Shown: positions 1-64,000 of the stretch, one piece after another | How positions within the stretch are numbered: position 1 is the stretch's first letter | Layout of the letters: every line of letters starts with the position of its first letter | Source of the DNA: a virus | Lineage: Duplodnaviria > Caudoviricetes | IMG/VR virus record: IMGVR_UViG_3300033074_001936 | Span: 30,915 to 94,914 of that record | DNA: 64,000 bases | Strand: one strand, 5' to 3' | Position numbers and translations under genes: made by a program | The notes under the pieces: model-generated | What the model saw: the letters and a program-made list of their open reading frames with translations, nothing else | Told to the model about the DNA's origin: nothing | Databases searched by the model: none

Positions 1-2
1 AG

Positions 3-197
3 CAGATCGAGGCAGCAAACGATCTCGCAGTGGTAGCGCGGATCGTCGGGGCTGATTACGCGGATGTGCGGGCGGCGATGATGGGCGATGCTCGCATCGG
101 GCCGCATGCGTATCTGCGGCCGGGCAAGACCAATCAACATTTGAACCGTGATATCGCTACGGTTCGCGCGCTGCTCGAGGGAATGCGCTATGGGTGA
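3..197 (+). CDS. 3' end of a UDP-glucose/GDP-mannose dehydrogenase-like protein (partial, starts before the window)
   Basis: Frame 3 reads QIEAANDLAVVARIVGADYADVRAAMMGDARIGPHAYLRPGKTNQHLNRDIATV, matching the central domain pattern (N-E/D-L...GAD...V...D.RIG...yL.PG); stop TGA at 195-197. Confidence 0.7.
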   Translation, partial: QIEAANDLAVVARIVGADYADVRAAMMGDARIGPHAYLRPGKTNQHLNRDIATVRALLEGMRYG

Positions 198-846
198 ATA
201 CGTCAATCTTTTGCACGCGCTCCCGCGCGCATCGCGCGATGTGCGGGCGCGCGCGGCCGATAAGACCCCCGAGGTTGTCGCCATCGCCAAGCGCTATGGT
301 AGCGAGTACTTCGACGGTGATCGTAAATTCGGCTACGGCGGTTACGGTTATGATGGGCGGTGGGGTCCAGTCGCGCGGGACATCATTGCACACTACGGAC
401 TGGCGGGGAAGCGGGCCAAGGTGCTCGATGTGGGCTGCGCAAAGGGCTTCTTGGTTTATGATTTGCTCACCCTCGATCACGTTGACGCTTACGGCCTCGA
501 TATCTCGCGTTATGCCTTGGATAACTGCCCGCCTGCATGCGTGGGGCGATTGCACTTGGGTGCGGCCGACTCCCTGCCGTTCCCTGATCGCTCATTTGAT
601 TTGGTGTTATCCATCAACACCCTGCATAACTTGCCCTACCCGCGGCTGCTCCGAGCATTGCGCGAGATCGCCCGCGTGGCGCGCGGTCCCGCATTTGTAC
701 AAGTCGATGCATACCGCACCGCGGAGGAGAAGGCCCGCTTCGAGGACTGGGTACTGACGGCGGAGTGGGTCGGGCATCCGGACGAGTGGTTGGCCGCATT
801 TGCAGCCGCTGGGTACGATGGGGACTACTGTTGGACAATTGCTTGA
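190..846 (+). CDS. Class I SAM-dependent methyltransferase
   Basis: VLDVGCAKG motif I, GLDISRYA, LPFPDRSFDLVLSINTLH; start moved to ATG 190, which overlaps the upstream gene end. Confidence 0.9.
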   Translation: MGEYVNLLHALPRASRDVRARAADKTPEVVAIAKRYGSEYFDGDRKFGYGGYGYDGRWGPVARDIIAHYGLAGKRAKVLDVGCAKGFLVYDLLTLDHVDAYGLDISRYALDNCPPACVGRLHLGAADSLPFPDRSFDLVLSINTLHNLPYPRLLRALREIARVARGPAFVQVDAYRTAEEKARFEDWVLTAEWVGHPDEWLAAFAAAGYDGDYCWTIA

Positions 847-859
847 TGGGAAAGAAGAT

Positions 860-1873
860 ATGAGGATGGGAAAGGTGTACTGCATACTGGGTGGGGGCGG
901 GGCGTTCGCCCTCCATACTGCCCACCACATCTTGGACACCCTCGATAATGCTCGGGTGGTGGGTATCGGACGCAACCCTCTGCGCCCGAGCGCCTTTACT
1001 CTTGGCATCGAGCGCCGGATGCCTCGATTTGAATACAAACCCTTTCACGTCGGGCATGAGACTGACTTGTTACTGGAGTATTTGGATGAACTCCAGCCGG
1101 ATGTAATCATCAACTTTGCGGCGCAGGGTGAGGGGGCCGCATCATGGAGACATTCGTGGCGATTTTTTGACACGAATGCGACCGCGCTCGCGCGCCTGCA
1201 TGAGGTGCTCTCCGAGCGAGACTGGGCCATGGGCGGTCACTTCATCCAGATCGGGACTTCCGAGCTCTACGGCTCGGTCGATGAGCCTGTTAATGAAGAT
1301 GCCCCGATCCGGTCATCGAGCCCATACTCGGCATCTAAGGCCGCCTTCGATCTCTACTTGCTCGCTCTCGCGCGCGCCGGCCGCGGCATGCCGACGACAA
1401 TCCTGCGCCCATCGAATGCTTACTGCTCGGGGCAGCTCTTGCATCGGATCATCCCGCGGGCCATCGTCGCGGGGCTGATGGGGCGCCGCATCCCTCTCCA
1501 CGGAGGTGGCGCCGCGCGCAAGTCGTACATTCATGCCGAGGATCTCGCGCGCGCTATCCTGCTTGTTTCCGCCATGCCGCGGGCATTTGGGCGAGTCTAC
1601 AACGTCGGGCCTGCCGCGCCGACTGCAATCAGTGAAGTTGCCATGCGATGCGCCGCCGCTGTGGGGGTAGCGTTCGCCGATATGTTTGAGGATGCGCCGG
1701 AACGCGTTGGGCAGGACTCATGCTATTGGCTCGACTCTTCAGCCATCGCCCGCGACTTTGGCTGGCAGCCCTTAGTTGATTGGGATGTAGGGCTCGCCGA
1801 TGTTGTGAGCTGGGCGCGGCATAATTTGAATGTACTGGGCGATTGGCCCACCGATTACCAGCTGAGGGCATGA
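860..1873 (+). CDS. NAD-dependent NDP-sugar epimerase/dehydratase (extended SDR)
   Basis: Gly-rich LGGGGAFA, INFAAQ, GTSELYG, YSASK (YxxxK), LRPSNAY. Confidence 0.9.
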   Translation: MRMGKVYCILGGGGAFALHTAHHILDTLDNARVVGIGRNPLRPSAFTLGIERRMPRFEYKPFHVGHETDLLLEYLDELQPDVIINFAAQGEGAASWRHSWRFFDTNATALARLHEVLSERDWAMGGHFIQIGTSELYGSVDEPVNEDAPIRSSSPYSASKAAFDLYLLALARAGRGMPTTILRPSNAYCSGQLLHRIIPRAIVAGLMGRRIPLHGGGAARKSYIHAEDLARAILLVSAMPRAFGRVYNVGPAAPTAISEVAMRCAAAVGVAFADMFEDAPERVGQDSCYWLDSSAIARDFGWQPLVDWDVGLADVVSWARHNLNVLGDWPTDYQLRA

Positions 1874-1879
1874 AGTCCG

Positions 1880-2704
1880 ATGGAGTCCTCCTCCGCTACT
1901 CGCTGCCGCCGCTATCGGCGTCGCATCCTCGAGATCTCGCAGCAGGTGGATGCCGCGCATGTCGCGCCGGCATTCTCCTGTATCGAGATCGTCGACGCGC
2001 TTTATCATGAAGTCATGCGACCGCAAGATATCTTCATCATGTCCAAAGGTCATGGCTGCCTCGCGCAGTATGTAGTACTTGAAGATCGCGAGTGGCCCAC
2101 TCGCAGCCGTGAGAGCAAGCATGAGCGCCTCCTTGACAGGTATTGCGCGGGGGGAAAGTTGGGGGCACACCCGGATCGCAATCGAGCTCTCGGCATTCAT
2201 GCCTCGACCGGTTCGCTCGGTCACGGGCTGGGTATCGCGGCCGGGCAAGCGCTCGCGGAGAAGATGCAAAACACTGATGCGCGAGTATACGTCTTGCTCT
2301 CTGATGGTGAGTGCCAAGAGGGATCGACGTGGGAGGCCGCGATGGTGGCGGCGAACTTGGGGCTCGGCAACCTTGTGGCGCTGGTCGATTATAATGACTT
2401 CACCGGCATGGATCGCATGAGCGCGAAGCACCCGGCCCTTGCCCCGCTCGCGGCCAAATTCTCTGCATTCGCCTGGGATGTTCCGGTTTCGATTGTCGAT
2501 GGCCATCAATCTCATGAAATCGTGGGGTCAATTCGCATGGCGGAGTGGTATGGCGCGAGGCCCGGTGCGATTGTGTTTCGCACCATCAAAGGCAAGGGGG
2601 TCTCATTCATTGAGAATGACCCAATATGGCACTACCGGTCCCCCTCCCCGGAGGAGTATCAAGCCGCATTGGAGGAGCTATGCGACTCCGACTCCTCGAT
2701 TTGA
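1880..2704 (+). CDS. Transketolase-like, N-terminal (ThDP-binding) subunit
   Basis: SKGHG, STGSLGHGL, SDGECQEGSTWEA...DYN, TIKGKG. Confidence 0.93.
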   Translation: MESSSATRCRRYRRRILEISQQVDAAHVAPAFSCIEIVDALYHEVMRPQDIFIMSKGHGCLAQYVVLEDREWPTRSRESKHERLLDRYCAGGKLGAHPDRNRALGIHASTGSLGHGLGIAAGQALAEKMQNTDARVYVLLSDGECQEGSTWEAAMVAANLGLGNLVALVDYNDFTGMDRMSAKHPALAPLAAKFSAFAWDVPVSIVDGHQSHEIVGSIRMAEWYGARPGAIVFRTIKGKGVSFIENDPIWHYRSPSPEEYQAALEELCDSDSSI

Positions 2705-2835
2705 GGCCTGATTACTATCGCCCGCATCGGCTGCTGCGCTGCCTTTGGTTCGGCTGGCGTCGAGGAATGATTTTGCGGATTTGGTCGCGGCAAGTTGATT
2801 TATTCTGGGGCCGCGCCCCGAATGAGAGGTCTTGA
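2680..2835 (+). CDS. Small hypothetical protein between the transketolase subunits
   Basis: GGAGGAG RBS directly before ATG 2680; 51 aa; fills the gap between subunits. Confidence 0.4.
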   Translation: MRLRLLDLRPDYYRPHRLLRCLWFGWRRGMILRIWSRQVDLFWGRAPNERS

Positions 2836-2836
2836 A

Positions 2837-3760
2837 ATGCGCAATGCCCTTGCCCGCGCGCTTTTTGCTGAGGCGCAGAAGGATGAGCGCATCTGCGTGC
2901 TGGTCGCGGACATCTCCCCGGCCGGTGCTATGGATGACTTTCGGCGCGAGTTTCCGCAGCGGTTCATCAACGTCGGAGTCGCCGAGCAAGCGATGATCGG
3001 CCTTGCAGCCGGCCTCGCCGCGCGCGGGTTCAAGCCGTTCTGTTATACTATCGCGACGTTTGCGCTTTTCCGCCCTTATGAGTTCATACGATGCGACTTG
3101 GCATATCAAAATTTGCCTGTGACTGTTGTCGGTATGGGGGCGGGCCTGTCCTACCCGACGCTCGGAGGCACGCATCAAGCCATCGATGATGTCGCCGCCG
3201 CTTGCGCCATGCCGAATCTCACAGTTCTCACCCCGAGCGGACCGAATGAAGTCGCCCAATGTGTGCGATGGTGCGCGGAGCGCGAGTCGGGCGGTCCTAT
3301 TTATATGCGCCTCGGCAAGGCGGGAGAAGCTGATGTCGATGTCCAGCGCTCGGAAGGTAAGTTTCCTTGCAGCGTGCAATGGATTCATGTGTCTCCGTCG
3401 GATTGCCTCATTATCTCCTACGGCCCTATCACGACTGAGGCGCTCGAAGTCGCGCGGATGATCAGTGCAGATATGATGACCGTGGCGCAGGTTCGCCCGC
3501 TGCCCCCTCAACTTGGTGATATTATGCGCAGATACAAGCGCGTGGTTGTGATTGAGGAAGCGACCGGCGCCCCCCTCGGGGCTGCGCTACGAGCTTGTAA
3601 TCACGGTGGGGGGAGCATCGAAACATTTGCGCTGCCGGAGGGTTTTCCGCATATTATCCGGGCAACGCGGGGGAAGATGCTCCTTGAGGTTGGACTGACC
3701 GCCTATGCGATACTCACCAAGATGGAGAGACGTAGTCATGGCAACGCAGAACTGGACTGA
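2837..3760 (+). CDS. Transketolase-like, C-terminal (pyrimidine-binding) subunit
   Basis: RFINVGVAEQAMIGLAAGLA, RPYEFIR, GGTHQAIDD, PIYMRLGK. Confidence 0.93.
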   Translation: MRNALARALFAEAQKDERICVLVADISPAGAMDDFRREFPQRFINVGVAEQAMIGLAAGLAARGFKPFCYTIATFALFRPYEFIRCDLAYQNLPVTVVGMGAGLSYPTLGGTHQAIDDVAAACAMPNLTVLTPSGPNEVAQCVRWCAERESGGPIYMRLGKAGEADVDVQRSEGKFPCSVQWIHVSPSDCLIISYGPITTEALEVARMISADMMTVAQVRPLPPQLGDIMRRYKRVVVIEEATGAPLGAALRACNHGGGSIETFALPEGFPHIIRATRGKMLLEVGLTAYAILTKMERRSHGNAELD

Positions 3761-3956
3761 AGAAGAAATTGATACTTTGCGCAAGATGGCCGCCGCCGGC
3801 GTTGCGCCGCCCGTGATCGCGCACGCCCTCAAGCGGACTAAGAACTCGGTCATTGGTCGGGCCCATAGGCTCGGCATCAACTTCATTTTCCTTCGCCGCC
3901 AACTTCGTCGAAACAGGCGGCCCGAGAATGTCGATGATGTCACCCGGATCGCTTAA
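3738..3956 (+). CDS. GcrA-like HTH protein (N-terminal domain only)
   Basis: WTEEEIDTLRKM...IAHALKRTKNSVIGRAHRLG matches the GcrA pattern WT.E....L..lW......IA.....sRNaViGk.HRLG. Confidence 0.75.
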   Translation: MATQNWTEEEIDTLRKMAAAGVAPPVIAHALKRTKNSVIGRAHRLGINFIFLRRQLRRNRRPENVDDVTRIA

Positions 3957-4047
3957 GCATGTCCCGCGGCGCGGAGTGGCGGCGGCGAAGGAACTGCGGC
4001 GCATGGGACTCGATGTCATATCGGCGCCCAAAGATGAGGAGCAAATC

Positions 4048-4329
4048 ATGAGCAATGATGTCAAGCAAGTCGCTGATGTCGCGCGCGAGATCGCCGATGT
4101 CGGGCGCCGCGCCCGCGCGGTCGCCGATGAGCTTCGCGGCAACTTGGCGGCAGTGGGCGAAGCGCTCGAGATTGCGGAGGGCGTATCAAAGGCTCTCCGG
4201 GATGCGGGCGCCGAGCTTCGTGGAGTTCTCGGCGCCCAGACGAATAACCCTCCTTCCGAGTCTCCTGTCGGCGGTGATGCTGGCGGTACTGTTGGTGGCC
4301 CTCGTGGTGGCGGCGGCATTACTGGATGA
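4048..4329 (+). CDS. Hypothetical helical protein
   Basis: GAGGAG RBS before ATG 4048; amphipathic helical sequence. Confidence 0.5.
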   Translation: MSNDVKQVADVAREIADVGRRARAVADELRGNLAAVGEALEIAEGVSKALRDAGAELRGVLGAQTNNPPSESPVGGDAGGTVGGPRGGGGITG

Positions 4330-4576
4330 TAATGAGGGGCGCCCCGAGCGCATCTACTTTGCCCTCCCCTCGGCCCCGCTCGCATTCCCGCCGCCCGCGC
4401 GGGCGTGGGAAGTGGAGGGGGAGGTCGTTTTATCGCGCGAGCGCCCGCGCCATGCGCGGCAGGTTGGGCAAAAAGCGGCGCCGGCTCCGCGCCCCCGGAA
4501 GGCGCAGCCCGCGCGCTCGAAGGGGAAGGGGCGGCCGCTCTGCATTGTGCCGCGCGCCTATGGGCTCTGCAATTGA
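4277..4576 (+). CDS. Hypothetical protein with N-terminal hydrophobic segment
   Basis: MLAVLLVALVVAAALL start; fills the gap to the next gene. Confidence 0.35.
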   Translation: MLAVLLVALVVAAALLDDNEGRPERIYFALPSAPLAFPPPARAWEVEGEVVLSRERPRHARQVGQKAAPAPRPRKAQPARSKGKGRPLCIVPRAYGLCN

Positions 4577-4597
4577 AGCAAGGGAGGAGGAGTAGTT

Positions 4598-5245
4598 ATG
4601 AAAGCAGTCGACCCGCGAGATTATGCATATGAGCATGCCCACGGCGGCATGTCACGTCAAGCTTATGAAGACGATCCCAAACGTCTCGCCTTCACCCTTG
4701 CGCGCTACAAGCATACTGCCAAGCTCCTCGAGGGGTTCGCAAACATCCTCGAAGTGGGATGCGGCGATGGATTCGGGACGCGCATTGTGCGTCAGCATGT
4801 GGGGGCGCTGACAGCAATTGATACTGATGAGCGCTCCATACAAGAGGCTCGCATTGCCTCGAGCTCGAGGTGGCCGGTCGCATTCATTGTCGAAGATGTG
4901 CGCTCGGCATTCGCCCCCGGGGCGAGCGGGCAGGAGTTCGATGCGGTTTATTCATTGGATGTGCTCGAGCACATCTCCCCCGATGATGAGTTCTTGCGCG
5001 CACTCGTGCGGGCGGCACCCATCGCCGTGATCGGGACTCCATCGAAGGAGTCGCAGCAGTTCGCATCGCCGCCGAGCCGCGCCGGTCACGTCAACTGCTA
5101 TTCGGGGGATGAGCTGCGCGCGCGCCTGCTTAAGTATTGGGATCGAGTATTTTTGTTTACCATGCATGATGAGATCCTCGGGACGAGTTTCCTCCCGATG
5201 GCGCAATACTTGCTGGCGCTCTGCGTTGGCCGGCGCATTCGCTGA
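4598..5245 (+). CDS. Class I SAM-dependent methyltransferase
   Basis: ILEVGCGDG, FDAVYSLDVLEHI; strong RBS GGAGGAG. Confidence 0.9.
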   Translation: MKAVDPRDYAYEHAHGGMSRQAYEDDPKRLAFTLARYKHTAKLLEGFANILEVGCGDGFGTRIVRQHVGALTAIDTDERSIQEARIASSSRWPVAFIVEDVRSAFAPGASGQEFDAVYSLDVLEHISPDDEFLRALVRAAPIAVIGTPSKESQQFASPPSRAGHVNCYSGDELRARLLKYWDRVFLFTMHDEILGTSFLPMAQYLLALCVGRRIR

Positions 5246-5646
5246 TGCCAGGAAAAGGGAGATCACAGATGAGCGTATCGACGGCGGCGGTATTTGCGCC
5301 GCGAGAGCGTCGGGCTGGTCGACGCCGCATATTCACCCAGGATGTACTCAAGATGATCCCGCAGTGGGTCGAGGATGGTGCAAACCGCGAGGAGATCGCG
5401 GCGGCGCTGGGGGTCACTGTCGGTTCGCTCCAATCAATGTGCTCGCATCACGGCATTCGGCTCAACTCGCCATCGGTCGGCCTCGAGGCGCGGCTAGGGG
5501 CGGAGCGGTGGGCAAAAGTCAAGCAACAAGCGGACCGGCGCGGAACCACTGCATTCTTGCTCAGCATTAAGTTGCTGGCGGCTATCGTCGATGGCGATTT
5601 ATTCATGGCCGTACTCGATGATAATGGGGAAGATGATGATGAGTGA
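5245..5646 (+). CDS. Hypothetical HTH-like protein
   Basis: REEIAAALGVTVGSLQSMCS resembles an HTH; overlaps both neighbours. Confidence 0.55.
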   Translation: MPGKGRSQMSVSTAAVFAPRERRAGRRRIFTQDVLKMIPQWVEDGANREEIAAALGVTVGSLQSMCSHHGIRLNSPSVGLEARLGAERWAKVKQQADRRGTTAFLLSIKLLAAIVDGDLFMAVLDDNGEDDDE

Positions 5647-6211
5647 ACCGCGTCGGGTCATCATCGTCGGCCGCGCGCGGGGGGCGCTCGCGGAGTATGC
5701 GGCGGCGCGCGCAATGGCGCACTTCGATGAGATCATCGTGGTCGGCAAGATGGGAGAAGTATTCCCGGATGAGATCGATTATTGGGCCTCATTTCATAGC
5801 AATTTATTCGACCGCTGGGCCGCCCGCCGGGCGGCCAACAACTTGGCCCCGGCCGGACATTATTGGGGCGGCATCTACAACGGCAAGCGCATCGGTGCCG
5901 GGCAGGTGAAGTGCGAGCCAATCACATGGGTGTCGACCAGCGGGGGTTCATCGGGCTTCCTGGCACTTGAGGGTGCGCTGAGCATATTACAAGCCGAGCG
6001 CATTGTGCTCGCCGGCATTCCCATGGATGCGGAGGCATCTCATGAGCCGGAGGCGAGCGAGGCGGGAGAAGATGGGCCGTGGCGTGAGGCGCATTTGTAT
6101 TGGGCAACGTGGGAGGCGCGCATGGAGCAGCTGCGCGGGCGTGTGCGCAGCATGAGCGGTCGCACGCGCGCGGCGCTCGGCGCCCCCACATCCGATTGGC
6201 TCCGCGAATGA
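5633..6211 (+). CDS. Hypothetical protein, possibly Maf/sialyltransferase-like fold
   Basis: VIIVG at the N-terminus and GGSSGFLAL...ERIVLAGIPMD, resembling the SG..A...A...g..I.L.G.d motif. Confidence 0.5.
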   Translation: MMMSEPRRVIIVGRARGALAEYAAARAMAHFDEIIVVGKMGEVFPDEIDYWASFHSNLFDRWAARRAANNLAPAGHYWGGIYNGKRIGAGQVKCEPITWVSTSGGSSGFLALEGALSILQAERIVLAGIPMDAEASHEPEASEAGEDGPWREAHLYWATWEARMEQLRGRVRSMSGRTRAALGAPTSDWLRE

Positions 6212-7200
6212 GCGCGGCTGACCTCCGGCGCATTGAGCAACTCCTCGCGCGCGCGGAGGCGCGGGTGCGGCGCGCGATCCGACGCTTCCTTGATGATGCC
6301 CGTTCCCCGGAGATCATGCGCCAAGTGCGGCGCATGCTCGAGCGCGGAAGCATCGAGGAAGTGCTGCGCATAGTCGATTCTTACTCGGCGCGGGTCGGGG
6401 AGGCGATCCCGGACATCTTCATATCGGCAGGTGCCGGCGAGATGGAGGCGCTGGCGGAGCAGCTGCGGCGTCAGGGGGTGCGCTTGGGCTTGTCATTCGA
6501 TCCCTCGCATCCGCGCGCCGCCGAGCTCATGCGGCGCAACCGCCTCGAGTTCATACGTGAATTTACTAGAGCGCAGCGATTGACAGTCCGGGATGCGCTC
6601 GCCGAAGCCCTCCAATCGGGGCTCGGTCCCATTCAAGCGGCGCGGGAGTTCCGTGATAGCATTGGGCTCACGCAACATCAGCGACGTTCGGTCGCCAACT
6701 ATCGGCGCTTGCTCGAGGCGGGAGATGTGGCTGCGCTCGAGCGCGATTTGCGCGACCGGCGCTTTGATTCCTCTGTGCGCCGCGCGCTTCGTGATGGAGA
6801 GCCGCTCGGGGCGGAGCGCATAAGGCGTATGGTCGCCCGCTACCGGGAGCGCTTCTTGCAGTATCGGGCGGAGGTGATCGCGCGCACAGAGTCCCTGCGC
6901 GTCCTACATCAGGCACGAGAAGAAGCACTCAGCCAAATCGTCGAGGACATCGAGCTGCCGCCCGGAGCCGTGCGCCGCGTCTGGGCATCGACTCGCGACA
7001 AGCGCGTGCGGGATACCCATCGCGCCATGGACGGCCAAGTCCGCGCCATGAATGAGCCATTCGACAGCCCGTCCGGCGCGCGCCTGCCGACCCCGGGAGA
7101 CGGCTCGCTCGGTGCCCCGCCCGGGGAGCTCATCAACTGCCGCTGCGTTGTACTCATACAAGTATCTACTCGCGATGTTCGTCTGCTTAAAGAACTTTAA
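6208..7200 (+). CDS. Head morphogenesis protein (Mu gpF / SPP1 gp7 family)
   Basis: RAEVIARTES, WASTRDKRVRDTH, ELINCRC. Confidence 0.9.
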   Translation: MSAADLRRIEQLLARAEARVRRAIRRFLDDARSPEIMRQVRRMLERGSIEEVLRIVDSYSARVGEAIPDIFISAGAGEMEALAEQLRRQGVRLGLSFDPSHPRAAELMRRNRLEFIREFTRAQRLTVRDALAEALQSGLGPIQAAREFRDSIGLTQHQRRSVANYRRLLEAGDVAALERDLRDRRFDSSVRRALRDGEPLGAERIRRMVARYRERFLQYRAEVIARTESLRVLHQAREEALSQIVEDIELPPGAVRRVWASTRDKRVRDTHRAMDGQVRAMNEPFDSPSGARLPTPGDGSLGAPPGELINCRCVVLIQVSTRDVRLLKEL

Positions 7201-7515
7201 TAAACCACTTAATTTGCATACCAGCCTCCAGGCTACTTGAATTGCCAAGTCATGCGGGCTGCATGGCGAGGAGGCCGGGGAGTTTTTCTTCGCGCCTCAA
7301 TGGCGGTAGCTTGAGAAACCTCCCCTCGCGCACCCGCCCTCTCGCCTCATCCCGCACGTCGGATGGTGGCGGCTCCTGCCCTCAGAGGCGGGGCACTTCC
7401 CGTCCCCCCAGGCCCCCGCCGTGAGGGACAAGATATCGCTCCGGGAACATTCCCTCGAGTGCCTCAGGCGCGATGGGGGCCGCCACCGGACCTCGGAAGA
7501 AGGATTTCTCTGCAA

Positions 7516-8136
7516 GTGCCTTGGAAGACGAACACCGAGCTGCCTGAGTCGATCAAGTCGGCGCTCCCGGCCGATGCTCAGTCGCGCTTTCGCTCGGTCG
7601 CCAACGAGCGCATGCGCGCGGGTGCGAGCGAGACCTCGGCCATCGCGCAGGCTTGGCACGTGGTCAAGCAGGGCTGGGAGAAGGCCGCAAGTGGAGGCAA
7701 GTGGGTGCGCAAGCAAGATCATCATGGCGACGAGCCGGAGTTCCGCAAGGCGGAAGTCGTCAAAGTCAGCGACGAGCTCGGCTTGGTCTTCGGGCTCGCA
7801 ATTGTCTGCAAAGTGGACGGCGCGCCCTATTTTGACTTGCAGGGCGACCACATCCCCGAGGATGCGATGCTCAAGGCGGTGACTGACTTCATGATCCACA
7901 GCCGGGTCGCGAAGGAGATGCACAGCGGCAAGCAGATCGGGGATGTTGTATTTGCGTTCCCGCTCACGCAGGAGATCGCGGACTCGCTGGAGATCACGAC
8001 CAAGTACACCGGCTGCCTCGTCGCCATGAAGCCCTCCCCCGAGGTGCTCGCGAAGTTCAAATCGGGCGAGTACTCCGGCTTTTCGATCGGCGGCAAGCGC
8101 CTGCATGATGAAGAAGCCGAGAAGGGTGCCTACTAG
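7516..8136 (+). CDS. ChaB domain fused to XkdF-like prohead protease
   Basis: MPWKTNTELPESIKSALPADAQ...AW..VK..W.K (ChaB); DLQGD, EMH, GFSIGG (XkdF-like); GTG start at 7516 inferred. Confidence 0.8.
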   Translation: MPWKTNTELPESIKSALPADAQSRFRSVANERMRAGASETSAIAQAWHVVKQGWEKAASGGKWVRKQDHHGDEPEFRKAEVVKVSDELGLVFGLAIVCKVDGAPYFDLQGDHIPEDAMLKAVTDFMIHSRVAKEMHSGKQIGDVVFAFPLTQEIADSLEITTKYTGCLVAMKPSPEVLAKFKSGEYSGFSIGGKRLHDEEAEKGAY

Positions 8137-8307
8137 ATGCCTGCTCCCACCAAAGAGCCCGACAACCGGCACACCCTCCCGCCGCTTCGGACTTACCACA
8201 TTCCCGGCGGTCCACTCGCGAAGAACTTGGGAGAAGTCGAAGTCATCAAGCTGGCGGAGATCGTCCGCGGCGGCGAGGGTGATGCCGGCTACGGAGATAA
8301 GAGGTAA
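8137..8307 (+). CDS. Small hypothetical protein (56 aa)
   Basis: ATG directly after the TAG of the protease gene; open to TAA 8305-8307. Confidence 0.4.
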   Translation: MPAPTKEPDNRHTLPPLRTYHIPGGPLAKNLGEVEVIKLAEIVRGGEGDAGYGDKR

Positions 8308-8312
8308 GAGAG

Positions 8313-9599
8313 ATGGCTGATCGCGCGCGCTCGAGCCGCAAGAACATCATGCGGGAGTTCGTAATCAACGAGCTCTCCGCGGTCGACCGGCCGGCGCAGG
8401 CCCACGCCCGCGCCGTCATCATGAAGCGAGATGATGGAGGCGTCGGCAAAGACGTCGGCAAAGACTATGATTCTCCGGCCGTTGTCGCCCTCGCGACGGT
8501 GGGGCGGAAGGTGCGCGCGATGGACTTCGATGAGGTCGTCGCCGAGCAGGGGTCGCGGGAAGCTGCAGAGCGCGTCCAGAGCTGCGTCCGCACAAAGTGG
8601 CAGGCGCTCCAGCGTGCGTTCGACAGCATTGCTGCTGATGAGTCGCTGGCTCCCGCCGACAAAGTGGGCGCCATGCGTGACTCTGTCGGACAGTTTCTTG
8701 ACGCCGTGCGGGCGGAGTCCGAGGCAATCGCCGATGCCATCACCAAGTCTCTAGCCGCAGTTCCGGCACTTGCCGAGCTGCTCGACCAAGTCGGCAACGA
8801 AGGAGATGAACCGATGACCGACGCCGAAAAGAAGCAGCTCGCCGAGATGCAGAAGACTGTCGCCTCCCTCAAGGCGCAGCTCGAGGCGGCATCCGCCGAT
8901 GACCCGGCCAAGAAGGCGGCCGAGCTGCAAGATGCGCTCGACAAGGTGCAAATCGAGCTGGCCGATCTCACCAAGAAGCTCGAGACTTCGGAAGCCGAGA
9001 AGGCATCGGCGCTGGCGAAGGCCGGCATGTCCGATGCCGAGAAGGAATATCTCGCCGGCTTGTCGGGCGAGGACAAGGTCAAGTTCATGCAGGCATCGCC
9101 GGCCGACCGCAAGAAGATGATGGCCAAGGCCGCGGATGCGGACCCGATCATCTACAAGGCCGCTGATGGGCAGGAATATCGCGGCAGCGATGATCCCCGC
9201 CTGGTCGCCATGGCCAAGCGCGCCGATGAGATGACGAAGCGGGCCGACGAAGAGCGGACTGCTCGCGAGACTGCCGAGCTCACCAAGCGGGCCGACGACT
9301 TCCTCAAGGCCTTCGCCGGCGACTCTGCGGAGAAGGTCGAGGTCTTGCGCGCTATCGCCAAGATGACGGATGAGCCGCGCAAGGCGCTGGAGAAGATGCT
9401 GGAGGCCGGCGGCAAGGCCATCGCCGCGGCGTTCCAGACCATCGGCCGCGCGTCGGGCGAGCTGAGCAAGAGCGCCGCCGACTTCAACAAGCGGGTCGAT
9501 GAGATCCAGAAGCGCGACAACTGCTCGCGCGTCGACGCCATGTCCAAGGCGCGCATCGAGGACCCGGCGGCCTTCGAGGCCATGCAGGCGTCGAACTAA
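8313..9599 (+). CDS. Capsid scaffolding protein with N-terminal protease-like strand
   Basis: INELSAVDRPAQ at the N-terminus, long Ala/Lys/Glu coiled coil, position upstream of capsid genes. Confidence 0.75.
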   Translation: MADRARSSRKNIMREFVINELSAVDRPAQAHARAVIMKRDDGGVGKDVGKDYDSPAVVALATVGRKVRAMDFDEVVAEQGSREAAERVQSCVRTKWQALQRAFDSIAADESLAPADKVGAMRDSVGQFLDAVRAESEAIADAITKSLAAVPALAELLDQVGNEGDEPMTDAEKKQLAEMQKTVASLKAQLEAASADDPAKKAAELQDALDKVQIELADLTKKLETSEAEKASALAKAGMSDAEKEYLAGLSGEDKVKFMQASPADRKKMMAKAADADPIIYKAADGQEYRGSDDPRLVAMAKRADEMTKRADEERTARETAELTKRADDFLKAFAGDSAEKVEVLRAIAKMTDEPRKALEKMLEAGGKAIAAAFQTIGRASGELSKSAADFNKRVDEIQKRDNCSRVDAMSKARIEDPAAFEAMQASN

Positions 9600-9626
9600 C
9601 CCCCGGCGAGGAAAGGAACAGCACTC

Positions 9627-10004
9627 ATGTCCATCCAGAAGATTGACGAGGCATTCACGTACGCGGAGAACGCGGGCGCGGACTTGTCCGAGAAGCTCCA
9701 CTTCTTCGCCAAGATCGACACCGATGGCGACATCGTGCTCGCCGGCGATGGCGGGCCGGTTGCCGGCGTCATCATCGAGTCGGCGGCGGAGAACTATCCC
9801 GTTTCCATCGCGTTCGGCGCCATCGGCAAGGTGATCTGTGCCGAAGCGATCACTCCGGGGGCGATCATCGCCTCCGACGCCGACGGCAAGGCGGTTGCGG
9901 CGGCGGCCGGCGACTGGATCGTCGGCATCGCCATCAACAAAGCCGCCTCCACCGCAGGTGACCTCGTTCCGTTCATCTTCGCGTCCGGTCGCCGGCACGC
10001 ATAA
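9627..10004 (+). CDS. Capsid decoration/cement protein (DUF2190-like)
   Basis: GAIGKVICAEAITPGAIIASDADGKAV; directly upstream of the major capsid gene. Confidence 0.75.
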   Translation: MSIQKIDEAFTYAENAGADLSEKLHFFAKIDTDGDIVLAGDGGPVAGVIIESAAENYPVSIAFGAIGKVICAEAITPGAIIASDADGKAVAAAAGDWIVGIAINKAASTAGDLVPFIFASGRRHA

Positions 10005-10035
10005 CCCCTGATTAACTCAAACAGGAGACCCCGCG

Positions 10036-11022
10036 ATGCCCGCGAGTAACATTCGAGGCACCATCCACGTCGACCGGTACCTGACGAACTTTTCTCTGGC
10101 CTGGATTCAGAGTCAAGTTCACTTCGTCGGGCGTCGCGCGTCGACCATCATCCCGGTCACCAATCAGTCCAACAAGTACGTCGTGTATCCGCGCGGCTAC
10201 TTCTGGCGGGATGAGTCCAAGCCGCGCCCCCTCGGCGGCCGCCCCGTTCAGATCACCTACGAGGTCGGGGAGGGCACCTACTCCGCGCAGGAGTGGGCGC
10301 TCGAGCACCTCATCGACGACCGGCAGCGTGCCAACACCGACGCGCCCATCAACCTCGACGAGAATGCCACGCGGCTCCTGTCGATGAAGCAGATGATTCG
10401 CATGGATCGTCTGTGGGCGGAGAAGTTCTTCGTCCCCGGCGCCTGGACGACCTTGCGCGTCGGCACCGCATCGACGCCCGGCGCCGGTCAGTTCCTGCAG
10501 TTCGGCGACGCGAACTCCGATCCGATCATGACCATCGACGCCGCCAAGGATGCGATGTTCAAGATCACCGGGTTTATGCCGAATACGCTGGTCCTGGGAT
10601 CCGATGTGCGGACCCAACTGCGGAGCCACCCCGACATCGCCGACCGCATCAAGTACACCGGCGTGGGCCTGGCCGATGAGGCCAAGCTTCAGGAGCTGTT
10701 CGACGTGCCGAACGTGGTGACGGCCCGCGCGCTGTACACGACGTCCGCGGAGGGCGCCACCGATGCGTTCGACCACATCGTCGACTCCAAGTCGATGTGG
10801 CTCGGGTACATCGCCCCCTCCCCGGCGCTCGACACTCCGACGGCCATCGCGACGTTCGCGTGGACGGGCCTCCTCCCCGGCGTGACCAACGCCCTCGGCG
10901 GGGTCATGGAGCGCGGCCGTGATGATCGCGCGCACTCCGACTGGTTCCACAATCGGATGGCGTTCGACATCAAGCAGGTGTCGGCCGACCTCGGCATCTT
11001 CTTTCAGAACGCCGTCGCGTAA
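10036..11022 (+). CDS. Major capsid protein
   Basis: HVDRYLTNFS, SDPIMTIDAAK...TGFMPNTLVLG, HPDI; 328 aa; strong RBS; synteny. Confidence 0.9.
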   Translation: MPASNIRGTIHVDRYLTNFSLAWIQSQVHFVGRRASTIIPVTNQSNKYVVYPRGYFWRDESKPRPLGGRPVQITYEVGEGTYSAQEWALEHLIDDRQRANTDAPINLDENATRLLSMKQMIRMDRLWAEKFFVPGAWTTLRVGTASTPGAGQFLQFGDANSDPIMTIDAAKDAMFKITGFMPNTLVLGSDVRTQLRSHPDIADRIKYTGVGLADEAKLQELFDVPNVVTARALYTTSAEGATDAFDHIVDSKSMWLGYIAPSPALDTPTAIATFAWTGLLPGVTNALGGVMERGRDDRAHSDWFHNRMAFDIKQVSADLGIFFQNAVA

Positions 11023-11046
11023 GCGCGGCCTGCGGGAGGATGAACC

Positions 11047-11433
11047 ATGGTTGCTCAGCAGCGCCGTACGGCGTTTGATCCGGGGCTGACCTACGAAGTC
11101 GCGCGGGAGTTTCGCCTCAACGGCGAGCTCCTGTGCCCCGGAGATGCATTCGACGCGGGCAAGGCTGACCCGCGCCGGATGCGCCAGCTCTACGACACCA
11201 GGCTCATCCGGGCGGCCCCCGGAAGCGATGGGCGGCGGCTTGTTGCCCGCCGGCCCCTCGTTGTCGGGGGGGCGCATTACGCGCCGGGCGATGCGATCCC
11301 CCGTGATGCCGTGAAGTCGGCGGCCCGGCTCTCCCAGCTCATCGCGCGAGGGGACGTCGGCTTGCAAGCTGAGGCGGCGCGCGCCCGCCCCCGCCCCCGC
11401 CCCTCCCCGCGCCGGGCAAGGCTCGAGGAGTGA
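11047..11433 (+). CDS. Hypothetical virion-associated protein (two short repeated beta domains)
   Basis: YEVAREFRLNGELLCPGDAF and LVARRPLVVGGAHYAPGDAI internal repeat. Confidence 0.6.
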   Translation: MVAQQRRTAFDPGLTYEVAREFRLNGELLCPGDAFDAGKADPRRMRQLYDTRLIRAAPGSDGRRLVARRPLVVGGAHYAPGDAIPRDAVKSAARLSQLIARGDVGLQAEAARARPRPRPSPRRARLEE

Positions 11434-11437
11434 GCGC

Positions 11438-11815
11438 TTGGCGTCTCTCCTTGAGTCCGCGATCAAGGCGCAAGTAGCGTCGGCGTTTCGTGGCCGCTTG
11501 TTGCCCGGCACCCTGCGTCGCGTCCCCTACTCCTCCGTCGATGCGCTCGGCGATCCGACTCCGGGGGCCCCGCAGACATGGTCCTTCGACGGCATCGTGG
11601 ACTCGTTCAGCGCATTCTTCGCGGCGCAGGCGGGCATCCCCGCGACCGACTCGCGCATCTTGATCATCGCCGGGTCCCTCGCGACCCCGCCGCAGAAGGA
11701 CGACCAAGTGAAGCTCCGCGGCAAGTGGTACCAACTGCGTCGCCTCGTGGAGCAGGACCCGGCGGGGGCGACGTACATCTTCTCTGGGTATGAGATCGAA
11801 GACCCGACTGCATGA
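11438..11815 (+). CDS. Head-tail joining / head closure protein
   Basis: Size, synteny, PQKDDQV and QDPAGATY motifs. Confidence 0.65.
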   Translation: MASLLESAIKAQVASAFRGRLLPGTLRRVPYSSVDALGDPTPGAPQTWSFDGIVDSFSAFFAAQAGIPATDSRILIIAGSLATPPQKDDQVKLRGKWYQLRRLVEQDPAGATYIFSGYEIEDPTA

Positions 11816-12213
11816 CTGTTCGGCTCAATGAGCGTGAGCTCCAGCAGCGCGTAGTGCGCGGCATGCAGCGCGGCATCTTCGCCGCAACCGAGGCGGTGCG
11901 CAACGAGGCCATCCGCCTGGTCCTGTCGCCCCCGAAGACCGGGCGCATCTATCGACGCCGCGGCGTCGAGCATCAGGCGTCGGCGCCGGGCGAGGCCCCG
12001 GCAAGTGACACCGGCCGCCTCGCCGCCTCGATCCGCACCCGCTACGAAGACAACTACTTCACCGGCATTGTCGTCGCGTCGACGCTCTACGCGAGCTATC
12101 TCGAGTTCGGGACCTCCCGCATGGAGCCGCGCCCCTACATGCGCCCCGCGCTGGCGGCGATCAATGTTCGCGGCATGATCGAGGATGCCGTGGTGGCGGC
12201 AATCGATGCCTGA
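11812..12213 (+). CDS. HK97 gp10-like neck protein
   Basis: HQASAPGEAPASDTGRLAASI, YASYLEFGTSRMEPRPYMRPA. Confidence 0.9.
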   Translation: MTVRLNERELQQRVVRGMQRGIFAATEAVRNEAIRLVLSPPKTGRIYRRRGVEHQASAPGEAPASDTGRLAASIRTRYEDNYFTGIVVASTLYASYLEFGTSRMEPRPYMRPALAAINVRGMIEDAVVAAIDA

Positions 12214-12655
12214 TCTCCTCGCCGCGCTGCGCTCCGCGCTCGTTGGCTCCGGCGCCGTCGCAGGTGAGCTGCCGGAGTACGCGGGCTCGCTCCCCATCTT
12301 CACCCGGCGCCCCGTTCCCGATGATGCCCCCATGCCCATGATCATCATCAACCCGCAGATTCAGGCCGGGCAGGCCGACGGCATGCGCGATCAGCGGCCG
12401 GTCATCGTGCATGACATCATCGCGTATGGGCGCAACGGAACCGCGGGGACTTCGGATGACTACCGCCGCATCGAGCGCCTCGCCCACGCCGTGCAGCAGC
12501 TGCTTCACAGGCGGCCGGACCGCCTGTCGCCCGCCAACGGGTGGGCGATCATCGATGTCGTCGCGAGCGGCCCATCGCCGGCCCCCGGCGATGATGAGCA
12601 GACCATCGCGCGGCGGGTCGAAGTGACCGTACGGGCCGCGCGCTTGACCGCGTAA
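12206..12655 (+). CDS. Tail completion/terminator protein (DUF3168-like)
   Basis: Size and synteny between the neck and tail tube genes. Confidence 0.7.
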   Translation: MPDLLAALRSALVGSGAVAGELPEYAGSLPIFTRRPVPDDAPMPMIIINPQIQAGQADGMRDQRPVIVHDIIAYGRNGTAGTSDDYRRIERLAHAVQQLLHRRPDRLSPANGWAIIDVVASGPSPAPGDDEQTIARRVEVTVRAARLTA

Positions 12656-12671
12656 AGAAGGAGAAGCCAAG

Positions 12672-13127
12672 ATGCCCTTGTATCCCGTCGCAGGATCGAC
12701 CATTGACATCGGGCAGGTCATGGACCCGTCTGTTGATGATTTGGTCGCCGCAGATTTTGCCGGCCAGTCATGGCTCAACATTCCTTGGTGGGAGTCGGGT
12801 TCTCCGTTCGGCGATGAGGCCGCGGAGATCGCGACTGATTACATCGACTCCGGCCGCACGCATAAGTCTAAAGGAACGCGCAACGCGGGCACCATGACCT
12901 GCGTGTTCGGCATCGATGATGATAGTGATGGTCAAGCGACGTTGTATGGCGCTGAGACCACCAACGACAACTATGCGTTTCGCATCACCTACCCATCGGG
13001 AGCCGTGCGCTACTTCCTCGCGCAAGTCATGTCTGCGCGCGAAGATGTTTCTGGCCCCAACAACGACTTGAAGCTCACGGCGGCGCTGGGCATCAACTCG
13101 AACGTCGTACGGGTGGCGGCGGCTTAA
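12672..13127 (+). CDS. Major tail tube protein
   Basis: KSKGTRNAGTM, DGQATL, NYAFRITY, LGINS. Confidence 0.85.
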   Translation: MPLYPVAGSTIDIGQVMDPSVDDLVAADFAGQSWLNIPWWESGSPFGDEAAEIATDYIDSGRTHKSKGTRNAGTMTCVFGIDDDSDGQATLYGAETTNDNYAFRITYPSGAVRYFLAQVMSAREDVSGPNNDLKLTAALGINSNVVRVAAA

Positions 13128-13157
13128 GTTGTTTGATGCAAGAGGGAGGACTAATAA

Positions 13158-13580
13158 ATGTCTGACTACAAGCCGAGGCTCGGCTCGGGCAACGTGCGCA
13201 TTACAATCGATGGGGAAGCGCTCGAACTCGTGCCGACGTACGCAGCCATGGCGAAGATCAGCTCGCGGGGCGGTGGCCTGCGCGGGGCAATGGAGCGCAT
13301 CTTGCAGCTCGACGCCGACACCATCGTCGATGTGATCACTGTCGGTCTCGGCTACGGGGCGAACAAGCGGCCTCCGAAGGACCTATCTGAGCGCATCTGG
13401 CGCACGGGCTTCACGCTCACGACTGGCGGCATCGCCGACGCAGCATTCGAGTACGTGAATGTCCTCGCGAACGGCGGTCAGCCCGTGCCGAAGGACGAGC
13501 CGGGCAGTGAAGAGGCTGAGGCAGAGGGGGCGCGCCAAGACTCCCAGGACCCTCCGCCACCGACGACGCTCCCTCAGTAG
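13158..13580 (+). CDS. Tail assembly chaperone (G, GTA gp10-like)
   Basis: GNVRITIDGEALELVPTYAAM; lies between tail tube and tape measure. Confidence 0.8.
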   Translation: MSDYKPRLGSGNVRITIDGEALELVPTYAAMAKISSRGGGLRGAMERILQLDADTIVDVITVGLGYGANKRPPKDLSERIWRTGFTLTTGGIADAAFEYVNVLANGGQPVPKDEPGSEEAEAEGARQDSQDPPPPTTLPQ

Positions 13581-13855
13581 AGGAGTACTACGAAGCCCTC
13601 ATGAAGATCGCGCTGGGCGAGCTCGGATGGCCGCCCGATCAAGCGTACTGGACAGACGTGAACGCAATCATACTCGCGAGCGAGGGCCGCGCCGATCTGC
13701 TGTGCAGGATCGGCCTCATGCGGCGCAAGGACCCCTCGCTTACTACCGCAAGGCCGCCGCGGGATGCCCGCGGGCGGCCCTCATCATTTGAGGCCGCGTT
13801 TGAGCGACGCATCTCGGCCATGAACGCGCGGCGTCGCAGCAGCAAACCCCGATGA
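13550..13855 (+). CDS. Tail assembly chaperone C-terminal extension (T), probably made by a -1 frameshift
   Basis: The -1 frame is open from 13520 and reads PSATDDAPSVEEYYEALMKIALGELGWPPDQAYW. Confidence 0.65.
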   Translation, partial: PSATDDAPSVEEYYEALMKIALGELGWPPDQAYWTDVNAIILASEGRADLLCRIGLMRRKDPSLTTARPPRDARGRPSSFEAAFERRISAMNARRRSSKPR

Positions 13856-16125
13856 CCCTACAAGTCGGTGAAGTCTCCATCCACATCCGCGCAGACTCCA
13901 CGACGCTGTCTGCGGACATCGCTCGTGCGCGGCGCCAGCTCGACGACTTCGACAAGTCGGTGACGCGCAATTCTTCGAACATGCGGGGGCTGACTGCGGC
14001 AGGGGCGGCGGCTGTGGGCTTCTTGGGCGGCTTTGTCGGCAGCCTCATCGCGTCGACGATCAACATCGACATGTTGACTTTGGGGGTGAGCAAGGCCGTC
14101 CGCTCATTCGCTGAGCTGGAGCTCGAGCAGGCGACTTACAATGGGGTGCTGCGTGCGACGGGGCTCGCTGCCGGGCGCACTGCGGCAGACATCGAAGAGC
14201 TCGCGGAAGGCATCCGTCAAACCACGCTGGCGACTGAGGGAGGAGTCCGCTCTGCGGCGGCCAAGCTCCTCACATTTCGCTCGGTCACGGGGGAGACGTT
14301 TGACGAGGCACTTAAGCTGTCGCAAGATCTCGCTGCTGTGGGCTTCGGGTCGATTACTTCCGCCGCGACTATGATGGGCAGGGCCCTCGAGGATCCCATC
14401 GCCGGAATGACGGCGCTGCGCCGCGCTGGTATTGTATTCTCCACCGCTCAAAAGGAGATCATAAAAGACCTCATCGAGACTGGACAGCAGGCGAAGGCCA
14501 TGGAGACCTTGCTGAGCAGCGTGCGTCAGCAAGTCGGTGGGGCAGGAAGCAGCCAAGGGAACACCCTAGCGGGCGCCTTTAATCAGGCCAGCGAGTCACT
14601 GAACAACTGGTTTGAAATCGTCGGGCAGGGGATAGTAAGAGCAACCGGCCTGCGCGGCGTCATCCTCGGTATAGTCGGGGCCTTGGATGAGTTTAACAAA
14701 AGGGCGCAGGCGGCTGGGACCGCTGCCGGGCAAGTCGAGCTCCTTGAGGAGGAGCTGCAAAAGCTTCGCGAGACCTACAATACTGGTTGGGGTATTGATG
14801 TTGGGCTGACGCGGGCGCGCATAGCCGAGATCGAACGACAGCTTCCCGCGCTCAGGCAAGTAGCCGCCAACGAGAAGCTTGCTGCGGAACAAGCCAAACT
14901 CATTGCCAGCAACTCCGCCTTTGAGCAGTCGGAGAAGACCAAGCGCGAGGCCTTCTCGGGGACCATCACTATCTTGCGGTCGGAGACTGAGGAACTTCGC
15001 AAGAGTACGCTTGAGCAAGAAGTTAACAAGCGCATCAGGCAAGCGCGCATCGATGTAACCACGCAAGAGGGGCTGGCGCGCGCTCAGGCGATCCGCGCCG
15101 AGGTCACAGAACAATTTTACCTCAAGAGTGGCGCATCCCTCCTGAACCAGCGCATCTCTCTCCTCGGCGAGCTCGCGACCGCCGAAGAACGCGCGGCCGC
15201 CTCGAACCGCCAGATTACCGAGGCGCGCAAGGCGGGGGCATCTTTCACCGCGCGTGAGATCGCCCTCATGCGCGAGCGCAATGCGATGCGGGCACAGGAG
15301 CAAGTCCTCAGTGAGCGCGTGACTTACGGGCTCGCCTCGAGCACTGAGATCGCGGCTCAGCGCCAGCGTGAGTTCAACGTCGTCGTCGCGCAGTATAACT
15401 TGAGCGCGCAGGAGCAGCTCATCCTCGGAGCGGCCCTCGATCGCAAGTATAAGGAGCTCGGAGATACAGTGGCGATCACGGCCTCGCGCTTTCCCGAGCT
15501 CACGCGCGCCGGCCTTGATGCCACCGACTTGTCCAAGCAGCTCGATTCTACGATTGTCAAGACCCTCAATGATATGTCGACTGTGATTGTCGACATTGCC
15601 GCCGGAACTCTGACGTGGCAGGAGGGGTTCAAGAAGCTCGCGTCCTCTGTCCTCCGAGACTTGGGGCAGATGCTCATCCGGGCAGCATTGTTCCGCGCAG
15701 CGATGGCAGTCTTCGGGGGGCCGACAGGCCAGCCGCTGAGCATCCTGCCGAAGTTCTCGGCGGGTGGCTTCACCGGCTCCGGCGGCAAGTACGAGCCCGC
15801 CGGAATCGTTCATCGGGGAGAATTTGTGCTCAACCGCGACGCCACGCGCCGCGTCGGCCTCCCGCGGCTGCACGCCCTCAACCGCGGTTATGCGGAGGGC
15901 GGTCTCGTCGACGCGCTCGAGGGGACTGCCTCTGCTCGCGCGCAGGGCATGCATGTCTCTGTCGGAGTGTCAGTAGACAGGGATGGCAACCTTCAAGCCT
16001 ATGTTAAAGACATCGCGCGCGGAGAGAGCGCGCGGGCGGCGCGCCAGTTCACCCGGACTGATGAGTTTCGCGCGCGGGCCGCGAGCGCATCGGCGGACTT
16101 CCGGGAGCGGCGCATCACAGCGTGA
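13852..16125 (+). CDS. Tape measure protein
   Basis: 757 aa Ala-rich helical protein; MGRALEDPIAGMTALRR; lambda-H-like C-terminal GGFTGSGGKYEPAGIVHRGEFV. Confidence 0.93.
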   Translation: MTLQVGEVSIHIRADSTTLSADIARARRQLDDFDKSVTRNSSNMRGLTAAGAAAVGFLGGFVGSLIASTINIDMLTLGVSKAVRSFAELELEQATYNGVLRATGLAAGRTAADIEELAEGIRQTTLATEGGVRSAAAKLLTFRSVTGETFDEALKLSQDLAAVGFGSITSAATMMGRALEDPIAGMTALRRAGIVFSTAQKEIIKDLIETGQQAKAMETLLSSVRQQVGGAGSSQGNTLAGAFNQASESLNNWFEIVGQGIVRATGLRGVILGIVGALDEFNKRAQAAGTAAGQVELLEEELQKLRETYNTGWGIDVGLTRARIAEIERQLPALRQVAANEKLAAEQAKLIASNSAFEQSEKTKREAFSGTITILRSETEELRKSTLEQEVNKRIRQARIDVTTQEGLARAQAIRAEVTEQFYLKSGASLLNQRISLLGELATAEERAAASNRQITEARKAGASFTAREIALMRERNAMRAQEQVLSERVTYGLASSTEIAAQRQREFNVVVAQYNLSAQEQLILGAALDRKYKELGDTVAITASRFPELTRAGLDATDLSKQLDSTIVKTLNDMSTVIVDIAAGTLTWQEGFKKLASSVLRDLGQMLIRAALFRAAMAVFGGPTGQPLSILPKFSAGGFTGSGGKYEPAGIVHRGEFVLNRDATRRVGLPRLHALNRGYAEGGLVDALEGTASARAQGMHVSVGVSVDRDGNLQAYVKDIARGESARAARQFTRTDEFRARAASASADFRERRITA

Positions 16126-16128
16126 ACC

Positions 16129-16779
16129 ATGGCGATTACTTTTCCCCGCACTGATGTTATGTCGTACTGCAATTTCCAGCCGGCGGCCGTGCCTCTGCGC
16201 CTGCATCGGCGGCAAGAGTTCTCGAGCACGGCGGGCGGCACCATCATCTCGAAAGATTTGGGACCGGCGATCTGGGTGGGATCGTTCGTGACCGAGCCCC
16301 TCGACATCATCGACATGGTCGAGTTCGAAGCCATTCTTCGTTCCCTCGACGGAGGCATCAGAAAGTTCGAGGCAGGCGACCTGCGGCGCAAGTATCCTGT
16401 GGCGCATCGCGATGGTAATTTCAACGATGTGGCAACATTGTTTGCTGTGCAGGCGGGTGGCGGTGCCATCCGGCTCGATGGCTGCGATGCAGGCTTCACT
16501 ATCACGCGTGGGGATTATTTCGAGTTCGATCATCCCGACGGCTCGCGCGCTCTTCATCAAGCGATGGAGACGGTCGTTGCCTCGGGCGCGGGAGTGACTG
16601 GGTATTTTGAAGTGAGGCCTCAGATTCGCGAGGAGGGCCTGACGCTGACCCCGCCCGTTGAAGTGCGGTTTAAGCAGCCAATGGGACTCTTCATCTTGGT
16701 ACCCAGCACTGTATCATCTGAGATGTTGGGCGGAGTCAACGGCATTATCAAGTTCGGCGCGGTCCAGGCGGTTACTTGA
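16129..16779 (+). CDS. Distal tail protein
   Basis: Directly after the tape measure; DLGPAIW, GDYF, FEVRP. Confidence 0.7.
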   Translation: MAITFPRTDVMSYCNFQPAAVPLRLHRRQEFSSTAGGTIISKDLGPAIWVGSFVTEPLDIIDMVEFEAILRSLDGGIRKFEAGDLRRKYPVAHRDGNFNDVATLFAVQAGGGAIRLDGCDAGFTITRGDYFEFDHPDGSRALHQAMETVVASGAGVTGYFEVRPQIREEGLTLTPPVEVRFKQPMGLFILVPSTVSSEMLGGVNGIIKFGAVQAVT

Positions 16780-16780
16780 G

Positions 16781-17410
16781 ATGCGGGGATCGTTATCAGC
16801 TGGAGTACTCGCAGCACTCGTGGCGAAGCGACTTGTTGCGCGCGACTTTCTCTGGATCATCGCGCGGCATCGCGATACGGGGGCTGATGTTCCCATCGGG
16901 TTTTGGTCGGACTTGGGTCCTAAGACCGCGCAGGTCGTCGATCCGGATAGTGGCTCCACGCAAGAACGCGAGTTTTACGGGGCGGGGGAGTTCATCAAGG
17001 TATCATCGGTCCCGCTCACCGCTAACTTGTCGGTGCAGACAGTGACTATCAGCATGTCGCAGATTGCGGACAGTGTGAATAGCTTTATCCGCACTTATGA
17101 CTGCAAGCAAGGTCGAGTGCAGTTGTTTCGCGGCTTGTTTAGTCCGACGACGCGGGTGCTCGTCGCCCCCGCCCCGTGCCGCTTTGTGGGCTTTATTGAT
17201 GGGATCAACATCAATACGCCCGAGGAAAATGAGGATGGAGAGATTGTCATCAGGTGCATGTCGCACACGCAAGAGATGATGCGGAGTAACTCCGATACCC
17301 GCTCGGATGCTTCGCAGAAGCTGCGCAGCGCAACGGACAACTTCTATCAAGACGCTGGAGTCGTCGGCGAGTGGGAGTTGTTCTGGGGCGGCGAGTCGGG
17401 GAACGGTTGA
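16781..17410 (+). CDS. Tail hub / minor tail protein
   Basis: GFWS, FYGAG, RFVGFID, RSDASQKLR...DNFYQ; synteny. Confidence 0.7.
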   Translation: MRGSLSAGVLAALVAKRLVARDFLWIIARHRDTGADVPIGFWSDLGPKTAQVVDPDSGSTQEREFYGAGEFIKVSSVPLTANLSVQTVTISMSQIADSVNSFIRTYDCKQGRVQLFRGLFSPTTRVLVAPAPCRFVGFIDGININTPEENEDGEIVIRCMSHTQEMMRSNSDTRSDASQKLRSATDNFYQDAGVVGEWELFWGGESGNG

Positions 17411-17874
17411 TGCGCGCAGTCCGCCACGCGCGACCGGTCGATAAGGAGTCCATCACTGCGATGATGCCGCCCGCCTATCGCGCGGCGGGCTTGCATGAGA
17501 TCTTGAAGGCTGAGCCGTCACCGGAGCAGCTAGAGTGGCTGTTTCAATGCCACCTGAACTTCGACAACGCGACTTGCATCGTGCTCGAGCAAGATGGCAA
17601 AGTCGCCGGCTTCCTCATGGCGGCAATCATGGAGCAGCCATTCGTCAAAGTCCGCATCGCCAAGGACACTTGCTGGTGGGTCGAGCCATCCCACCGCGGT
17701 TATATTTTTGCATGCAACGATATGTTGAATAAGTACGAGCAGTGGGCAGCGAGCTGCGGGTGCGCGTTCGCGGGCCTCGCCGGCATGGGGTCCGCGCCCC
17801 GTGTCGGCAAGCTCTACGCGCGCCGTGGCTATGCCGTCGCCGAGACACACTACCTCAAGTCGCTGATCGACTGA
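17410..17874 (+). CDS. GNAT-family acetyltransferase
   Basis: VAGFL, WWVEPSHRG, LYARRGY; TGATG coupling to the upstream gene. Confidence 0.8.
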   Translation: MRAVRHARPVDKESITAMMPPAYRAAGLHEILKAEPSPEQLEWLFQCHLNFDNATCIVLEQDGKVAGFLMAAIMEQPFVKVRIAKDTCWWVEPSHRGYIFACNDMLNKYEQWAASCGCAFAGLAGMGSAPRVGKLYARRGYAVAETHYLKSLID

Positions 17875-17877
17875 CAG

Positions 17878-20800
17878 ATGCCCGTCTTTACAGCTATTGC
17901 TACATCTATCTTCGCCGGCACGGCGCTTGCCGGCACATGGATTGTCGGTGCCACTGCTTTTGGCCTGCGAGTGGCGACGGGCGTCGGGATGAGCCTCGCT
18001 GCGCAGGAGCTCGCCGGGAAGCAGGCTCCGCAGGCGCTCGCGGAGTCATCCCTCATGAATTATGGCGTGCGGGGGACCATCAGCCGCGGCGGTGATGTTC
18101 CCCGCTCCTTCCCGCTCGGCTGGCGGCAGACGGCGGGATCCCTCGTTTACGCGAACACTTGGGGTTCTGAGAATGATACGCCGAATGCTTACTTGACTTA
18201 CGTCATCGCGTTATCGGACATCCCACTGCGGTCCGGCAGCGATGGCCTCGTCGGCTTCTATGTCAACGGAGCTAAGTGCATCATTGAGTGGGACAACGAA
18301 GACCTCCCACGCGGCTTCCCCGTAACCGAGTATACTTATAACGGCACTCAACATTTGTGGGTGAAGTTTTATGATGGGACGCAGGTTGCCGCTGACCCGC
18401 TCCTGGTCGATACCATCGGTGGCGATGATCGCCCTTATGAGTCGACGCGGGTGGGCGTCGGTGTTGCCTACGCAGTTGTCACCGCGCGCGTCAATGCTGA
18501 GCTGTGGAGTGGCTTTCCGCAGTACAAATTTGAGCTTACCGGCATCAAGCTCTACGATATTACTAAAGACTCTACCGCCGGTGGCAGCGGTGCGCAGCGA
18601 TGGTCAAATCCGTCTACATGGGGTGGCGACGGCGATGATCTGCCGGCGGTGCAAATTTACAACATCCTGCGCGGCATCTCTTATGATGACGAGTGGATGT
18701 ACGGATTGCAGGGGATGGTCGCGGCGCGGCTCCCCGCAGTCGACTGGATCGCAGCTATTGAGAAGTGCCGTGCCGAAGTCGCGGGGCCGGATGGGGATGA
18801 GCCGACTTATCGCTCTTCCCTTGAAGTATTTGTTAACCAACCCCCAGTGGATACATCAGAGCAATTGTTGACCGCCTGCCAAGGCCGCCTCGCCGAGATC
18901 GGCGGCTTCTACAAGCTCTATGTTGGTGCGCCTGACTCGCCGGTGATGGCGTTTGATGACGATGACATCATCTCGACTCAGGAGCAGTCATTTAGCCCAT
19001 TCTTCGGCCTCGCCCGCACCATCAACGGGATCACGGGAACTTACCCCGAGCCGGAGGAAGGGTGGAACAACAAGACAGCCCCGCCGCTCTATCGCTCCGA
19101 CTTGGAAGTGCTCGCCGGCAACCGTCGGTTGCTCGCCGACCCCCGCTTCGATGCCGTGCCGTATGCGCGGCAAGTGCAGCAGCTCATGAAGGAGGCGTTG
19201 CAAGAAGCGCAGCGAGCGCGCCGTCATACTCTCGTGCTGCCGCCGTCATACTGGCCGCTTGAGCCAGGCGACATTGTCGCATGGACATCGGCGCGAAATG
19301 GCTATGTCACCAAGCTGTTTCGTGTTGACGGCGTCGATGATCGCGCCGACCTTGATGTCATGGTTGATCTCACTGAGGTTGATCCTGACGACTACGACTT
19401 CGACTTCGATGCTGACTATGACCCGCCCGTGATCGGGCCGCTGGTGCAAGTGCTCCCACCGGCTCAGCTGATCATCGATTTTGCTGCGGTCGCGGTCGAG
19501 GTCACGGGAGATGGAGTCGCCAAGCGGCCAGGCATCCAGTTGTCGTGGTCGGCGAGTGTTGTCGACGACATTGCCGCCGTTCAGTTTGAGGTTCGACGCG
19601 CCTCCGATGGCGAGGTTATCATTCGCGACCGCGTTGATGATGTGGCGGCCGGCGGCGCAATCATCGTTGGCAATGGGCTATTGCCGGCGACTGATTATGA
19701 GGTTCGCGCCCGCTACATTCCGAAAGGAGGAAACCGCGCGACGCTGTGGTCTGATTGGATTGCCGTCACCACGACCGACACTCGCTTTGAGTTTGCTGAT
19801 CTTGCGTTTGCGGAGCTAGATCTCATCCGCGACTCCATCTGGCGCGAGATCGAAGGTGTCAAGGAGAAGATACAGAAGATCGCGGCCTCAGTCACTCAAC
19901 AAGACTCGCATAACTGGACTGACAAGCAGGAGACGCGCACCCTCCTGCAATCCGTCAACGAGAACCACATCGCCAACACCAAGGCGCAAGTGGAGGTGGT
20001 GCAAAGCGCGGTCACGGCAGTTGATGCCGCGCTGGCGAGTTTCCAGATCACTGTGGGTGCGACTTACGCGACGAAGGATGAACTCACGACATCCATTGCC
20101 GGCGTCAATAGTACAATCACGACGTTCGCGTCCGGCTACGCCACGCTCGCGGCTTATGATACTGAGGTCACTGCCGCGTATCAGGACTACGCCGATGCTG
20201 CGCAGGCCGCAGCGGAGGCGACGGCCGCAAGCGCGCTGTCGACCTTCGCGTCCGGCTATGCATCGTTGGCGACGTACAACACTGCCGTCACTGCGGCCTA
20301 TCAAGGCTATGCAGATGATGCCGCGGACGCCGCGCAGGCCGCAGCGGAGGCGACGGCCGCAAGCGCGCTGTCGACCTTCGCGTCCGGCTATGCATCGTTG
20401 GCGACGTACAACACTGCCGTCACTGCGGCCTATCAAGGCTATGCAGATGATGCCGCGGACGCCGCGCAGGCCGCAGCGGAGGCGACGGCCGCAAGCAACC
20501 TCACCGCTTTCGCAGATGGCCACGCCTCGCTCGCCGAGTACGAGACCTACCTGCGGGCGGAGCTGGACGATCAATATGCGCTGCTGACGTTCGTCTCATC
20601 CACCTACGTGACGCAAGCGGGCATTGCCGCGTTCCACGGGCTCACGCTCGATGTGAACGGCTATGTCGTCGGCTACAAGCTCTGGAACAGCGGCGACCTC
20701 GGCGCCATCACCTTCAACGTCGACTACTTCCAGGTCGCGAAGGCGGGCGTGTCCGGCGGCGCGGCCAAGACGGTGTTCGAGATCGGCACCGTCAGCGGCG

Positions 20801-21924
20801 CCGCCGCGATCAAGTTCAAGGGCAATATGTATGGGGACGGCGACATCGCCGCCCGCAACATTGCTGCCAAAGCCATCACCACGAGCAAACTCGCCATCGC
20901 GAGCGCGGTCGCCAATCTCTGCACCAACGGCGACTTCGAGGACGGTATCAATGGCTGGACCAAGATCGGCGCGGCCGGCACCATCGCGCATGAGACATCA
21001 GGCTCGCATACGCGATCCGGCGCGGGCGCGATCAAGCTCAGCGGCACCGTGGCGGAGAGCGTCCTTGCTCGCTACGAGCTGATCCCCGTCGAGCCCAGCA
21101 AGTACTACGAGCTCGCGGCCTGGGCAAAGGCGTCCTCGGCGGCGGGCGCGGGCTTCTACCTGCGGGCGTTCTGGTACCAGGCGGACGGCACCACGGCGGC
21201 GTCGACCACGTTTACCGATGCCGTCGCCAACGTCGCACTGACCACGAGCTACGCGCTCAAGTCGGCGCGCATCCAGGCGCCCGCCAACGCCGCCTATGCC
21301 CGCGTCGGCTTCTACAAGCACCTGTCATCGGTCTCCGACTTCTACGTGGACGACGTTTCGTTCAAGCCCGCGGTGCGCGGCACGCTGATCGAGGACGGCG
21401 TCATCAAGGGCGACCACCTCGAAGTCGATACCATCACGGTTCGGGAAATTCTCTCCGGCTCCGCGACGGCGCTGGCAGACGCGACCGGAGCGACGGAATC
21501 CGACAACGGCGATCTTTCGACGGATGGGTTTACGCTTGTGCAGGTCACCATGACTTTGGTGACCGGCAACGTGGTGGTGTTCTTCGATGCCGCGGCCAAC
21601 TTCGACGATGGCGCCGGGACTGCCGCCTCGCGCAGCATCATCCTCGGCCTGTATGTTGGTGCGGTGGAGAAGGAGACGCGCACCTTCACCGGCCGGCGTG
21701 TCGTGATCGGAGGCACGGAGGGGGTTAACTCTAATACGGCATGGCCGCTGCTTTACGAGTGCGCGTTCGATGGATCGCTGGCCTTCATGGCGCGCCTGAC
21801 CGGCCTCTCGGCGGGTTCGACCACCTTCTACGTCAAGATCAAGAACGAGACGTTCTCCGCCGGCTCCGGCTGGTCGGGTGAAGTCCGCACCCCGCGCATC
21901 GCAGTCTTCGAGTCCCGCAGATGA
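17878..21924 (+). CDS. Tail tip / host-specificity protein with FN3-like, coiled-coil and carbohydrate-binding modules
   Basis: 1348 aa; GIKLYD, LEPGD, YEVRARY (FN3-like), LDVNGYVVG (lambda J DUF1983-like), NLCTNGDFEDG...FYVDDVSF (CBM4/9-like). Confidence 0.88.
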   Translation: MPVFTAIATSIFAGTALAGTWIVGATAFGLRVATGVGMSLAAQELAGKQAPQALAESSLMNYGVRGTISRGGDVPRSFPLGWRQTAGSLVYANTWGSENDTPNAYLTYVIALSDIPLRSGSDGLVGFYVNGAKCIIEWDNEDLPRGFPVTEYTYNGTQHLWVKFYDGTQVAADPLLVDTIGGDDRPYESTRVGVGVAYAVVTARVNAELWSGFPQYKFELTGIKLYDITKDSTAGGSGAQRWSNPSTWGGDGDDLPAVQIYNILRGISYDDEWMYGLQGMVAARLPAVDWIAAIEKCRAEVAGPDGDEPTYRSSLEVFVNQPPVDTSEQLLTACQGRLAEIGGFYKLYVGAPDSPVMAFDDDDIISTQEQSFSPFFGLARTINGITGTYPEPEEGWNNKTAPPLYRSDLEVLAGNRRLLADPRFDAVPYARQVQQLMKEALQEAQRARRHTLVLPPSYWPLEPGDIVAWTSARNGYVTKLFRVDGVDDRADLDVMVDLTEVDPDDYDFDFDADYDPPVIGPLVQVLPPAQLIIDFAAVAVEVTGDGVAKRPGIQLSWSASVVDDIAAVQFEVRRASDGEVIIRDRVDDVAAGGAIIVGNGLLPATDYEVRARYIPKGGNRATLWSDWIAVTTTDTRFEFADLAFAELDLIRDSIWREIEGVKEKIQKIAASVTQQDSHNWTDKQETRTLLQSVNENHIANTKAQVEVVQSAVTAVDAALASFQITVGATYATKDELTTSIAGVNSTITTFASGYATLAAYDTEVTAAYQDYADAAQAAAEATAASALSTFASGYASLATYNTAVTAAYQGYADDAADAAQAAAEATAASALSTFASGYASLATYNTAVTAAYQGYADDAADAAQAAAEATAASNLTAFADGHASLAEYETYLRAELDDQYALLTFVSSTYVTQAGIAAFHGLTLDVNGYVVGYKLWNSGDLGAITFNVDYFQVAKAGVSGGAAKTVFEIGTVSGAAAIKFKGNMYGDGDIAARNIAAKAITTSKLAIASAVANLCTNGDFEDGINGWTKIGAAGTIAHETSGSHTRSGAGAIKLSGTVAESVLARYELIPVEPSKYYELAAWAKASSAAGAGFYLRAFWYQADGTTAASTTFTDAVANVALTTSYALKSARIQAPANAAYARVGFYKHLSSVSDFYVDDVSFKPAVRGTLIEDGVIKGDHLEVDTITVREILSGSATALADATGATESDNGDLSTDGFTLVQVTMTLVTGNVVVFFDAAANFDDGAGTAASRSIILGLYVGAVEKETRTFTGRRVVIGGTEGVNSNTAWPLLYECAFDGSLAFMARLTGLSAGSTTFYVKIKNETFSAGSGWSGEVRTPRIAVFESRR
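20200..20496 (+). repeat. Perfect 132-bp tandem repeat (about 2.25 copies, 44-aa unit) in the tail tip gene
   Basis: gcgcaggccgcagcggaggcgacggccgcaagc starts at 20200, 20332 and 20464, with identical sequence between. Confidence 0.95.
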
Positions 21925-22172
21925 CAGAGACCCCCGATCCCCGCGAGCGCTACTTCGCGCTCATCGATGTCGTGAAGATGAAGGTGAAGGTGTGCGGCAC
22001 GCTCAGCGCCGGAATTTATGGCGACACCACCATCGAGCACCAAGCGAGCGAGCCGCACCTCGTCAGCGTCGAGACGGATCGGCGCTACACCCCGGACGAA
22101 TTGTTCGTCCTCGACGATCTTGTGGTGCGGCGGCGCGCCGATGGCGCATCGGTAGCGATTAAGAGGGACTGA
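21921..22172 (+). CDS. Hypothetical protein
   Basis: ATGA overlap with the upstream gene. Confidence 0.6.
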   Translation: MTETPDPRERYFALIDVVKMKVKVCGTLSAGIYGDTTIEHQASEPHLVSVETDRRYTPDELFVLDDLVVRRRADGASVAIKRD

Positions 22173-22176
22173 GCTC

Positions 22177-24141
22177 ATGGCCGAGACCGATCTCCTCTAC
22201 GATGTCGGCACCGTCGCCGTTAACAACGGCAGCGCGACCGTCACCGGCACCGGCACGCTCTGGAACACGCCGTCCGCCGCCCCGCGCATCAAGGCGGGCG
22301 ACACGCTGGTTGTGACCGGCAGCGCCGACAAGAACAGCTACAAGATCAAGACCGTCAACAGCGACACGTCGCTGACCCTTGAGCGCGCATTTCAAGGATC
22401 GAACGGTTCGGGCCTCACATACCACATCTATAAGGATTCCGTCATCAACCGCGCCGACACCGCGCTCCTCATGGAGCAGGTGCGCGCGGCCATCGCCGCC
22501 ATCGCCGCGATCACGGCCTCCGTCACCATCACCGCCAACGCCAATGCCGTGAACAAGATCGGGCTCGCCGACGCGACCGCCGGCAATGCACCGCAGATTT
22601 CAGCGACGGGGACGGATACCAACGTCGCCCTGCGCTACGCCACGCAAGGCACGGGCGAGCATATCTGGCGCGTCAATGGCATCGATGAACTGAAGCTGTC
22701 GGCAAGCGCGCTCTATCCGAATGCGAACGATGGGCTTGCTCTTGGATCGGCTACTCTCAGTTATGCGGACCTGTTCCTTGCCTCCGGCGGTGTCATTAAC
22801 TGGAACAACGGTGACGTTACTGCGACACATGCGGCCAACAGCCTTGCCTTTGCCGGAGCATCGTCGGGGTATTCGTTTGATGCGAATATCACGCTGAACT
22901 CTACGGCTCCGGTCCTATGGCTTAAAGACAACGCATCGGGTGCCAGTGCTGTTTCAAACAGCATGGCGGGATTAGCCCTCACTGGCGCTGGTCATAACAC
23001 TACAAGCAAATATACGCCTGCAATCAAGTTTGGGTCGACGGATGGCGAACTTACGACCACCAACCCAAAATTTGGCGCGTTGATTGCGGGCTACGCCATT
23101 GAAAGCTACTCATCCGATATCGATGGCGGCATGGGGCTGGAGTTCTTCGTCACAGGGGCCGATCCAGGTGCGTCGGGCAACGCTTTTGTTTCGGCGATAA
23201 CCCTGACTTCTACTTTGGCGTCCGTGCTAGTGCCGAGCTTCATTGGTACTACTTCCGCCACAGCCGTGCCATTACGCATCTTTGCACAAGCGGCTGCATC
23301 CGAGTTTTCTCCGGATGATGGGGTTACGGGGCCGCGCCATTCGACCCTTGAACTTTACAGCAATGTCACCGGCACCCAAGGCACCTACGGCGCCGCTCTC
23401 GTGTTTGGTGCCCCTAATTCGTCCCGCCGTCGCGCCGCCATCGCAGCAAAATTTACGGGCGCGAACGTGCAGCAGATGGGTCTTGCGTTTTTTGCCAAGG
23501 CCAGCACGACAACTTCGACCGATGCCATCTTCGAAGCGATGGAGCTAAGTCATCTAGGCGATCTTACATTGGGGTTTGGTGGCGTAACTGCTTTCGGATT
23601 TATTCCGTCAAGTTCGAGCGTGCCAACTAACGGAATGTATCTGCCGGCGGCAAATACTCTTGGGTTTTCTACAAACTCCGGGCTTCGCTGGTCGATCATG
23701 AATGACGGTCATTTCCTTCCGGCCGCAAATAGCACCTATGACGTAGGCAGCACATCACTGCGCGTCCGCACGTTCTACGCTCAGAACGCGCTCAACACCT
23801 CCGATCGCAGGGTCAAGGACAAGCTGACCATCGCCGACGTACTCGATCGCGCCATGCGACTGCCGGTGTATGAATTTGACTATTACGACGGTGCCAACCT
23901 TGTCGACGGCAGACTGGAGCGCGGCCATGGCTGCCGCCGCTCCATCGGCGTCATCGCGCAGGAGGCGCGCGATCTGTTCCCAGAGATCGTATTCGGCGAT
24001 GAAGACAAAGAGTTGCTGTCCATCACCGAAAGCAAGATCGGTGTGATCGCGCTCGCAGCGGTGCAGCAGCATCGGGAGCGCGTAGCAGATGAGATTGCGG
24101 CGCTGCAAGCGCGCATCGCCTTCTTGGAATCCAAACTCTAA
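22177..24141 (+). CDS. Tail fibre with C-terminal intramolecular chaperone (peptidase S74)
   Basis: N-terminal YDVGTVAVNNGSATVTGTGTLW; C-terminal TSDRRVKD...IGVIAQE...FPEIV plus coiled coil. Confidence 0.9.
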   Translation: MAETDLLYDVGTVAVNNGSATVTGTGTLWNTPSAAPRIKAGDTLVVTGSADKNSYKIKTVNSDTSLTLERAFQGSNGSGLTYHIYKDSVINRADTALLMEQVRAAIAAIAAITASVTITANANAVNKIGLADATAGNAPQISATGTDTNVALRYATQGTGEHIWRVNGIDELKLSASALYPNANDGLALGSATLSYADLFLASGGVINWNNGDVTATHAANSLAFAGASSGYSFDANITLNSTAPVLWLKDNASGASAVSNSMAGLALTGAGHNTTSKYTPAIKFGSTDGELTTTNPKFGALIAGYAIESYSSDIDGGMGLEFFVTGADPGASGNAFVSAITLTSTLASVLVPSFIGTTSATAVPLRIFAQAAASEFSPDDGVTGPRHSTLELYSNVTGTQGTYGAALVFGAPNSSRRRAAIAAKFTGANVQQMGLAFFAKASTTTSTDAIFEAMELSHLGDLTLGFGGVTAFGFIPSSSSVPTNGMYLPAANTLGFSTNSGLRWSIMNDGHFLPAANSTYDVGSTSLRVRTFYAQNALNTSDRRVKDKLTIADVLDRAMRLPVYEFDYYDGANLVDGRLERGHGCRRSIGVIAQEARDLFPEIVFGDEDKELLSITESKIGVIALAAVQQHRERVADEIAALQARIAFLESKL

Positions 24142-24155
24142 CAACGAGGACGATT

Positions 24156-24584
24156 ATGAAACTGACCTTTGCGCAAATCGATCGCGCCATCTCCGCCCTG
24201 CAATACTTCTCCGCGCGGCAGAAGGAGGTGAAGATCGACGACAAGGTGACGCTCGTGCCGAACCCTTGCTACTTCGGCGACAAGCATTGGGACTTCGCCG
24301 AGAACGAGTCCATGCTGCGCGCCCGCTGGGATGCCCACCAGGCCGCGCGCAAGGCGCTGCTGGCGAAGCACCAGATCAAGGGCATGAAGCCATCCGAGCC
24401 AACCGGCGAGTACCTCAACGACAGCAACGTGCTCGAAGATACGGCTTACGAAGTCGACATTATCATGATCCCGGAAGCCGACCTGAAGCAGGACGAGAAC
24501 AAGATTCCGGTGTCCTTCCTGTCCTACATCGCGTTCATGGTCGACCGTGGCAAGCGCCGCAAGATCGCGGCGGCGGCGGCATAG
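24156..24584 (+). CDS. Hypothetical protein
   Basis: GAGGA RBS; typical codon usage. Confidence 0.7.
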   Translation: MKLTFAQIDRAISALQYFSARQKEVKIDDKVTLVPNPCYFGDKHWDFAENESMLRARWDAHQAARKALLAKHQIKGMKPSEPTGEYLNDSNVLEDTAYEVDIIMIPEADLKQDENKIPVSFLSYIAFMVDRGKRRKIAAAAA

Positions 24585-24593
24585 GATTGCAAA

Positions 24594-24983
24594 ATGGGCA
24601 TTCAGACAGAACTTCCGGCCGCGCCGGTCACGGCCGAAAACCGCACCTGGCGCATCCAGATCGAATGCGGCTTTGACACTCCGGTTACGGAACGCACGGT
24701 CACCTTCCTGCGCGAAGTTGTGCCGCTCGATGCCCAAGGGGCGCGCGCCGGCCCGAGCATCCAAAGCAATGTCGCGGTCGGGGACAACGGCGCATTCCCG
24801 CTGAGCGTCACCGCGAAGGCGGCGCAGTTGCTCCCGCGCAGCTTCACCGATCCGAACACCGGCAAAACAATGTCCGGCGCCGAGATGATGAGCATGCTTT
24901 CGTACATCGGCGATACTCTCTGGCAAGAGGTGGTCGACGCCGAGCTGGCAGAGCAAACGGAGCAAGCGGAGCAAGCGGAATGA
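24594..24983 (+). CDS. Hypothetical protein
   Basis: In the operon; ATGA overlap with the next gene. Confidence 0.65.
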   Translation: MGIQTELPAAPVTAENRTWRIQIECGFDTPVTERTVTFLREVVPLDAQGARAGPSIQSNVAVGDNGAFPLSVTAKAAQLLPRSFTDPNTGKTMSGAEMMSMLSYIGDTLWQEVVDAELAEQTEQAEQAE

Positions 24984-25591
24984 TGCGTAATCTCTTTCAC
25001 AACTTACAGGTGAAACCAATGCTGCGACTGATCGCAGCCGCATGCGCGCTTGCGTGTGCGGCGATGATGACCCCCGCCTCCGCACAAGTCAATTTTCAGG
25101 GGACGTACAAGTATTATCCCTACAAACAGATGGCGAAGAAGAAGGCTGCCATGAAGCGGGCAGCATGGCGGGCGAAGCGCAGGGCCTGGCGCAAATCGTG
25201 GCGCAATGCGCGCGTGCCGCGCGCGGCGAAACGGGCGAGGCCGAACATCCTTCGGTCTGATCGCGCGGCGTCCGCATCGCGCTCTTGCCTGACGGCACCG
25301 ACCCAGGCCATGCTTGCCTCGCTCGAGCGCGCCATCGGCCCTGTGCGCGTCATCTCTACTTGTCGGCCGGGGGCGGTGATTGCAGGCACGCGGCGACCAT
25401 CGTTTCATCGCCTCGGGATGGCAGTGGACTTCTCGACCATGCGCAGGGCGGCCGCCATTGCATACCTGCGGTCAAGAGGAGCCTTCGTAATGACCTACTG
25501 CAACATGGGGCACATCCACTTCAACCTTGGCCAGAGCGGCTACAGTGGCTGTGGGCGCGCAGCATACGCCTCGGCGCGGAGGCGACGATGA
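24980..25591 (+). CDS. Exported peptidase M15-like (Zn D-Ala-D-Ala peptidase fold)
   Basis: Signal peptide, basic linker, ISTCR, SFHRLGMAVDF (SxHxxGxAxD), HIH. Confidence 0.8.
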   Translation: MMRNLFHNLQVKPMLRLIAAACALACAAMMTPASAQVNFQGTYKYYPYKQMAKKKAAMKRAAWRAKRRAWRKSWRNARVPRAAKRARPNILRSDRAASASRSCLTAPTQAMLASLERAIGPVRVISTCRPGAVIAGTRRPSFHRLGMAVDFSTMRRAAAIAYLRSRGAFVMTYCNMGHIHFNLGQSGYSGCGRAAYASARRRR

Positions 25592-25989
25592 TCTCATCTT
25601 CTCGCTCGATCTGGTGGATCGCAGGCATCATTGCCAGCATCCCAGCCGCCGGCATGATCTTCTTTCTCGCGATCATGTTGCTGCCGGGGCTCGCCAACTC
25701 CGCGGCACACTCTAATCCATGGCTGCTGACGTGGATTCCAGCAACCTGCTGCGTCACTAACGACTGCTGCTGGCAGATATCGGCTCGTGAGTTGCGGCCG
25801 CTGCCTGATGATGCTTATGAGATTCGCTCGACCGGGCAGGTAATTCGGCGGACGGCGTGGTCACCGGATGGTTTATACTATCGCTGCGCATGCGATCGCG
25901 ATGACGCGAGTAAGCGCTGGGTGCGGCACCAGGGTGCGCATACCCGCTGCCTCTTTGTGCCCCTGCAATTTACCGGGAGGATGCCATGA
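25588..25989 (+). CDS. Cys-rich membrane-anchored hypothetical protein
   Basis: TM segment then CC..NDCC, SPDG.YYRC, RCLFVP. Confidence 0.65.
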   Translation: MISSSRSIWWIAGIIASIPAAGMIFFLAIMLLPGLANSAAHSNPWLLTWIPATCCVTNDCCWQISARELRPLPDDAYEIRSTGQVIRRTAWSPDGLYYRCACDRDDASKRWVRHQGAHTRCLFVPLQFTGRMP

Positions 25990-27179
25990 CATGGCGCGTT
26001 GCGGACTCACTCGAGCGACTGCTTGGAGAAATCAATGCTTATGCGTCAAACCGCAGCACTGCGGCGGACGGCGGCATCGGCGATGCGGCGCACGCAAGCC
26101 GCACCTCTGACCACAACCCCTACATCAAGGACAGTCGCGGCGTCGGCGTCGTGCGGGCGCGCGACTTCACCCACGATCCTAAGAATGGCTTCGACAGCTA
26201 TCGCTTCGCGCGGACGCTTGTGCTGACACCGGACGAGCGCATTCGCTACGTGATCTCGAATGGCGAGATCTGGAATCCGAGCGTTGTCAATAAATGGCGG
26301 CCATACTCTGGCAAGAACCCGCATGATCACCATGCGCATGTTTCCGTGGTCGAGCGGCCGCAATCTCTCTATGACGACAAGTCGGACTGGAAGTGGGAGG
26401 CCAAGCCCGTCGATATGGCGGGCGACAGGCCCATCAAACCAGTCCCCGACGACCCGGTTTTGAGGCGCGGGAGCAAGAGCGAGGCTGTCCGCGAACTTCA
26501 GAATCTCCTCGGCATCAAGGTTGATGGCGATTTCGGGCCGGCGACGGAGCGCGCGGTCAAGGCGTTCCAGACCTCGCGCGGGCTCGGCAGCGACGGAATT
26601 GCCGGCTTCTACACATGGAAGGCTCTGCGGGCGGCAAAGGCGGTCGCCCCGAAGCAGCCCGCCGTCGTCCTTGTCAGCTCGCTCCAGCAAATCCGCGAGT
26701 ATGTGTTCTCCGATGAGGGCCGCGAACTGACGGTCCATTCGGACGAACCAGGCGGGGCATCGCGGCTCGGAATTTCCATCGACACGCTCTCGCGCACCAT
26801 CGGGCGGCGCGCGACGCAAGACGATCTCCGCAAGATGACCGAGGATGAGGCGTGGTCGATCTACGACCGCGACTTCTGGGACCGCATCAAGGCGGACGAT
26901 CTGAAGCCCGGCCTGAACTACGCCGCCTTTGACTTCGCGGTGAACTCCGGGCCGGCGGTGGTTGATGGCGATCCGGTCAACAATCCGAAGATCGTCGAAG
27001 ACTTCCTCACTCGCGCGTTGCGTGAGCCGAACGTCGAAAAGCAGATCGACCGGCTGTGTGACTTGCGCCTCGAATACATGCAGAGCAACAAGCAGAAGTG
27101 GGAGCGCTATCGCCGCGGCTGGTTGGCGCGCGTCAGCCGCGTCCGCTCGCGCGCGCATGCAATGGCAGGAGGTGAATAA
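25986..27179 (+). CDS. Modular endolysin: M15-like peptidase, PG-binding domain, GH108-like lysozyme
   Basis: SDHNP...ARD...HDHHAHVS; LRRGSKSEAVRELQ...DGDFGPATERAVKAFQ...DGIAG; DEG...EPGGASRLGIS, FDFAVNSG, GWLARV. Confidence 0.88.
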   Translation: MTWRVADSLERLLGEINAYASNRSTAADGGIGDAAHASRTSDHNPYIKDSRGVGVVRARDFTHDPKNGFDSYRFARTLVLTPDERIRYVISNGEIWNPSVVNKWRPYSGKNPHDHHAHVSVVERPQSLYDDKSDWKWEAKPVDMAGDRPIKPVPDDPVLRRGSKSEAVRELQNLLGIKVDGDFGPATERAVKAFQTSRGLGSDGIAGFYTWKALRAAKAVAPKQPAVVLVSSLQQIREYVFSDEGRELTVHSDEPGGASRLGISIDTLSRTIGRRATQDDLRKMTEDEAWSIYDRDFWDRIKADDLKPGLNYAAFDFAVNSGPAVVDGDPVNNPKIVEDFLTRALREPNVEKQIDRLCDLRLEYMQSNKQKWERYRRGWLARVSRVRSRAHAMAGGE

Positions 27180-27697
27180 TGGCCAAAGAAGTTAACGTAT
27201 TATTTATCCACGGCGCCGGCCCGAACATCATGTTCGGCGGGGCGCTCGAACAGTTGCGGAACATCACCATCAGGCATTTCGGCAGGCGCATCTACGCGCC
27301 CCCGGCCGTCGATCATCAGGAGGCGGGCCTCATCGCCCGGTACCTCGATAAATGGAAAGATGATCAGATCTTGATCGGGCTCTCCTGCGGATGCTCGGCG
27401 ATCAACAAGATCGCCGCTTCTCGGCCAAGCGAGCGCATTCCATTCGCCATGTACTGCTCACCCTCGCGCTGGTGCAATCTCGGCTATGTGCCGCCCAATG
27501 TGCGGCATGCAATGCAAGTGACATCGAATGCATGGGACGGATGGAATCTCGGTGGGGCGCAAATCGTGCAGCGCCGTGATCCCACGCAGGGGAGCCTCGT
27601 GGAGGTATTCAAGTCCGGCTACGGGCATACGACATCACCGTTACATCCGCACGCATGGGCGCGGTTGCGCGAAGAGATCGAGAGGGCTTTGGCATGA
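27179..27697 (+). CDS. Small alpha/beta-hydrolase-like protein
   Basis: LFIHGAG, GLSCG (GxSxG nucleophile elbow), C-terminal GH. Confidence 0.6.
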   Translation: MAKEVNVLFIHGAGPNIMFGGALEQLRNITIRHFGRRIYAPPAVDHQEAGLIARYLDKWKDDQILIGLSCGCSAINKIAASRPSERIPFAMYCSPSRWCNLGYVPPNVRHAMQVTSNAWDGWNLGGAQIVQRRDPTQGSLVEVFKSGYGHTTSPLHPHAWARLREEIERALA

Positions 27698-27903
27698 GTG
27701 CGACTATACTCATATGCCATCTTCTCATCGGCGCGCACATCGACCACTTTCCAGTCGCATCCCGCGCCGAGTGCCGGGCGGCAGCGCAAGCCAGGGGTGC
27801 GATCCAGATGGATGCGAGCCGCTATACCCGGCGCCAGCTCCGGCATATATCATGCGGAGCAAACCTTCCTCCGGGCGTGATCTCGGAGACTTGTCGCTAC
27901 TGA
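27694..27903 (+). CDS. Small hypothetical protein
   Basis: ATGA overlap with the upstream gene. Confidence 0.45.
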   Translation: MSATILICHLLIGAHIDHFPVASRAECRAAAQARGAIQMDASRYTRRQLRHISCGANLPPGVISETCRY

Positions 27904-27932
27904 AGTCAATTCAACAAAGAGAGGTATCGAAC

Positions 27933-28412
27933 ATGTGCCACATCTGCAAAGCAACGCGACTGCTCATGCTCGCGCTCATCCTTCCCTTCTTCCTGCTCGG
28001 AGTCGCGCTCTGGCTCTCGAGCATGGCGCTCGCGCAGACCACCGTCTCCGGCGCGGGGTTATATGAAGTCGTCCGCCCCTACCTCCTGGAGATCGCCGGG
28101 GTCCTCGCGGCGGCCATCGTCGCATGGATCGCCGATCTCGTGCGCCGGAAGCTCGGGTTGGAGATCGAGCAAAAGCACCGGGATGCGCTCCAGACGGCGC
28201 TCAAGAACGCGGCCGGCCTCGCCATCGCGAAGGGCGGGGTGATTGCCGAGGGGCAGAAATTCAGCCTGCACAGTCCGCTGATGATCGAGGCGGTGAAGTA
28301 TGTCGAAAAGGCCGCGCCCGACGCGCTCAAGTACTTCGGCATCAGCCCCGAGTCCGTGGCGGAGAAGATCGCCGCCAAGCTCGGCGTGATGAAGGCCGTT
28401 CCCGATGCTTGA
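27933..28412 (+). CDS. Holin-like membrane protein
   Basis: Two hydrophobic segments; HRDALQTAL...AVKYV...APDALKYFG; lysis module. Confidence 0.65.
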   Translation: MCHICKATRLLMLALILPFFLLGVALWLSSMALAQTTVSGAGLYEVVRPYLLEIAGVLAAAIVAWIADLVRRKLGLEIEQKHRDALQTALKNAAGLAIAKGGVIAEGQKFSLHSPLMIEAVKYVEKAAPDALKYFGISPESVAEKIAAKLGVMKAVPDA

Positions 28413-28647
28413 GGCCCTGTCCTCATTCGTCGTCTCATTCCTCGTCTCCTTCCTGCGCGGTTGGCTCTCCGATCTCCGGGGCGCGGCCGCGCAGAGAGAG
28501 GCAGGGGCGGCTTCCGCGCGTGAGGCCGGGCGCAGGGATGAGGACGCGGCGCTGGAGCGCGCCAGAGAGGCCGCTAATGCTGCTGAGGCCCGCCACAAGG
28601 GCGATCCTTCCGATGGCGCTTTCCGCAACACAGACTTCAGGGACTGA
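28405..28647 (+). CDS. Putative inner-membrane spanin-like protein
   Basis: N-terminal TM segment plus Ala/Arg/Glu helix; follows the holin. Confidence 0.5.
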   Translation: MLEALSSFVVSFLVSFLRGWLSDLRGAAAQREAGAASAREAGRRDEDAALERAREAANAAEARHKGDPSDGAFRNTDFRD

Positions 28648-28650
28648 GCC

Positions 28651-28854
28651 ATGACATGCATCGGGATCGCGGTCGGCTTTGCCTACCTGCTTTGCTCGCA
28701 GCCGGCGGCAGCGCCGTCAGGCCGCGCGCCGTTCTGTCAGGTCATGGATCAATCGGGCGGAAAGATCAGGCCGTCTCGATCCGATACGCGGCTGACCAAG
28801 GAGCGTGCCGACACCCTCAACGCGCAATACGACGCGCTCTGCCGGGGCCGGTGA
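28651..28854 (+). CDS. Putative outer-membrane spanin-like protein
   Basis: Hydrophobic leader with Cys; FC...SRSDT..TK...N..Y.ALC. Confidence 0.5.
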   Translation: MTCIGIAVGFAYLLCSQPAAAPSGRAPFCQVMDQSGGKIRPSRSDTRLTKERADTLNAQYDALCRGR

Positions 28855-29118
28855 GTGGACGCCGGCTTCTCCGCCATCGTCTCGCTTCTCCGGGAGGCCG
28901 GGCCATGGGCCATTGCCATCGTGTTCATGTACCTGTGGTGGGAGGAGCGCAAGGAGCGCCGATCTTCGCAGACGACATGCGCGACCTTGCACGAGTCCAG
29001 GTTTCAGGACGCAACGACGCGCGGCGCGGCCGTGGTCAGCGTGGTCGAAAAGAACACCCAGGCCATGACGGCGCAATCGGAACTGATCCGCTCCCTATTG
29101 GACAGGGGCCGCCCATGA
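28855..29118 (+). CDS. Small membrane protein
   Basis: One TM segment (GPWAIAIVFMYLWW). Confidence 0.55.
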   Translation: MDAGFSAIVSLLREAGPWAIAIVFMYLWWEERKERRSSQTTCATLHESRFQDATTRGAAVVSVVEKNTQAMTAQSELIRSLLDRGRP

Positions 29119-29309
29119 AGCTGTGGCGCAGGCTGTTCGGCGCGCCGAATGGAGAGGTTCGGCAGCAGGAGCAAATTCAGCAATCGTGCGAGCGAGTCCA
29201 CGAGCGCGAAATGCATCTCTTGCAAAAAGCCCTCGATGCCAACAGCCATCAGCACAACGTCCTCACCGAGCTGGTTGAAGAAATGCAAAAGCGGAGAGGG
29301 GCGCGATGA
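29115..29309 (+). CDS. Small hypothetical protein
   Basis: ATGA overlaps on both sides (MKLWRRLFG...). Confidence 0.5.
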   Translation: MKLWRRLFGAPNGEVRQQEQIQQSCERVHEREMHLLQKALDANSHQHNVLTELVEEMQKRRGAR

Positions 29310-29725
29310 AGTACACGGTGAATGAATTTCTGATCCTCGCGAACGCCTTCGAGCTTGGCATCTCTCTAGGCGCCGCTGCATTGCTCCTGCGCTTCATCCT
29401 GTCGCAGATCAGCGGCCCAATCGACGCACTGCGACGCGCCAGCCGGGCAATCATGGGGGACTTCCAAGGCGGGGCCTATGACCTAGCCGTGGCCATCTTT
29501 GTGATCTTCGTCGGCAAGTTCATCCGCACGCAAACGGTGTGGGAATGGCGCGTGTTCGCCGACGATCTCGACCGCTTCCGCGTGATGCTGGGAATCATGG
29601 TGTCGACGGTCGGTGCCATCTGCTTGATCCGCGTCCTCTCGCCGACTCGGTTCTTCAACGTCTATTGGGTCGTCACCGTTATCCTCGCGCTTATCTTCGC
29701 GATCTTTTCTGCTTCGATCTCATAG
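29306..29725 (+). CDS. Multi-pass membrane protein
   Basis: Four hydrophobic segments. Confidence 0.65.
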   Translation: MKYTVNEFLILANAFELGISLGAAALLLRFILSQISGPIDALRRASRAIMGDFQGGAYDLAVAIFVIFVGKFIRTQTVWEWRVFADDLDRFRVMLGIMVSTVGAICLIRVLSPTRFFNVYWVVTVILALIFAIFSASIS

Positions 29726-29743
29726 CCGCCCGCGAGAGGCGGC
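29725..29743. terminator. Hairpin at the convergence of the two transcription units
   Basis: gccgcc-cgcgaga-ggcggc right after the last + strand stop; no U tract. Confidence 0.3.
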
Positions 29744-30317
29744 AACCTCGATAGTGGACCGCGAAGGCCGCCGGTCGCGCATCTGTATCGTGCGGGCCGC
29801 CTGGGCGCAGGCGGTCGAGCAGTAGCGCGCGGTGCGATAGGCCGTCGCGGGCATCGCGCCGCCGCAATGTTTGCATCGCTTGACCGTCAAGTTGCGCTCT
29901 CGTCGATGGCGTTGCACGCCGCCTCCATCAGCGCCGCGAGCTTTTCCGTTGGCGGCGGCATAACACATAATCGGCGCTGCCATAGATCACGCCAGTCCCG
30001 GTATCGGCGGGCTCCTCTTCGGGAAGCGGGCAGCCGCCGCCGCCGGCCGGAGGGTGCCATGACCCCGGCGGAACTGCACCTCCACGGGCCTGATCGTCCA
30101 GCGGTGTTTGCTAAAGCCGTTGTTCGACCACAGGCCTAGGGGCTCTCCCTTTTCATCAACCCTGGTCGCTGATTACGCCGAGCCGCGCCTTGTGCTTCGC
30201 GACAACCTTCTCCAACTTTTCCTTCACGCGCTCGTCTAGCTTGTCGCCTTCGATGCCGAAGCACTTTGCGAATTGCCGTTCTCAACACATGCATACGAAG
30301 GGGGATGCCGGCTTTCT

Positions 30318-32177
30318 TTATCTCGACTGGATGCGGGCGCCTTCTACACCATGTTCAATTATTATGGTCGAAGCGAATTGCAGCCCCTCCTCGGAGTGGT
30401 GGTCAACGTAGAAGATCTTAAGGCCGGCGGCTTGTGCATACTCTCCGAGCAGTAGCACGAGGTCGCGAACCCCCTCCCGCGACAAGCCGCGGGTCGGCTC
30501 ATCGAGAACGCGGAAGTCCAAGCACATCCCAGCATGGCTGAGGAGAGCCTCGGATAAGGCCAGCGCGCCGGCCAGCCGCAGTCGCTGCCTCTCACCGCCT
30601 GAGTATGACTCCCACCGCGCGCCGCCGGCAGGGCCGCCCGGCGCCCGCACCACGACCGCCAGCGCCCGCTGCGTCGTGCCACTCTTGGTCTCCCGCTCTG
30701 TCGCGTATTTGACTTCCCACTCCCCGAGCCCGAGCCCCTCGAGGACTTCGGCGGTCGTTGCGGTCAAGTCGGCAAGGAGATCATCAATGAGGCGCAGCCG
30801 GATGTCGCGAAAGCCGCGTGCCCAAAACTGCGCGCGTTCAATGCCGGACTCAATTTTGGAGAGGATGGTTTCCTTAGCCTTGATCTCTCGCTTGAGTCCG
30901 GCGATGCGGCCGCGCGCCTCCCGCGCGGCGTCGCGGTGCGGGTTCTCCGCAGCCTCCGCTTCCCGGAGCGCGACGTCTGCGGCTGCGTACTGCGCCTGAG
31001 CCTCCCCTACTCCCCGCTCGAGGAGGCGCAAGTTGCCCTCGGCTTTGCTCTCTTCTTCGACGAGCTTGCGCAGCCGCGGCTCATCTCGGCGGAGGCGCTC
31101 GCGCGCGGCATCGCATGACTTCAAGGCAGCTTGGGCCGCCTTGTCGGCCGCTGCGAGCGCCGCTTCCGCTTCTTTGAGCCGGGCGGCGAACCGGGCCTCC
31201 TGCCCGGCGCCGATGGCCTGCCCGCATGTCGGGCAGCGCGCCGACTTCTTCTTGGTCGTGATCGCGGCGAGGTGCGCGCGCAGCTCGCGAGCCTCGGCAT
31301 CGGCGGCTCGCGCGGCGGCATTTGCCCCCCGCGCCTCCGCCTCGAGCCGCATGACGTCCGCCCGGAGCGCCTCTACATCCGGGCGCAGGAGGCGCGCCGC
31401 CAGCCCGGCCCGGTCCGACTCCGCGGCGGCTTCCCCCCGGAGGGCCTCGAGCTGATCCGCTCGCGCTCGCGCAGCCTTGAGCTCTGATGCGTTTTTCTCG
31501 ATTATGGCGGCATGAGAGCCCACCCAGCGGTTCGACGCATCTCTGGCCGCCCTGAGCGCCCCCAGGCCATGCTCCAGGGCCGCCCGGAGCCCCCGCACCT
31601 CCCCCTCCAGCCCCGCCCGGCGCCTATCTAGCCGCCGGGCGCGGTCCCCCGCGGCCTCGGCCCGCCGCTCCCAGCGCTCGAGCCCGAGGGCGTCGGATAG
31701 GAGGGCCATCTTGTCGCGCGGGGGGAGGTCGAAGAAGAGCGGCTGGCCCTGCCCGAGGACCACGGCTTGGCACCAAGCGTCGAATGACAAGCCCATGATC
31801 GCGGCGGGGTCCTCCGACCCGGCGATCTTGCCATTGATCGTCGGCTGCGCGGAGCGGGCAGCCCGGCGCTCAATTTTAGAAATTGCGTCATCACGCTCGA
31901 GTGTGATCGCGACCTGAGGGGCCTCCTTTGCGCCCCATGATTTGATGTCGGTCGCGCGCAGCCCCTCTACAGTGCGACCATACAGGCACCAAGTCACTGC
32001 GTCAGAGAAGAATGTCGACTTACCGGCGCCGTTGGATTCGAGGCGTGGGTTAACGCGGTTGATGCCGCGAACTTGATGCAGGCCGGGCGGAAGCGCCGCG
32101 ACATCGAGGGCTGCGCGGCGGGCGAACGCCTTGAATGCCTCGACTTCGATGCGGGCGAGGGAGATGTGTTCGCTCAT
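30318..32177 (-). CDS. SbcC/Rad50-like ABC ATPase
   Basis: Walker A NGAGKS, coiled coil with CPTCGQ zinc hook, signature SGGERQR, Walker B VLDEP. Confidence 0.95.
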   Translation of the reverse strand: MSEHISLARIEVEAFKAFARRAALDVAALPPGLHQVRGINRVNPRLESNGAGKSTFFSDAVTWCLYGRTVEGLRATDIKSWGAKEAPQVAITLERDDAISKIERRAARSAQPTINGKIAGSEDPAAIMGLSFDAWCQAVVLGQGQPLFFDLPPRDKMALLSDALGLERWERRAEAAGDRARRLDRRRAGLEGEVRGLRAALEHGLGALRAARDASNRWVGSHAAIIEKNASELKAARARADQLEALRGEAAAESDRAGLAARLLRPDVEALRADVMRLEAEARGANAAARAADAEARELRAHLAAITTKKKSARCPTCGQAIGAGQEARFAARLKEAEAALAAADKAAQAALKSCDAARERLRRDEPRLRKLVEEESKAEGNLRLLERGVGEAQAQYAAADVALREAEAAENPHRDAAREARGRIAGLKREIKAKETILSKIESGIERAQFWARGFRDIRLRLIDDLLADLTATTAEVLEGLGLGEWEVKYATERETKSGTTQRALAVVVRAPGGPAGGARWESYSGGERQRLRLAGALALSEALLSHAGMCLDFRVLDEPTRGLSREGVRDLVLLLGEYAQAAGLKIFYVDHHSEEGLQFASTIIIEHGVEGARIQSR

Positions 32178-33178
32178 GCGACTTCCCCCGCGATCTTGAG
32201 GCCTGATGCGATGGTCCCCTTGCCTTTTCCCATCTGGCGGGCATATGCGCAGATCAAGTCTTCATCGGAGGAGCGCCGCCGCGCGGCATGCGCCTTGCGC
32301 GCGCTCTCCCCGGCCCGCGATGCGACAACTTGCACTGCGTGAAGGTGCGCCTTCGCACCCTCGACCCACGCGGCGACCGCGGTCCGCGCCTGCGCGCGGG
32401 TGATGTCGGAGCCGGGCGGGAGCTCGACCCGGACCTTGATTATGTCGCCCGCGCGGATCGGGCGCCCCCTAATATCTAAGCCCCCGAGGGGGTCGCGGCC
32501 GGACAAGACGATGAGGCGCTTTTGCGGCCCCTTGCTCGGGATCGAGCGCGCGGCATCACTGTCGAGAAGGAGGACCCGCGGCTTGTACTCATCACCGAAG
32601 TCGACGCGGTAAGGTGCGCCTACATACGTCACGGGGCCGATGGTCTGCGGGACGTGCACGTCGCCGGAGATGACGCGAGCATCAGGGGGAAAGGGCGGCG
32701 GCTCGCCCGGCGCGGCGCGGCCGCCGAGGTCGGCTCCGCCGAATGTTTGGTGGCAAAATATCCAGTTGTGCGGCCTCGCGGGGATCGAGTACTCCTCGCG
32801 GAATGGGCGCGGGGTGTGCGGAAGGAATAAGCACCGCCCGAGTCCTCGCAGCTCCAGGCCGGTTGCCGCGTTGATCCAATGCACGCGGCGCAGGTGGCGG
32901 AGGAACTTGTAAAACGGCACATCTTCCGCGACATAGTCGTGATTGCCGCATAAGGCGTAGACTTGGGCGACTTCCGCGAGCGCCGCGAATCCATCTACAA
33001 TGGCATTGACCAGCCCCGCGCGGTGCCCATCCTTTGCCTCGGTGATGTCGCCGAGGATGAGGACGCGGCCGGCGCTATACTCGCGCGCCAACTGCGGCAG
33101 GCGCTCGAACCATCGCAATCGATACGCATCGCGTGGGTTATCGGATAGATGAAGGTCCGCAGTCACGAGCGTTTTCAT
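32174..33178 (-). CDS. SbcD/Mre11-like metallophosphoesterase nuclease
   Basis: ADLHL, LGD, GNHD, CHQ, SGDVH; adjacent to the Rad50-like gene. Confidence 0.93.
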   Translation of the reverse strand: MKTLVTADLHLSDNPRDAYRLRWFERLPQLAREYSAGRVLILGDITEAKDGHRAGLVNAIVDGFAALAEVAQVYALCGNHDYVAEDVPFYKFLRHLRRVHWINAATGLELRGLGRCLFLPHTPRPFREEYSIPARPHNWIFCHQTFGGADLGGRAAPGEPPPFPPDARVISGDVHVPQTIGPVTYVGAPYRVDFGDEYKPRVLLLDSDAARSIPSKGPQKRLIVLSGRDPLGGLDIRGRPIRAGDIIKVRVELPPGSDITRAQARTAVAAWVEGAKAHLHAVQVVASRAGESARKAHAARRRSSDEDLICAYARQMGKGKGTIASGLKIAGEVA

Positions 33179-33432
33179 CTGCTGCGCGCATCCCCTTCTG
33201 GAAACTTTTCACCATGCTCGAGGCGAAGGAGTCGCTCGGCTTCATACCGGTTGAAGTGCTCTGATAAGATCGCATCGAAGTCCTCCCCGAGCCATTCCGC
33301 GGCCTTTCGGAGCTTGGCGACAAACTCGGGGGCTTCGGCTGCGATCCAGGCCGGATCATCGAGGATGTCGTCGACGAACTTCCTAAATGATGCCTGCAAG
33401 ATTGTGAGGATGTCCGGGTCGTGATCTTTCAT
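33175..33432 (-). CDS. Hypothetical protein
   Basis: Coupled to both neighbours. Confidence 0.55.
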   Translation of the reverse strand: MKDHDPDILTILQASFRKFVDDILDDPAWIAAEAPEFVAKLRKAAEWLGEDFDAILSEHFNRYEAERLLRLEHGEKFPEGDARSR

Positions 33433-33941
33433 CACACCCCCCGCATGCTGGCGCCGAGCGTCCACCCGCCGAGCTTCCAACGAGCAAGAAGGAGGGCTTC
33501 CGCGCGGTTATGATCCATCTTGCGCGCGAGCATCTCAGCCATGTCGGGGAACAGCTCGAGGGCGCGCAGGCGGGCGGCCTCGCCCTTGCCCTCCCCACCG
33601 GGCAGCCGCATGTCGCGCTTCCACTTGGCGGGTTGCACAAGCTCGTAGGGGATGCCGAGCGCCTGCACGACCCCAAGGATCTGTCCGAAGGCTGTGCCGA
33701 AGCGGAACATGCCGGCGACCCCCTGCCCCGGCATGGCATGAACATGCTCGATGATGGCATGATCGACTTCATCCTCTCGCAAGTATGCGGTCAAGACCGC
33801 GCCATTGAGTATGCGCTGCTTGCCGGCGCCCATGGTCGGGAGATCGAGCACCCGCCGCGCGGGCGCGCGCTGGGGGGCCGCCGCATCCTTGCAGATGGCG
33901 ACAGCCCCGCTCAGGCCGGGGTCGAATGCCGCGAGATTCAT
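33432..33941 (-). CDS. RuvC-like Holliday junction resolvase
   Basis: FDPGLSGA, IIEHV, FRFG, P..WK, AEALL; GGAGG RBS. Confidence 0.88.
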   Translation of the reverse strand: MNLAAFDPGLSGAVAICKDAAAPQRAPARRVLDLPTMGAGKQRILNGAVLTAYLREDEVDHAIIEHVHAMPGQGVAGMFRFGTAFGQILGVVQALGIPYELVQPAKWKRDMRLPGGEGKGEAARLRALELFPDMAEMLARKMDHNRAEALLLARWKLGGWTLGASMRGV

Positions 33942-34147
33942 TTCTTCCTCCGCTGCTGGCAGCTGATGTTGATTGAGTTCGGATCGAGGTCCCACATCGG
34001 ATCGCCGAGATCGTCATCATCGAGGGCCCCGGGTGGGCGCAGCTGCCCGCGCCACGTCGCAACTGCATCGAGAATGTAATTGAGGATGTCTGCGCGCGAT
34101 GCGCGCGGGGGTGGCTTCAAGGTGATCGTAAACGAGATCTTCGGCAT
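33938..34147 (-). CDS. Hypothetical protein
   Basis: AGGAGG RBS; overlaps the resolvase start. Confidence 0.6.
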   Translation of the reverse strand: MPKISFTITLKPPPRASRADILNYILDAVATWRGQLRPPGALDDDDLGDPMWDLDPNSINISCQQRRKK

Positions 34148-34288
34148 TCACTCCTCCTATGCAAAGTGGGGGTTGCAGCGTTCCGAGACCCCCGGCTCCG
34201 GGCATAGGTGGCGGGAGATGACTAGGCTCCCGCCTGCCGCGCTGCTCGGCAGATTTCAATCATACTTTTCCTTGTTCGCCTTCTTGGC

Positions 34289-34978
34289 TCAAGATGCGCA
34301 TGATGCGCATCTTATGCTTGCCGGGTTGATAACAATCTCGATGTCCGAACAGTCGATTGCCGCGAGGCGCGAGGCCGAGTCCGAGGCCAGCCGATGTTCG
34401 AGCAAAGATGCATCGAACTCATGCCCGAAGATGCGGCCGGTGAGGGCCCGGTAATACTCACCCAAGATCTTGTAGTTCATGAGTGAGATGATCGGGTCGC
34501 ACATGAAGATGATCTTATGCCTCGGCGGGATGATGGCCCAGCGAGTGATCGCCTCCGGCGGGATCGTTCCGTAATACGCACACGTTCCGAGGTGCGCGAT
34601 GCTATCCCGCCACAAGTGACTGAAGTCCGAGAGCGCGCGGCGGCGGAACCAGCGCGTCCGCTCCGCCATGTCTACCCCTCGGGGGCCAACCTCGATGAGA
34701 GTTCGGGACCCCTGCTCGAGGAAATCTTCGTCGGGGGCAAGGCGGCTTTGATTGAGGGCATCGACGGCGATCTCGAGGATCATGGGTTTTCGATCCTTGC
34801 GATCCGAGGCTGCATGGGTGGCGAAGTAGAGGGGATATGCATCGGTCAAGTAGACCGCGCGGGAGTTTGATTCGACGCTGTGACTCCAGTTCCCCCGGCG
34901 AGTCGCGCGCGGGCGCAGCCCTGCGGCCCGGATCGAGGGCAGCGCGCCACTGTGCGTGCCATGGTACAAGTACTTCAT
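34289..34978 (-). CDS. Putative ADP-ribosyltransferase-fold protein (Tpt1/KptA-like)
   Basis: LYHGT...I...GL.P, VYLT, A...A, ILEI, GTIPPEAI. Confidence 0.6.
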   Translation of the reverse strand: MKYLYHGTHSGALPSIRAAGLRPRATRRGNWSHSVESNSRAVYLTDAYPLYFATHAASDRKDRKPMILEIAVDALNQSRLAPDEDFLEQGSRTLIEVGPRGVDMAERTRWFRRRALSDFSHLWRDSIAHLGTCAYYGTIPPEAITRWAIIPPRHKIIFMCDPIISLMNYKILGEYYRALTGRIFGHEFDASLLEHRLASDSASRLAAIDCSDIEIVINPASIRCASCAS

Positions 34979-35301
34979 CGGTTCAACTCCCATGCAGAGA
35001 TGGTGCAGGCTGCCCCATTTGGATTATACCACCCGTTGGTCAGCGCATGGTTGGCCGCCTTCTCGGCGGCTTCCCAGGCGGCAATCAAGATCATATCCCA
35101 CGCGCTGCGGTAATACTCCTCATCGCTCACGTGTCGTTGATGCGCCCTGTGGGCCTCGCCTGGGTCGATTTGCAAGGGCTGGCCGGCATGCCACTCGAAG
35201 GCTTCGAGTACTTTATACGCCGCAGCCTCGGCCCGCAGGCGGTCGTCATCTTCCACGGCGGCCGCCCCATGCAAGATGTTGATGCAGATGTGAGTCGTCA
35301 T
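34975..35301 (-). CDS. Hypothetical protein
   Basis: GGGAG RBS; overlaps the downstream start. Confidence 0.55.
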   Translation of the reverse strand: MTTHICINILHGAAAVEDDDRLRAEAAAYKVLEAFEWHAGQPLQIDPGEAHRAHQRHVSDEEYYRSAWDMILIAAWEAAEKAANHALTNGWYNPNGAACTISAWELNR

Positions 35302-35323
35302 TGTGAGTGCTCCCTTCTTTTCG

Positions 35324-35806
35324 TCACAGTGGGCGCTGGCGCGTGCCGGGTGACTTCCCGGAGTCATATGAGACATCGCGCTTGCCCCCGAAGATATCTC
35401 CGAACGGGAAGCGGAATGCCGGATCGGCGACTCCGACCAAGTGGTACTTGTTCGACGTATCGACCAGGCGCGACTCCGCGGGGTAGAGCTCGATGGCTTC
35501 GCACTCCTCCCCGATGAGCTCATTCTTGATGCACTGAAAGTGCCGCCAATCGCGCAGTATGGCGGCGCCGTCGCGGCGCCGGATGTTGAGATGGATGATC
35601 TTATACTCCGGATCGATCAGCTCGCGCTTGACTTGGTAGATGTCGTTGATCCAGAACTCGGATGCGGCCTCCTCCCGGGCGAGCGCCGCGAGAACCTCAT
35701 CGCGACTCATGCCGCTTGCGGCGATATGGTCGGTGATGAGCTGCTCGCTCGGGGGCAGGGCGGCGGCGCGGCGCAGAGGCTGCCACTTGTAGCGGGGCTT
35801 CTTCAT
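35324..35806 (-). CDS. Conserved phage hypothetical protein
   Basis: HLNIRRRD...DWRHFQCIKNELIG...AIELYPAESRLVD..N.YHL. Confidence 0.75.
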   Translation of the reverse strand: MKKPRYKWQPLRRAAALPPSEQLITDHIAASGMSRDEVLAALAREEAASEFWINDIYQVKRELIDPEYKIIHLNIRRRDGAAILRDWRHFQCIKNELIGEECEAIELYPAESRLVDTSNKYHLVGVADPAFRFPFGDIFGGKRDVSYDSGKSPGTRQRPL

Positions 35807-36165
35807 ACCCGACCTCCCCCCGCATCTTGACGTTCTTGCTCGACCTGCGCAATGCGCCATGGGGGCACGCCGATGGCCCGCATGAGCTCCGACTCGTGGT
35901 CATCATTCAGCCGCCTGCACTCGGCGATCGCCTCCGCCAGGGCTCGGGCGAATGCCGAGTTGCGCCCGCGCGCCGACAGCGCCCGCGTTTGCTGCGCGAT
36001 GGTCGCGCCGCGGCACTCGGAGATCAGGCGCGGCACCCGGGCTCCATCAGTCCTCATGATGGCGAGGTAGCGGTACGGGGACCGGACGCTTGCGGGCATC
36101 GAGGCAGTGCTGTGGATGATGACGTAGGGGCGAAATGTTGAGGGTACTCCGACTTGAGTGGGCAT
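35803..36165 (-). CDS. Hypothetical protein
   Basis: AGGAG RBS. Confidence 0.6.
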   Translation of the reverse strand: MPTQVGVPSTFRPYVIIHSTASMPASVRSPYRYLAIMRTDGARVPRLISECRGATIAQQTRALSARGRNSAFARALAEAIAECRRLNDDHESELMRAIGVPPWRIAQVEQERQDAGGGRV

Positions 36166-36208
36166 CTTTCTTTCTCCTATGCGCTAGAAGTGTCAGTGGC
36201 AGTGAGCG

Positions 36209-36361
36209 TCAATGGCAGTGAGTGATCGCGCCATGCATGTGGCAGCGCGGCGCGCCCTCGGCGATGCGTATGTGGATGGCCATCGCGAGTATCAGCATGG
36301 CGATGATGATCGCAGCGGCGATGACCTTCTCGGTCAAGATCGCATCGAGTATCTTGAGCAT
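36209..36361 (-). CDS. Small membrane protein (50 aa, not in the ORF track)
   Basis: AGGAG RBS; MLKILDAILTEKVIAAAIIIAMLILAMAIHI. Confidence 0.55.
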   Translation of the reverse strand: MLKILDAILTEKVIAAAIIIAMLILAMAIHIRIAEGAPRCHMHGAITHCH

Positions 36362-36410
36362 GTCTTTCTCCTGTTTTTCCTGGGGGAGGTTAGTCGATCA
36401 CTGGGCTCCG

Positions 36411-36707
36411 CTACAGGGATCTGTTGCGCCCGGTTTTGCCCTCTTCCGGGCAAAACCGGTTATGAACATGCGGTTCCTTTATTTCGCACCCTGGGTACTT
36501 GCAGGGTGCCCCGTTGATGGCCTCAAGCTGGCGGACGGCCATCGGGGTCCGCCAGTCTTTTTCAAAATTTTCTTTATCTATTTTACGCCAGTATTCTTTG
36601 TATCTTTTCATCATCAGCTCCCTCAGTGCCCTTCGTGCCAAGTTTTGCCGCCGTCGTTCTTTCGGCGGCGGGTTACCCCGGAGGTCGGTCAGTGGCTTTT
36701 GTGCCAT
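36411..36707 (-). CDS. Hypothetical protein (lower GC)
   Basis: GGAGG RBS. Confidence 0.55.
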   Translation of the reverse strand: MAQKPLTDLRGNPPPKERRRQNLARRALRELMMKRYKEYWRKIDKENFEKDWRTPMAVRQLEAINGAPCKYPGCEIKEPHVHNRFCPEEGKTGRNRSL

Positions 36708-37030
36708 GTAGCACCTCCGTCATGACTATGCACCCCGGCGGCGAGGACCTTGCGGTCGACCGCCCGCCCCGCCCGGGCCTCCGCGCGGGCGATCTCGGCC
36801 TTCGCGAGCGCCGAGCCGGTCGCCATGATCCGGCGGTAGGCGCACGCGTCGGTGACCCCATCGCGCTCCTGCTCGGGCCAGCCCGCGAAGGCCACGGCGC
36901 CCTGCGGGGAGACCGTGACCTGAGCGCGGCGGCTCTTGAGCAGCGCGTCGAGCTTGTCCACGGCGCGCCGCACCTCGGTGATGCGCTCCTGGATGGTCTG
37001 CTTAGGCTTCAACTGGGTATCGCACGGCAT
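36689..37030 (-). CDS. Hypothetical protein near the AAA ATPase
   Basis: AAGGAGG RBS; MPCDT...GAVAF.GW...DGVTDACAYRR...HSHDGG.TW. Confidence 0.7.
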   Translation of the reverse strand: MPCDTQLKPKQTIQERITEVRRAVDKLDALLKSRRAQVTVSPQGAVAFAGWPEQERDGVTDACAYRRIMATGSALAKAEIARAEARAGRAVDRKVLAAGVHSHDGGATWHKSH

Positions 37031-37193
37031 CTTGGTCTCCTCCTTGTGCTTCGTCGAGGTCGTGGGCGGCCGCGGCGGTCTGGACGTGCTCGAGGTCGCC
37101 CTCGACCGACCAGCCGCAGGTGCAGACCGCCCGGAAGGTCCCGGGCTCGGTGGTCGAGCGCAGGAACCGGACGATGTGGATGTCGAAGGGCAT
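37002..37193 (-). CDS. Small CxC-containing hypothetical protein
   Basis: GAGGAGG RBS; AVCTCGW. Confidence 0.55.
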   Translation of the reverse strand: MPFDIHIVRFLRSTTEPGTFRAVCTCGWSVEGDLEHVQTAAAAHDLDEAQGGDQDAVRYPVEA

Positions 37194-37194
37194 G

Positions 37195-37362
37195 TCAGTC
37201 CTCCTCCTCTTTTTTGCCGCGCTGAATTGGGCGGTTCAGATTGAGTAGTAGCAGCAGGCCTAAGAATGCGTATAGATCTGCACCGAGGGCGTACAAGCCG
37301 AGGACTAGCGCGGCAGTCGCCCCGATAGTCACGCAGTTTTCGATGGTGGGCCAGGCTCCCAT
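37195..37362 (-). CDS. Small membrane protein (55 aa, not in the ORF track)
   Basis: GGAGG RBS; MGAWPTIENCVTIGATAALVLGLYALGADLYAFLGLLLLL. Confidence 0.5.
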   Translation of the reverse strand: MGAWPTIENCVTIGATAALVLGLYALGADLYAFLGLLLLLNLNRPIQRGKKEEED

Positions 37363-37364
37363 GG

Positions 37365-38255
37365 TTAGACCTCCGCCGCCGCGCGGGATCGCCGCGCCCG
37401 CTTGATCGCCTGCACGGCGGGCTCGAGGGCCGCGTTCGACATGCCGTCGAACTCGAGCTGCGCGGGGCGCTTCGTCCGCGCCCCCCGCTTGGAAACCGCG
37501 CGCCCGCGCGCCGCCTCCTCCTCGGGCGCGAGGTCGACCGCCCGGCCGGACGCTCGCGGCGCCTTCCCGGGCAGGACCGCGGTGTCATCCAGGTCCAGGA
37601 ATGCCGTTCGCGCCTGGTTGATCTTCTTGATCGCCTCCTTGTCGATGGCCTGCCCAGCCTCCTCTCCGGCCTTGATGATCTTGCGGGCGGACATGCGCGC
37701 TGCGTCGATGGCGACCTTCACCCGGTCGGCAGCCTCGGGTGTGAGCATGGCTCCGACAGAGCGGGCGCGGTTGGCGGCATCGCGGACCTTCTTGACATCG
37801 AGCTCTTTGATGCCCGCCGCCATCTCGCGCATGAGGTCGCGCACCTCCGAGTTGATGGCGCGCACCGCCTCGACATCATCTTGAGCGACGCGGCCCACGA
37901 TCACATAGATCGACAGCTCGGTGACGCGGGAGCCTTTATTGAACTCATCGGCGATGGCTCGCGCCTTCGCGATGCCGGTGCGCAAGTCATCCTCCCACGC
38001 GTTCGGGCATAGGAGACCAAACGATGTTCGCGAGCACACCGAAGCGATGGCGTGGCGCGCCTCCCCGCGCGCCTTGACCGCGCGGGCGAGCTCGGCTTTG
38101 TTCTTGACTGTGCGCTCGGTCTCCCACCGGGCGCGGGTCTCGTCTGCGCCGACGTTATGTTCCGCCTCGATGTCGCGCGTTTGATACGTCACGTTGCCGC
38201 GGATCGAAGTCTTGAGGCCGACCAGGAGGCCGGGCCGCATGGTGCTGATGGTCAT
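37365..38255 (-). CDS. Hypothetical helical protein near the AAA ATPase
   Basis: AGGAG RBS; 296 aa with typical codon usage. Confidence 0.75.
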   Translation of the reverse strand: MTISTMRPGLLVGLKTSIRGNVTYQTRDIEAEHNVGADETRARWETERTVKNKAELARAVKARGEARHAIASVCSRTSFGLLCPNAWEDDLRTGIAKARAIADEFNKGSRVTELSIYVIVGRVAQDDVEAVRAINSEVRDLMREMAAGIKELDVKKVRDAANRARSVGAMLTPEAADRVKVAIDAARMSARKIIKAGEEAGQAIDKEAIKKINQARTAFLDLDDTAVLPGKAPRASGRAVDLAPEEEAARGRAVSKRGARTKRPAQLEFDGMSNAALEPAVQAIKRARRSRAAAEV

Positions 38256-38291
38256 TTTTGTAATCTCCTGTTGGTGATGAAGTTTTTCGAT

Positions 38292-38504
38292 TTAGACGCG
38301 CTTGGAAGTTGCGCGGGGAGTAGGGGCTGATGCAACTTGCACCAGCGTCAAGTATGCGCCGCCATAGTTCGGCGCATGCGGCGTCACCGCGTCGGGATAG
38401 GGTCCGTAGCGGTTGATCATGGCCTGGCATCGGGCCTCGCGCTCATTCGCGGCGGTGACGGTGGTGATGTGACCATCGGCGTGGCGGAAATAGTAGGTGT
38501 TCAT
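38292..38504 (-). CDS. Small hypothetical protein
   Basis: GGGAG RBS. Confidence 0.55.
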   Translation of the reverse strand: MNTYYFRHADGHITTVTAANEREARCQAMINRYGPYPDAVTPHAPNYGGAYLTLVQVASAPTPRATSKRV

Positions 38505-38531
38505 TTTTGGTTTCTCCCTTGGGTTGCGAGA

Positions 38532-39095
38532 TCAGATGTCGATGCTCCGGCCGCGGCGCGCGGACCGGTCGTTGGCTCGGGACTCGACGCTGCTGGCGAA
38601 CCGCGCGCGCCCCTCGGCCCACTTGCGCAGGCGCTCGATCTTCTCTGCCGCTGTGTCCGCGAGTGGGACGACAGTTGCGGCCGCCTCGAGGAGGTCAGCC
38701 GTCTTGACCTCCCGGCAGTCATCGGCGAACGCCGCGAACATGGCGTCCGGGACAATCGCGGCGATCTCGGCGCCGGTGAACCGGTCGCACTTCGCCGCGA
38801 TTGCGCGCAGCGCCGTGGTGGCGATGACATTCTCCGAGCGATTATTCGCCCGGAGCGCCGCCACGAGGATGGCCTCGCGCTCCTCGAGGGTCGGAAGATC
38901 GACCCACCAGACGTCATCGAAGCGCCCCTTGCGCAAGAGCTCGGGCGGCAACCCCTCGACATCATTGGCGGTGGCGATCACAAATGCCTCACCCTCGCGC
39001 TCCTGCATCCAGCTCAGGATCGCCCCGAGTGCGTCCGCGGAGACCCCGCCGTCGGCGGCGCCGGAAGTCGCCCCCTGCAGTGCTTTTTCGACTTC
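38532..39095 (-). CDS. AAA ATPase (Ycf46-like), exon 2
   Basis: EVEKAL..., LSWMQE, ATAN, LPPELLRKGRFD, FTGAEI. Confidence 0.92.
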   Translation of the reverse strand, partial: EVEKALQGATSGAADGGVSADALGAILSWMQEREGEAFVIATANDVEGLPPELLRKGRFDDVWWVDLPTLEEREAILVAALRANNRSENVIATTALRAIAAKCDRFTGAEIAAIVPDAMFAAFADDCREVKTADLLEAAATVVPLADTAAEKIERLRKWAEGRARFASSVESRANDRSARRGRSIDI

Positions 39096-39918
39096 CAGTT
39101 GTGTTGCGCCGCAGCCGAAACCGCTACGGCTCTTCGGTTCTGGCCGAAGCTCGGACCATATCATCTGACCTGCCGTGAACGATGCTGTAGCACTTCCAGC
39201 AGAACCCTTTGGCGTTGTGGGTTCGCTCAGTAGTGCCACATCTTCGGCACTGGTCGAAGTCGCGCGCCCAGCGATCCAAGACTCGGTGCACGCGCTGGTG
39301 GCAGCGCCGGCAAAGAGTCTGAAGATTTCGCATGGAGTTATTTGGGCGCTTCGAGCCTCTGCCGTTGCCATCTTTGTGATGAACCACTAGCTGCTTTTTA
39401 CTTCCGCACTCAGTGCAGCAGTAGCCGTCGCGCTTTAGGACGGCTTCCCGCTTCCCACTGAAGTGCTCCTCCTCCCGCTTCAGTTTGTTTAGTATTCTGA
39501 GGCGGGCGAAGTTCCGTTGTCTCCAAGCCTCGATTTGAGCAGTAACTCTCTCGAGGTTGGCCGCGCGGTACGCTGATAGGTAGCAGTAGCGGCACTTACC
39601 TTTCGCCATGTGCGGGCGATCGGTACGTTCACAAACAACGCATCGTTCGTATCGTCGGTTCCACATGAAAAAGATTTTTTCATATTCCCGCGACATTTGC
39701 AAACCAGCCGGGCGCTTCGGAACCTCTTGGTTCCTACTCCTTCGCAGGATGGTCTCTGAACCTTCCCCGGTTCTCGGGGCTTGGCTGCTGATTGCCCGCT
39801 CTCGTGAATTTTCAAGCATTCGCGTTTGTCGTTCCTGACTGCGCTGTAGCTTCACGAGTTCAGATCGGGGTTTCCAGCAATTCACCCGGTTTATTTTACG
39901 GCTGGACTCAAGTCGTTA
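39096..39918 (-). mobile_element. Group I intron (IA2-like), 823 nt
   Basis: P1 GCUGGAU/GUCCAGC with U-G at the splice site; P GAAUUGCUGGAAA; Q AAUCAGCAG; R GUUCAGAGACCAU; S GAUAUGGUCC; P7.1 and P7.2 hairpins; terminal G; P10 CGACUU/AAGUCG; splicing restores VVWLD-EVEK. Confidence 0.95.
39124..39696 (-). CDS. Intron-encoded HNH homing endonuclease
   Basis: RDGYCCTECG...VHHKDGN...NN...NLQTLCRRCHQRVH, flanked by two Cys/His zinc-finger-like repeats; lies between the R and S elements. Confidence 0.9.
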   Translation of the reverse strand: MSREYEKIFFMWNRRYERCVVCERTDRPHMAKGKCRYCYLSAYRAANLERVTAQIEAWRQRNFARLRILNKLKREEEHFSGKREAVLKRDGYCCTECGSKKQLVVHHKDGNGRGSKRPNNSMRNLQTLCRRCHQRVHRVLDRWARDFDQCRRCGTTERTHNAKGFCWKCYSIVHGRSDDMVRASARTEEP

Positions 39919-41007
39919 ATCCAGCCAGACCACGCAGCGCCCGATGGCCTCGATGACGCGCAGGGCGCGCCGCAGATTGCCCTCGGACTCGCCGACGAAC
40001 TTCGACTTGAGCGCCCCCAGGTCGAGGCGCAGGAGGGGGACGCCCCATGCCGTCGCGATGGCCTTGGCCGTGAGCGACTTGCCGCAGCCGGGCACCCCGA
40101 CGAGGAGAGCGCCCTTGGGCGGCAGCAGCCCATACTTGCGTGCCCGCGGGCTGTACGCCGCCGCCCGCGAGATCAGCCACGCCTTGAGGTTGTCGAGGCC
40201 CCCGATGGCATCAAGCCCGTCGGGGATCGGATCATGCCACTCGAGGATGCGCTCTCGCGCGATGACCCGCTTCTTCTCGGCGGCAACCGTCGCCGGGATG
40301 ATCTGCCGGGACTGGACGAGTGATTTGGCGTAGCACGCCTGCGCCTCCTCCCCTGTCAGCCCGACCGTCGCATCGATGGCGGCCTCGCGAGCGCCCTTGC
40401 CGAGGGCGCGGGCGCGCACACCATCCGGGAGTGCCTCCACCGCCGCGTCGAGGATGTCGCCGATCTCGGTGCGATCGGGCAGCGGCCACTCGATAGCCGT
40501 TGCGGAGGTCGCGAGCTCCGGGGGGATGTCGCCACCGGCCGACAGCACGATAATCGCCTGCGCATACTCCCGCGGCGCCGCAGGCAGCGCGCGGGTCAAG
40601 TTGCGCAGGGCCCGCAGCGGCGCGGCTCCGGTCAGGTCGCGCAGCCACGGGGCGAGGTCGCGCATGATCCAGACTGCCCGCTCGGCCCCGCCGCTTGATG
40701 CGCGAGCTTGAATGACTCCGAGCATGTCGCCCGGGTCAGTCCCCGCGCCGCCGAGCCCGGGGATGACATTTCCCGCGATGGTCCGGGCGCCCTGCGCGAT
40801 GTCCCACGTGTAGGGAACGTAGCCGGCCGACGCCGCCGCCTCGACCAAGTATTGCTCAACGCGGGCCTCCTCGCGGGTGGTCACCCATAGGAGCGGGTTG
40901 CGGGCGCGCAGCAGCGCCGCGACGTCGGCGGCGGCCTTCTCGCTGCGGGAGAGCGGGCTCGGGGCGGCGGCCTCGCGGGCCGGCTTTGTCTTCGCGATAA
41001 CAGTCAT
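39919..41007 (-). CDS. AAA ATPase (Ycf46-like), exon 1
   Basis: TREEAR, IGGLDNLKAWL, Walker A GVPGCGKS, KFVGESE; ends at VVWLD; spliced product 550 aa. Confidence 0.92.
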
Positions 41008-41044
41008 TCCAAAAATCTCCTATGCTGGCTTGTGTTGGTGGGGT

Positions 41045-41356
41045 TCAGGGATGAGAAAGCGCGACCGCCGTTTCAACTAATGTTAGCGCATCAGGCCATA
41101 CTACTAAGTGATTGCCAATTGGAACCGCATCATCTTGATGATCGCTTGCGTAAACTTTAACGGCGATTGGCTTATTTTTATACTCCTCACAAAGGAAACT
41201 TACGGCCCCCTCGGGCGTATCATCTTGCACAATTTTTATGACAGATGCAGCGCCGATTTCATGACCAATCTCGAACATGATTGCGCGCCAGCTGTCATCT
41301 TGCATTCGCTCAAGGGTGATAGCAAGCGTAAACTGCTCGTCCATTTTTTCCTCCAT
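41045..41356 (-). CDS. Acidic hypothetical protein (AT-rich)
   Basis: Open frame directly after the upstream stop; visibly lower GC. Confidence 0.55.
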   Translation of the reverse strand: MEEKMDEQFTLAITLERMQDDSWRAIMFEIGHEIGAASVIKIVQDDTPEGAVSFLCEEYKNKPIAVKVYASDHQDDAVPIGNHLVVWPDALTLVETAVALSHP

Positions 41357-41647
41357 TTACTCATAATGCGGACGCTGGGTGGGATAATGGACCGGCGCAG
41401 CATCTTCGTAGACGCAGGCGGCGAACCGCCCGCCGCGGTAGATCACGCTCGATACGGGAGGCAAGCGCCTTTGCAGGCGCTCGAGCAGGCGATTGGCGCG
41501 CTGCGCCAGTCGCGCCGCTTCATCTTCCGACGCGGGGCGGCGCCGGAGAATGCGCACGCGATCACCCCGCTCGTACCACCATCCACCCTCCTCGGGGCCG
41601 CCGTAGACGAGCTCGATCTCGTAGAACGCGACGATGTATACCATCAT
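41357..41647 (-). CDS. Conserved hypothetical early protein
   Basis: AGGAG RBS; YGGPEEGGWWY motif. Confidence 0.7.
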   Translation of the reverse strand: MMVYIVAFYEIELVYGGPEEGGWWYERGDRVRILRRRPASEDEAARLAQRANRLLERLQRRLPPVSSVIYRGGRFAACVYEDAAPVHYPTQRPHYE

Positions 41648-41892
41648 AGCTCTCCTGTTTCGTTTCGATGATCCTCGGGTCGGTCGGCCGCCGGCTCGAA
41701 TGTGGTGCGGCTGAGGAGCCAAAACATTGAGTCGAGCGCGGCGAGCTCACCCGCGCGGCGCGCTTCCTCCTTCTGCGTGCGGGCCGCGGGGCGGCGCGCC
41801 GCTATCTGCTGGCGTCGTTGGACCTCCGTCCTGATTGCGGCGACGGCCTGCTCGGGCGAGTCCGCCCGTATTACGAAAGTGATCTCCGACAT
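41644..41892 (-). CDS. Hypothetical protein
   Basis: AAGGAGG RBS. Confidence 0.6.
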   Translation of the reverse strand: MSEITFVIRADSPEQAVAAIRTEVQRRQQIAARRPAARTQKEEARRAGELAALDSMFWLLSRTTFEPAADRPEDHRNETGEL

Positions 41893-41907
41893 TTTTGCTC
41901 TCCTCCT

Positions 41908-42162
41908 TCACTCGCCGGGTATGGTGAATCGGCGGTGCATGTCGTAATCGTGGATGCTCTCAGCGGCGGCAGAATAAACCCGCGCGACGCAATCGACATC
42001 GCCCGGCACTCCATTGTGGTCGTAGGTCGCGGAAAAACTCTCGATTGCTGCGTAGAGGTCGGTGATGCCAGCCCAGTACGTCATGGTCCCGTCGCTGATG
42101 GCGATGCAGGGCTCCCCGAGCATGTCGGTCTCGGACCAGTCGATGCGGCGGATAGTGGTCAT
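41908..42162 (-). CDS. Hypothetical protein
   Basis: AAGGAGG RBS. Confidence 0.6.
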   Translation of the reverse strand: MTTIRRIDWSETDMLGEPCIAISDGTMTYWAGITDLYAAIESFSATYDHNGVPGDVDCVARVYSAAAESIHDYDMHRRFTIPGE

Positions 42163-42434
42163 TGCTCTCCTCCTTTGCGGACTTCGCGGAATTGTGGGAT
42201 TGTGGGATTCTTCCGCCTGCGGGGTCGCAGGCGGGGAGCCGGGTATCCCCGGTAGGTGTCACGATCGGTCGCGGGGTCCGCGGCCGGAAGCATGTTTGTG
42301 CGGGCGAGTTCTTCTTCCCGCTCGCGCAGAACCCGGAGGCGCATTTCCTCCATGCGCTCCGGCCCGAGCCGGCCCCTCATGCGGCGCCAGCCGGGGCCGC
42401 CGGACTGATCGCTCTGGTCGCGGGAACCGCTCAT
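42159..42434 (-). CDS. Hypothetical protein
   Basis: GGAGG RBS; ATGA overlaps. Confidence 0.5.
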   Translation of the reverse strand: MSGSRDQSDQSGGPGWRRMRGRLGPERMEEMRLRVLREREEELARTNMLPAADPATDRDTYRGYPAPRLRPRRRKNPTIPQFREVRKGGEQ

Positions 42435-43102
42435 TTCTTCTTCCCTCCCTTCTTCGCGGGCTTCGGGGCCGCCGCGGGCTCGACCGCGATCCGCCCCTTG
42501 CGCGAGTCGTAGACCAGGTAGTCAACGGGGCGCAGCTTGCCGGGGCAGGCGCCGGCCGTGGCCTTCTTGAACGCCGCCACCGTCATCCCGGTACGGTACA
42601 TTTCGAATACTGCGTGCGCCGCCGAGCCCTCCTTGCATGGGTTGCCTTCGACGAGCACCCGGATGATCGCGCTCGGGGCGAACAGCTCCTCGCGGCGCGG
42701 CTTCTTCGGCCGAAGCGCCCGGATCGCGCGCTTGGCGTTTCGGCCGTATTTTTCGTTGAGCTCAGCGACCCGCTCCTGGGTTCGAGCGTGTTTTTCCTCG
42801 GCGCGGCGGGCCTGGACCGCGTCCCAGTCTTCCCAAGACATTCCTTTCGGCTTGCGCCAGTCGACCCGCTCCGGCTCGGCGGACTGCCGGCCCATGAACG
42901 CGTCGATCCGGGCCTGCTCGGCCTTGGTCGGCTTCTTCCGGTTCTTGACCAACAAGAACTCCGGGATCGAGCCGTCCGCGGGCAGCGCGTACCGCGCCGC
43001 CCCGTTGGCCCCCTCCTTCGCCGCGCGGTTGAGCGCGGCGTTGGTCTTCTTCGACGTCGCGGGCGTCCCGATAGCCCGCTCCGCCGCGGAGTGCTTCGCC
43101 AT
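42431..43102 (-). CDS. Basic putative DNA-binding protein
   Basis: Lys/Arg-rich; C-terminal NP.K.GS.A...F..Y..G.TV...YD..KG.I domain. Confidence 0.65.
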   Translation of the reverse strand: MAKHSAAERAIGTPATSKKTNAALNRAAKEGANGAARYALPADGSIPEFLLVKNRKKPTKAEQARIDAFMGRQSAEPERVDWRKPKGMSWEDWDAVQARRAEEKHARTQERVAELNEKYGRNAKRAIRALRPKKPRREELFAPSAIIRVLVEGNPCKEGSAAHAVFEMYRTGMTVAAFKKATAGACPGKLRPVDYLVYDSRKGRIAVEPAAAPKPAKKGGKKK

Positions 43103-43466
43103 TACATTTCTCCCGTATCAATGAACCGCCTGCGGCGCCACTCAGCCTCGCTCCGCGTCATGCCGCTGTAACGCGCGATGCCGTCGATGATGAGGCACCA
43201 TTGGTAGCCATCATCTCCGCCGACTTGCCGGATGCGGGCGCGGTGCGTACGTTTGGTACTATTCACTTCCGCGCGTACATCTTTGACGCTCAAGGCACCG
43301 GAGTTGAGGTCATTTCGATAGGCGTTGGCTTTGGCCGCTGCGGCGCCGCGCTCATCTTCAGTCGAGTATCCGAGTTGAATGTGAGTGCGCCCAGTCGCGA
43401 TGGCATAAACTTCGTATTGGGCGGGCGCTTGATGCCGAACGGCATACTTTCGCTCGTACGTCAATT

Positions 43467-43652
43467 TCAACCCTCCTTCGCGTAGTGGTGGAGCGCGCCG
43501 GTGTTGCGGCTGCGGACCGCGACCGCGTACGCGGCGTCGCGCGCGTTGTCGAGCCGCTCGACCCGCCAAAACTGGTGCGCGTGGCAGTGGTCGCGCGCGT
43601 TGGTGCGCGCCCAACTCGAGGCGCGGAAGAAGTCCGCGAACGTGATAAACAT
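43467..43652 (-). CDS. Small hypothetical early protein
   Basis: GGGAG RBS; MFITFADFFRAS. Confidence 0.5.
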   Translation of the reverse strand: MFITFADFFRASSWARTNARDHCHAHQFWRVERLDNARDAAYAVAVRSRNTGALHHYAKEG

Positions 43653-43690
43653 AGTTGGTCTCCCTATTGCCATGTTGGGTGGGATTTTAC

Positions 43691-43936
43691 TCAGCGGCCG
43701 CAGGGCGGGGTGTAGAACTCGGAAGTCCCGTACTTCCCGACGCGGCGGTCGAGCAGCGGTTCACGCGGCGCGCGTTTATCGAACTTGACTTCCTTGATTA
43801 TCCACACCCGCCCGGTTTTGGAGCGGCGGTGTGCGTAGCCCCGCTTGGGGGAGTACGGGAGCAGTTCGGCTCGGTAGAGTAATTTGAAAGTGCGTAACCC
43901 ATCGAGGTCGCCGTTGTATTTTTCACCTTCCTTCAT
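43691..43936 (-). CDS. First leftward early gene (hypothetical)
   Basis: ATG about 10 nt downstream of the hammerhead; 81 aa. Confidence 0.45.
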   Translation of the reverse strand: MKEGEKYNGDLDGLRTFKLLYRAELLPYSPKRGYAHRRSKTGRVWIIKEVKFDKRAPREPLLDRRVGKYGTSEFYTPPCGR

Positions 43937-43946
43937 CTTTGAGTTC

Positions 43947-44009
43947 CGGGTTTCGGCCGCGTGCCGCGCGGCCATCATCAGGCGGGGGTAACTGGCTTCC
44001 CGCGACCCG
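43947..44009 (-). ncRNA. Type III hammerhead ribozyme
   Basis: CGGGUC / GCGGG-AAGCCAGUUACC-CCCGC / CUGAUGA-U / GGCCGCG-CGGCA-CGCGGCC / GAAA-CCCG: all three stems, full core and a GUC site. Confidence 0.85.
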
Positions 44010-44378
44010 CGAGGGCGCACCCGGTTGTTATCCCGGGGCCCTCGCGCCTCCTTCCGACAGCCCCGAGCCGCGTCTACTGAGCATGATCACTCGGGGGGCT
44101 GGCCGTGCGGGAGCGCGCCGTACTGCGGTCGCGGTGGACATTCGGGCTGCGTCGTTATGGGGGTCGAAGTTTCGTCGTGGACTACTATTCGCCCCGGCGC
44201 GTGCGCCCCGTCCGGCCGTTGCTTCTGCGTCGCGCCGTTCGCGCTCCGCTTACTGACCCGCCCCCGCCTACCGCGCTCGTCCTTGTTTATGTTCGTGCGG
44301 CCTCGCCGGGGGATGGCGCCTTTGTTTCCGCTTTCCGGGCTGGGGGCCCTGCGCGCCGGTTGGTCCGGGGAAGTCTTC

Positions 44379-44442
44379 TATCAATAATTTATACGGGAAA
44401 ACATGGAATATCAATAGTATACTTGGGGAAAAGTATACTTTT
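44379..44442 (-). promoter_or_regulatory. AT-rich leftward sigma70-like promoter with repeats
   Basis: Minus strand TTGATA (44414-44409), 17 bp, TAAATT (44391-44386); TATCAATA repeated 30 bp apart; palindrome AAAAGTATACTTTT at 44429-44442. Confidence 0.6.
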
Positions 44443-44904
44443 TTGGGCGGGCTGGGGCATTGAAAACAGTCAACTTTTCCCGGCCCGCCCCCGGGGAGCC
44501 CGGCTCGGGGGCCGGGTATGCCCCCATTTCCCCCGGGCGCCGGGGGCGGGGCGGGCGAGCCCCGCCCGGGGCCGCCGAGCGGGAAGGAGCCCCCGCATTA
44601 TGCGGACCCCACGATTGGTGCGGGGGGCAGGAAGGCTCGGACAATGGGACCCACCCCACGAGCAGGGTCGGCCGCATCGCCTCCACCTGGGTGGTCAAAA
44701 GAGGCGAGTGCTTACGCGACGGGTAGTAAGTCGCGCGGGGCACGGGCATCTCACCGGAGTAATGCGCGGTACTACTTGCGCATGATCCGGGGGAGGCCTG
44801 TGCCCCGCTCTGGGTAGGTCGGGGGTATGTAGGGGGCATGGGCATGGGAATGCCCTGGTAAACTTACACGCGGGCCGAAGTCTACGGGAGAAGGGCCGGG
44901 CAGA

Positions 44905-45108
44905 ATGAAACATCGAGTAAAGATTCCTCCGCGCCGCGTCGCCGTCCTCTGGGACCGATCCCTGCGCGGGACGGTGGTCGCGGAGGGGCCGAGTCAGACC
45001 GAGGTACGCCTCGACGGGGAGAAGACGAGCCGCATCTTCATCAACGGCGACTTGATCGGCCTGCGCCAGCGCGCGGTGCCGGCAAAGAAGAGGGAACTGA
45101 AAAGATGA
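44905..45108 (+). CDS. Small hypothetical protein
   Basis: First ORF of the right arm; ATGA overlap with thyX. Confidence 0.6.
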   Translation: MKHRVKIPPRRVAVLWDRSLRGTVVAEGPSQTEVRLDGEKTSRIFINGDLIGLRQRAVPAKKRELKR

Positions 45109-46040
45109 CCATCAGCGCGAAGGTGATCGCCGACAGCATCAGCCCGGAGGGCATCCGGCTGACCACACTCCAGCTCCGCTATCCCAAGTTCATCCACGGG
45201 GAATTCATGACGCATCGGGTATTCTCGCGCAACGCCTCCTCATCGCGCGCGATCCCTGTTGAGCGACTCATTAAGGACGTCATTGATGACCCGGTCTACC
45301 CGTCGTACTGGGGAAAGAATCAGCCGGGGATGCAGGCGCGCGAGGAGACCTCGGAGGAGCTCCGGGTCGGGTCGATACTCCTCACGAGTCGGGAGGTTTG
45401 GGATAAGGCCCGCGAGGAGGCGACTTGGTACGCCCGCGCGTTCGCCGACGCCGGCTACCACAAGCAGATCGTCAACCGCCTCCTCGAGCCGTTCTGCCAC
45501 ATCAATGTGGTGGTGACCGCGACCGAGTGGTCCAACTTCTTTGCCCTGCGCTGCCACCCCGACGCCCAGCCCGAGATGCGCATACTCGCCGAGGCCATGC
45601 GCAACGCCATGTCCGCGAGCGCGCCGAAGCTCCTGCACCCGGGGCAGTGGCACCTCCCGTACTTCGACCCCGGGAAGGATGATGTCGGCAACTGGCTCGG
45701 GAGCCGGATGAAGCCGATCGAGCTCGCGCAAGAGACCAGCATCAAGATCTCGGTCGCTCGCTGCGCGCGGGTCTCCTACTCGACCCGGGACGGCGCGCGC
45801 TCCGGGGTCGAGGAGGACCTCGCCCTGTACCAGCGCCTGGTCGGCGCGCAGCCGATCCACGCGTCCCCCGCCGAGCACCAGGCGACCCCGGACCGGTGGC
45901 TCGACGGCGCCCGCGACCTCGGCTTTGTCGAGGGCTCGGCGGGCGCAAGGAACTCGTCCGGCTGGGAGCGGGCCGACCTGCACGGCAACCTCCGCGGCTG
46001 GATACAGTACCGGAAGACTTTACCCGGCGAGTGCCAGTGA
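45105..46040 (+). CDS. thyX: FAD-dependent thymidylate synthase
   Basis: EFMTHRVFSRNASSSRAIP, HKQIVNRLLEPF, NFFALR, AQPEM, SVARCARVSY, HASPAEH. Confidence 0.92.
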   Translation: MTISAKVIADSISPEGIRLTTLQLRYPKFIHGEFMTHRVFSRNASSSRAIPVERLIKDVIDDPVYPSYWGKNQPGMQAREETSEELRVGSILLTSREVWDKAREEATWYARAFADAGYHKQIVNRLLEPFCHINVVVTATEWSNFFALRCHPDAQPEMRILAEAMRNAMSASAPKLLHPGQWHLPYFDPGKDDVGNWLGSRMKPIELAQETSIKISVARCARVSYSTRDGARSGVEEDLALYQRLVGAQPIHASPAEHQATPDRWLDGARDLGFVEGSAGARNSSGWERADLHGNLRGWIQYRKTLPGECQ

Positions 46041-46585
46041 CCGAGGCCTACGACCGCGTCGTGGCGGCGATCCCGCACTTGACCCCCGCCGAGCGCGACC
46101 GCATCGTGGCGCGCCTCAGGGCGCTCCAGTCGCTCGCGCCCTCGCAGTCCCTCGTCGGCGCGTCGGGCTCCTTTCCCGAGGAGGCCGCGGCCCCCGACGC
46201 GGGCGCCGAGCTCCTCGCCGCGATCGCGGACCAGGTCCTCCGGGCGAGCGGGGAGCGGGTCTCCCTCGCCGCGCTGCGCCGGGCGCCGGGGTTCCGGGCA
46301 TTCGCCCGGAAGGCGCAAGAGCTCGAGGCATTCGCGGCCGGCGCGGGGGTCCGCTCGCGCCCGGCCCGGCGCGCCCTCCTCGCGATCGGGCTCGACCTCC
46401 TCCACCGGGACCTGCGCGCGGCGGGCTTCTCGGTCAGCGCCCGGACCCTGATGTCCTGCGCGCACCAGGTTCCCGGAGTCCTCGACAAGGCGTTCCCCGG
46501 CTACGCGCGGGCGGGCCTCCTCGGGATGGTGGTGGGCGAGGGCCTGCCCCATTCCCGGCGGGCCGCGAGACGGGAGGACTCATGA
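46037..46585 (+). CDS. Hypothetical protein
   Basis: GTGA overlap; C-terminal LDKAFPGYARAGLL. Confidence 0.65.
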   Translation: MTEAYDRVVAAIPHLTPAERDRIVARLRALQSLAPSQSLVGASGSFPEEAAAPDAGAELLAAIADQVLRASGERVSLAALRRAPGFRAFARKAQELEAFAAGAGVRSRPARRALLAIGLDLLHRDLRAAGFSVSARTLMSCAHQVPGVLDKAFPGYARAGLLGMVVGEGLPHSRRAARREDS

Positions 46586-46830
46586 TGGCGACGGCGGGGA
46601 AGCGGAGGGCGAGCAAGAAGCAGGCGGCCGACGGGTCGACTTACGGGCCGACCCACTACTTGAAGATGAAGACCACCGAGCACGACGAGTCCGGCTGGAC
46701 AACCGTCGGCGCGGCCTGGCAGAAGTCGAGCGGGCTGATCTCGATCAGACTCAATCGGGGCGTGGTCCTCGATTGGCATGACTTCGCCCCGCCCGCGGAG
46801 TTCACCCTGATCCTCGTCCCGGCGGATTGA
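46582..46830 (+). CDS. Small hypothetical beta-rich protein
   Basis: GGAGG RBS; WTTVGAAW...ISIRL. Confidence 0.6.
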   Translation: MMATAGKRRASKKQAADGSTYGPTHYLKMKTTEHDESGWTTVGAAWQKSSGLISIRLNRGVVLDWHDFAPPAEFTLILVPAD

Positions 46831-46837
46831 TTTAGCC

Positions 46838-47689
46838 ATGTTCGGGCACAACGAAGTCGTCGGGCAGAAGTTCTTCCGCGAGGCCGCCGAGGCGCGCGCC
46901 GGCAAGCTCTTGGTCACCTCGATCTTCCACACGATCCAGGGCGAGGGGCCATACGCCGGCTGCCCCGCGATCTTCGTGCGCCTCGCGAAGTGCCAGCTCC
47001 GGTGCAGCTTCTGCGACACTTACTTCGATCACGGCGAGTGGATGACCGCTGAGGAGATCTTGGCCGCGGCGGAGCGGGTTATCTTACCCGGCTCGGCGCC
47101 GCCGGACCTCCTCGTGATCACGGGGGGCGAGCCCGCCCTGCAGGCCACGGCCCTCGAGTCGCAGTTTTGGGTACTGACGGCGCGCTCGTCCCCGTTCAAG
47201 CGCCTCCAGTTCGAGACCAACGGCTTGCTCTCTTTACCCCTCATGGTAGTTGATGGGGTCCTGGCGGCCGCGGTGGTTAGCCCGAAGTGTGCGGAGGTTG
47301 ATGGGAAGCCGACGCACTACTTGCGGCCGAACGCGGCGGTGCTCGAGCGCGCGCGCTGCCTCAAATTTGTCGTGACCGGGGACCCGGGGAGCCCCTACCA
47401 CGCGGTGCCCAATTGGGCGCTGGACTGGCGGCTTACTTATGGGCGCGACGTCTTCATCTCGCCGATGGCGGAGTACCTGCGCACCCCCGAGCAGGCCCGC
47501 GCGCTCTACGAGGCGCGCGGGGCGCCCGACTTGGTCGCGCGGTCGGCCGCCGAGCGAGTCTCGTTCTGGGAGCCGGGGCTCCTCGACATGGAGAAGTGCC
47601 GCCGCAACTATGAGTACGCGGCGGCATACGCGCTGCGGAACAACTTGCGGCTCACCATGCAGATGCAGCTGTTCGCGAGCATGCCGTAG
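46838..47689 (+). CDS. queE: 7-carboxy-7-deazaguanine synthase (radical SAM)
   Basis: IFHTIQGEG, FVRLAKCQLRCSFCDT (CxxxCxxC), ITGGEP, ETNG, SPK. Confidence 0.95.
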   Translation: MFGHNEVVGQKFFREAAEARAGKLLVTSIFHTIQGEGPYAGCPAIFVRLAKCQLRCSFCDTYFDHGEWMTAEEILAAAERVILPGSAPPDLLVITGGEPALQATALESQFWVLTARSSPFKRLQFETNGLLSLPLMVVDGVLAAAVVSPKCAEVDGKPTHYLRPNAAVLERARCLKFVVTGDPGSPYHAVPNWALDWRLTYGRDVFISPMAEYLRTPEQARALYEARGAPDLVARSAAERVSFWEPGLLDMEKCRRNYEYAAAYALRNNLRLTMQMQLFASMP

Positions 47690-47711
47690 TAAAGGATGGA
47701 GGTCCGTTAAG

Positions 47712-47948
47712 ATGGCGACCGCTAAGGAAGAGTACGAGAAGGTCATGCGCGGAGAGGGTTGTCTCGGCAAAGCCGCCGATGATGAGCCGGTCTTCGTCCT
47801 CCGCGCGCAGGACAAGCTCGCGCCCGGGCTGATCGAACTCTGGGCGGAGGGGGCCGAGGGCCACCGCTGCGCCCCGGAGAAGGTCGCGGAGGCCCGGGCG
47901 CTGGCCGCGCGGATGCGGGCGTGGCCGAACCGCAAGTACCCCGACTGA
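47712..47948 (+). CDS. Conserved phage hypothetical protein
   Basis: GGAGG RBS; DDEPVFVLRAQDKLAP. Confidence 0.7.
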   Translation: MATAKEEYEKVMRGEGCLGKAADDEPVFVLRAQDKLAPGLIELWAEGAEGHRCAPEKVAEARALAARMRAWPNRKYPD

Positions 47949-47952
47949 GCCG

Positions 47953-49398
47953 ATGGCGGTCCCCGACCGGCTCCCCGGGAGCTTGCAGGAGAACCTTCTG
48001 ACCCTGCTCGTGCACTCAGACGAGCACGGCAAGATCGTGGCCGGCATGGTCGACCCGGCGCTGTTCGAGGGTGACTACCGGGTCGTGGCCGAGCGCGCGG
48101 TCGATTATTGGGCGCGCTACCGGCGCGCTCCCGGCGCGCATATGGCCGACCTCCTGTCGGACATCCTCGAGTCCAAGCACGACCGGCGGGCCGGCACGTT
48201 CCGCTCGGTCCTGGTCGAGATGCTGCGCCTATCGGAGGCCATCAATGCGAAGTACGCGGTGGACTCGCTGCGCGCGTTCGTGCGGGTGCAGAAGTTCCAG
48301 GGGGCGGTGATTGAGACCGCGCGCAAGATCCAGGCGCAGCGCGAGCTCGCCCTCCCCGAAGTCGAGGAGATGTGGGCCGACCTCCTGCGCGCCCGGGACG
48401 CGACTTTTGAGCGCGGGGTCTCGCTCAACGATACTGGTCGGCTGGTGGCATTCCTGCGCGGCTCGGCAGTTGAGTTCACCACCGGGATTGAGCCGCTCGA
48501 CCGGCGCGGCATCGCTCCCATGCGGGGTGCGGTCATGCTGCTGATCGCCCCGACCGGGATCGGCAAGTCCTGGGGGCTCATCCACCTCGCCAAGCGCGCC
48601 CTCATGCAGCGCAAGCGGGTCCTCTACATCACGCTCGAGATGTCTGAGGAAGACGTCCTGATGCGCTTCTACCAATCGTTCTTCAGCGTGACCGAGCGCG
48701 ACTTCCGAGACCCGGTCCTGGTCCGGACCCTCGAGCTCGACGCGGTCGACAAGCTGTCGGAGATCGGGGTCGAGGAGGTGGCTCCGGAGTTCTCCCTCGA
48801 CAGCGAGAACTTGGAGGACGAGCTCGAGACCCGCCGCGCCCTCATGGAGGGCAAGTTCAAGAACATCGAGATCAAGCGCTTCCCGACCCGCGGCCTGACC
48901 GTCAACCAGCTCCGCGCCTATATGGACGCGCTCGAGGCCGCCGGGTTCATCCCGGACGTACTGATACTGGACTACATCGGCATCATGAAGACTGACCTGC
49001 GCGATCACCGGGTCTCGCTCGGGGCGACGTTCGCGGACTTCCGGGGCCTGTGCGTGGAGCGGAACATCGCTGGGATAACGGCGCAGCAGGTGAACCGCGA
49101 GGGCGGCAAGGCCAAGCGCGCGTCGCAGTTTGACATCGCCGAGGCTTGGTCGCTCGCGGCGGACGCCGACAATACCATCAGCATCTCGGCGACCGAGGCC
49201 GAGATGCGGGCGGGGCTCGCGCGCCTGTTCGTCGAGAAGGCGCGCCGCGCGCGCGGCAAGTTCGGCGTCCTGGTCACGCAGTGCTACGACATCGGTCAGT
49301 TCGTGCTCGACGCGATCGCGCTCGACGAGCGGCGCTACGACGCGCTGTTCGACCGGAAGGAGCGCGAGGAGGGCGAGGAAGACGGTTCCGCCGACTGA
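47953..49398 (+). CDS. Replicative DNA helicase (DnaB-like)
   Basis: APTGIGKS, ITLEMS, LILDY, TAQQVNR. Confidence 0.92.
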   Translation: MAVPDRLPGSLQENLLTLLVHSDEHGKIVAGMVDPALFEGDYRVVAERAVDYWARYRRAPGAHMADLLSDILESKHDRRAGTFRSVLVEMLRLSEAINAKYAVDSLRAFVRVQKFQGAVIETARKIQAQRELALPEVEEMWADLLRARDATFERGVSLNDTGRLVAFLRGSAVEFTTGIEPLDRRGIAPMRGAVMLLIAPTGIGKSWGLIHLAKRALMQRKRVLYITLEMSEEDVLMRFYQSFFSVTERDFRDPVLVRTLELDAVDKLSEIGVEEVAPEFSLDSENLEDELETRRALMEGKFKNIEIKRFPTRGLTVNQLRAYMDALEAAGFIPDVLILDYIGIMKTDLRDHRVSLGATFADFRGLCVERNIAGITAQQVNREGGKAKRASQFDIAEAWSLAADADNTISISATEAEMRAGLARLFVEKARRARGKFGVLVTQCYDIGQFVLDAIALDERRYDALFDRKEREEGEEDGSAD

Positions 49399-49411
49399 GT
49401 ATGTCTTCGCA

Positions 49412-51151
49412 ATGATCCCGAGCAAGGTTACTAGAGCGTTCTTGAAGCGGCCGCGCGACGACCTGCGGCCGCTCAAGCGCGCCTCAGACGCGGCGCTCCG
49501 CGCGGGCGCCCGCGCGCTCCCGGTCCGGCCGCCGGTGTGGAAGAAGCTCCTGCGCGACCAGCGGGTCCTGTTTCTCGCCGGGGCCAAGTATCGGCGCCTC
49601 GCGTTCTGGGCCGACACCGGCGTCGGCAAGACCCTCCTGAGCATGGCGCTCGCGCGCTACTTCCGCCGCGCGGGGGAGGCGCGCCGCTTCCTGGTGCTGG
49701 TGCCCGGCAATATCAACTTGGCGGAGTGGGAGTCAGAGCGGGACCTGCACTGCCCGCGCACTCCGATGGCGGTCCTGTCGGGATCGTCGCGGGAGAAGTG
49801 GGAGGCGCTCCGCGCGGGTGCGCCCCTCCTCACGGTCGCGACCTACGGTGGGTTGGTCCGCATGGCGTGCACCAAGACGGCTTTCGCCAAGATCAGGGGG
49901 ATTAAGCAGCGCAAGCTGGTGCTGCCTGTGGGTACTAAAATGGGCAGGGGGTTCGTCACATCTCCGCCGTGTGCGGCGACTGGGGGCATCCTGGCTAAGA
50001 TCAAAATTCGTGACCTTAAGTCGGTTGAGCAGCGCGCGGATGGGACCGTCCGAGTAATATTTAACGGGCAGATTTCCTGGAATATCGTCCTCAAGCCGAG
50101 CCCGAAGCTGGTCCGCGAGCTGGCGCGGACTTTCGACGGGATCATCATGGACGAGTCGTCGGCGGACCAGGCGGTCCAACACCGCAACCTCGCGTGGCGT
50201 ATCTGTCGCAAGATCTCCAAGTCCGCGCGCTGCGTTTTCGCTCTGTCGGGGACCCCCTTCGGCCGCGACCCGACCCCGCTCTGGGCGCAGATGTTCCTGG
50301 TCGACGGGGGTGAGTCGCTCGGCCCGACCCTCGGGCTTTTCCGTGCGGCGTTCTTCAAGACCAAGCTCAATTACTGGGGCGGCGAGGAGCACGAGTTCGA
50401 CCCGAAGAAGGCCCCGCTCCTGCACCGCTGCCTCGCGCACCGGTCGATCACCGTCGAGGCCGACGAGGCCGCGCTCCCGGCGGTGGTCGCCACTGCCCGC
50501 GAGATCAGGCTCCCCCGGGACGCCGAGGACTACTGCATCATGGCTCGAGACGCGATCCTGGCTGCGCGGGGGAACTACCAGGAGACCAAGAACGCGTTCC
50601 TGCGGATGCGACAGATCTCGTCGGGCTTCCTCGGCTACACCGACGACGAGACCGGGCAGCGCGCCAAGTTCACGTTCGACGAGAACCCGAAGCTCGAGCT
50701 TCTCGTGTCGCGCGTTCAGTCGACTTGCGGCAAGTACAAGATGGTGGTATTCCACGAGTTCATCTACTCGGGGGACCGGATCTGCGCCGAGCTCGCGCGC
50801 CTCAAGATCGGCCACGCCCGGGTCGGGGCCGGCAAGAAGGCGGCCATTCAGGCGGAGCGGCGGCGGTTCGTTGAGGACCCGGAGTGCCGGGTGCTGGTGA
50901 TCTCGAACCGCATGGCGCAGGGGCCGAACTTGCAGGTCGCTAAGTACGTGGAATTCTACGAGTCGCCGGTCGACCCGAAGACCCGCAAGCAGGCCCGGCG
51001 CCGAGTCGAGCGCCAGCACTCCGAGCACGACCGGGTGTTCATCACGGACTACGTGGTGCGCGGGACCTACGACGCGCGCATCCTCGAGTTTCACGAGCAG
51101 GGCAAGAACCTGTTCGACGCCATCATCCGAGGGGAGGTCCGCGATGTTTGA
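49412..51151 (+). CDS. SF2 (SNF2-like) helicase
   Basis: DTGVGKT, IMDES, LSGTP, LRMRQISSGF, NPKLE, GPNLQ, QARRRVER. Confidence 0.88.
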   Translation: MIPSKVTRAFLKRPRDDLRPLKRASDAALRAGARALPVRPPVWKKLLRDQRVLFLAGAKYRRLAFWADTGVGKTLLSMALARYFRRAGEARRFLVLVPGNINLAEWESERDLHCPRTPMAVLSGSSREKWEALRAGAPLLTVATYGGLVRMACTKTAFAKIRGIKQRKLVLPVGTKMGRGFVTSPPCAATGGILAKIKIRDLKSVEQRADGTVRVIFNGQISWNIVLKPSPKLVRELARTFDGIIMDESSADQAVQHRNLAWRICRKISKSARCVFALSGTPFGRDPTPLWAQMFLVDGGESLGPTLGLFRAAFFKTKLNYWGGEEHEFDPKKAPLLHRCLAHRSITVEADEAALPAVVATAREIRLPRDAEDYCIMARDAILAARGNYQETKNAFLRMRQISSGFLGYTDDETGQRAKFTFDENPKLELLVSRVQSTCGKYKMVVFHEFIYSGDRICAELARLKIGHARVGAGKKAAIQAERRRFVEDPECRVLVISNRMAQGPNLQVAKYVEFYESPVDPKTRKQARRRVERQHSEHDRVFITDYVVRGTYDARILEFHEQGKNLFDAIIRGEVRDV

Positions 51152-52109
51152 CTGGTCGAGCTTCCTCGAGCAGCACGGGGTTGAGTACCATCCCGGGACG
51201 CGGGGTAACGTGGAAGTCCAGTGCCCGTTCTGCGGAGCCGCCGACGCGGGCCACCACCACATGAGCATCAGCCTCGAGGGGCTCGGCTGGAAGTGCTGGC
51301 GCGACCGGGACCACCGCGGCCGCTCCCCCGTCAGCCTGATCCGGGCGCTGATCGGCTGCACCGCGCAGGAGGCCGCGCGCATCGCGGGCGCCCCGCTCCT
51401 CCCCGGCTCGCAGGGCCTGCACGACCAGGTGGCTTCCATCTTTGCCGGCGACGCGGCGGCTCCCGCAGCCGACTCGCCGCTGCGCGAGCTCCCCGAGTTC
51501 AAGAAGTTTACCGGCCTGCCCTCCGGGCGCCCCCACCTGCAGTACATGCGCTCACGCGGCTTCACGGAGAAGTTCCTGCGTCGGGCGTCCGAGGAGGCGG
51601 GGCTGCGGTACTGCACGCGCGGCGCGTTCGGTGGGCGCGTGATCTTCTTGGTACACCAGGAGGGGCGCCTCGTCGGCTGGACTGGTCGCGCGATCTCGCC
51701 GCGGGCGCGCCTGCGCTACCGCGCGCTTTCCGCCGACCCGGAGGCGGCGGTGCGGGACGGGCTCCCCCCGGCCGCGCTCTCGATCGAGCGCTGCCTGCTC
51801 TGGTACGACGAACTGCTGCGCGGCGGCCCCCGCCTCGAGCTCGTCGAGGGGCCGATGGACGCGCTCAAGCTCCGCATGCTCGGTCGGCAGGCGACCTGCT
51901 TGTTCACGAAATCGCCTTCGCGCTGGCAAGTAGACCTCCTGCGAGAGCTCGCGCCCCGCTTCGAGCGATGCGACGTCCTCCTCGACCGGGGGGCAGAGGC
52001 GGAGACCCTGTCTACTGCGCGCACGCTCGCCGCCCTCGGGTTCCGGGCGGCCTGGTTGCCCGCCGGGGTCGCGGACCCGGGCGAACTCACCGCCGCGCAC
52101 GCGCCTTGA
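51144..52109 (+). CDS. DNA primase (zinc finger plus TOPRIM)
   Basis: CPFCG...CW, GRVIF, WTGR, LVEGPMDAL, LLD, DPGE. Confidence 0.88.
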   Translation: MFDWSSFLEQHGVEYHPGTRGNVEVQCPFCGAADAGHHHMSISLEGLGWKCWRDRDHRGRSPVSLIRALIGCTAQEAARIAGAPLLPGSQGLHDQVASIFAGDAAAPAADSPLRELPEFKKFTGLPSGRPHLQYMRSRGFTEKFLRRASEEAGLRYCTRGAFGGRVIFLVHQEGRLVGWTGRAISPRARLRYRALSADPEAAVRDGLPPAALSIERCLLWYDELLRGGPRLELVEGPMDALKLRMLGRQATCLFTKSPSRWQVDLLRELAPRFERCDVLLDRGAEAETLSTARTLAALGFRAAWLPAGVADPGELTAAHAP

Positions 52110-52188
52110 AACATTTGACTTGCCGACGCGCTCGACTGTCGCCAATAATCGCCTCCTTCATTCTTCTCGGGAGAGGGGACGATCTCAC

Positions 52189-52740
52189 ATGGACGAGGGC
52201 GCGCGGCGCTGGCTGTTCAAGACGGTCAGGAAAAATTACTGGCGTGTGTGCAGGTGGTACGATGTGAGTGATTTGATCCAGGAGGGCTACGCGGCTTACT
52301 ATGAAGTCGCGCACAAGCGCTACCCGCACGCGGTGGACCCCCCGCACCGGATGCGGCTCTTTCAGCTCGTGTTTATGTCGCGGCTGCACGACCTGGCGAA
52401 CAAGCGCACTAGATTGGCCGCCGAGGTCTGCGAGGCGGACCTCGCCCGCCCGGACGCCGCGCAAGTCGAGACCGTCCTGACCATGATCGCCGACGAGCCG
52501 ACCTTGCTCGAGGCGGTCCCCGCGCTCGCCTCGGCTCCTCAGTATGTTCGGGATGCGCTGGCCCTGTTCGGGACCCCCGAAGGCCTCCGCGCGGTCCGGG
52601 CGGCGTACCGGAAGCGGCGCGAGGGGCGGCACCTGGTGCGGGAGACCCTGAACGAGCGGCTTTGCAGGCTCACGGGGCGCGACCCGCGCGAGGTCGACAT
52701 CGTGGGCGGGATCAGGGCCTGCCTGGAGGGCGACGGATGA
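52189..52740 (+). CDS. Sigma-factor-like hypothetical protein
   Basis: DVSDLIQEG resembles sigma region 2; GAGGGG RBS. Confidence 0.45.
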   Translation: MDEGARRWLFKTVRKNYWRVCRWYDVSDLIQEGYAAYYEVAHKRYPHAVDPPHRMRLFQLVFMSRLHDLANKRTRLAAEVCEADLARPDAAQVETVLTMIADEPTLLEAVPALASAPQYVRDALALFGTPEGLRAVRAAYRKRREGRHLVRETLNERLCRLTGRDPREVDIVGGIRACLEGDG

Positions 52741-53192
52741 CCTACTATTCGACCAAGACCTACGGCCACGAGATCGGCCTGTCCGCGGCATTTCGCCAGT
52801 GGCGGGCGGAGAGCCATTGCCGCTTCCTCCACGGCTACGCGCTGGCGGTCAAGTTCGTATTCGCGGCGGAGGAGGTCGATGTTCGCAACTGGGTAGTCGA
52901 CTTCGGCTCGCTCAAGACCCTCAAGGGGTGGCTCGAGGGCACGTTCGACCACAAGACCCTGGTCGCGGAGGACGACCCGGAGCGGGACCGCTTCGGAAAG
53001 CTTCACGACGCGGGCGTCATCCAGATGGTCGTGGTCCCCGCGACCGGCTGCGAGAAGTTCGCGGAGATGATCTACGGCGCGACCGAAGTATGGTTGAGGG
53101 ACAACGGCTACGCGCCGCGGGTGCGGCTGGTGAGCGTCGAGGTTCGCGAGCACGGGGCGAACTCGGCCATATACGAGGGAAGAGGATCATGA
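52737..53192 (+). CDS. queD: 6-carboxytetrahydropterin synthase
   Basis: SHCRFLHGY, WVVDFG, FDHK, EVREH. Confidence 0.93.
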   Translation: MTYYSTKTYGHEIGLSAAFRQWRAESHCRFLHGYALAVKFVFAAEEVDVRNWVVDFGSLKTLKGWLEGTFDHKTLVAEDDPERDRFGKLHDAGVIQMVVVPATGCEKFAEMIYGATEVWLRDNGYAPRVRLVSVEVREHGANSAIYEGRGS

Positions 53193-54013
53193 CGGACAAA
53201 CGGGCTTTCGTCCTCCTGAGCGGCGGGATCGACTCGACGACCTGCCTGCACAAGGCGATCCTTGACTTCGCGCCGAGCGCCGAGGTGGGGGACCACATCC
53301 TTTCGGATGCGTTTGATGGGCCGGTCGACGGCGGGGCCGCGTGGGTCGAGGCGGTCTCGGTCGACTACGGCCAGCGCCACCGCAAGGAGGCGGAGTACGC
53401 TGCGGCGACGTGTCGGAAGTTCGGCATCAAGCACTCGGTCCTGCGGATCGGTGACGTCCTCGCGGGCAAGGGGGTCATGCTCGCGGACGCGGCGGTCCCG
53501 ATCCCGAGCATCTCGTACGACGAGATCCGGGGGGTCTCGCCGACCTACGTGCCGTTCCGCAACGGGACCATGCTCTCGCTGATCGCCGCGCACGCGCAGA
53601 AGTGGGTGGACGAGCGGATCGATGACGCGACTGAGAACGCCTTCGGCGGAGATCGCCTGCGCGCGACCGACTACATGCGCGACTCGGCGGGCATCTACTT
53701 CGGCGCCCACGCCGAGGACGCGGCGAACTGGGCCTACCCGGACTGCACCCCCGAGTTCATCGGCGCGATGGCAAACGCGATCTACGTCGGCACCTACTCG
53801 TGCGTGCGGCTCTACGCGCCTATCCAGTGGATGGGGAAGGCCGAGATCATCCGCCTCGGCGAGTCGCTCGGGGTGGACTGGGCCGGCACGTGGTCGTGCT
53901 ACGCGGGGGGCGAGCTCCACTGCGGTGAGTGCCCGACCTGCCGGGCTCGCCGCGCCGGGTTCGAGGCGGCCGGGGTCGCCGACCCGACAGTTTACTTGCG
54001 CGTGGCGGCATAG
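53189..54013 (+). CDS. queC: 7-cyano-7-deazaguanine synthase
   Basis: LLSGGIDSTT, YGQRH, YVPFRN, YPDC, TWSCY...CGECPTC. Confidence 0.95.
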   Translation: MTDKRAFVLLSGGIDSTTCLHKAILDFAPSAEVGDHILSDAFDGPVDGGAAWVEAVSVDYGQRHRKEAEYAAATCRKFGIKHSVLRIGDVLAGKGVMLADAAVPIPSISYDEIRGVSPTYVPFRNGTMLSLIAAHAQKWVDERIDDATENAFGGDRLRATDYMRDSAGIYFGAHAEDAANWAYPDCTPEFIGAMANAIYVGTYSCVRLYAPIQWMGKAEIIRLGESLGVDWAGTWSCYAGGELHCGECPTCRARRAGFEAAGVADPTVYLRVAA

Positions 54014-54071
54014 TCTATCGCGCACAGTATGTTCACTTTTGCGACAACTCACTAGAGGGAGAACTTTCGAG

Positions 54072-54806
54072 ATGTCCAAGCTGGAAAAGATTGTGCTCGA
54101 CGCGACCGGGATCAAGCCAGCGCGCAGCGGCGAAGACCGGCAGAAGTTCCTGCTGCGGGCGATGCTCGCGGTCCAGAAGCTGCCCTCCGACGACTGGGAG
54201 ACCCTGGACCAGGCGATCCAGGACTGGTACAACGCGGCGGTCGAGGCCGACAACGCGGACAAGCCGGTCCCCGAGTTCCCGGACGCCGCGAAGAAGGCGA
54301 AGGCGGCGGCCGAGGAAGAAGTTGACGACGCTGCCGATGAGGATGCGGCGGCCGAGGACGACGGCGATGAGGAGGATGACGGCGCCGCCGACGACGAAGA
54401 GGAGTCGGACGAGGAGGAGGCAGAGCAGGAGGAAGAAGTGAAGCAGAGCAAGACCAGCAAGAAGGGCGCGGCTGCGGCAAAGCCGAAGAAGCCCGAGAAG
54501 AAGCCCGAGCCGCGGGCGGCGAAGAAGGCGGCGAGCGCCGCCGGCAAGAAGAACGGCGCGGCTCCGCCCCCGAAGAAGGCGGCGAAGGCGGGCGCGGCGC
54601 CTGCCAAGAAGGGCACCAGCATGCGCCGGGCGCTCAAGATGATCGTCATCAAGAAGCCCAAGATCGCCACCGAGGACCTCATCGACGCGCTCGAGAAGAA
54701 GGGCTACAAGTCCCCGTCCAAGCTCACGGTGACTTCGATCCGCGCCGACACTCGGGACACCATCAAGGTGCTCAACGAGGCCGGCCTCACGACCATCGAG
54801 CTCTAG
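54072..54806 (+). CDS. Protein with an acidic tract, a Lys/Ala-rich tract and a small C-terminal domain
   Basis: GAGGGAG RBS; long D/E run followed by KKA/PKK repeats. Confidence 0.75.
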   Translation: MSKLEKIVLDATGIKPARSGEDRQKFLLRAMLAVQKLPSDDWETLDQAIQDWYNAAVEADNADKPVPEFPDAAKKAKAAAEEEVDDAADEDAAAEDDGDEEDDGAADDEEESDEEEAEQEEEVKQSKTSKKGAAAAKPKKPEKKPEPRAAKKAASAAGKKNGAAPPPKKAAKAGAAPAKKGTSMRRALKMIVIKKPKIATEDLIDALEKKGYKSPSKLTVTSIRADTRDTIKVLNEAGLTTIEL

Positions 54807-54830
54807 TCTCATAGTCAAGGGAGCTCGAGA

Positions 54831-55406
54831 ATGGCGAAGCCAAGTCCTGCCCTGTTCGACGAACTCCTCCGCCACATCGGCGAAGATCCCAGCAGGGAGG
54901 GCTTGCTCGAGACGCCGGAGCGTGCCGCCCGAGCCTGGGCGGAGTGGACCTCCGGCTACGCCCAGGATCCCGCGGCCGTCCTCAAGTCGTTTGAGGACGG
55001 CTCGCAGGGATATGACGAGCTTGTCTTTCAGGGTAACATTCCTTGCTACTCGCACTGCGAGCATCACCTCGCGCCGTTCTTCGGGGTCGCGCACGTGGGG
55101 TACATCCCGCGCGGCCGCGTGGTCGGCCTTTCCAAGCTCTCGCGGCTGGTCGACGTTTTCGCGCGCCGCCTCCAGGTGCAGGAGCGCCTCACGGTGCAGG
55201 TCGCGGAGGCGCTGCAAGAAGTCCTCAACCCCCGCGCGGTCGGCGTGGTCCTGGAGTGCCGCCACATGTGCATGGAGTCTCGCGGCATCCAGCGCACTGG
55301 GACGGTGACCAAGACCTCCGCCCTCCTCGGCGAGTTCCGGTCTGAGCCGGACGCGCGCGCGGAGTTCATGGCGATGGTCACGTCCGCGCGCGGGAGCCGC
55401 CTGTGA
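54831..55406 (+). CDS. folE: GTP cyclohydrolase I
   Basis: REGLLETPER, CEHHL, GLSKL, RRLQVQERLT, HMCMESRG. Confidence 0.97.
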   Translation: MAKPSPALFDELLRHIGEDPSREGLLETPERAARAWAEWTSGYAQDPAAVLKSFEDGSQGYDELVFQGNIPCYSHCEHHLAPFFGVAHVGYIPRGRVVGLSKLSRLVDVFARRLQVQERLTVQVAEALQEVLNPRAVGVVLECRHMCMESRGIQRTGTVTKTSALLGEFRSEPDARAEFMAMVTSARGSRL

Positions 55407-56656
55407 GCAGGAAGAAGCGCGCGGCGGCCCCCGACCGGCTGGCGGACGTCCTCCTCGACTCGGGGGCGTTCTCTGCCTGGAACAAGGGCGAGACCATCGA
55501 CGTCAATGACTACATCGCATTCCTCAAGGCGAACCAGCACCTGGTCGCGAACTACGTCTGCCTCGACACTATCCCGGGCAGCATGGGTCGCATGGACCGG
55601 TCGCAGGAGTCGATCGAGAAGTCCGCGGAGGCGTCCTACAAGAACCAGCAGATCATGCGGGACGCGGGGCTCGCCCCGATCCCGGTATTTCACCAGGGCG
55701 AGCGCTTCGAGTGGCTCGAGAAGTACCTCGCGGACGGAGAGCCGTACATCGGCATATCACCGTACATGCGGTCGACCCAGTCAAACTTGATGCGGTGGCT
55801 CGACGAGTGCTTCACGCGGGTGACCGACTCGTCCGGGCGCCCGCTCGCGCGGACCCACGGCTTCGGAGTGACCTCGCACGAGGTGATGTGGCGCTACCCG
55901 TGGCACTCGGTGGACTCGACCACGTGGGCGATCGCGCCCGCGTACGGCATGCTGATCACGCCAAAGTGCGGGCTCGCGGGGGAGTTTGACCTGCGCCTGC
56001 CGGCGAACCAGTTTCACGTCGGCAACGGCGAGCTGCTCTCCGCATCGAAGGAGCATGGACGTTCACGTTGCATAGACGCGCTCGGCGAGCAGGCGCTGGA
56101 CTGGCTCCACAAGTTCGCGAAGATCTGCGGCACGTCGGTGACCGCGTTCCGCAACGACCAGTACGCGCGAACCACGGCGCACATCATGTACTTTCGGCTC
56201 CTCGAGGAGCGTCGGGGAGAGGTCCGGTTCGAGCACCGGCGCGGGGGCTTCTTCGCGCCTTCCGGCGCGACGCGGCGCAGCCCGGTCGACGTGAAGTTCC
56301 GGGTGATATTCGCGAGCAACCTGACCAACAAGCAGGGCCTCATCCTCACCCGTCTCGGAGTCCGCAGTCGCCTGCTCTCCTACTGGGACCTGCGGCGCTA
56401 CAAAGACGCGACCGAGCGCCTCGAGCAGTATGTCCGGACCGGCCACCTCTCCGGCGCCCTCCGCGGCCGCGCGGAGAACGACGTCGGGGGCGAGATCGCG
56501 TTCGTCGAGCCCGCGGTGCGGGTCAACTGGGACGCGATGCATTACACCGACTACCGGCGGCGGCGCCTGGTCGGGCGGTTCTTCAAGGAAGACCTGCCGG
56601 ACGTGAACATGATGGACGTGAGCGAGGCGGACATGAGCGGGGAGGAGCTGAGATGA
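55403..56656 (+). CDS. dpdA: DNA 7-deazaguanine transglycosylase (TGT-like DpdA)
   Basis: LDSGAFS, LD.IP, PVFH, HGFG, PW.SVDSTTW; overlaps folE. Confidence 0.82.
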   Translation: MSRKKRAAAPDRLADVLLDSGAFSAWNKGETIDVNDYIAFLKANQHLVANYVCLDTIPGSMGRMDRSQESIEKSAEASYKNQQIMRDAGLAPIPVFHQGERFEWLEKYLADGEPYIGISPYMRSTQSNLMRWLDECFTRVTDSSGRPLARTHGFGVTSHEVMWRYPWHSVDSTTWAIAPAYGMLITPKCGLAGEFDLRLPANQFHVGNGELLSASKEHGRSRCIDALGEQALDWLHKFAKICGTSVTAFRNDQYARTTAHIMYFRLLEERRGEVRFEHRRGGFFAPSGATRRSPVDVKFRVIFASNLTNKQGLILTRLGVRSRLLSYWDLRRYKDATERLEQYVRTGHLSGALRGRAENDVGGEIAFVEPAVRVNWDAMHYTDYRRRRLVGRFFKEDLPDVNMMDVSEADMSGEELR

Positions 56657-57705
56657 ACAGGAAGGAACTACTGGACGCTCTGGCGACGGTGCGGCCGGCG
56701 CTGGCGTCCACGAGCTTGATCCAGATCCTCACGCACATCTGCTTCTCCAAGGGCGCGGTGCTGACGTACAACGACCAGATCGGCATATCGGCGCCGTGTC
56801 GGGCCGGGTTCGAGGGCGCGGTCCCCGGGGGGACCCTCCTCAGCCTGCTCGGGGCGACTCGGGCCAAGGAAGTCGAGCTCTCCGCGACTGAGGCCGAGCT
56901 GTCGGTCCGCGCCGGGGGCGCGCGGCTGAAGCTCCCACTCCAGCCGCCGGAGGCGTTCCTGTTCAAGATGCCGGGGACCTCCAAGGGCGACATGCTCCCG
57001 GTCAGCAGCAAGGACTTTATCGCGGCGCTCGAGGGCTGCCTCCGCAGCGTCAGCCCCGACACGTCGGTCCCGGATCAGCTCGGGGTCGCCCTGGTCCCGA
57101 AGAAGGGCAGCATCGACATGTACTCCCTCAACGGGGCCTCCATGTCGCGGGCGTCGGTCAAGCTCTCCGGCGCGCAGCCCCTCAAGCAGCGCACCGTGCT
57201 GGCCGCCCCGTTCTGCGAGCAGCTCGTGCGCCTCGCGTCGGGAGACAAGGGCGCGGAGCTCGTGGTCGCCGCCGACCACGCGCTCCTCCGGGCCTCGTCG
57301 GGCGCGCGCCTGTTCGGCAAGCTCATCGACGTTCCGAAGCCCCTCGACTTCGAGACCAAGTTCGCGCAGGTGGTCCCGGAGGACCTCGACAAGATCTCGG
57401 CGGAGGTCCCGGCGACCCTCGCGCTCGCGCTCGAGCGGGCGCTCATCATCTCTGACCCGACCGGCGAGCGGGTCTACTCGAAGCTCGCGATCAAGGACGA
57501 AGTCGCCGTGTTGAGGACCGCGTCGGGCCGCGGCGAGGCGGTCGACCGGGTGCGCCTCCCCGGCCACCCCGACGTCTCGGTCTCGGTCGACGCCCAGTGG
57601 CTCAAGGTGGGCTGCGCCGCGTTCGATCGGGTCTTGGTGACCGAGGAGGCGGTGATCTTCGGCCGCGGTCGCGGCCTCTACCTGGTGGCGGTCACGGGCG
57701 CCTGA
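56653..57705 (+). CDS. Sliding clamp (DNA pol III beta-like)
   Basis: MNRKELLDAL..V..A......ILTHI, TYND..GI, GAVPG..L; 350 aa; next to polymerase and clamp loader. Confidence 0.78.
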   Translation: MNRKELLDALATVRPALASTSLIQILTHICFSKGAVLTYNDQIGISAPCRAGFEGAVPGGTLLSLLGATRAKEVELSATEAELSVRAGGARLKLPLQPPEAFLFKMPGTSKGDMLPVSSKDFIAALEGCLRSVSPDTSVPDQLGVALVPKKGSIDMYSLNGASMSRASVKLSGAQPLKQRTVLAAPFCEQLVRLASGDKGAELVVAADHALLRASSGARLFGKLIDVPKPLDFETKFAQVVPEDLDKISAEVPATLALALERALIISDPTGERVYSKLAIKDEVAVLRTASGRGEAVDRVRLPGHPDVSVSVDAQWLKVGCAAFDRVLVTEEAVIFGRGRGLYLVAVTGA

Positions 57706-57708
57706 GCG

Positions 57709-60700
57709 GTGGCGTTCTTCGGGGTTCCCGCTCCCAAGAGCGCGCGCCGGGGCGCGCCGCAGCGCTCGGGTGCGGTCTCTGTCGAGTTCCTCCACAAACA
57801 CGAGTGTGCTGTATGCCCCCTCAATAATCAGTCGGGCCTGGTGCACCCCCACATGAAGCCGACCGGCGCGGCGCGGCCCCTCGCGTACCTGGTCGGCGGG
57901 GCCCCGGGCGCCGACGAGGACCGCCGGGGCGCACACTTCGTCGGCTCCGCCGGCCGCCTCCTGCGGCGATACCTCCCCGAGAAGTGGCTGAGCAAAGTTC
58001 GCTTCAACAACGTAGTTCGGACCCGGCCCCCGAAGGACCGGGACCCGTCGCGGGTCGAAGTCGAGGCGTGCTTTCCTGCTGGAACTTTTGTCGAGCCGAT
58101 CGGGCCGGTTAAGAGCTCATATAAGCGGTGGTACGATGGCCCGCTTGTGACGGTTAAAACCGCGAGTGGGCGCATCCTCACCGGAACCCCAAACCACCCT
58201 GTATTTACAGTCGAGGGCGAGACCGCGCTCAAAGACCTCAAGATCGGCGACTACGCGTTCTGCGCAAGCGCCAGTGAGCCCGACGGCGCGCGGCGCCCAG
58301 ACGTGGATAACAAACCAGCCCGCATTGATGAGGTAGTTGAGGCGTTCAGCAAAGTCGCGAAGATGAAACGGATGCGTACCAGCGCGCTCGATTTCCACGG
58401 CGATGGTATCGTTGATGGCGAGGTCGATGTTGTAAGGGCCAGCGGCGAGTTGATGGGTAATTTTCAAGTCGGCGCGTACTCGCAAGAGCAGTTTTCTCAT
58501 CCGCACTTCGCCCTTTCCCAGCTGGGACCGCGAGGTCTGGCGCACAGCGGCGGTCTTGAGCGATGCCTCAGCGTACTTACCATGGTTGCACCTAAGCACG
58601 CGTTGCTCGCGGGTGCGCGTCCGCATCCACAAAACCATCTGCTCGGACTGGGTCCGTACCTGTGCTCCGTTTGCTTTGAGTACTTTCACAATCTGTGGAG
58701 CGCCGGTTTTGAACACGCGCGCGAGCTCCTCGGAGCTTTCACCTTTGCTGTATCTTTTAACGATCTCCTTGGCGGGAAGCGCGCGCCAGCTGACAGGCGT
58801 CCACGCCACGCGGGAGGCGGCGCTTTTATCCCGCAGCTTCATTCCGGCCTTGATAAGGAATCTCTTGATTGTAGTCCAGTCCGAGCCGGTGAGCCTTTGG
58901 AGGTCAGCGAGCGACCTACCCTCCCGGTAGAGCTTGACGAGATCGTAGCGATAGAAGTTACGCGATCGTTTAGGGGCCATGTTTACAACCTCGAGACAGG
59001 GAGCCATAAGTATATAGCAGATGGCTTCATTGTATCCAACTGCCGCCCGAGCGTCGCCCGCGACATCGAGGAGTCGAGCCCCGCGGCCATCATCGGGTTC
59101 GGCAACGTGCCGCTCGAGTGGGCGACCGGCGAGACCGGCATCAGCAAGTGGTGCGGCCGGCGCGTCCCGGTCCTGGTCGAGGGGCGCCCCTACTGGTTTT
59201 TTCCGGTCCGCCACCCGGAGGACATCTTGCGCGACCCGAAGCGCCGCGAGGTGTACGAGGGCGGGCGCGACCGCTACGGCTCCGAGGCCGAGTTTCAGTT
59301 CGTGCTTCACGTTCGCGCCGCCCTCGAGGCGATCGAGGCGGGGCTGCCTGAGCCGGCGGTGCACTCCGCGGACGCCGCGCTCGAGGGCATCGAGTGGGTC
59401 GCGGGCGCCGGCGCCGACGACGTCGAGTGGGTCCGGGCGTTCCTGCGCCGCGCGTCGCGCCGCAAGCTCGCGGGCGTGGACTACGAGACCAACGACCTGC
59501 GCCCCTACGCGCCGGGGGCGAAGATCCTCACGGCGGCGGTCGCGACCGCGCGGGACGGGGCGCTCGCCTTCCCCCTCGACCACCGGGAGGCGCGCTGGAC
59601 CCGCGCGCAGCGCGCGGCGATCGACGAGGCGTGGCGGGAGTTCTTGTACGAGGCCGAGTGCCGGAAAGTCGCGCACAACTTGACTTTTGAGATGGAGTGG
59701 TCGGCGCACTTCTACGGGAAAGACTGCCTGCGCGCGGGGCGGTGGGGCGACTCGCTGGCGCAGGCCTACATCCTGGACGAGCGCTCGGAGGGAAAGCCCG
59801 GTGCCCACAGCCTCGAGTTCCTGTGCGTCCAGTACTTCGGGATCAACATCAAGAAGCTGGCGGGAGTAAACCGAACCAACTTGGACGCCGAGCCCCTCCC
59901 GAAAGTGCTTCGGTACAACGGCCTCGACGCGAAGTACCACCAGCTGCTCTACGCGGAGCAGCTGCGCGCGCTCCGCGCCGCCGACCTGTCCGCGCTCTAC
60001 GCGGAGCACCTCGAGCGGGTCCCGGCCGCGGTCCTGACCCAGCTCAAGGGGGTACCGGTCGACCAGTCGGTCGCGCACCGCCTCGGGAAGAAGTACATGC
60101 GGCGCATGCTCGACGCCGAGCGCGCCATGCGCGAGATGCCGATCGTGCGAAAGTACGAGCGCGCGAAGGCTAAGAAGTTTCGGCCGTCCGCGAACGAGGA
60201 CGTCAAGGACGTTCTCCACGGGGCGGGCATCCACCTCGACGTCGCCGACGTCGAGGCCCTCGCCGGGGTCGACCACGACTTCGTGCGCGAGGAGGTCAAG
60301 TGGCGCAAGGCCGCCAAGATCTACGGCACCTACTTGGTCCCGGTCATGGGCGAGGACGCCCGCGCCGCGCTCGAGGCCATGCGCCGCGCGGGGCTGGAGG
60401 AGATCGGGGGCATGCTCGAGTCCCGGGAGCTGCGGCCGGCGCGGGTCTACCCGGACGGTCTCATGCACCCGCAGACCAACGTTAACCGGGTCAAGACGTC
60501 GCGGACCTCCTCGGACGACCCGAACTATCAGAACTGGCCGAAGCGCGGGGCCGCGGACGCGATCGAGGTCCGCGGTACGGTGCGGCCGCTCGACCCCGAC
60601 GAGGTGGTGGTGTCGTTCGACTACGGCCAGATCCAGGCCCGCAATGTCGGCATGGAGTCGCTCGACCGCGCCCTCCTCGACGCGTTCTGGAGCGGTTATG

Positions 60701-61365
60701 ACATCCACTACGCCTTCATGGAGCACCTCGCGCGCATCTACCCGCGCTGGGTGAAGGAGGGGGTCAAGACACTCGCGCGTGACAAAAACCTAGTTAAGAA
60801 GTACCGGAACGACGTCAAACACGGCTTCGTGTTTGCGGCATTCTTCGGCGCGCAGCCCAAGAAGTTCGCGGAGGTCCTCGAGATCCCGCTCTCGGCCGCC
60901 GAGAAGCTCGCCGACATCTTCTGGGACCGGTTCGGGGGGATCAGGAAGTGGCACCGGCGCCTCGAGGTCGACTACTACCGTACCGGCTACGTTACCGGCC
61001 ACGCGGGCTACCGGCGGCGCGCCCCGGTGAGCTACAACGAGCGCATCAACTCACCGATCCAGGCCGACGAGGCCAAGATCGTCCTCGACGCCATGATCCG
61101 CCTGTCCAAGATCGACCACGACTACCTGCAGGCCAACATGGAGATACACGACGACCTGACCTTCATCTGGCCCAAGAAGAAGGTCGACGAGCTCGCGGAG
61201 ATCGTGGTCCGGGAGATGCTTACCGTGCCGTTCGAGTGGGCGCGGACCACCCCGATCGTGGTCGAGATGTCGGTCGGCCCCGACTGGGCATCCCAGAAGG
61301 GCGCCGGGGAGTTCGCGTCGCACGAGTATGATGGGATCGACATGCCGAGGAGCTGCCCGATATGA
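57709..61365 (+). CDS. Family A DNA polymerase with N-terminal family-4-like uracil-DNA glycosylase domain; contains an intein
   Basis: UDG: CAVCPL, GGAPGADED..G.HFVGSAG, HP; exonuclease: DYET, AHN..FE, YNGLD; polymerase: TSRTSSDDPNYQN, DYGQIQAR, NSPIQ, IHDDL. Confidence 0.93.
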   Translation: MAFFGVPAPKSARRGAPQRSGAVSVEFLHKHECAVCPLNNQSGLVHPHMKPTGAARPLAYLVGGAPGADEDRRGAHFVGSAGRLLRRYLPEKWLSKVRFNNVVRTRPPKDRDPSRVEVEACFPAGTFVEPIGPVKSSYKRWYDGPLVTVKTASGRILTGTPNHPVFTVEGETALKDLKIGDYAFCASASEPDGARRPDVDNKPARIDEVVEAFSKVAKMKRMRTSALDFHGDGIVDGEVDVVRASGELMGNFQVGAYSQEQFSHPHFALSQLGPRGLAHSGGLERCLSVLTMVAPKHALLAGARPHPQNHLLGLGPYLCSVCFEYFHNLWSAGFEHARELLGAFTFAVSFNDLLGGKRAPADRRPRHAGGGAFIPQLHSGLDKESLDCSPVRAGEPLEVSERPTLPVELDEIVAIEVTRSFRGHVYNLETGSHKYIADGFIVSNCRPSVARDIEESSPAAIIGFGNVPLEWATGETGISKWCGRRVPVLVEGRPYWFFPVRHPEDILRDPKRREVYEGGRDRYGSEAEFQFVLHVRAALEAIEAGLPEPAVHSADAALEGIEWVAGAGADDVEWVRAFLRRASRRKLAGVDYETNDLRPYAPGAKILTAAVATARDGALAFPLDHREARWTRAQRAAIDEAWREFLYEAECRKVAHNLTFEMEWSAHFYGKDCLRAGRWGDSLAQAYILDERSEGKPGAHSLEFLCVQYFGINIKKLAGVNRTNLDAEPLPKVLRYNGLDAKYHQLLYAEQLRALRAADLSALYAEHLERVPAAVLTQLKGVPVDQSVAHRLGKKYMRRMLDAERAMREMPIVRKYERAKAKKFRPSANEDVKDVLHGAGIHLDVADVEALAGVDHDFVREEVKWRKAAKIYGTYLVPVMGEDARAALEAMRRAGLEEIGGMLESRELRPARVYPDGLMHPQTNVNRVKTSRTSSDDPNYQNWPKRGAADAIEVRGTVRPLDPDEVVVSFDYGQIQARNVGMESLDRALLDAFWSGYDIHYAFMEHLARIYPRWVKEGVKTLARDKNLVKKYRNDVKHGFVFAAFFGAQPKKFAEVLEIPLSAAEKLADIFWDRFGGIRKWHRRLEVDYYRTGYVTGHAGYRRRAPVSYNERINSPIQADEAKIVLDAMIRLSKIDHDYLQANMEIHDDLTFIWPKKKVDELAEIVVREMLTVPFEWARTTPIVVEMSVGPDWASQKGAGEFASHEYDGIDMPRSCPI
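58069..59040 (+). mobile_element. Intein (324 aa) in the UDG domain
   Basis: C1 CFPAGT, block B TPNHPV, block F GHVYNLET, block G IVSN then +1 Cys; removal restores VEVEA-CRPSV; lower GC than flanks. Confidence 0.93.
58117..58980 (-). CDS. Antisense gene inside the intein: two HTH repeats plus a Vsr/DUF559-like endonuclease (287 aa)
   Basis: GAGGT 7 nt before ATG; repeats LY..G.S...L......I...L...G...R..S; GEVRMRKLL, Q...GPYNIDLA, IAVEIE...H, R.NYL.NAGWFVIHVW. Confidence 0.85.
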   Translation of the reverse strand: MAPKRSRNFYRYDLVKLYREGRSLADLQRLTGSDWTTIKRFLIKAGMKLRDKSAASRVAWTPVSWRALPAKEIVKRYSKGESSEELARVFKTGAPQIVKVLKANGAQVRTQSEQMVLWMRTRTREQRVLRCNHGKYAEASLKTAAVRQTSRSQLGKGEVRMRKLLLRVRADLKITHQLAAGPYNIDLAINDTIAVEIERAGTHPFHLRDFAERLNYLINAGWFVIHVWAPRAVGLTGACAERVVADLEVFERGLALDCKYRVVWGSGEDAPTRGFNRHKRAIVPPLI

Positions 61366-61532
61366 GCGATATGAGCATTGACCCTAAGAAAGCCGAGACT
61401 TTGATCGTGCAGGGTATTAAGTCGTTTGATAACGACCCTCCTGACTCAGATTTCCAGCGTGGCTATCTCTCGGCGCTGGTGGAGCTTTCCAGTGCGCTCG
61501 AGATAAAACTACCGGAACCGGAGATGCATTAA
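61362..61532 (+). CDS. Small hypothetical protein (56 aa, lower GC, not in the ORF track)
   Basis: ATGA and TAATG overlaps on either side. Confidence 0.55.
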   Translation: MSDMSIDPKKAETLIVQGIKSFDNDPPDSDFQRGYLSALVELSSALEIKLPEPEMH

Positions 61533-62467
61533 TGTCTGTCCTGCACACCGAGTATAGGCCGGAGGTGTTGGAAGATGTTGTCGGCCAGGAGGCCGCGTGC
61601 CGCGCGCTCGCGGGCCTCATCAAGCGCGGGGAGTCGCGCGCGTTCCTGCTCTCCGGCCCGAGCGGGACCGGGAAGACTACCCTCGCGCGGATCGCGGCGG
61701 GCCTCCTCGGCTGCGAGCCCGCGGCAGTGCTTGAGATTGACGCTGCGACTCACACCGGCATCGACTCGATGCGGGCGGTCCAGGAGGTCATTCAGTACCG
61801 GCCGTTCGGCAAGTCGCGGGCGCGCGCCGTGATCATCGACGAGGCGCACGCCGTGAGCAGGCAGGCGTGGCAGTCGCTCCTCAAGTCGATCGAGGAGCCG
61901 CCCGCGCACGTCGCGTGGTTCCTCTGCACGACCGACCCGGGCAAGGTCCCGACCACCATCAAGACCCGCTGCTCCGCGCTCGCCCTGCGCCCGGTCGGCG
62001 AGCCCGACATGCGCAAGCTGTTCGCGCGGGTCGCGGCGGCCGAGGGGGTAAAGCTCCTCCCGGAGGTCCGGGACGCGGTCATCCGCGAGGCCGAGGGCTC
62101 GCCGCGGCAGATGCTGGTCAACATGGCCCTGTGCCGGGAGGCCCGGTCCCGCAAGGAGGCCTCGGAGCTCCTGCGGAGCGCGCGGGAGTCCGACGCGGTC
62201 GCCGAGCTCTGCAAGTTCCTCATGCAGGGGGGCTCGTGGTCCCGGGCTGCCGCGCTACTGGACAAGCTCGCGGACGAGCCGGCGGAGTCGGTTCGGATAG
62301 GGGTATGTAATTATCTGGGCGGGGCGCTCAGGCGGGCCGCCAGCGACAAGCAGGCGTGCGCCCTGCTCGGGCTGCTCGAGCCGTTCGTTGAGCCGTTCGC
62401 GGCTGGGTCGGACCGGGCGATGCTGGCGGTAGCGGTCGGGCGCGCGCTCTACTCGGGAGGCGAGTGA
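61532..62467 (+). CDS. Clamp loader subunit (DnaX/RFC-like AAA+)
   Basis: YRP..LEDVVGQ, GPSGTGKTT, EIDAA, IIDEAH, LLKSIEEPP, TIKTRC. Confidence 0.93.
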   Translation: MSVLHTEYRPEVLEDVVGQEAACRALAGLIKRGESRAFLLSGPSGTGKTTLARIAAGLLGCEPAAVLEIDAATHTGIDSMRAVQEVIQYRPFGKSRARAVIIDEAHAVSRQAWQSLLKSIEEPPAHVAWFLCTTDPGKVPTTIKTRCSALALRPVGEPDMRKLFARVAAAEGVKLLPEVRDAVIREAEGSPRQMLVNMALCREARSRKEASELLRSARESDAVAELCKFLMQGGSWSRAAALLDKLADEPAESVRIGVCNYLGGALRRAASDKQACALLGLLEPFVEPFAAGSDRAMLAVAVGRALYSGGE

Positions 62468-62473
62468 GAGAAG

Positions 62474-63013
62474 ATGACTGAGCGAAAAGTAGCCAGGCGC
62501 CCCAGTCGGGGCAGCCCGGACGACTACGACGACTTTCGTGAGCTCGAGGCCGCGCTCCGCATCGACGAGTACGCGCTCGAGGGCGCTCTGCGCGAGCAGC
62601 CGGAGCTCTTCTACCGGGTGTCGAAGGCTTACGCGCTCGCGATCTCGCGGCGAGATGCGGCCAAGCAAGCGCTCCAGGACGCGGAGGCGGAGGCGGACCT
62701 CCTGGTCCGCGGGGACGCGCAGGAGGACGACCGGAAGATCACCGAGGGGGAGGTCCGGGCAAAGGTCCAGACCGACGGCAAGGTGGTGCGGGCGCGCGAC
62801 GCGCTGAACGCGCAGTCCGAGTTGGTGGGCAAGCTCTCAGCGCTCAAGGACGCGTTTCAGCAGCGGTCCTACGCCCTCAAGGACCTCGCGGGGCTCTACG
62901 TTGCCAACTACTACAGCGCCTCCGAGAACAGCGCGGCCTCCGGTGCCGTGCGTCAGCGGGACGCGCAGGACGCGCGCGCCCGCATGAACGCGGCGCGTAG
63001 GGGGGAGGCATGA
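62474..63013 (+). CDS. UvsY-like helical recombination mediator
   Basis: LRID...L......QP..F, KITE, AF.QR...LKDL..LY...YY. Confidence 0.55.
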   Translation: MTERKVARRPSRGSPDDYDDFRELEAALRIDEYALEGALREQPELFYRVSKAYALAISRRDAAKQALQDAEAEADLLVRGDAQEDDRKITEGEVRAKVQTDGKVVRARDALNAQSELVGKLSALKDAFQQRSYALKDLAGLYVANYYSASENSAASGAVRQRDAQDARARMNAARRGEA

Positions 63014-63148
63014 CGTTCTTCGAGGCCGTGACGTGGACCGCGCTGGGGCTCTGCGGGGTCTACCTGGTGGCGTGGGTCGCGTCGCGCGCGTTCTTCCACA
63101 ACAAAGTCGAGTATAATCGGAAGATACTCAGACACCTGAAGGAGAGAG

Positions 63149-64000
63149 ATGATGCTGAAAAAGAAGGATAAGGCCGGCGGCAGTAAGAAGCGCGGCTCGC
63201 GCTTCGAGTATCGGGAGCGGTCGAGCGACGACATCAAGAAGCGCGCCGACCAGCGCGGCGGGCAGTTCGACTCGATCACTCGCTCGGGCATCGACCGCTG
63301 GCGGCCGAAGGACGGAGAGAACGTAATCCGCATCCTGCCGCCGACCTGGGAAGACCACGACCACTACGGCTACGACGTCTGGCTGCACTCGTACGTCGGT
63401 CCCGACAAGTCGACCTACCTGTGCCCGCAGAAGATGAACAACGAGCCGTGCCCGATCTGCAAGCTCCACCGCGAGGTCAAGGCGGCCGGCGAGGAGGAGG
63501 AGGCCAAGCAGCTCGCCCCGACGCGCCGGGTGGCGGTCTGGGTCATCGATCGCGACGACGAGAAGGCGACCCCGGCACTGTGGGACATGTCCTGGTCGAT
63601 GGACCGCGACATCGCCGCCCTGTGCCAGAACAAGCGCACCGGCAAGGTGCTGCTCATCGACCACCCGGACGAGGGCTACGACATCACCTTCACCCGGACC
63701 GGCAAGGGCCTCAATACCCGGTACATCGGGCTGGCGGTCGACCGCGAGCCCTCGCCGATCATGGCAGACGAGGAAGACCAGGAGAAGGTGCTGGAGTACA
63801 TCCAAGAGAACCCGATCCCGGACGTCCTCAACTTCTACGACTCGGAGTACCTCGACAAGATGATCAACGCCGAGGTGTCCGAGCGCGATGAGGAGCTCGA
63901 CGAGGACGAGGAAGACGAGGGAAAGAAGAAGTCGCGCGGGCGCGCGGGCGACCGCGGCAAGACCAAGACCACCAAGACCAAGTCCAGGCGCGCCGCTGAC
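63149..64000 (+). CDS. ssDNA-binding protein (T4 gp32-like), runs off the window
   Basis: AAGGAG RBS; GENVIRILPP, H...C...CPIC zinc site, EGYDITF.R.G.G..T.Y, acidic tail. Confidence 0.8.
   Translation, partial: MMLKKKDKAGGSKKRGSRFEYRERSSDDIKKRADQRGGQFDSITRSGIDRWRPKDGENVIRILPPTWEDHDHYGYDVWLHSYVGPDKSTYLCPQKMNNEPCPICKLHREVKAAGEEEEAKQLAPTRRVAVWVIDRDDEKATPALWDMSWSMDRDIAALCQNKRTGKVLLIDHPDEGYDITFTRTGKGLNTRYIGLAVDREPSPIMADEEDQEKVLEYIQENPIPDVLNFYDSEYLDKMINAEVSERDEELDEDEEDEGKKKSRGRAGDRGKTKTTKTKSRRAAD

Follow-up and report, generated by a model that had tools for sequence, protein, structure and literature searches.

A probable mobile group I intron with an HNH endonuclease gene, inserted at Walker B in the gene for a phage AAA ATPase

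In the AAA ATPase gene of an uncultured phage, the Walker B codons GAT (Asp) and GAA (Glu) are separated by an 823 nt insert that is very probably a mobile IA-type group I intron. It lies on the minus strand at positions 39096-39918 of the window, the 64,000 nt stretch of DNA that was analysed, which represents positions 30915-94914 of a 94.9 kb IMG/VR contig (IMGVR_UViG_3300033074_001936) with a GC content of ~64% and a CheckV completeness of 88%. The phage is ~95 kb in size and siphovirus-like, the window also encoding a tape-measure protein, tail fibres, SbcCD-like nucleases, a DnaB helicase and a large DNA polymerase; Pfam searches with the neighbouring genes found nothing. The insert, classed as IA-type through having P7.1 and P7.2 and lacking P2, opens with an in-frame TAA and terminates in G39096. 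This is a known sort of element, to which the present example adds one more case without a new mechanism.

The interrupted gene is composed of exon 1 (39919-41007, minus strand), encoding 363 aa that include the N-terminal domain, the Walker A motif GVPGCGKS and Walker B through its Asp, and exon 2 (38532-39095, minus strand), encoding 187 aa and a stop codon, with the Walker B Glu, the RKGRFD arginine-finger region and the lid. Exon 1 finishes ...GTC TGG CTG GAT, its protein terminating ...GRCVVWLD with the TAA directly after, and exon 2 begins GAA GTC GAA, its frame from 39095 reading EVEKALQG...; the joined exons (363 + 187) give a 550 aa protein that reads VVWLD|EVEK across the junction. 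The earlier note, made from the sequence of the window, had placed the boundaries at CTG GAT (39919) and GAA GTC GAA (39095) and predicted this product, and was right in both.

Protein alignment to intron-less homologues fixes the splice site independently of the RNA helices. Against gp96 of mycobacteriophage Corndog, which is uninterrupted and 566 aa long, exon 1 aligns to residues 21-379 (49% identity), finishing on the Asp, and exon 2 to residues 380-566 (55% identity), starting on the Glu, such that the Walker B motif hhhhDE is exactly rebuilt when the exons are joined. Similarly, exon 1 covers positions 15-371 of the PHROG 8638 profile and exon 2 positions 372-557, putting the junction at 371|372, and the Pfam AAA profile (PF00004) is matched at 2-64 by exon 1 and at 76-129 by exon 2, which also matches AAA_lid_3. 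These alignments mean that 39918-39096 is an insertion, with no residue lost or gained.

The host protein has a ~290 aa N-terminal domain followed by a single classical AAA domain, and is predicted from its sequence to be a classical-clade AAA ATPase of PHROG 8638, like Corndog gp96. The nearest solved structures, reached via the intron-less gp96, are of Cdc48/p97 D2 (E 1e-45); NCBIfam matches to CDC48, FtsH and PAN were all sub-threshold, and close homologues carry the JGI name 'SpoVK/Ycf46/Vps4 family AAA+-type ATPase'. The previous description of the protein as 'Ycf46-like' is therefore apt as a COG-level label (COG0464), but goes no further than that level. The family is widespread, 2,479 matches at E <= 1e-20 having been obtained from the candidates that were scored. 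A reading of the gene as part of a defence system was dropped, as PADLOC returned only weak, domain-level matches to IetA and ZorE.

When scanned with Rfam, positions 39132-39928 (minus strand) matched the full length (1-253) of the RF00028 (Intron_gpI) covariance model with a score of 55.1 bits (E 2.9e-11), above the gathering score of 50 bits. This was the sole RNA family match in the window and the sole group I match in the 94.9 kb record, and the scan, which the earlier note had proposed, bears out the group I intron that it had placed at 39096-39918. The P1, P10, P3, P7.1/P7.2, P9 and terminal G that had been recognised there are likewise present, the pairings having been checked by script.

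All the helices are on the minus strand. P1, which also appears in the minimum free energy (MFE) fold, pairs GGCUGGAU of exon 1 (39926-39919) with the guide GUCCAGCC (39907-39900), the wobble pair U39919.G39907 being at the 5' splice site, and P10 pairs CGACUU in the P1 loop (39915-39910) with AAGUCG in exon 2 (39094-39089), the terminal G39096 and this exon 2 strand together occupying 39089-39096. P3 (CCGGGUG, 39889-39883, with CGCCCGG, 39714-39708) spans 39708-39889 and surrounds P4-P6 (P4, 39879-39874 with 39791-39786; P6, 39779-39775 with 39769-39765), the 5' strand of P7 (GACCA, 39754-39750, pairing with UGGUC, 39158-39154), P7.1 (UCCU-GCGA-AGGA, 39749-39738) and P7.2 (GGAACC-AAGA-GGUUCC, 39734-39719). 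P8 is formed by CUGGUUUGC (39707-39699) and GCAGGUCAG (39173-39165), and the region comprising P8', J8/7 and P7' (39154-39173, located through both the Rfam alignment and script pairing) includes GAUAUGGUC, which is invariant across the intron copies. Two further hairpins, P9 (39149-39132) and P9.1 (39129-39109), follow. The element would be assigned to an IA2-like subgroup on the feature of P7.1/P7.2, plus the missing P2, rather than through a formal subgroup model. As had been remarked, the RF00028 alignment finds a C-G pair in the GACCA/UGGUC helix of P7 where the consensus has U-A; this is not unique, and its occurrence in four other IMG/VR introns makes it a trait of a lineage.

Folding analyses and comparison between copies are in agreement with this structure. 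The 5' 231 nt have a folding z score of -4.2, and replacing the ORF-containing loop with GAAA resulted in an MFE fold with every helix except the P3/P7 pseudoknot; the 3' 116 nt folded alone gave z = -0.85, which was uninformative. Across five distinct intron lineages, double compensatory changes were found at 18 of 63 base pairs, located in P3, P7.1, P7.2, P9 and P9.1 (those in the last two coming from L110, L108 and L105) and in a hairpin at the start codon of the intron-encoded gene. P4, P6 and P7 are nearly invariant, and covariation is uninformative for those helices. The P10 pairing was absent from L110 and L111, the most distant of the copies, as judged by eye from their flanking sequences.

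Intron-less alleles, for which the earlier note had called, are plentiful: besides Corndog gp96, they were found at 72 IMG/VR loci and on 79 genome contigs. At 72 of 74 homologous IMG/VR loci (identity 53-72%), the exon 2 match follows that of exon 1 with 0 nt between them; the gene at one of the remaining loci runs off its contig, and that at the other, L069, is truly truncated. Of 80 homologues from genome collections, 79 were contiguous (with a tolerance of up to 30 nt) and the remaining one ends with its contig. L069 was considered as a second interrupted allele and rejected, its gene stopping 21 codons past the DE and having no Rfam match, and the C-terminal half of the ATPase was found nowhere in this complete 66 kb genome. 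At this locus (L069:3360-4652 of IMGVR_UViG_3300006175_000006, which has terminal repeats), the ATPase diverges after GGADGGV, 21 codons beyond the DE, and then stops. Clusters P0036 and P0069 leave the family sequence near the same point (...GGVSS and ...GGADG), and the GGADG region may be either a recurrent hotspot for breaks or frameshifts or a second insertion site.

Intron-bearing alleles were recovered by using exon 1 as a query against 5.8 billion proteins, which returned six clusters (66-81% identical) ending exactly at ...GRCVVWLD, the full-length relatives of which are mostly 520-545 aa long. The corresponding contigs, which are metagenomic and were assembled in Logan and ENA from six or more different samples, all carry inserts of 819-826 nt at the same nucleotide site, each starting TAAC, ending AACTG and containing an HNH ORF; counting the window, all seven intron copies finish in AACTG. 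Five of the six sister loci pass the RF00028 gathering score (53.8-69.4 bits), and L110, the most divergent copy, scores under this cut-off. At all eight intron-bearing loci, representing six distinct alleles besides that of the window, exon 1 ends TGGCTGGAT and exon 2 begins GAA; intron-less alleles mostly have GAC|GAG at the site. The T ending exon 1 in intron-bearing alleles is needed to form the U.G pair. It had been predicted that automated annotation would break such genes, and the public calls for all six sister alleles do stop at ...VVWLD.

The distribution of the insert also speaks to whether it is genuine. The window comes from one metagenomic contig, and the GC content of the intron (~55%) is below that of its surroundings (64-72%), as might be seen were the insert an assembly artefact or contaminant. 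That it recurs at the same nucleotide in six or more further samples, assembled independently in Logan and ENA, makes this explanation scarcely credible, and a lower GC content is usual for mobile elements that spread horizontally. Chimeric assembly could in theory start from identical introns, but the finding would remain.

Another explanation is that the intron has decayed and no longer splices, leaving the ATPase either a pseudogene or two separate polypeptides. The Rfam score exceeds the gathering threshold by only ~5 bits, gene callers list two or three ORFs at intron-bearing loci, and the true absence of the C-terminal half in L069 shows that the gene can be lost. Decay is nevertheless improbable, given that the core helices pair, covariation is evident in P3, P7.1, P7.2, P9 and P9.1, and hhhhDE is exactly restored at the junction. 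Furthermore, exon 2 lacks a conserved start codon, the sole in-frame ATG lying 276 nt upstream, within the nuclease gene, and the gene calls for exon 2 in relatives beginning at differing internal sites. In each of the seven intron-bearing alleles, both exons are conserved and keep an open frame, which is also a better argument that the ATPase is needed than the one originally advanced, that the intron is intact; the logic of the latter is weak, since recent mobility and a homing nuclease account for intactness. Ribozyme-catalysed splicing of 39918-39096 (minus strand) is consequently the preferred reading, and remains a prediction from structure and conservation.

That the insert is an intron had been read correctly, but the HNH ORF filling most of it was overlooked in the earlier note, as was its recent transfer. 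This intact gene (39124-39666, minus strand), accounting for approximately two thirds of the intron length and encoding a 180 aa putative homing endonuclease plus a stop codon (39126-39124), is situated in the P8 loop, its final ~50 nt overlapping P8', J8/7, P7', P9 and the start of P9.1. The product matches Pfam HNH (PF01844) with 27.2 bits against a cut-off of 21.4, and 12 of its 14 PHROG matches are to HNH endonucleases, the others being one 'terminase small subunit' and one of unknown function. The start is the ATG at 39666 (MWNRR...), kept in five lineages; an ATG at 39696 was rejected through not being conserved in L105 or L108, and the 253 aa ORF with a GTG start (39885-39124) listed by the ORF finder was discarded as over-extended into the ribozyme core. 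The motif HHKDGN...N...LCxxCH and every Cys are conserved in the five lineages, two zinc-ribbon-like motifs (CxxC-x9-AKGxCxxCY) being positioned one on each side of the HNH core. The ORF is open in all five of these lineages (nucleotide identity 65-82%); dN/dS, wherever dS could be estimated, is 0.07-0.15, and the gene is under purifying selection. Site-specific cleavage by the HNH protein would be expected from these features. Searches of phage isolates and IMG/VR for close relatives of the nuclease returned just partial matches of 30-45% identity, the best among sequenced phages having 36-42% identity over part of the length and the best in IMG/VR 32%.

A conserved hairpin, AUGAAAAA-AUC-UUUUUCAU (39665-39683, minus strand), has an 8 bp stem that is perfect in all copies, an A-U to G-C compensatory change having occurred in L111, and hides the AU, the first two bases, of the nuclease start codon. 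This suggests that translation of the nuclease is controlled, resembling the translational control of the intron endonucleases of T4. No convincing ribosome-binding site was found 5' of the start, which in conjunction with the partly buried start codon means that expression of the nuclease may be conditional.

The clearest indication of mobility is the discrepancy between intron and exon divergence. The intron of the window agrees with that of L104 at all 823 positions and with that of L106 at 99.9%, in exons that share ~80% nucleotide identity with those of the window and encode proteins 81% and 77% identical to it, respectively. In L104 a tract of ~100 nt upstream of the intron is 98% identical, after which identity falls, and in L106 the first mismatch lies 9 nt 5' of the splice site; downstream of the intron both share 22 identical nucleotides with the window before identity drops. 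Breaks in identity beside the intron are what homing with short co-conversion tracts would be expected to leave. By contrast, the introns of L105, L108, L111 and L110 are 82%, 81%, 70% and 65% identical to that of the window, roughly as their exons diverge, which fits a history of vertical descent for these copies. In a quick tree of exon 1 from the 103 best clusters, seven intron-bearing alleles are dispersed among 94 intron-less ones, occupying four or more separate places, the intron-bearing P0005 being sister to the intron-less P0014 with an aLRT of 97.

This vertical component might be extended to all copies, with the element splicing but being an immobile passenger, the HNH ORF of which is not an active homing enzyme. 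The parallel divergence of intron and exons in L105, L108, L111 and L110 would accord with this; however, introns of 100.0% and 99.9% identity in ~80% identical exons, with breaks at or near the intron edges, the strong purifying selection on the nuclease ORF and the patchy presence across the host gene tree render immobility highly improbable. Near-identical introns in divergent exons and the patchy distribution instead indicate that the intron is mobile and appears to have moved recently.

The mechanism proposed begins with folding of the pre-mRNA into a ribozyme comprising P1-P10. Guanosine or GTP would attack after U39919, which forms the U.G pair of P1, and the 3' OH of exon 1, once free, would attack past G39096. 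Ligation of the exons (...VVWLDEVEK...) would then permit translation of a single 550 aa chain with Walker A, Walker B, the arginine-finger region and the lid; RNA left unspliced would be translated only as far as the TAA that opens the intron, yielding an inactive 363 aa fragment. In a cell shared with a related, intron-less phage, the 180 aa HNH enzyme would cut the empty D|E site, and repair from the intron-bearing copy would install the intron along with anywhere from a few to ~100 flanking bases, representing homing.

A role for the intron beyond that of a passenger is an unlikely but conceivable extension of this scheme. In one version, the nuclease might be a weapon that cuts the ATPase gene of intron-less co-infecting relatives, by analogy with the PhiPA3 nuclease (PMC11620839). 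In another, GTP-dependent splicing and the start-codon hairpin might time or gate the production of active ATPase, and the Walker-A-only fragment of 363 aa from unspliced RNA could poison hexamers.

Many features of the element recall characterised phage introns, for instance the IA-type introns in the DNA polymerase genes of SPO1 and SP82, which encode the HNH enzymes I-HmuI and I-HmuII. Similarly, Bastillevirinae harbour IA-type group I introns with HNH homing endonucleases (PMC11878797), and a weapon role against co-infecting relatives has been shown for gp210, the nuclease of the RNA polymerase intron of PhiPA3 (PMC11620839). The insertion of phage group I introns with HNH genes into the catalytic motifs of NTP-using enzymes is well documented (PMC11878797, PMC11620839, PMC3706429). 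In common with these three systems, the intron described here belongs to the RF00028 family, has the P7.1/P7.2 extension, carries an HNH gene in a peripheral loop and overlapping core elements, occupies a conserved catalytic motif of an NTP-using enzyme and is patchily distributed; over 80-150 nt, its core shares 70-75% identity with introns of Aeromonas, Staphylococcus, Vibrio and other phages. It differs in its host gene, a PHROG 8638 AAA ATPase, in the two CxxC...CxxCY motifs round the HNH core, and in having C-G for the consensus U-A in P7.

A literature search returned no description of an intron in the PHROG 8638 ATPase family. The earlier characterisation of the ATPase as an atypical host gene was overstated, as can be seen from two sets of precedents. 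Yutin et al. [quoted passage not shown] Likewise, Walker motifs are frequent targets of elements that spread by homing endonucleases; inteins are found in the Walker B or P-loop motifs of PolIII gamma, RFC, MCM and DnaB, that of PolIII gamma being in Walker B (PMC4760082). These too are elements driven by homing endonucleases in the most conserved motif of an ATPase, where the target is unable to drift, although they are excised from the protein and the present intron from RNA. A related element elsewhere is the L082 intron (IMGVR_UViG_3300037458_000738, 512-1266; 62.6 bits in Rfam), which has the same P7 GACCA/UGGUC and P7.1/P7.2, and in P8 an HNH gene the product of which is 37% identical to the nuclease of the window and has the N-terminal CxxC...AKGxCxxCY in common. 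Its host gene is unrelated and unannotated, from which it follows that this lineage of intron plus nuclease has colonised at least two unrelated genes. A separate locus, L077:534-1364 (IMGVR_UViG_3300004097_000518), has three RF00028 matches (95.5, 74.9 and 67.5 bits) within ~830 bases, and appears to hold three introns in tandem in one short stretch of a gene.

Other observations concern the phage itself. The ATPase gene is followed in the window by a ~300 aa PHROG 11021 gene (37365-38255, minus strand) with no Pfam match, and genes of similar size follow the ATPase in Corndog (gp95, L001:2942-3742) and at the sister loci; this likeness is in size and position only, and the ATPase and the downstream gene may constitute a two-gene module. 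Residues 119-281 of the 1218 aa DNA polymerase ORF (57709-61365, plus strand) match a PHROG named 'head protein' (E 7.5e-32), which may reflect either a misnamed PHROG or an inserted domain. As a clue to the host, DnaB was searched, which gave only a 36% match to an Edwardsiella phage. An intron-less ATPase homologue of 53% identity in Bradyrhizobium sp. Tv2a-2 (L118, NZ_AXAI01000008.1:156530-163636), presumably within a prophage, is the sole lead to a cultured host for this phage group, and together with the 64% GC content hints weakly at a host among the Alphaproteobacteria.

The main value of the finding is in its clear homing footprint and in corrected gene calls. Public annotations of at least seven phage alleles are truncated at ...VVWLD, with a spurious overlapping ORF called for exon 2. 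The empty sites, vertically diverged copies and recent identical transfers with short co-conversion tracts constitute a natural homing series. With it, homing could be followed in uncultured phages, and what this HNH nuclease, with its two zinc-ribbon-like motifs, requires of its target could be explored. The intron also provides further evidence for homing elements settling in Walker motifs.

Follow-up and report, generated by a model that had tools for sequence, protein, structure and literature searches.

Antisense endonuclease genes in inteins

Endonuclease genes that run antisense to a complete intein have already been described. Gosselin, Arsenault and Gogarten (bioRxiv 10.1101/2025.01.02.630785, October 2025 version) report that complete inteins of actinobacteriophages can harbour VSR-like homing endonucleases in anti-sense orientation, and that free-standing relatives of these enzymes exist. 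For antisense ORFs of LAGLIDADG endonucleases in inteins, that of Synechocystis DnaX among them, the same preprint cites Gorbalenya (1998) and Gogarten et al. (2002). In the so-called fractured genes (Dassa et al. 2009, PMC2677866), the halves of a split intein are separated by a free-standing endonuclease gene of the Vsr-like or GIY-YIG type; it has the orientation of the host gene, which is broken into two genes joined by trans-splicing. The enzyme I-Bth0305I of the EDxHD homing endonuclease family (Taylor et al. 2011, PMC3239194) is encoded by a group I intron and carries DNA-binding motifs of the NUMOD type.

The locus studied here lies in a window of 64 000 nucleotides (the whole stretch of DNA that was analysed) from an uncultured phage of wastewater or activated sludge, whose DNA has 70% GC. 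As in the actinophage inteins with anti-sense VSR-like enzymes, an antisense endonuclease ORF is found in a complete intein whose sense frame is open, and sequence homology to these inteins was detected. The locus differs from the preprint set in its source, which is not a PhagesDB actinophage, and in its insertion, which falls in the UDG-like domain of a UDG–DNA polymerase A (UDG-PolA) fusion. In our comparison of the window and its relatives, the nuclease gene has its start codon, Shine–Dalgarno sequence and a promoter-like site antisense to splicing blocks F and G, and ends opposite block B; the comparison also extends the family to phages of Escherichia, Pseudomonas, Aggregatibacter and Idiomarinaceae. 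The anti-sense LAGLIDADG inteins, as far as they are cited in the preprint, likewise have an endonuclease ORF opposite a complete intein; unlike theirs, the nuclease of the window is Vsr-like. The fractured genes resemble the locus in carrying, in phage-like DNA, a Vsr-like gene with its own signals between the N- and C-terminal splicing parts, but the gene of the window is antisense and in codon register, and the host frame is continuous. Unlike I-Bth0305I, the nuclease of the window (hereafter P0001) is nested in an intein and has two HTH units of the HTH_58 or resolvase-like type, and an equivalent of D222 is not evident.

The element is a further example of the described architecture, here with the UDG-PolA of an uncultured phage as host gene, and its value is confirmatory. 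A preliminary description of the locus had interpreted it as a dual-coded element of an architecture for which no description was known. Comparative evidence supports this interpretation in part, namely the dual-coded layout with a separately encoded nuclease; the supposed novelty has to be abandoned, because the preprint already reports anti-sense VSR-like endonucleases in complete inteins.

Two coding frames in one element

The host gene is a fusion of a family-4 UDG-like domain, a 3′–5′ exonuclease and a family A DNA polymerase, with a precursor of 1218 aa, intein included. The intein splits the UDG-like domain directly before a conserved Cys (..E-V-E-A|C-R-P-S..), and this +1 Cys of the C-extein is kept in all relatives. 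The host gene gave no match to phage records by megablast; the nearest polymerases are those of Vibrio phage MAR10-like (33% identity). Within the 94.9-kb virus record, the nuclease gene and the intein each occur only once. The features of the locus are listed in table 1.

Table 1. Coordinates of the features of the host gene, the intein and the antisense nuclease gene in the window.
Feature	Position	Strand	Remarks
UDG–DNA polymerase A host gene	57709..61365	+	Pfam matches UDG, DNA_pol_A_exo1, DNA_pol_A
N-extein, final nine bases	58060..58068	+	GTCGAGGCG (V-E-A); left half of presumed homing site
Intein, 324 aa	58069..59040	+	Cys1, block B T-x-x-H, block F strand V-Y-N-L-E-T, terminal V-S-N then Cys+1
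N-terminal Hint part, residues 1–124, blocks A and B	58069..58440	+	pLDDT mostly 60–88 over residues 1–104
TGA stop of nuclease gene	58117..58119	-	reverse complement of Ser codon TCA, intein residue 17
Homing-endonuclease gene (P0001), 287 aa and TGA stop	58117..58980	-	inside intein, exact codon register
Sense-frame linker, residues about 125–285	58441..58923	+	pLDDT 25–35; no Pfam match
C-terminal Hint part, blocks F and G	58924..59040	+	pLDDT 72–91
ATG start of nuclease gene	58978..58980	-	reverse complement of CAT, His304, directly before block F strand
Shine–Dalgarno-like GAGGT	58988..58992	-	7 nt upstream of ATG; antisense of block F N-L-E codons
Sigma-70-like promoter match TGGATA-N18-TATACT	59009..59038	-	antisense of block G codons (K-Y-I-A ... 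V-S-N)
C-extein, initial nine bases	59041..59049	+	TGCCGCCCG (C-R-P); right half of presumed homing site

The intein has the N-terminal Cys, T-x-x-H, C-terminal Asn and +1 Cys of an intein, and its sense frame encodes the Hint fold. Block B reads T-G-T-P-N-H (58180–58197), T-P-N-H being residues 40–43. The penultimate residue is Ser, not the usual His, at a position that is variable among the relatives. From 58117 on, the N-terminal Hint part is dual-coded, its opposite strand encoding the C-terminal third of the nuclease. A Pfam search of the centre of the sense frame gave no family match, and this linker without predicted structure reads as an antisense shadow of the nuclease gene. The gap in confidence between the sense-frame and nuclease models may in part be due to alignment depth, the former having been built from only four sequences and the latter from 52. 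The composition of the element is distinct from that of its surroundings: GC is 0.54–0.62 against 0.69–0.72 in the flanks, and the GC3 of the sense frame is 0.61 in the element against 0.93 in the exteins.

In the minus-strand product P0001, two three-helix HTH units (about residues 10–50 and 66–105) are followed by a helical linker and then by a nuclease domain that is Vsr/EDxHD-like (about residues 153–270); its AlphaFold model has a pLDDT of 88.3. Comparison with Pfam gave HTH_58 above the cut-off and REase_MTES_1575 with an E-value of 3.7e-4; over 52 aligned family members, HTH_58 was recognized in 37 and the REase model in 35 (best E-value 1.5e-11). The family profile matched the DUF559-like structure 3hrl (E 3e-6) and the two-HTH protein 2lvs (E 1e-10). 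The nuclease domain has the Vsr-type fold. Its conserved residues include E158, D186, E196 and H202, and every invariant or nearly invariant residue of the 52-member alignment is present in P0001. In terms of the EDxHD composite motif, conservation extends to E158, the invariant D186 and E196; the His, H202 in P0001, falls in a variable loop and is shared by less than 90% of the 52 members, and no clear equivalent is seen for the last Asp, the fifth residue of the motif (D222 of I-Bth0305I), which is not clearly conserved across the family.

The start, ribosome-binding site, promoter-like site and stop of the nuclease gene all lie within the bounds of the intein, and its last ~60 codons are opposite blocks A–B. 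The promoter-like site can also be read as TTGGAT-N17-TATATA. Among local 70-nt windows it belongs to the best 1.1%, and it is the only sigma-70-like match in 57900–59300 (0.2 are found in shuffled sequences), but as a consensus match it may not represent the promoter type of the host. These signals recur in related loci: the start, as ATG or GTG, lies opposite the His codon at block F, and GAGG, AAGG or GGAG occupies the position of GAGGT, opposite N-L-E or T-L-Q. Four relatives (L003, L004, L007 and L008) have stronger promoter matches at the same position; in these and in the window, the −10 element ends 26–28 nt upstream of the ATG (11 of 12 consensus matches in both L003 and L004). The Escherichia phages fEg-Eco06 and vB-Eco-KMB36 have a promoter match of the form TTGACT-N16-TATAAT. 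In each of the 13 loci compared, the TGA that closes the frame faces a TCA codon for Ser, between a few and about 20 residues past Cys1; an earlier in-frame stop shortens the protein of L005 by four codons.

Much of this organization had been anticipated in the preliminary description, all of whose coordinates proved correct. The intein with its intact splicing motifs, the 287-codon minus-strand ORF sharing its codon boundaries, the GAGGT 7 nt before the ATG and a TATACT further upstream, still inside the intein, were all found as proposed, and so was the overlap of the ORF with block B, its 3′ end lying opposite T-G-T-P-N-H. The expectation that searches of both translations would give a nuclease and HTH units on the minus strand, and Hint only at the ends of the plus strand, was borne out, as was the view of the sense centre as an antisense shadow.

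Relatives, selection and distribution

Among 1.84 billion representatives, a phmmer search with P0001 recovered 1,562 clusters with E ≤ 1e-3, of which 490 have E ≤ 1e-10; a scan of IMG/VR with the single protein P0001 found no relative. By tblastn, 44 phage records were matched, each beneath a longer annotated CDS, in phages of Gordonia, Mycobacterium, Pseudomonas, Escherichia, Idiomarinaceae, Aggregatibacter and others. The E-values are 1e-15 to 2e-7 against the antisense strand of MuF intein regions in Gordonia phages and 3e-18 for Mycobacterium phage Sejanus. In 11 of 11 phage records inspected, the match is antisense to the annotated CDS, and this host CDS is the only annotation over it. 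The large family (1,562 clusters) has remained hidden because its nuclease genes are unannotated in phage records.

All 17 related loci inspected, among them all six metagenome members sampled, have the gene nested in an intein with an open sense frame; their host genes code for MuF or minor head protein, capsid protease or UDG-PolA. No free-standing member occurs among these 17 loci, the metagenome part of which stands for six of 1,562 clusters. As few clusters were sampled and the preprint reports free-standing relatives, a general absence of free-standing members cannot be claimed.

The two frames were compared over the same bases. Between the window and its closest relative, L004, the nuclease frame has 41.6% identity (182 bits) and the sense frame 23% (53 bits) over the same central bases; among relatives in general, similarity reaches 55–182 bits in the nuclease frame and 15–53 bits in the sense frame. 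Estimates of ω were obtained from Gordonia phage relatives, which are not close relatives of the window. In the centre of the element, ω is 0.19–0.28 for the nuclease and 0.66–0.93 for the sense frame; sense ω is 0.05–0.16 in the N-terminal Hint part, a figure also given for the last 45 codons. In these relatives, the ends of the element are thus constrained in the intein frame and its centre in the nuclease frame. The lower dN/dS predicted for the antisense frame holds in the centre, and the predicted conservation of the antisense ORF and its ribosome-binding site in related inteins was recovered, with nesting throughout and signals at matching positions.

The insertion site is occupied in a patchy manner. 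The intein of L004 lies at the same site as that of the window, whereas the site is uninterrupted in L020, L021 and L013 (..IEC|CRPS.. or ..IEA|CRPS..); in L013, a homologous intein fills a second site, 16 codons further upstream. The patchy occurrence of empty and filled sites, and GC and GC3 values far below those of the host gene, suggest that the element is mobile. In contigs of four sequencing runs, none joins 58068 to 59041, as an intein-less joint would; the joints listed in these contigs look spurious, with sides of only 21–22 nt.

Proposed mechanism and alternative readings

The locus is probably a mobile intein whose homing endonuclease is VSR-like and anti-sense, and its point of insertion is the UDG-like domain of a UDG–DNA polymerase A. 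On the sense strand, a mini-intein-like Hint domain would be made of an N part (residues 1 to ~124) and a C part (~286–324), joined by a disordered linker of ~160 residues that would exist solely because the sense frame must stay open. The Hint domain would splice itself out of the precursor and restore the polymerase, an intact DNA polymerase gene being needed. The same triplets, read on the antisense strand, would give a free-standing enzyme of 287 aa that combines two DNA-binding HTH units and a nuclease of the Vsr/EDxHD type, transcribed and translated from the promoter-like site, Shine–Dalgarno sequence and start codon written on the antisense of blocks G and F. Since signals and gene are all on the antisense of the intein, the whole mobility cassette would move within it: the enzyme, with a specificity for the intein-less joint, would cut such alleles in co-infecting relatives, and recombinational repair would copy the intein and the nuclease gene into them.

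The length of the antisense frame does not carry this reading. The codons that would close it (TTA, CTA and TCA) amount to 0.37% of local codons in this 70% GC phage, and their avoidance over 287 codons has a per-frame probability of about 0.35; the frame in fact stays open for 869 codons, reaching into the polymerase gene. In the window alone, the double openness could be due to chance. In AT-rich relatives, the corresponding probabilities are 8e-10 (L004), 4e-7 (L007) and 5e-6 (L005). Because double openness is not significant at high GC, the status of the gene rests on its homologues, on structure and on the selection seen in comparisons. A chance shadow ORF of GC-rich DNA, with a novel in-frame domain at the centre of the intein, would be in line with the 869-codon frame, an indication that long shadow ORFs arise here. 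It is nevertheless scarcely credible, since the sense centre combines a low pLDDT and no family match with ω near 0.7–0.9 in relatives, and since the antisense product is matched at the level of family, profile and structure and by 1,562 clusters of homologues; homologues, frame-specific ω and similarity, and structure refute it in practice.

The same stop-codon statistics are compatible with a relic: the intein would now be inherited vertically, its nuclease no longer expressed or active, and the frame would be open only through the rarity of stops at high GC and a decay slowed by dual coding. Several VSR-like intein groups look vertically inherited according to the preprint, and the intein-less joint is absent from the metagenome contigs at the locus. 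However, P0001 keeps the invariant and nearly invariant residues of its family and a pLDDT of 88, the ATG, GAGGT and promoter-like site are all retained, the nuclease frame is under purifying selection across the family, and the AT-rich closest relative holds both frames open. We consider a relic unlikely. It is also conceivable that the nuclease is active in a main role other than homing, either cutting rival genomes when phages compete in co-infection or providing, through its minus-strand RNA, an antisense regulator of the polymerase mRNA. A minus-strand transcript would be fully complementary to ~0.9 kb of that mRNA, and free-standing phage endonucleases, such as those of T-even phages, mediate marker exclusion. 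Nesting of all 17 related loci in inteins, across several host genes, is what would be expected of a homing enzyme bound to its own intein and counts against such a role, as does the occurrence of both empty and filled sites among relatives; we regard it as very improbable.

If the mobile-intein reading is correct, the element, with about 860 bases coding for protein on both strands inside an essential phage gene, is a clean natural example of antiparallel overlapping genes under opposing selective constraints. It is also relevant to the acquisition of endonucleases by inteins and to the ‘splicing first’ model, which both Dassa et al. (2009) and the 2025 preprint discuss. More tentatively, and with somewhat less than even confidence, we suggest that the Vsr-like endonuclease and this Hint subfamily may form a single dual-coded unit, fused long ago and co-evolving, and may not result from repeated invasions of inteins by free-standing genes. 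In that case, the antisense of blocks G and F would hold promoter, Shine–Dalgarno sequence and start in fixed places, the start being the complement of the His codon, and block B would be complementary to the conserved strand at the C-terminus of the nuclease, so that conservation of the intein would double as an expression cassette for the nuclease. The obligatory antisense RNA might time or limit expression of the host gene. Spreading in one piece, the unit would have reached phages of Actinobacteria, Proteobacteria and uncultured hosts (more than 1,500 clusters). The members of the family in E. coli Kagunavirus and Pseudomonas aeruginosa phages are laboratory systems for expression, homing and splicing.

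Two predicted products of one locus

The intein lies in the UDG part of a family A DNA polymerase gene, which is interrupted by a Pfam Intein_splicing match. An antisense nuclease gene nested in it had been reported in a preliminary description; rechecking on the sequence confirmed the gene, and the coordinates and motifs (intein, minus-strand ORF, GAGGT and TATACT) were all correct. The GC content is 0.54–0.62 in the intein versus 0.69–0.72 in the flanks, and the GC3 of the sense frame is 0.61 in the intein versus 0.93 in the exteins. Along the element in the window, GC3 follows the same mosaic as selection in the relatives (below): it favours the nuclease frame centrally and the sense frame where the 3' end of the nuclease gene overlaps the Hint part.

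Features of the intein locus (window positions)
Feature	Position	Strand	Basis or remark
Host ORF, 1218 codons	57709-61365	+	Pfam: family-4 UDG-like domain, 3'-5' exonuclease, family A DNA polymerase
Intein, 324 aa	58069 (Cys) to 59040 (V-S-N), then Cys	+	Sequence
Nuclease ORF, 287 aa	ATG 58980 to TGA 58117	-	Codon boundaries common to intein and nuclease frames
GAGGT	7 nt upstream of nuclease ATG	-	Shine-Dalgarno-like
TGGATA-N18-TATACT	59038-59009	-	Sole sigma-70-like match in 57900-59300; 0.2 in shuffles

Family matches, conservation in alignment and the predicted fold indicate that the minus-strand ORF encodes a real protein (P0001). It matches HTH_58 of Pfam above the cut-off and REase_MTES_1575 with an E-value of 3.7e-4, together with weak NCBIfam matches to Cbp1-type HTH and DUF559; its AlphaFold model (mean pLDDT 88.3) has two units of three helices each, joined by a helical linker to an alpha/beta domain. 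Searched exhaustively with phmmer, 1.84 billion representatives yielded 1,562 clusters at E ≤ 1e-3 (490 at E ≤ 1e-10), mostly of about 280–300 aa and aligned end to end. Across a 52-member alignment, Y18, G80, Y183 and D186 are invariant, and E158, Q177, N184, A194, E196, R213, G265 and G267 nearly so; 37 of the 52 members have an HTH_58 match, and 35 a match to the REase model. Compared with the EDxHD description, P0001 has counterparts at E158, D186, E196 and H202, and no clear one for the last Asp. Shorter nucleases of 233–245 aa, found in Mycobacterium phage Sejanus, Pseudomonas phages and Gordonia phages Sedona and APunk (loci L002, L006, L011 and L012), seem to be missing the first HTH unit, the rest being intact.

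In the sense frame, two parts of a Hint domain flank an antisense shadow of the nuclease, as had been proposed for the centre. In an AlphaFold prediction supplied with four sense-frame homologues, residues 1 to about 104 and 287–324 fold, and residues 124–285 have a pLDDT of 25–35, although so small an alignment confounds the reading of these values as disorder. Two other observations fit a disordered centre. The central bases resemble those of relatives at 55–182 bits in the nuclease frame versus 15–53 bits in the sense frame. The nuclease catalytic strand (I/V)-A-V-E-(I/V) has as its complement the conserved sense motif D-F-H-G-D, and the His of this motif turns to Asp or Tyr exactly at the wobble position of the nuclease Val codon.

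Nested nucleases in other phages

A tblastn search with P0001 matched 44 of 50,697 phage records, always beneath a longer annotated CDS, in phages of Gordonia, Mycobacterium, Pseudomonas, Escherichia (Kagunavirus), Idiomarinaceae, Aggregatibacter/Haemophilus and others. Each of the 11 records opened has the match on the strand opposite the covering CDS, with the nuclease ORF intact and unannotated; the covering CDSs encode a MuF-like or minor head protein (in one case with the annotation 'with inserted intein'), a capsid maturation protease or a hypothetical protein beside the portal gene. Six metagenome members were sampled from the phmmer list, and each is nested in an intein, in register, with both frames free of stops. 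The nested antisense ORF is thus kept in these related inteins. Two unannotated examples, both in inteins of minor head protein genes, are in Escherichia phage fEg-Eco06 (PQ141284.1, about 9665–10430) and Pseudomonas phage vB_Pae_BR313c (P. aeruginosa); these cultured phages would make convenient laboratory models.

Could the double open frame be due to chance? In codon register, one frame closes only where the other uses TTA, CTA or TCA, and this holds both ways. These codons make up 0.37 per cent of local codons, and the probability that 287 codons avoid all three is about 0.35; the window taken alone therefore does not set its double open frame apart from chance. The length of an ORF says little in this genome: the antisense frame stays open over 869 codons and reaches into the polymerase gene (58117–60726, minus strand), and upstream of the nuclease it is a GC-driven shadow ORF without protein-like features. 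The evidence against chance comes from the relatives. In the closest of them, an AT-rich metagenome contig (L004) with the same insertion site filled and a nuclease 43 per cent identical, both frames are open with a probability of 8e-10 each; the corresponding values are 4e-7 for phage Aaphi23 and 5e-6 for the Idiomarinaceae phage. A dual-coded element, with a sense frame that would splice and a putative antisense nuclease, is well supported by the comparisons with relatives.

The preliminary description knew of no account of this architecture, but the same antisense-nuclease-in-intein layout is described by Gosselin, Arsenault and Gogarten (bioRxiv 10.1101/2025.01.02.630785), who report that the in-frame centre of such inteins is unstructured and refer to earlier work, of 1998 and 2002, on anti-sense LAGLIDADG inteins. 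The element studied here belongs to this recently described kind of intein. Vsr-like endonuclease genes are also known between split-intein halves (Dassa et al. 2009, PMC2677866), where they are oriented as the host gene, whereas that of the window is antisense to it; I-Bth0305I was characterized by Taylor et al. (2011, PMC3239194). Three points may extend the preprint: how large the nuclease family is and how far it reaches beyond actinophages; that splicing blocks B, F and G are overlapped by the gene and its putative signals; and that selection switches frame.

Selection and putative signals along the element

Selection switches frame from one part of the element to another, according to a codon analysis of those Gordonia phages that are close enough for it: Fosterous, Vivi2 and Angelicage, and the pair Sedona/APunk. 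In the centre of the nuclease gene, ω is 0.19–0.28 in the nuclease frame and 0.66–0.93 in the sense frame. There the antisense frame is the more constrained of the two. In the Vividuovirus trio this is reversed over the last 45 codons, which face the N-terminal Hint part, block B included (nuclease 0.45–2.35, sense 0.05–0.16). No such reversal is seen in the more diverged Sedona–APunk pair, with 0.45 for the nuclease frame and 0.71 for the sense frame. Counted over stretches of 20 codons, nuclease-silent/sense-changing substitutions prevail at nuclease codons 81–160 and 221–240 (e.g. 21:2, 17:0), and sense-silent/nuclease-changing ones at 241–280 (13:2, 4:0).

The putative expression signals of the nuclease, recognized by consensus matches, appear to be written on the splicing blocks. 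In the window and its relatives, the nuclease starts opposite a His codon that stands at the block F strand V-(Y/F)-x-L or immediately ahead of it. Most loci use ATG as the start, Angelicage and probably locus L019 use GTG, and in locus L014 the start is displaced by four codons. The Shine-Dalgarno sequence, in the relatives too, is the complement of N-L-E, N-L-Q or T-L-Q codons. In each of the 13 loci compared, a TGA closes the frame opposite a TCA codon for Ser that lies between a few and about 20 residues past Cys1; an earlier in-frame stop in the Idiomarinaceae phage ends the protein four codons sooner. Block B, T-G-T-P-N-H-P, faces the conserved C-terminal strand of the nuclease, Y-R-V-(I/V)-x-G-x-G-E. 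A promoter-like site, its -10 ending 26–28 nt upstream of the start, is antisense to block G. It matches the sigma-70 consensus, which may not be that of the host, at 9 of 12 positions in the window (top 1.1 per cent of local windows), 11 in the E. coli phage fEg-Eco06 (TTGACT-N16-TATAAT) and in the AT-rich contig (TTGACA-N18-TATACT), 10 in Aaphi23 and 8 in Gordonia phage Malisha; by this consensus, the other actinophage loci have no promoter-like site at that position.

Insertion sites and distribution

The pattern of filled and empty insertion sites among relatives points to mobility. The site is uninterrupted (..I-E-C|C-R-P-S..) in two IMG/VR polymerase relatives (39–41% identical). It is also empty in the metagenome relative L013 (42% GC; 84–1070, minus strand), which carries a homologous intein with an antisense nuclease 16 codons upstream, at ..N-N-T-I-R|C-R-P-P.., before a Cys; the window (58005–58068 compared) has Thr there, without an intein. 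The small UDG-like domain thus has one insertion site that is filled in the window and the AT-rich contig and a second one that is filled in L013, both of them preceding a Cys.

Many studies have yielded metagenomes of wastewater and activated sludge in which the phage occurs. A wastewater-run contig aligned with window 58873–59217 has at most six differences in the last 168 intein bases, and at least 19 (about 11%), mostly at third codon positions, plus four indels in the next 177 extein bases; it departs from the window 18 nt upstream of the intein. The variant may carry this same intein in a polymerase gene that has diverged. The contrast in divergence hints weakly at an intein younger than the gene around it, but could come from dual-coding constraint instead.

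Directly upstream of the sliding-clamp and polymerase genes lie a GTP cyclohydrolase I-like gene (54831–55406) and a DpdA/tRNA-guanine-transglycosylase-like gene (55403–56656), a pair that suggests 7-deazaguanine modification of the phage DNA.
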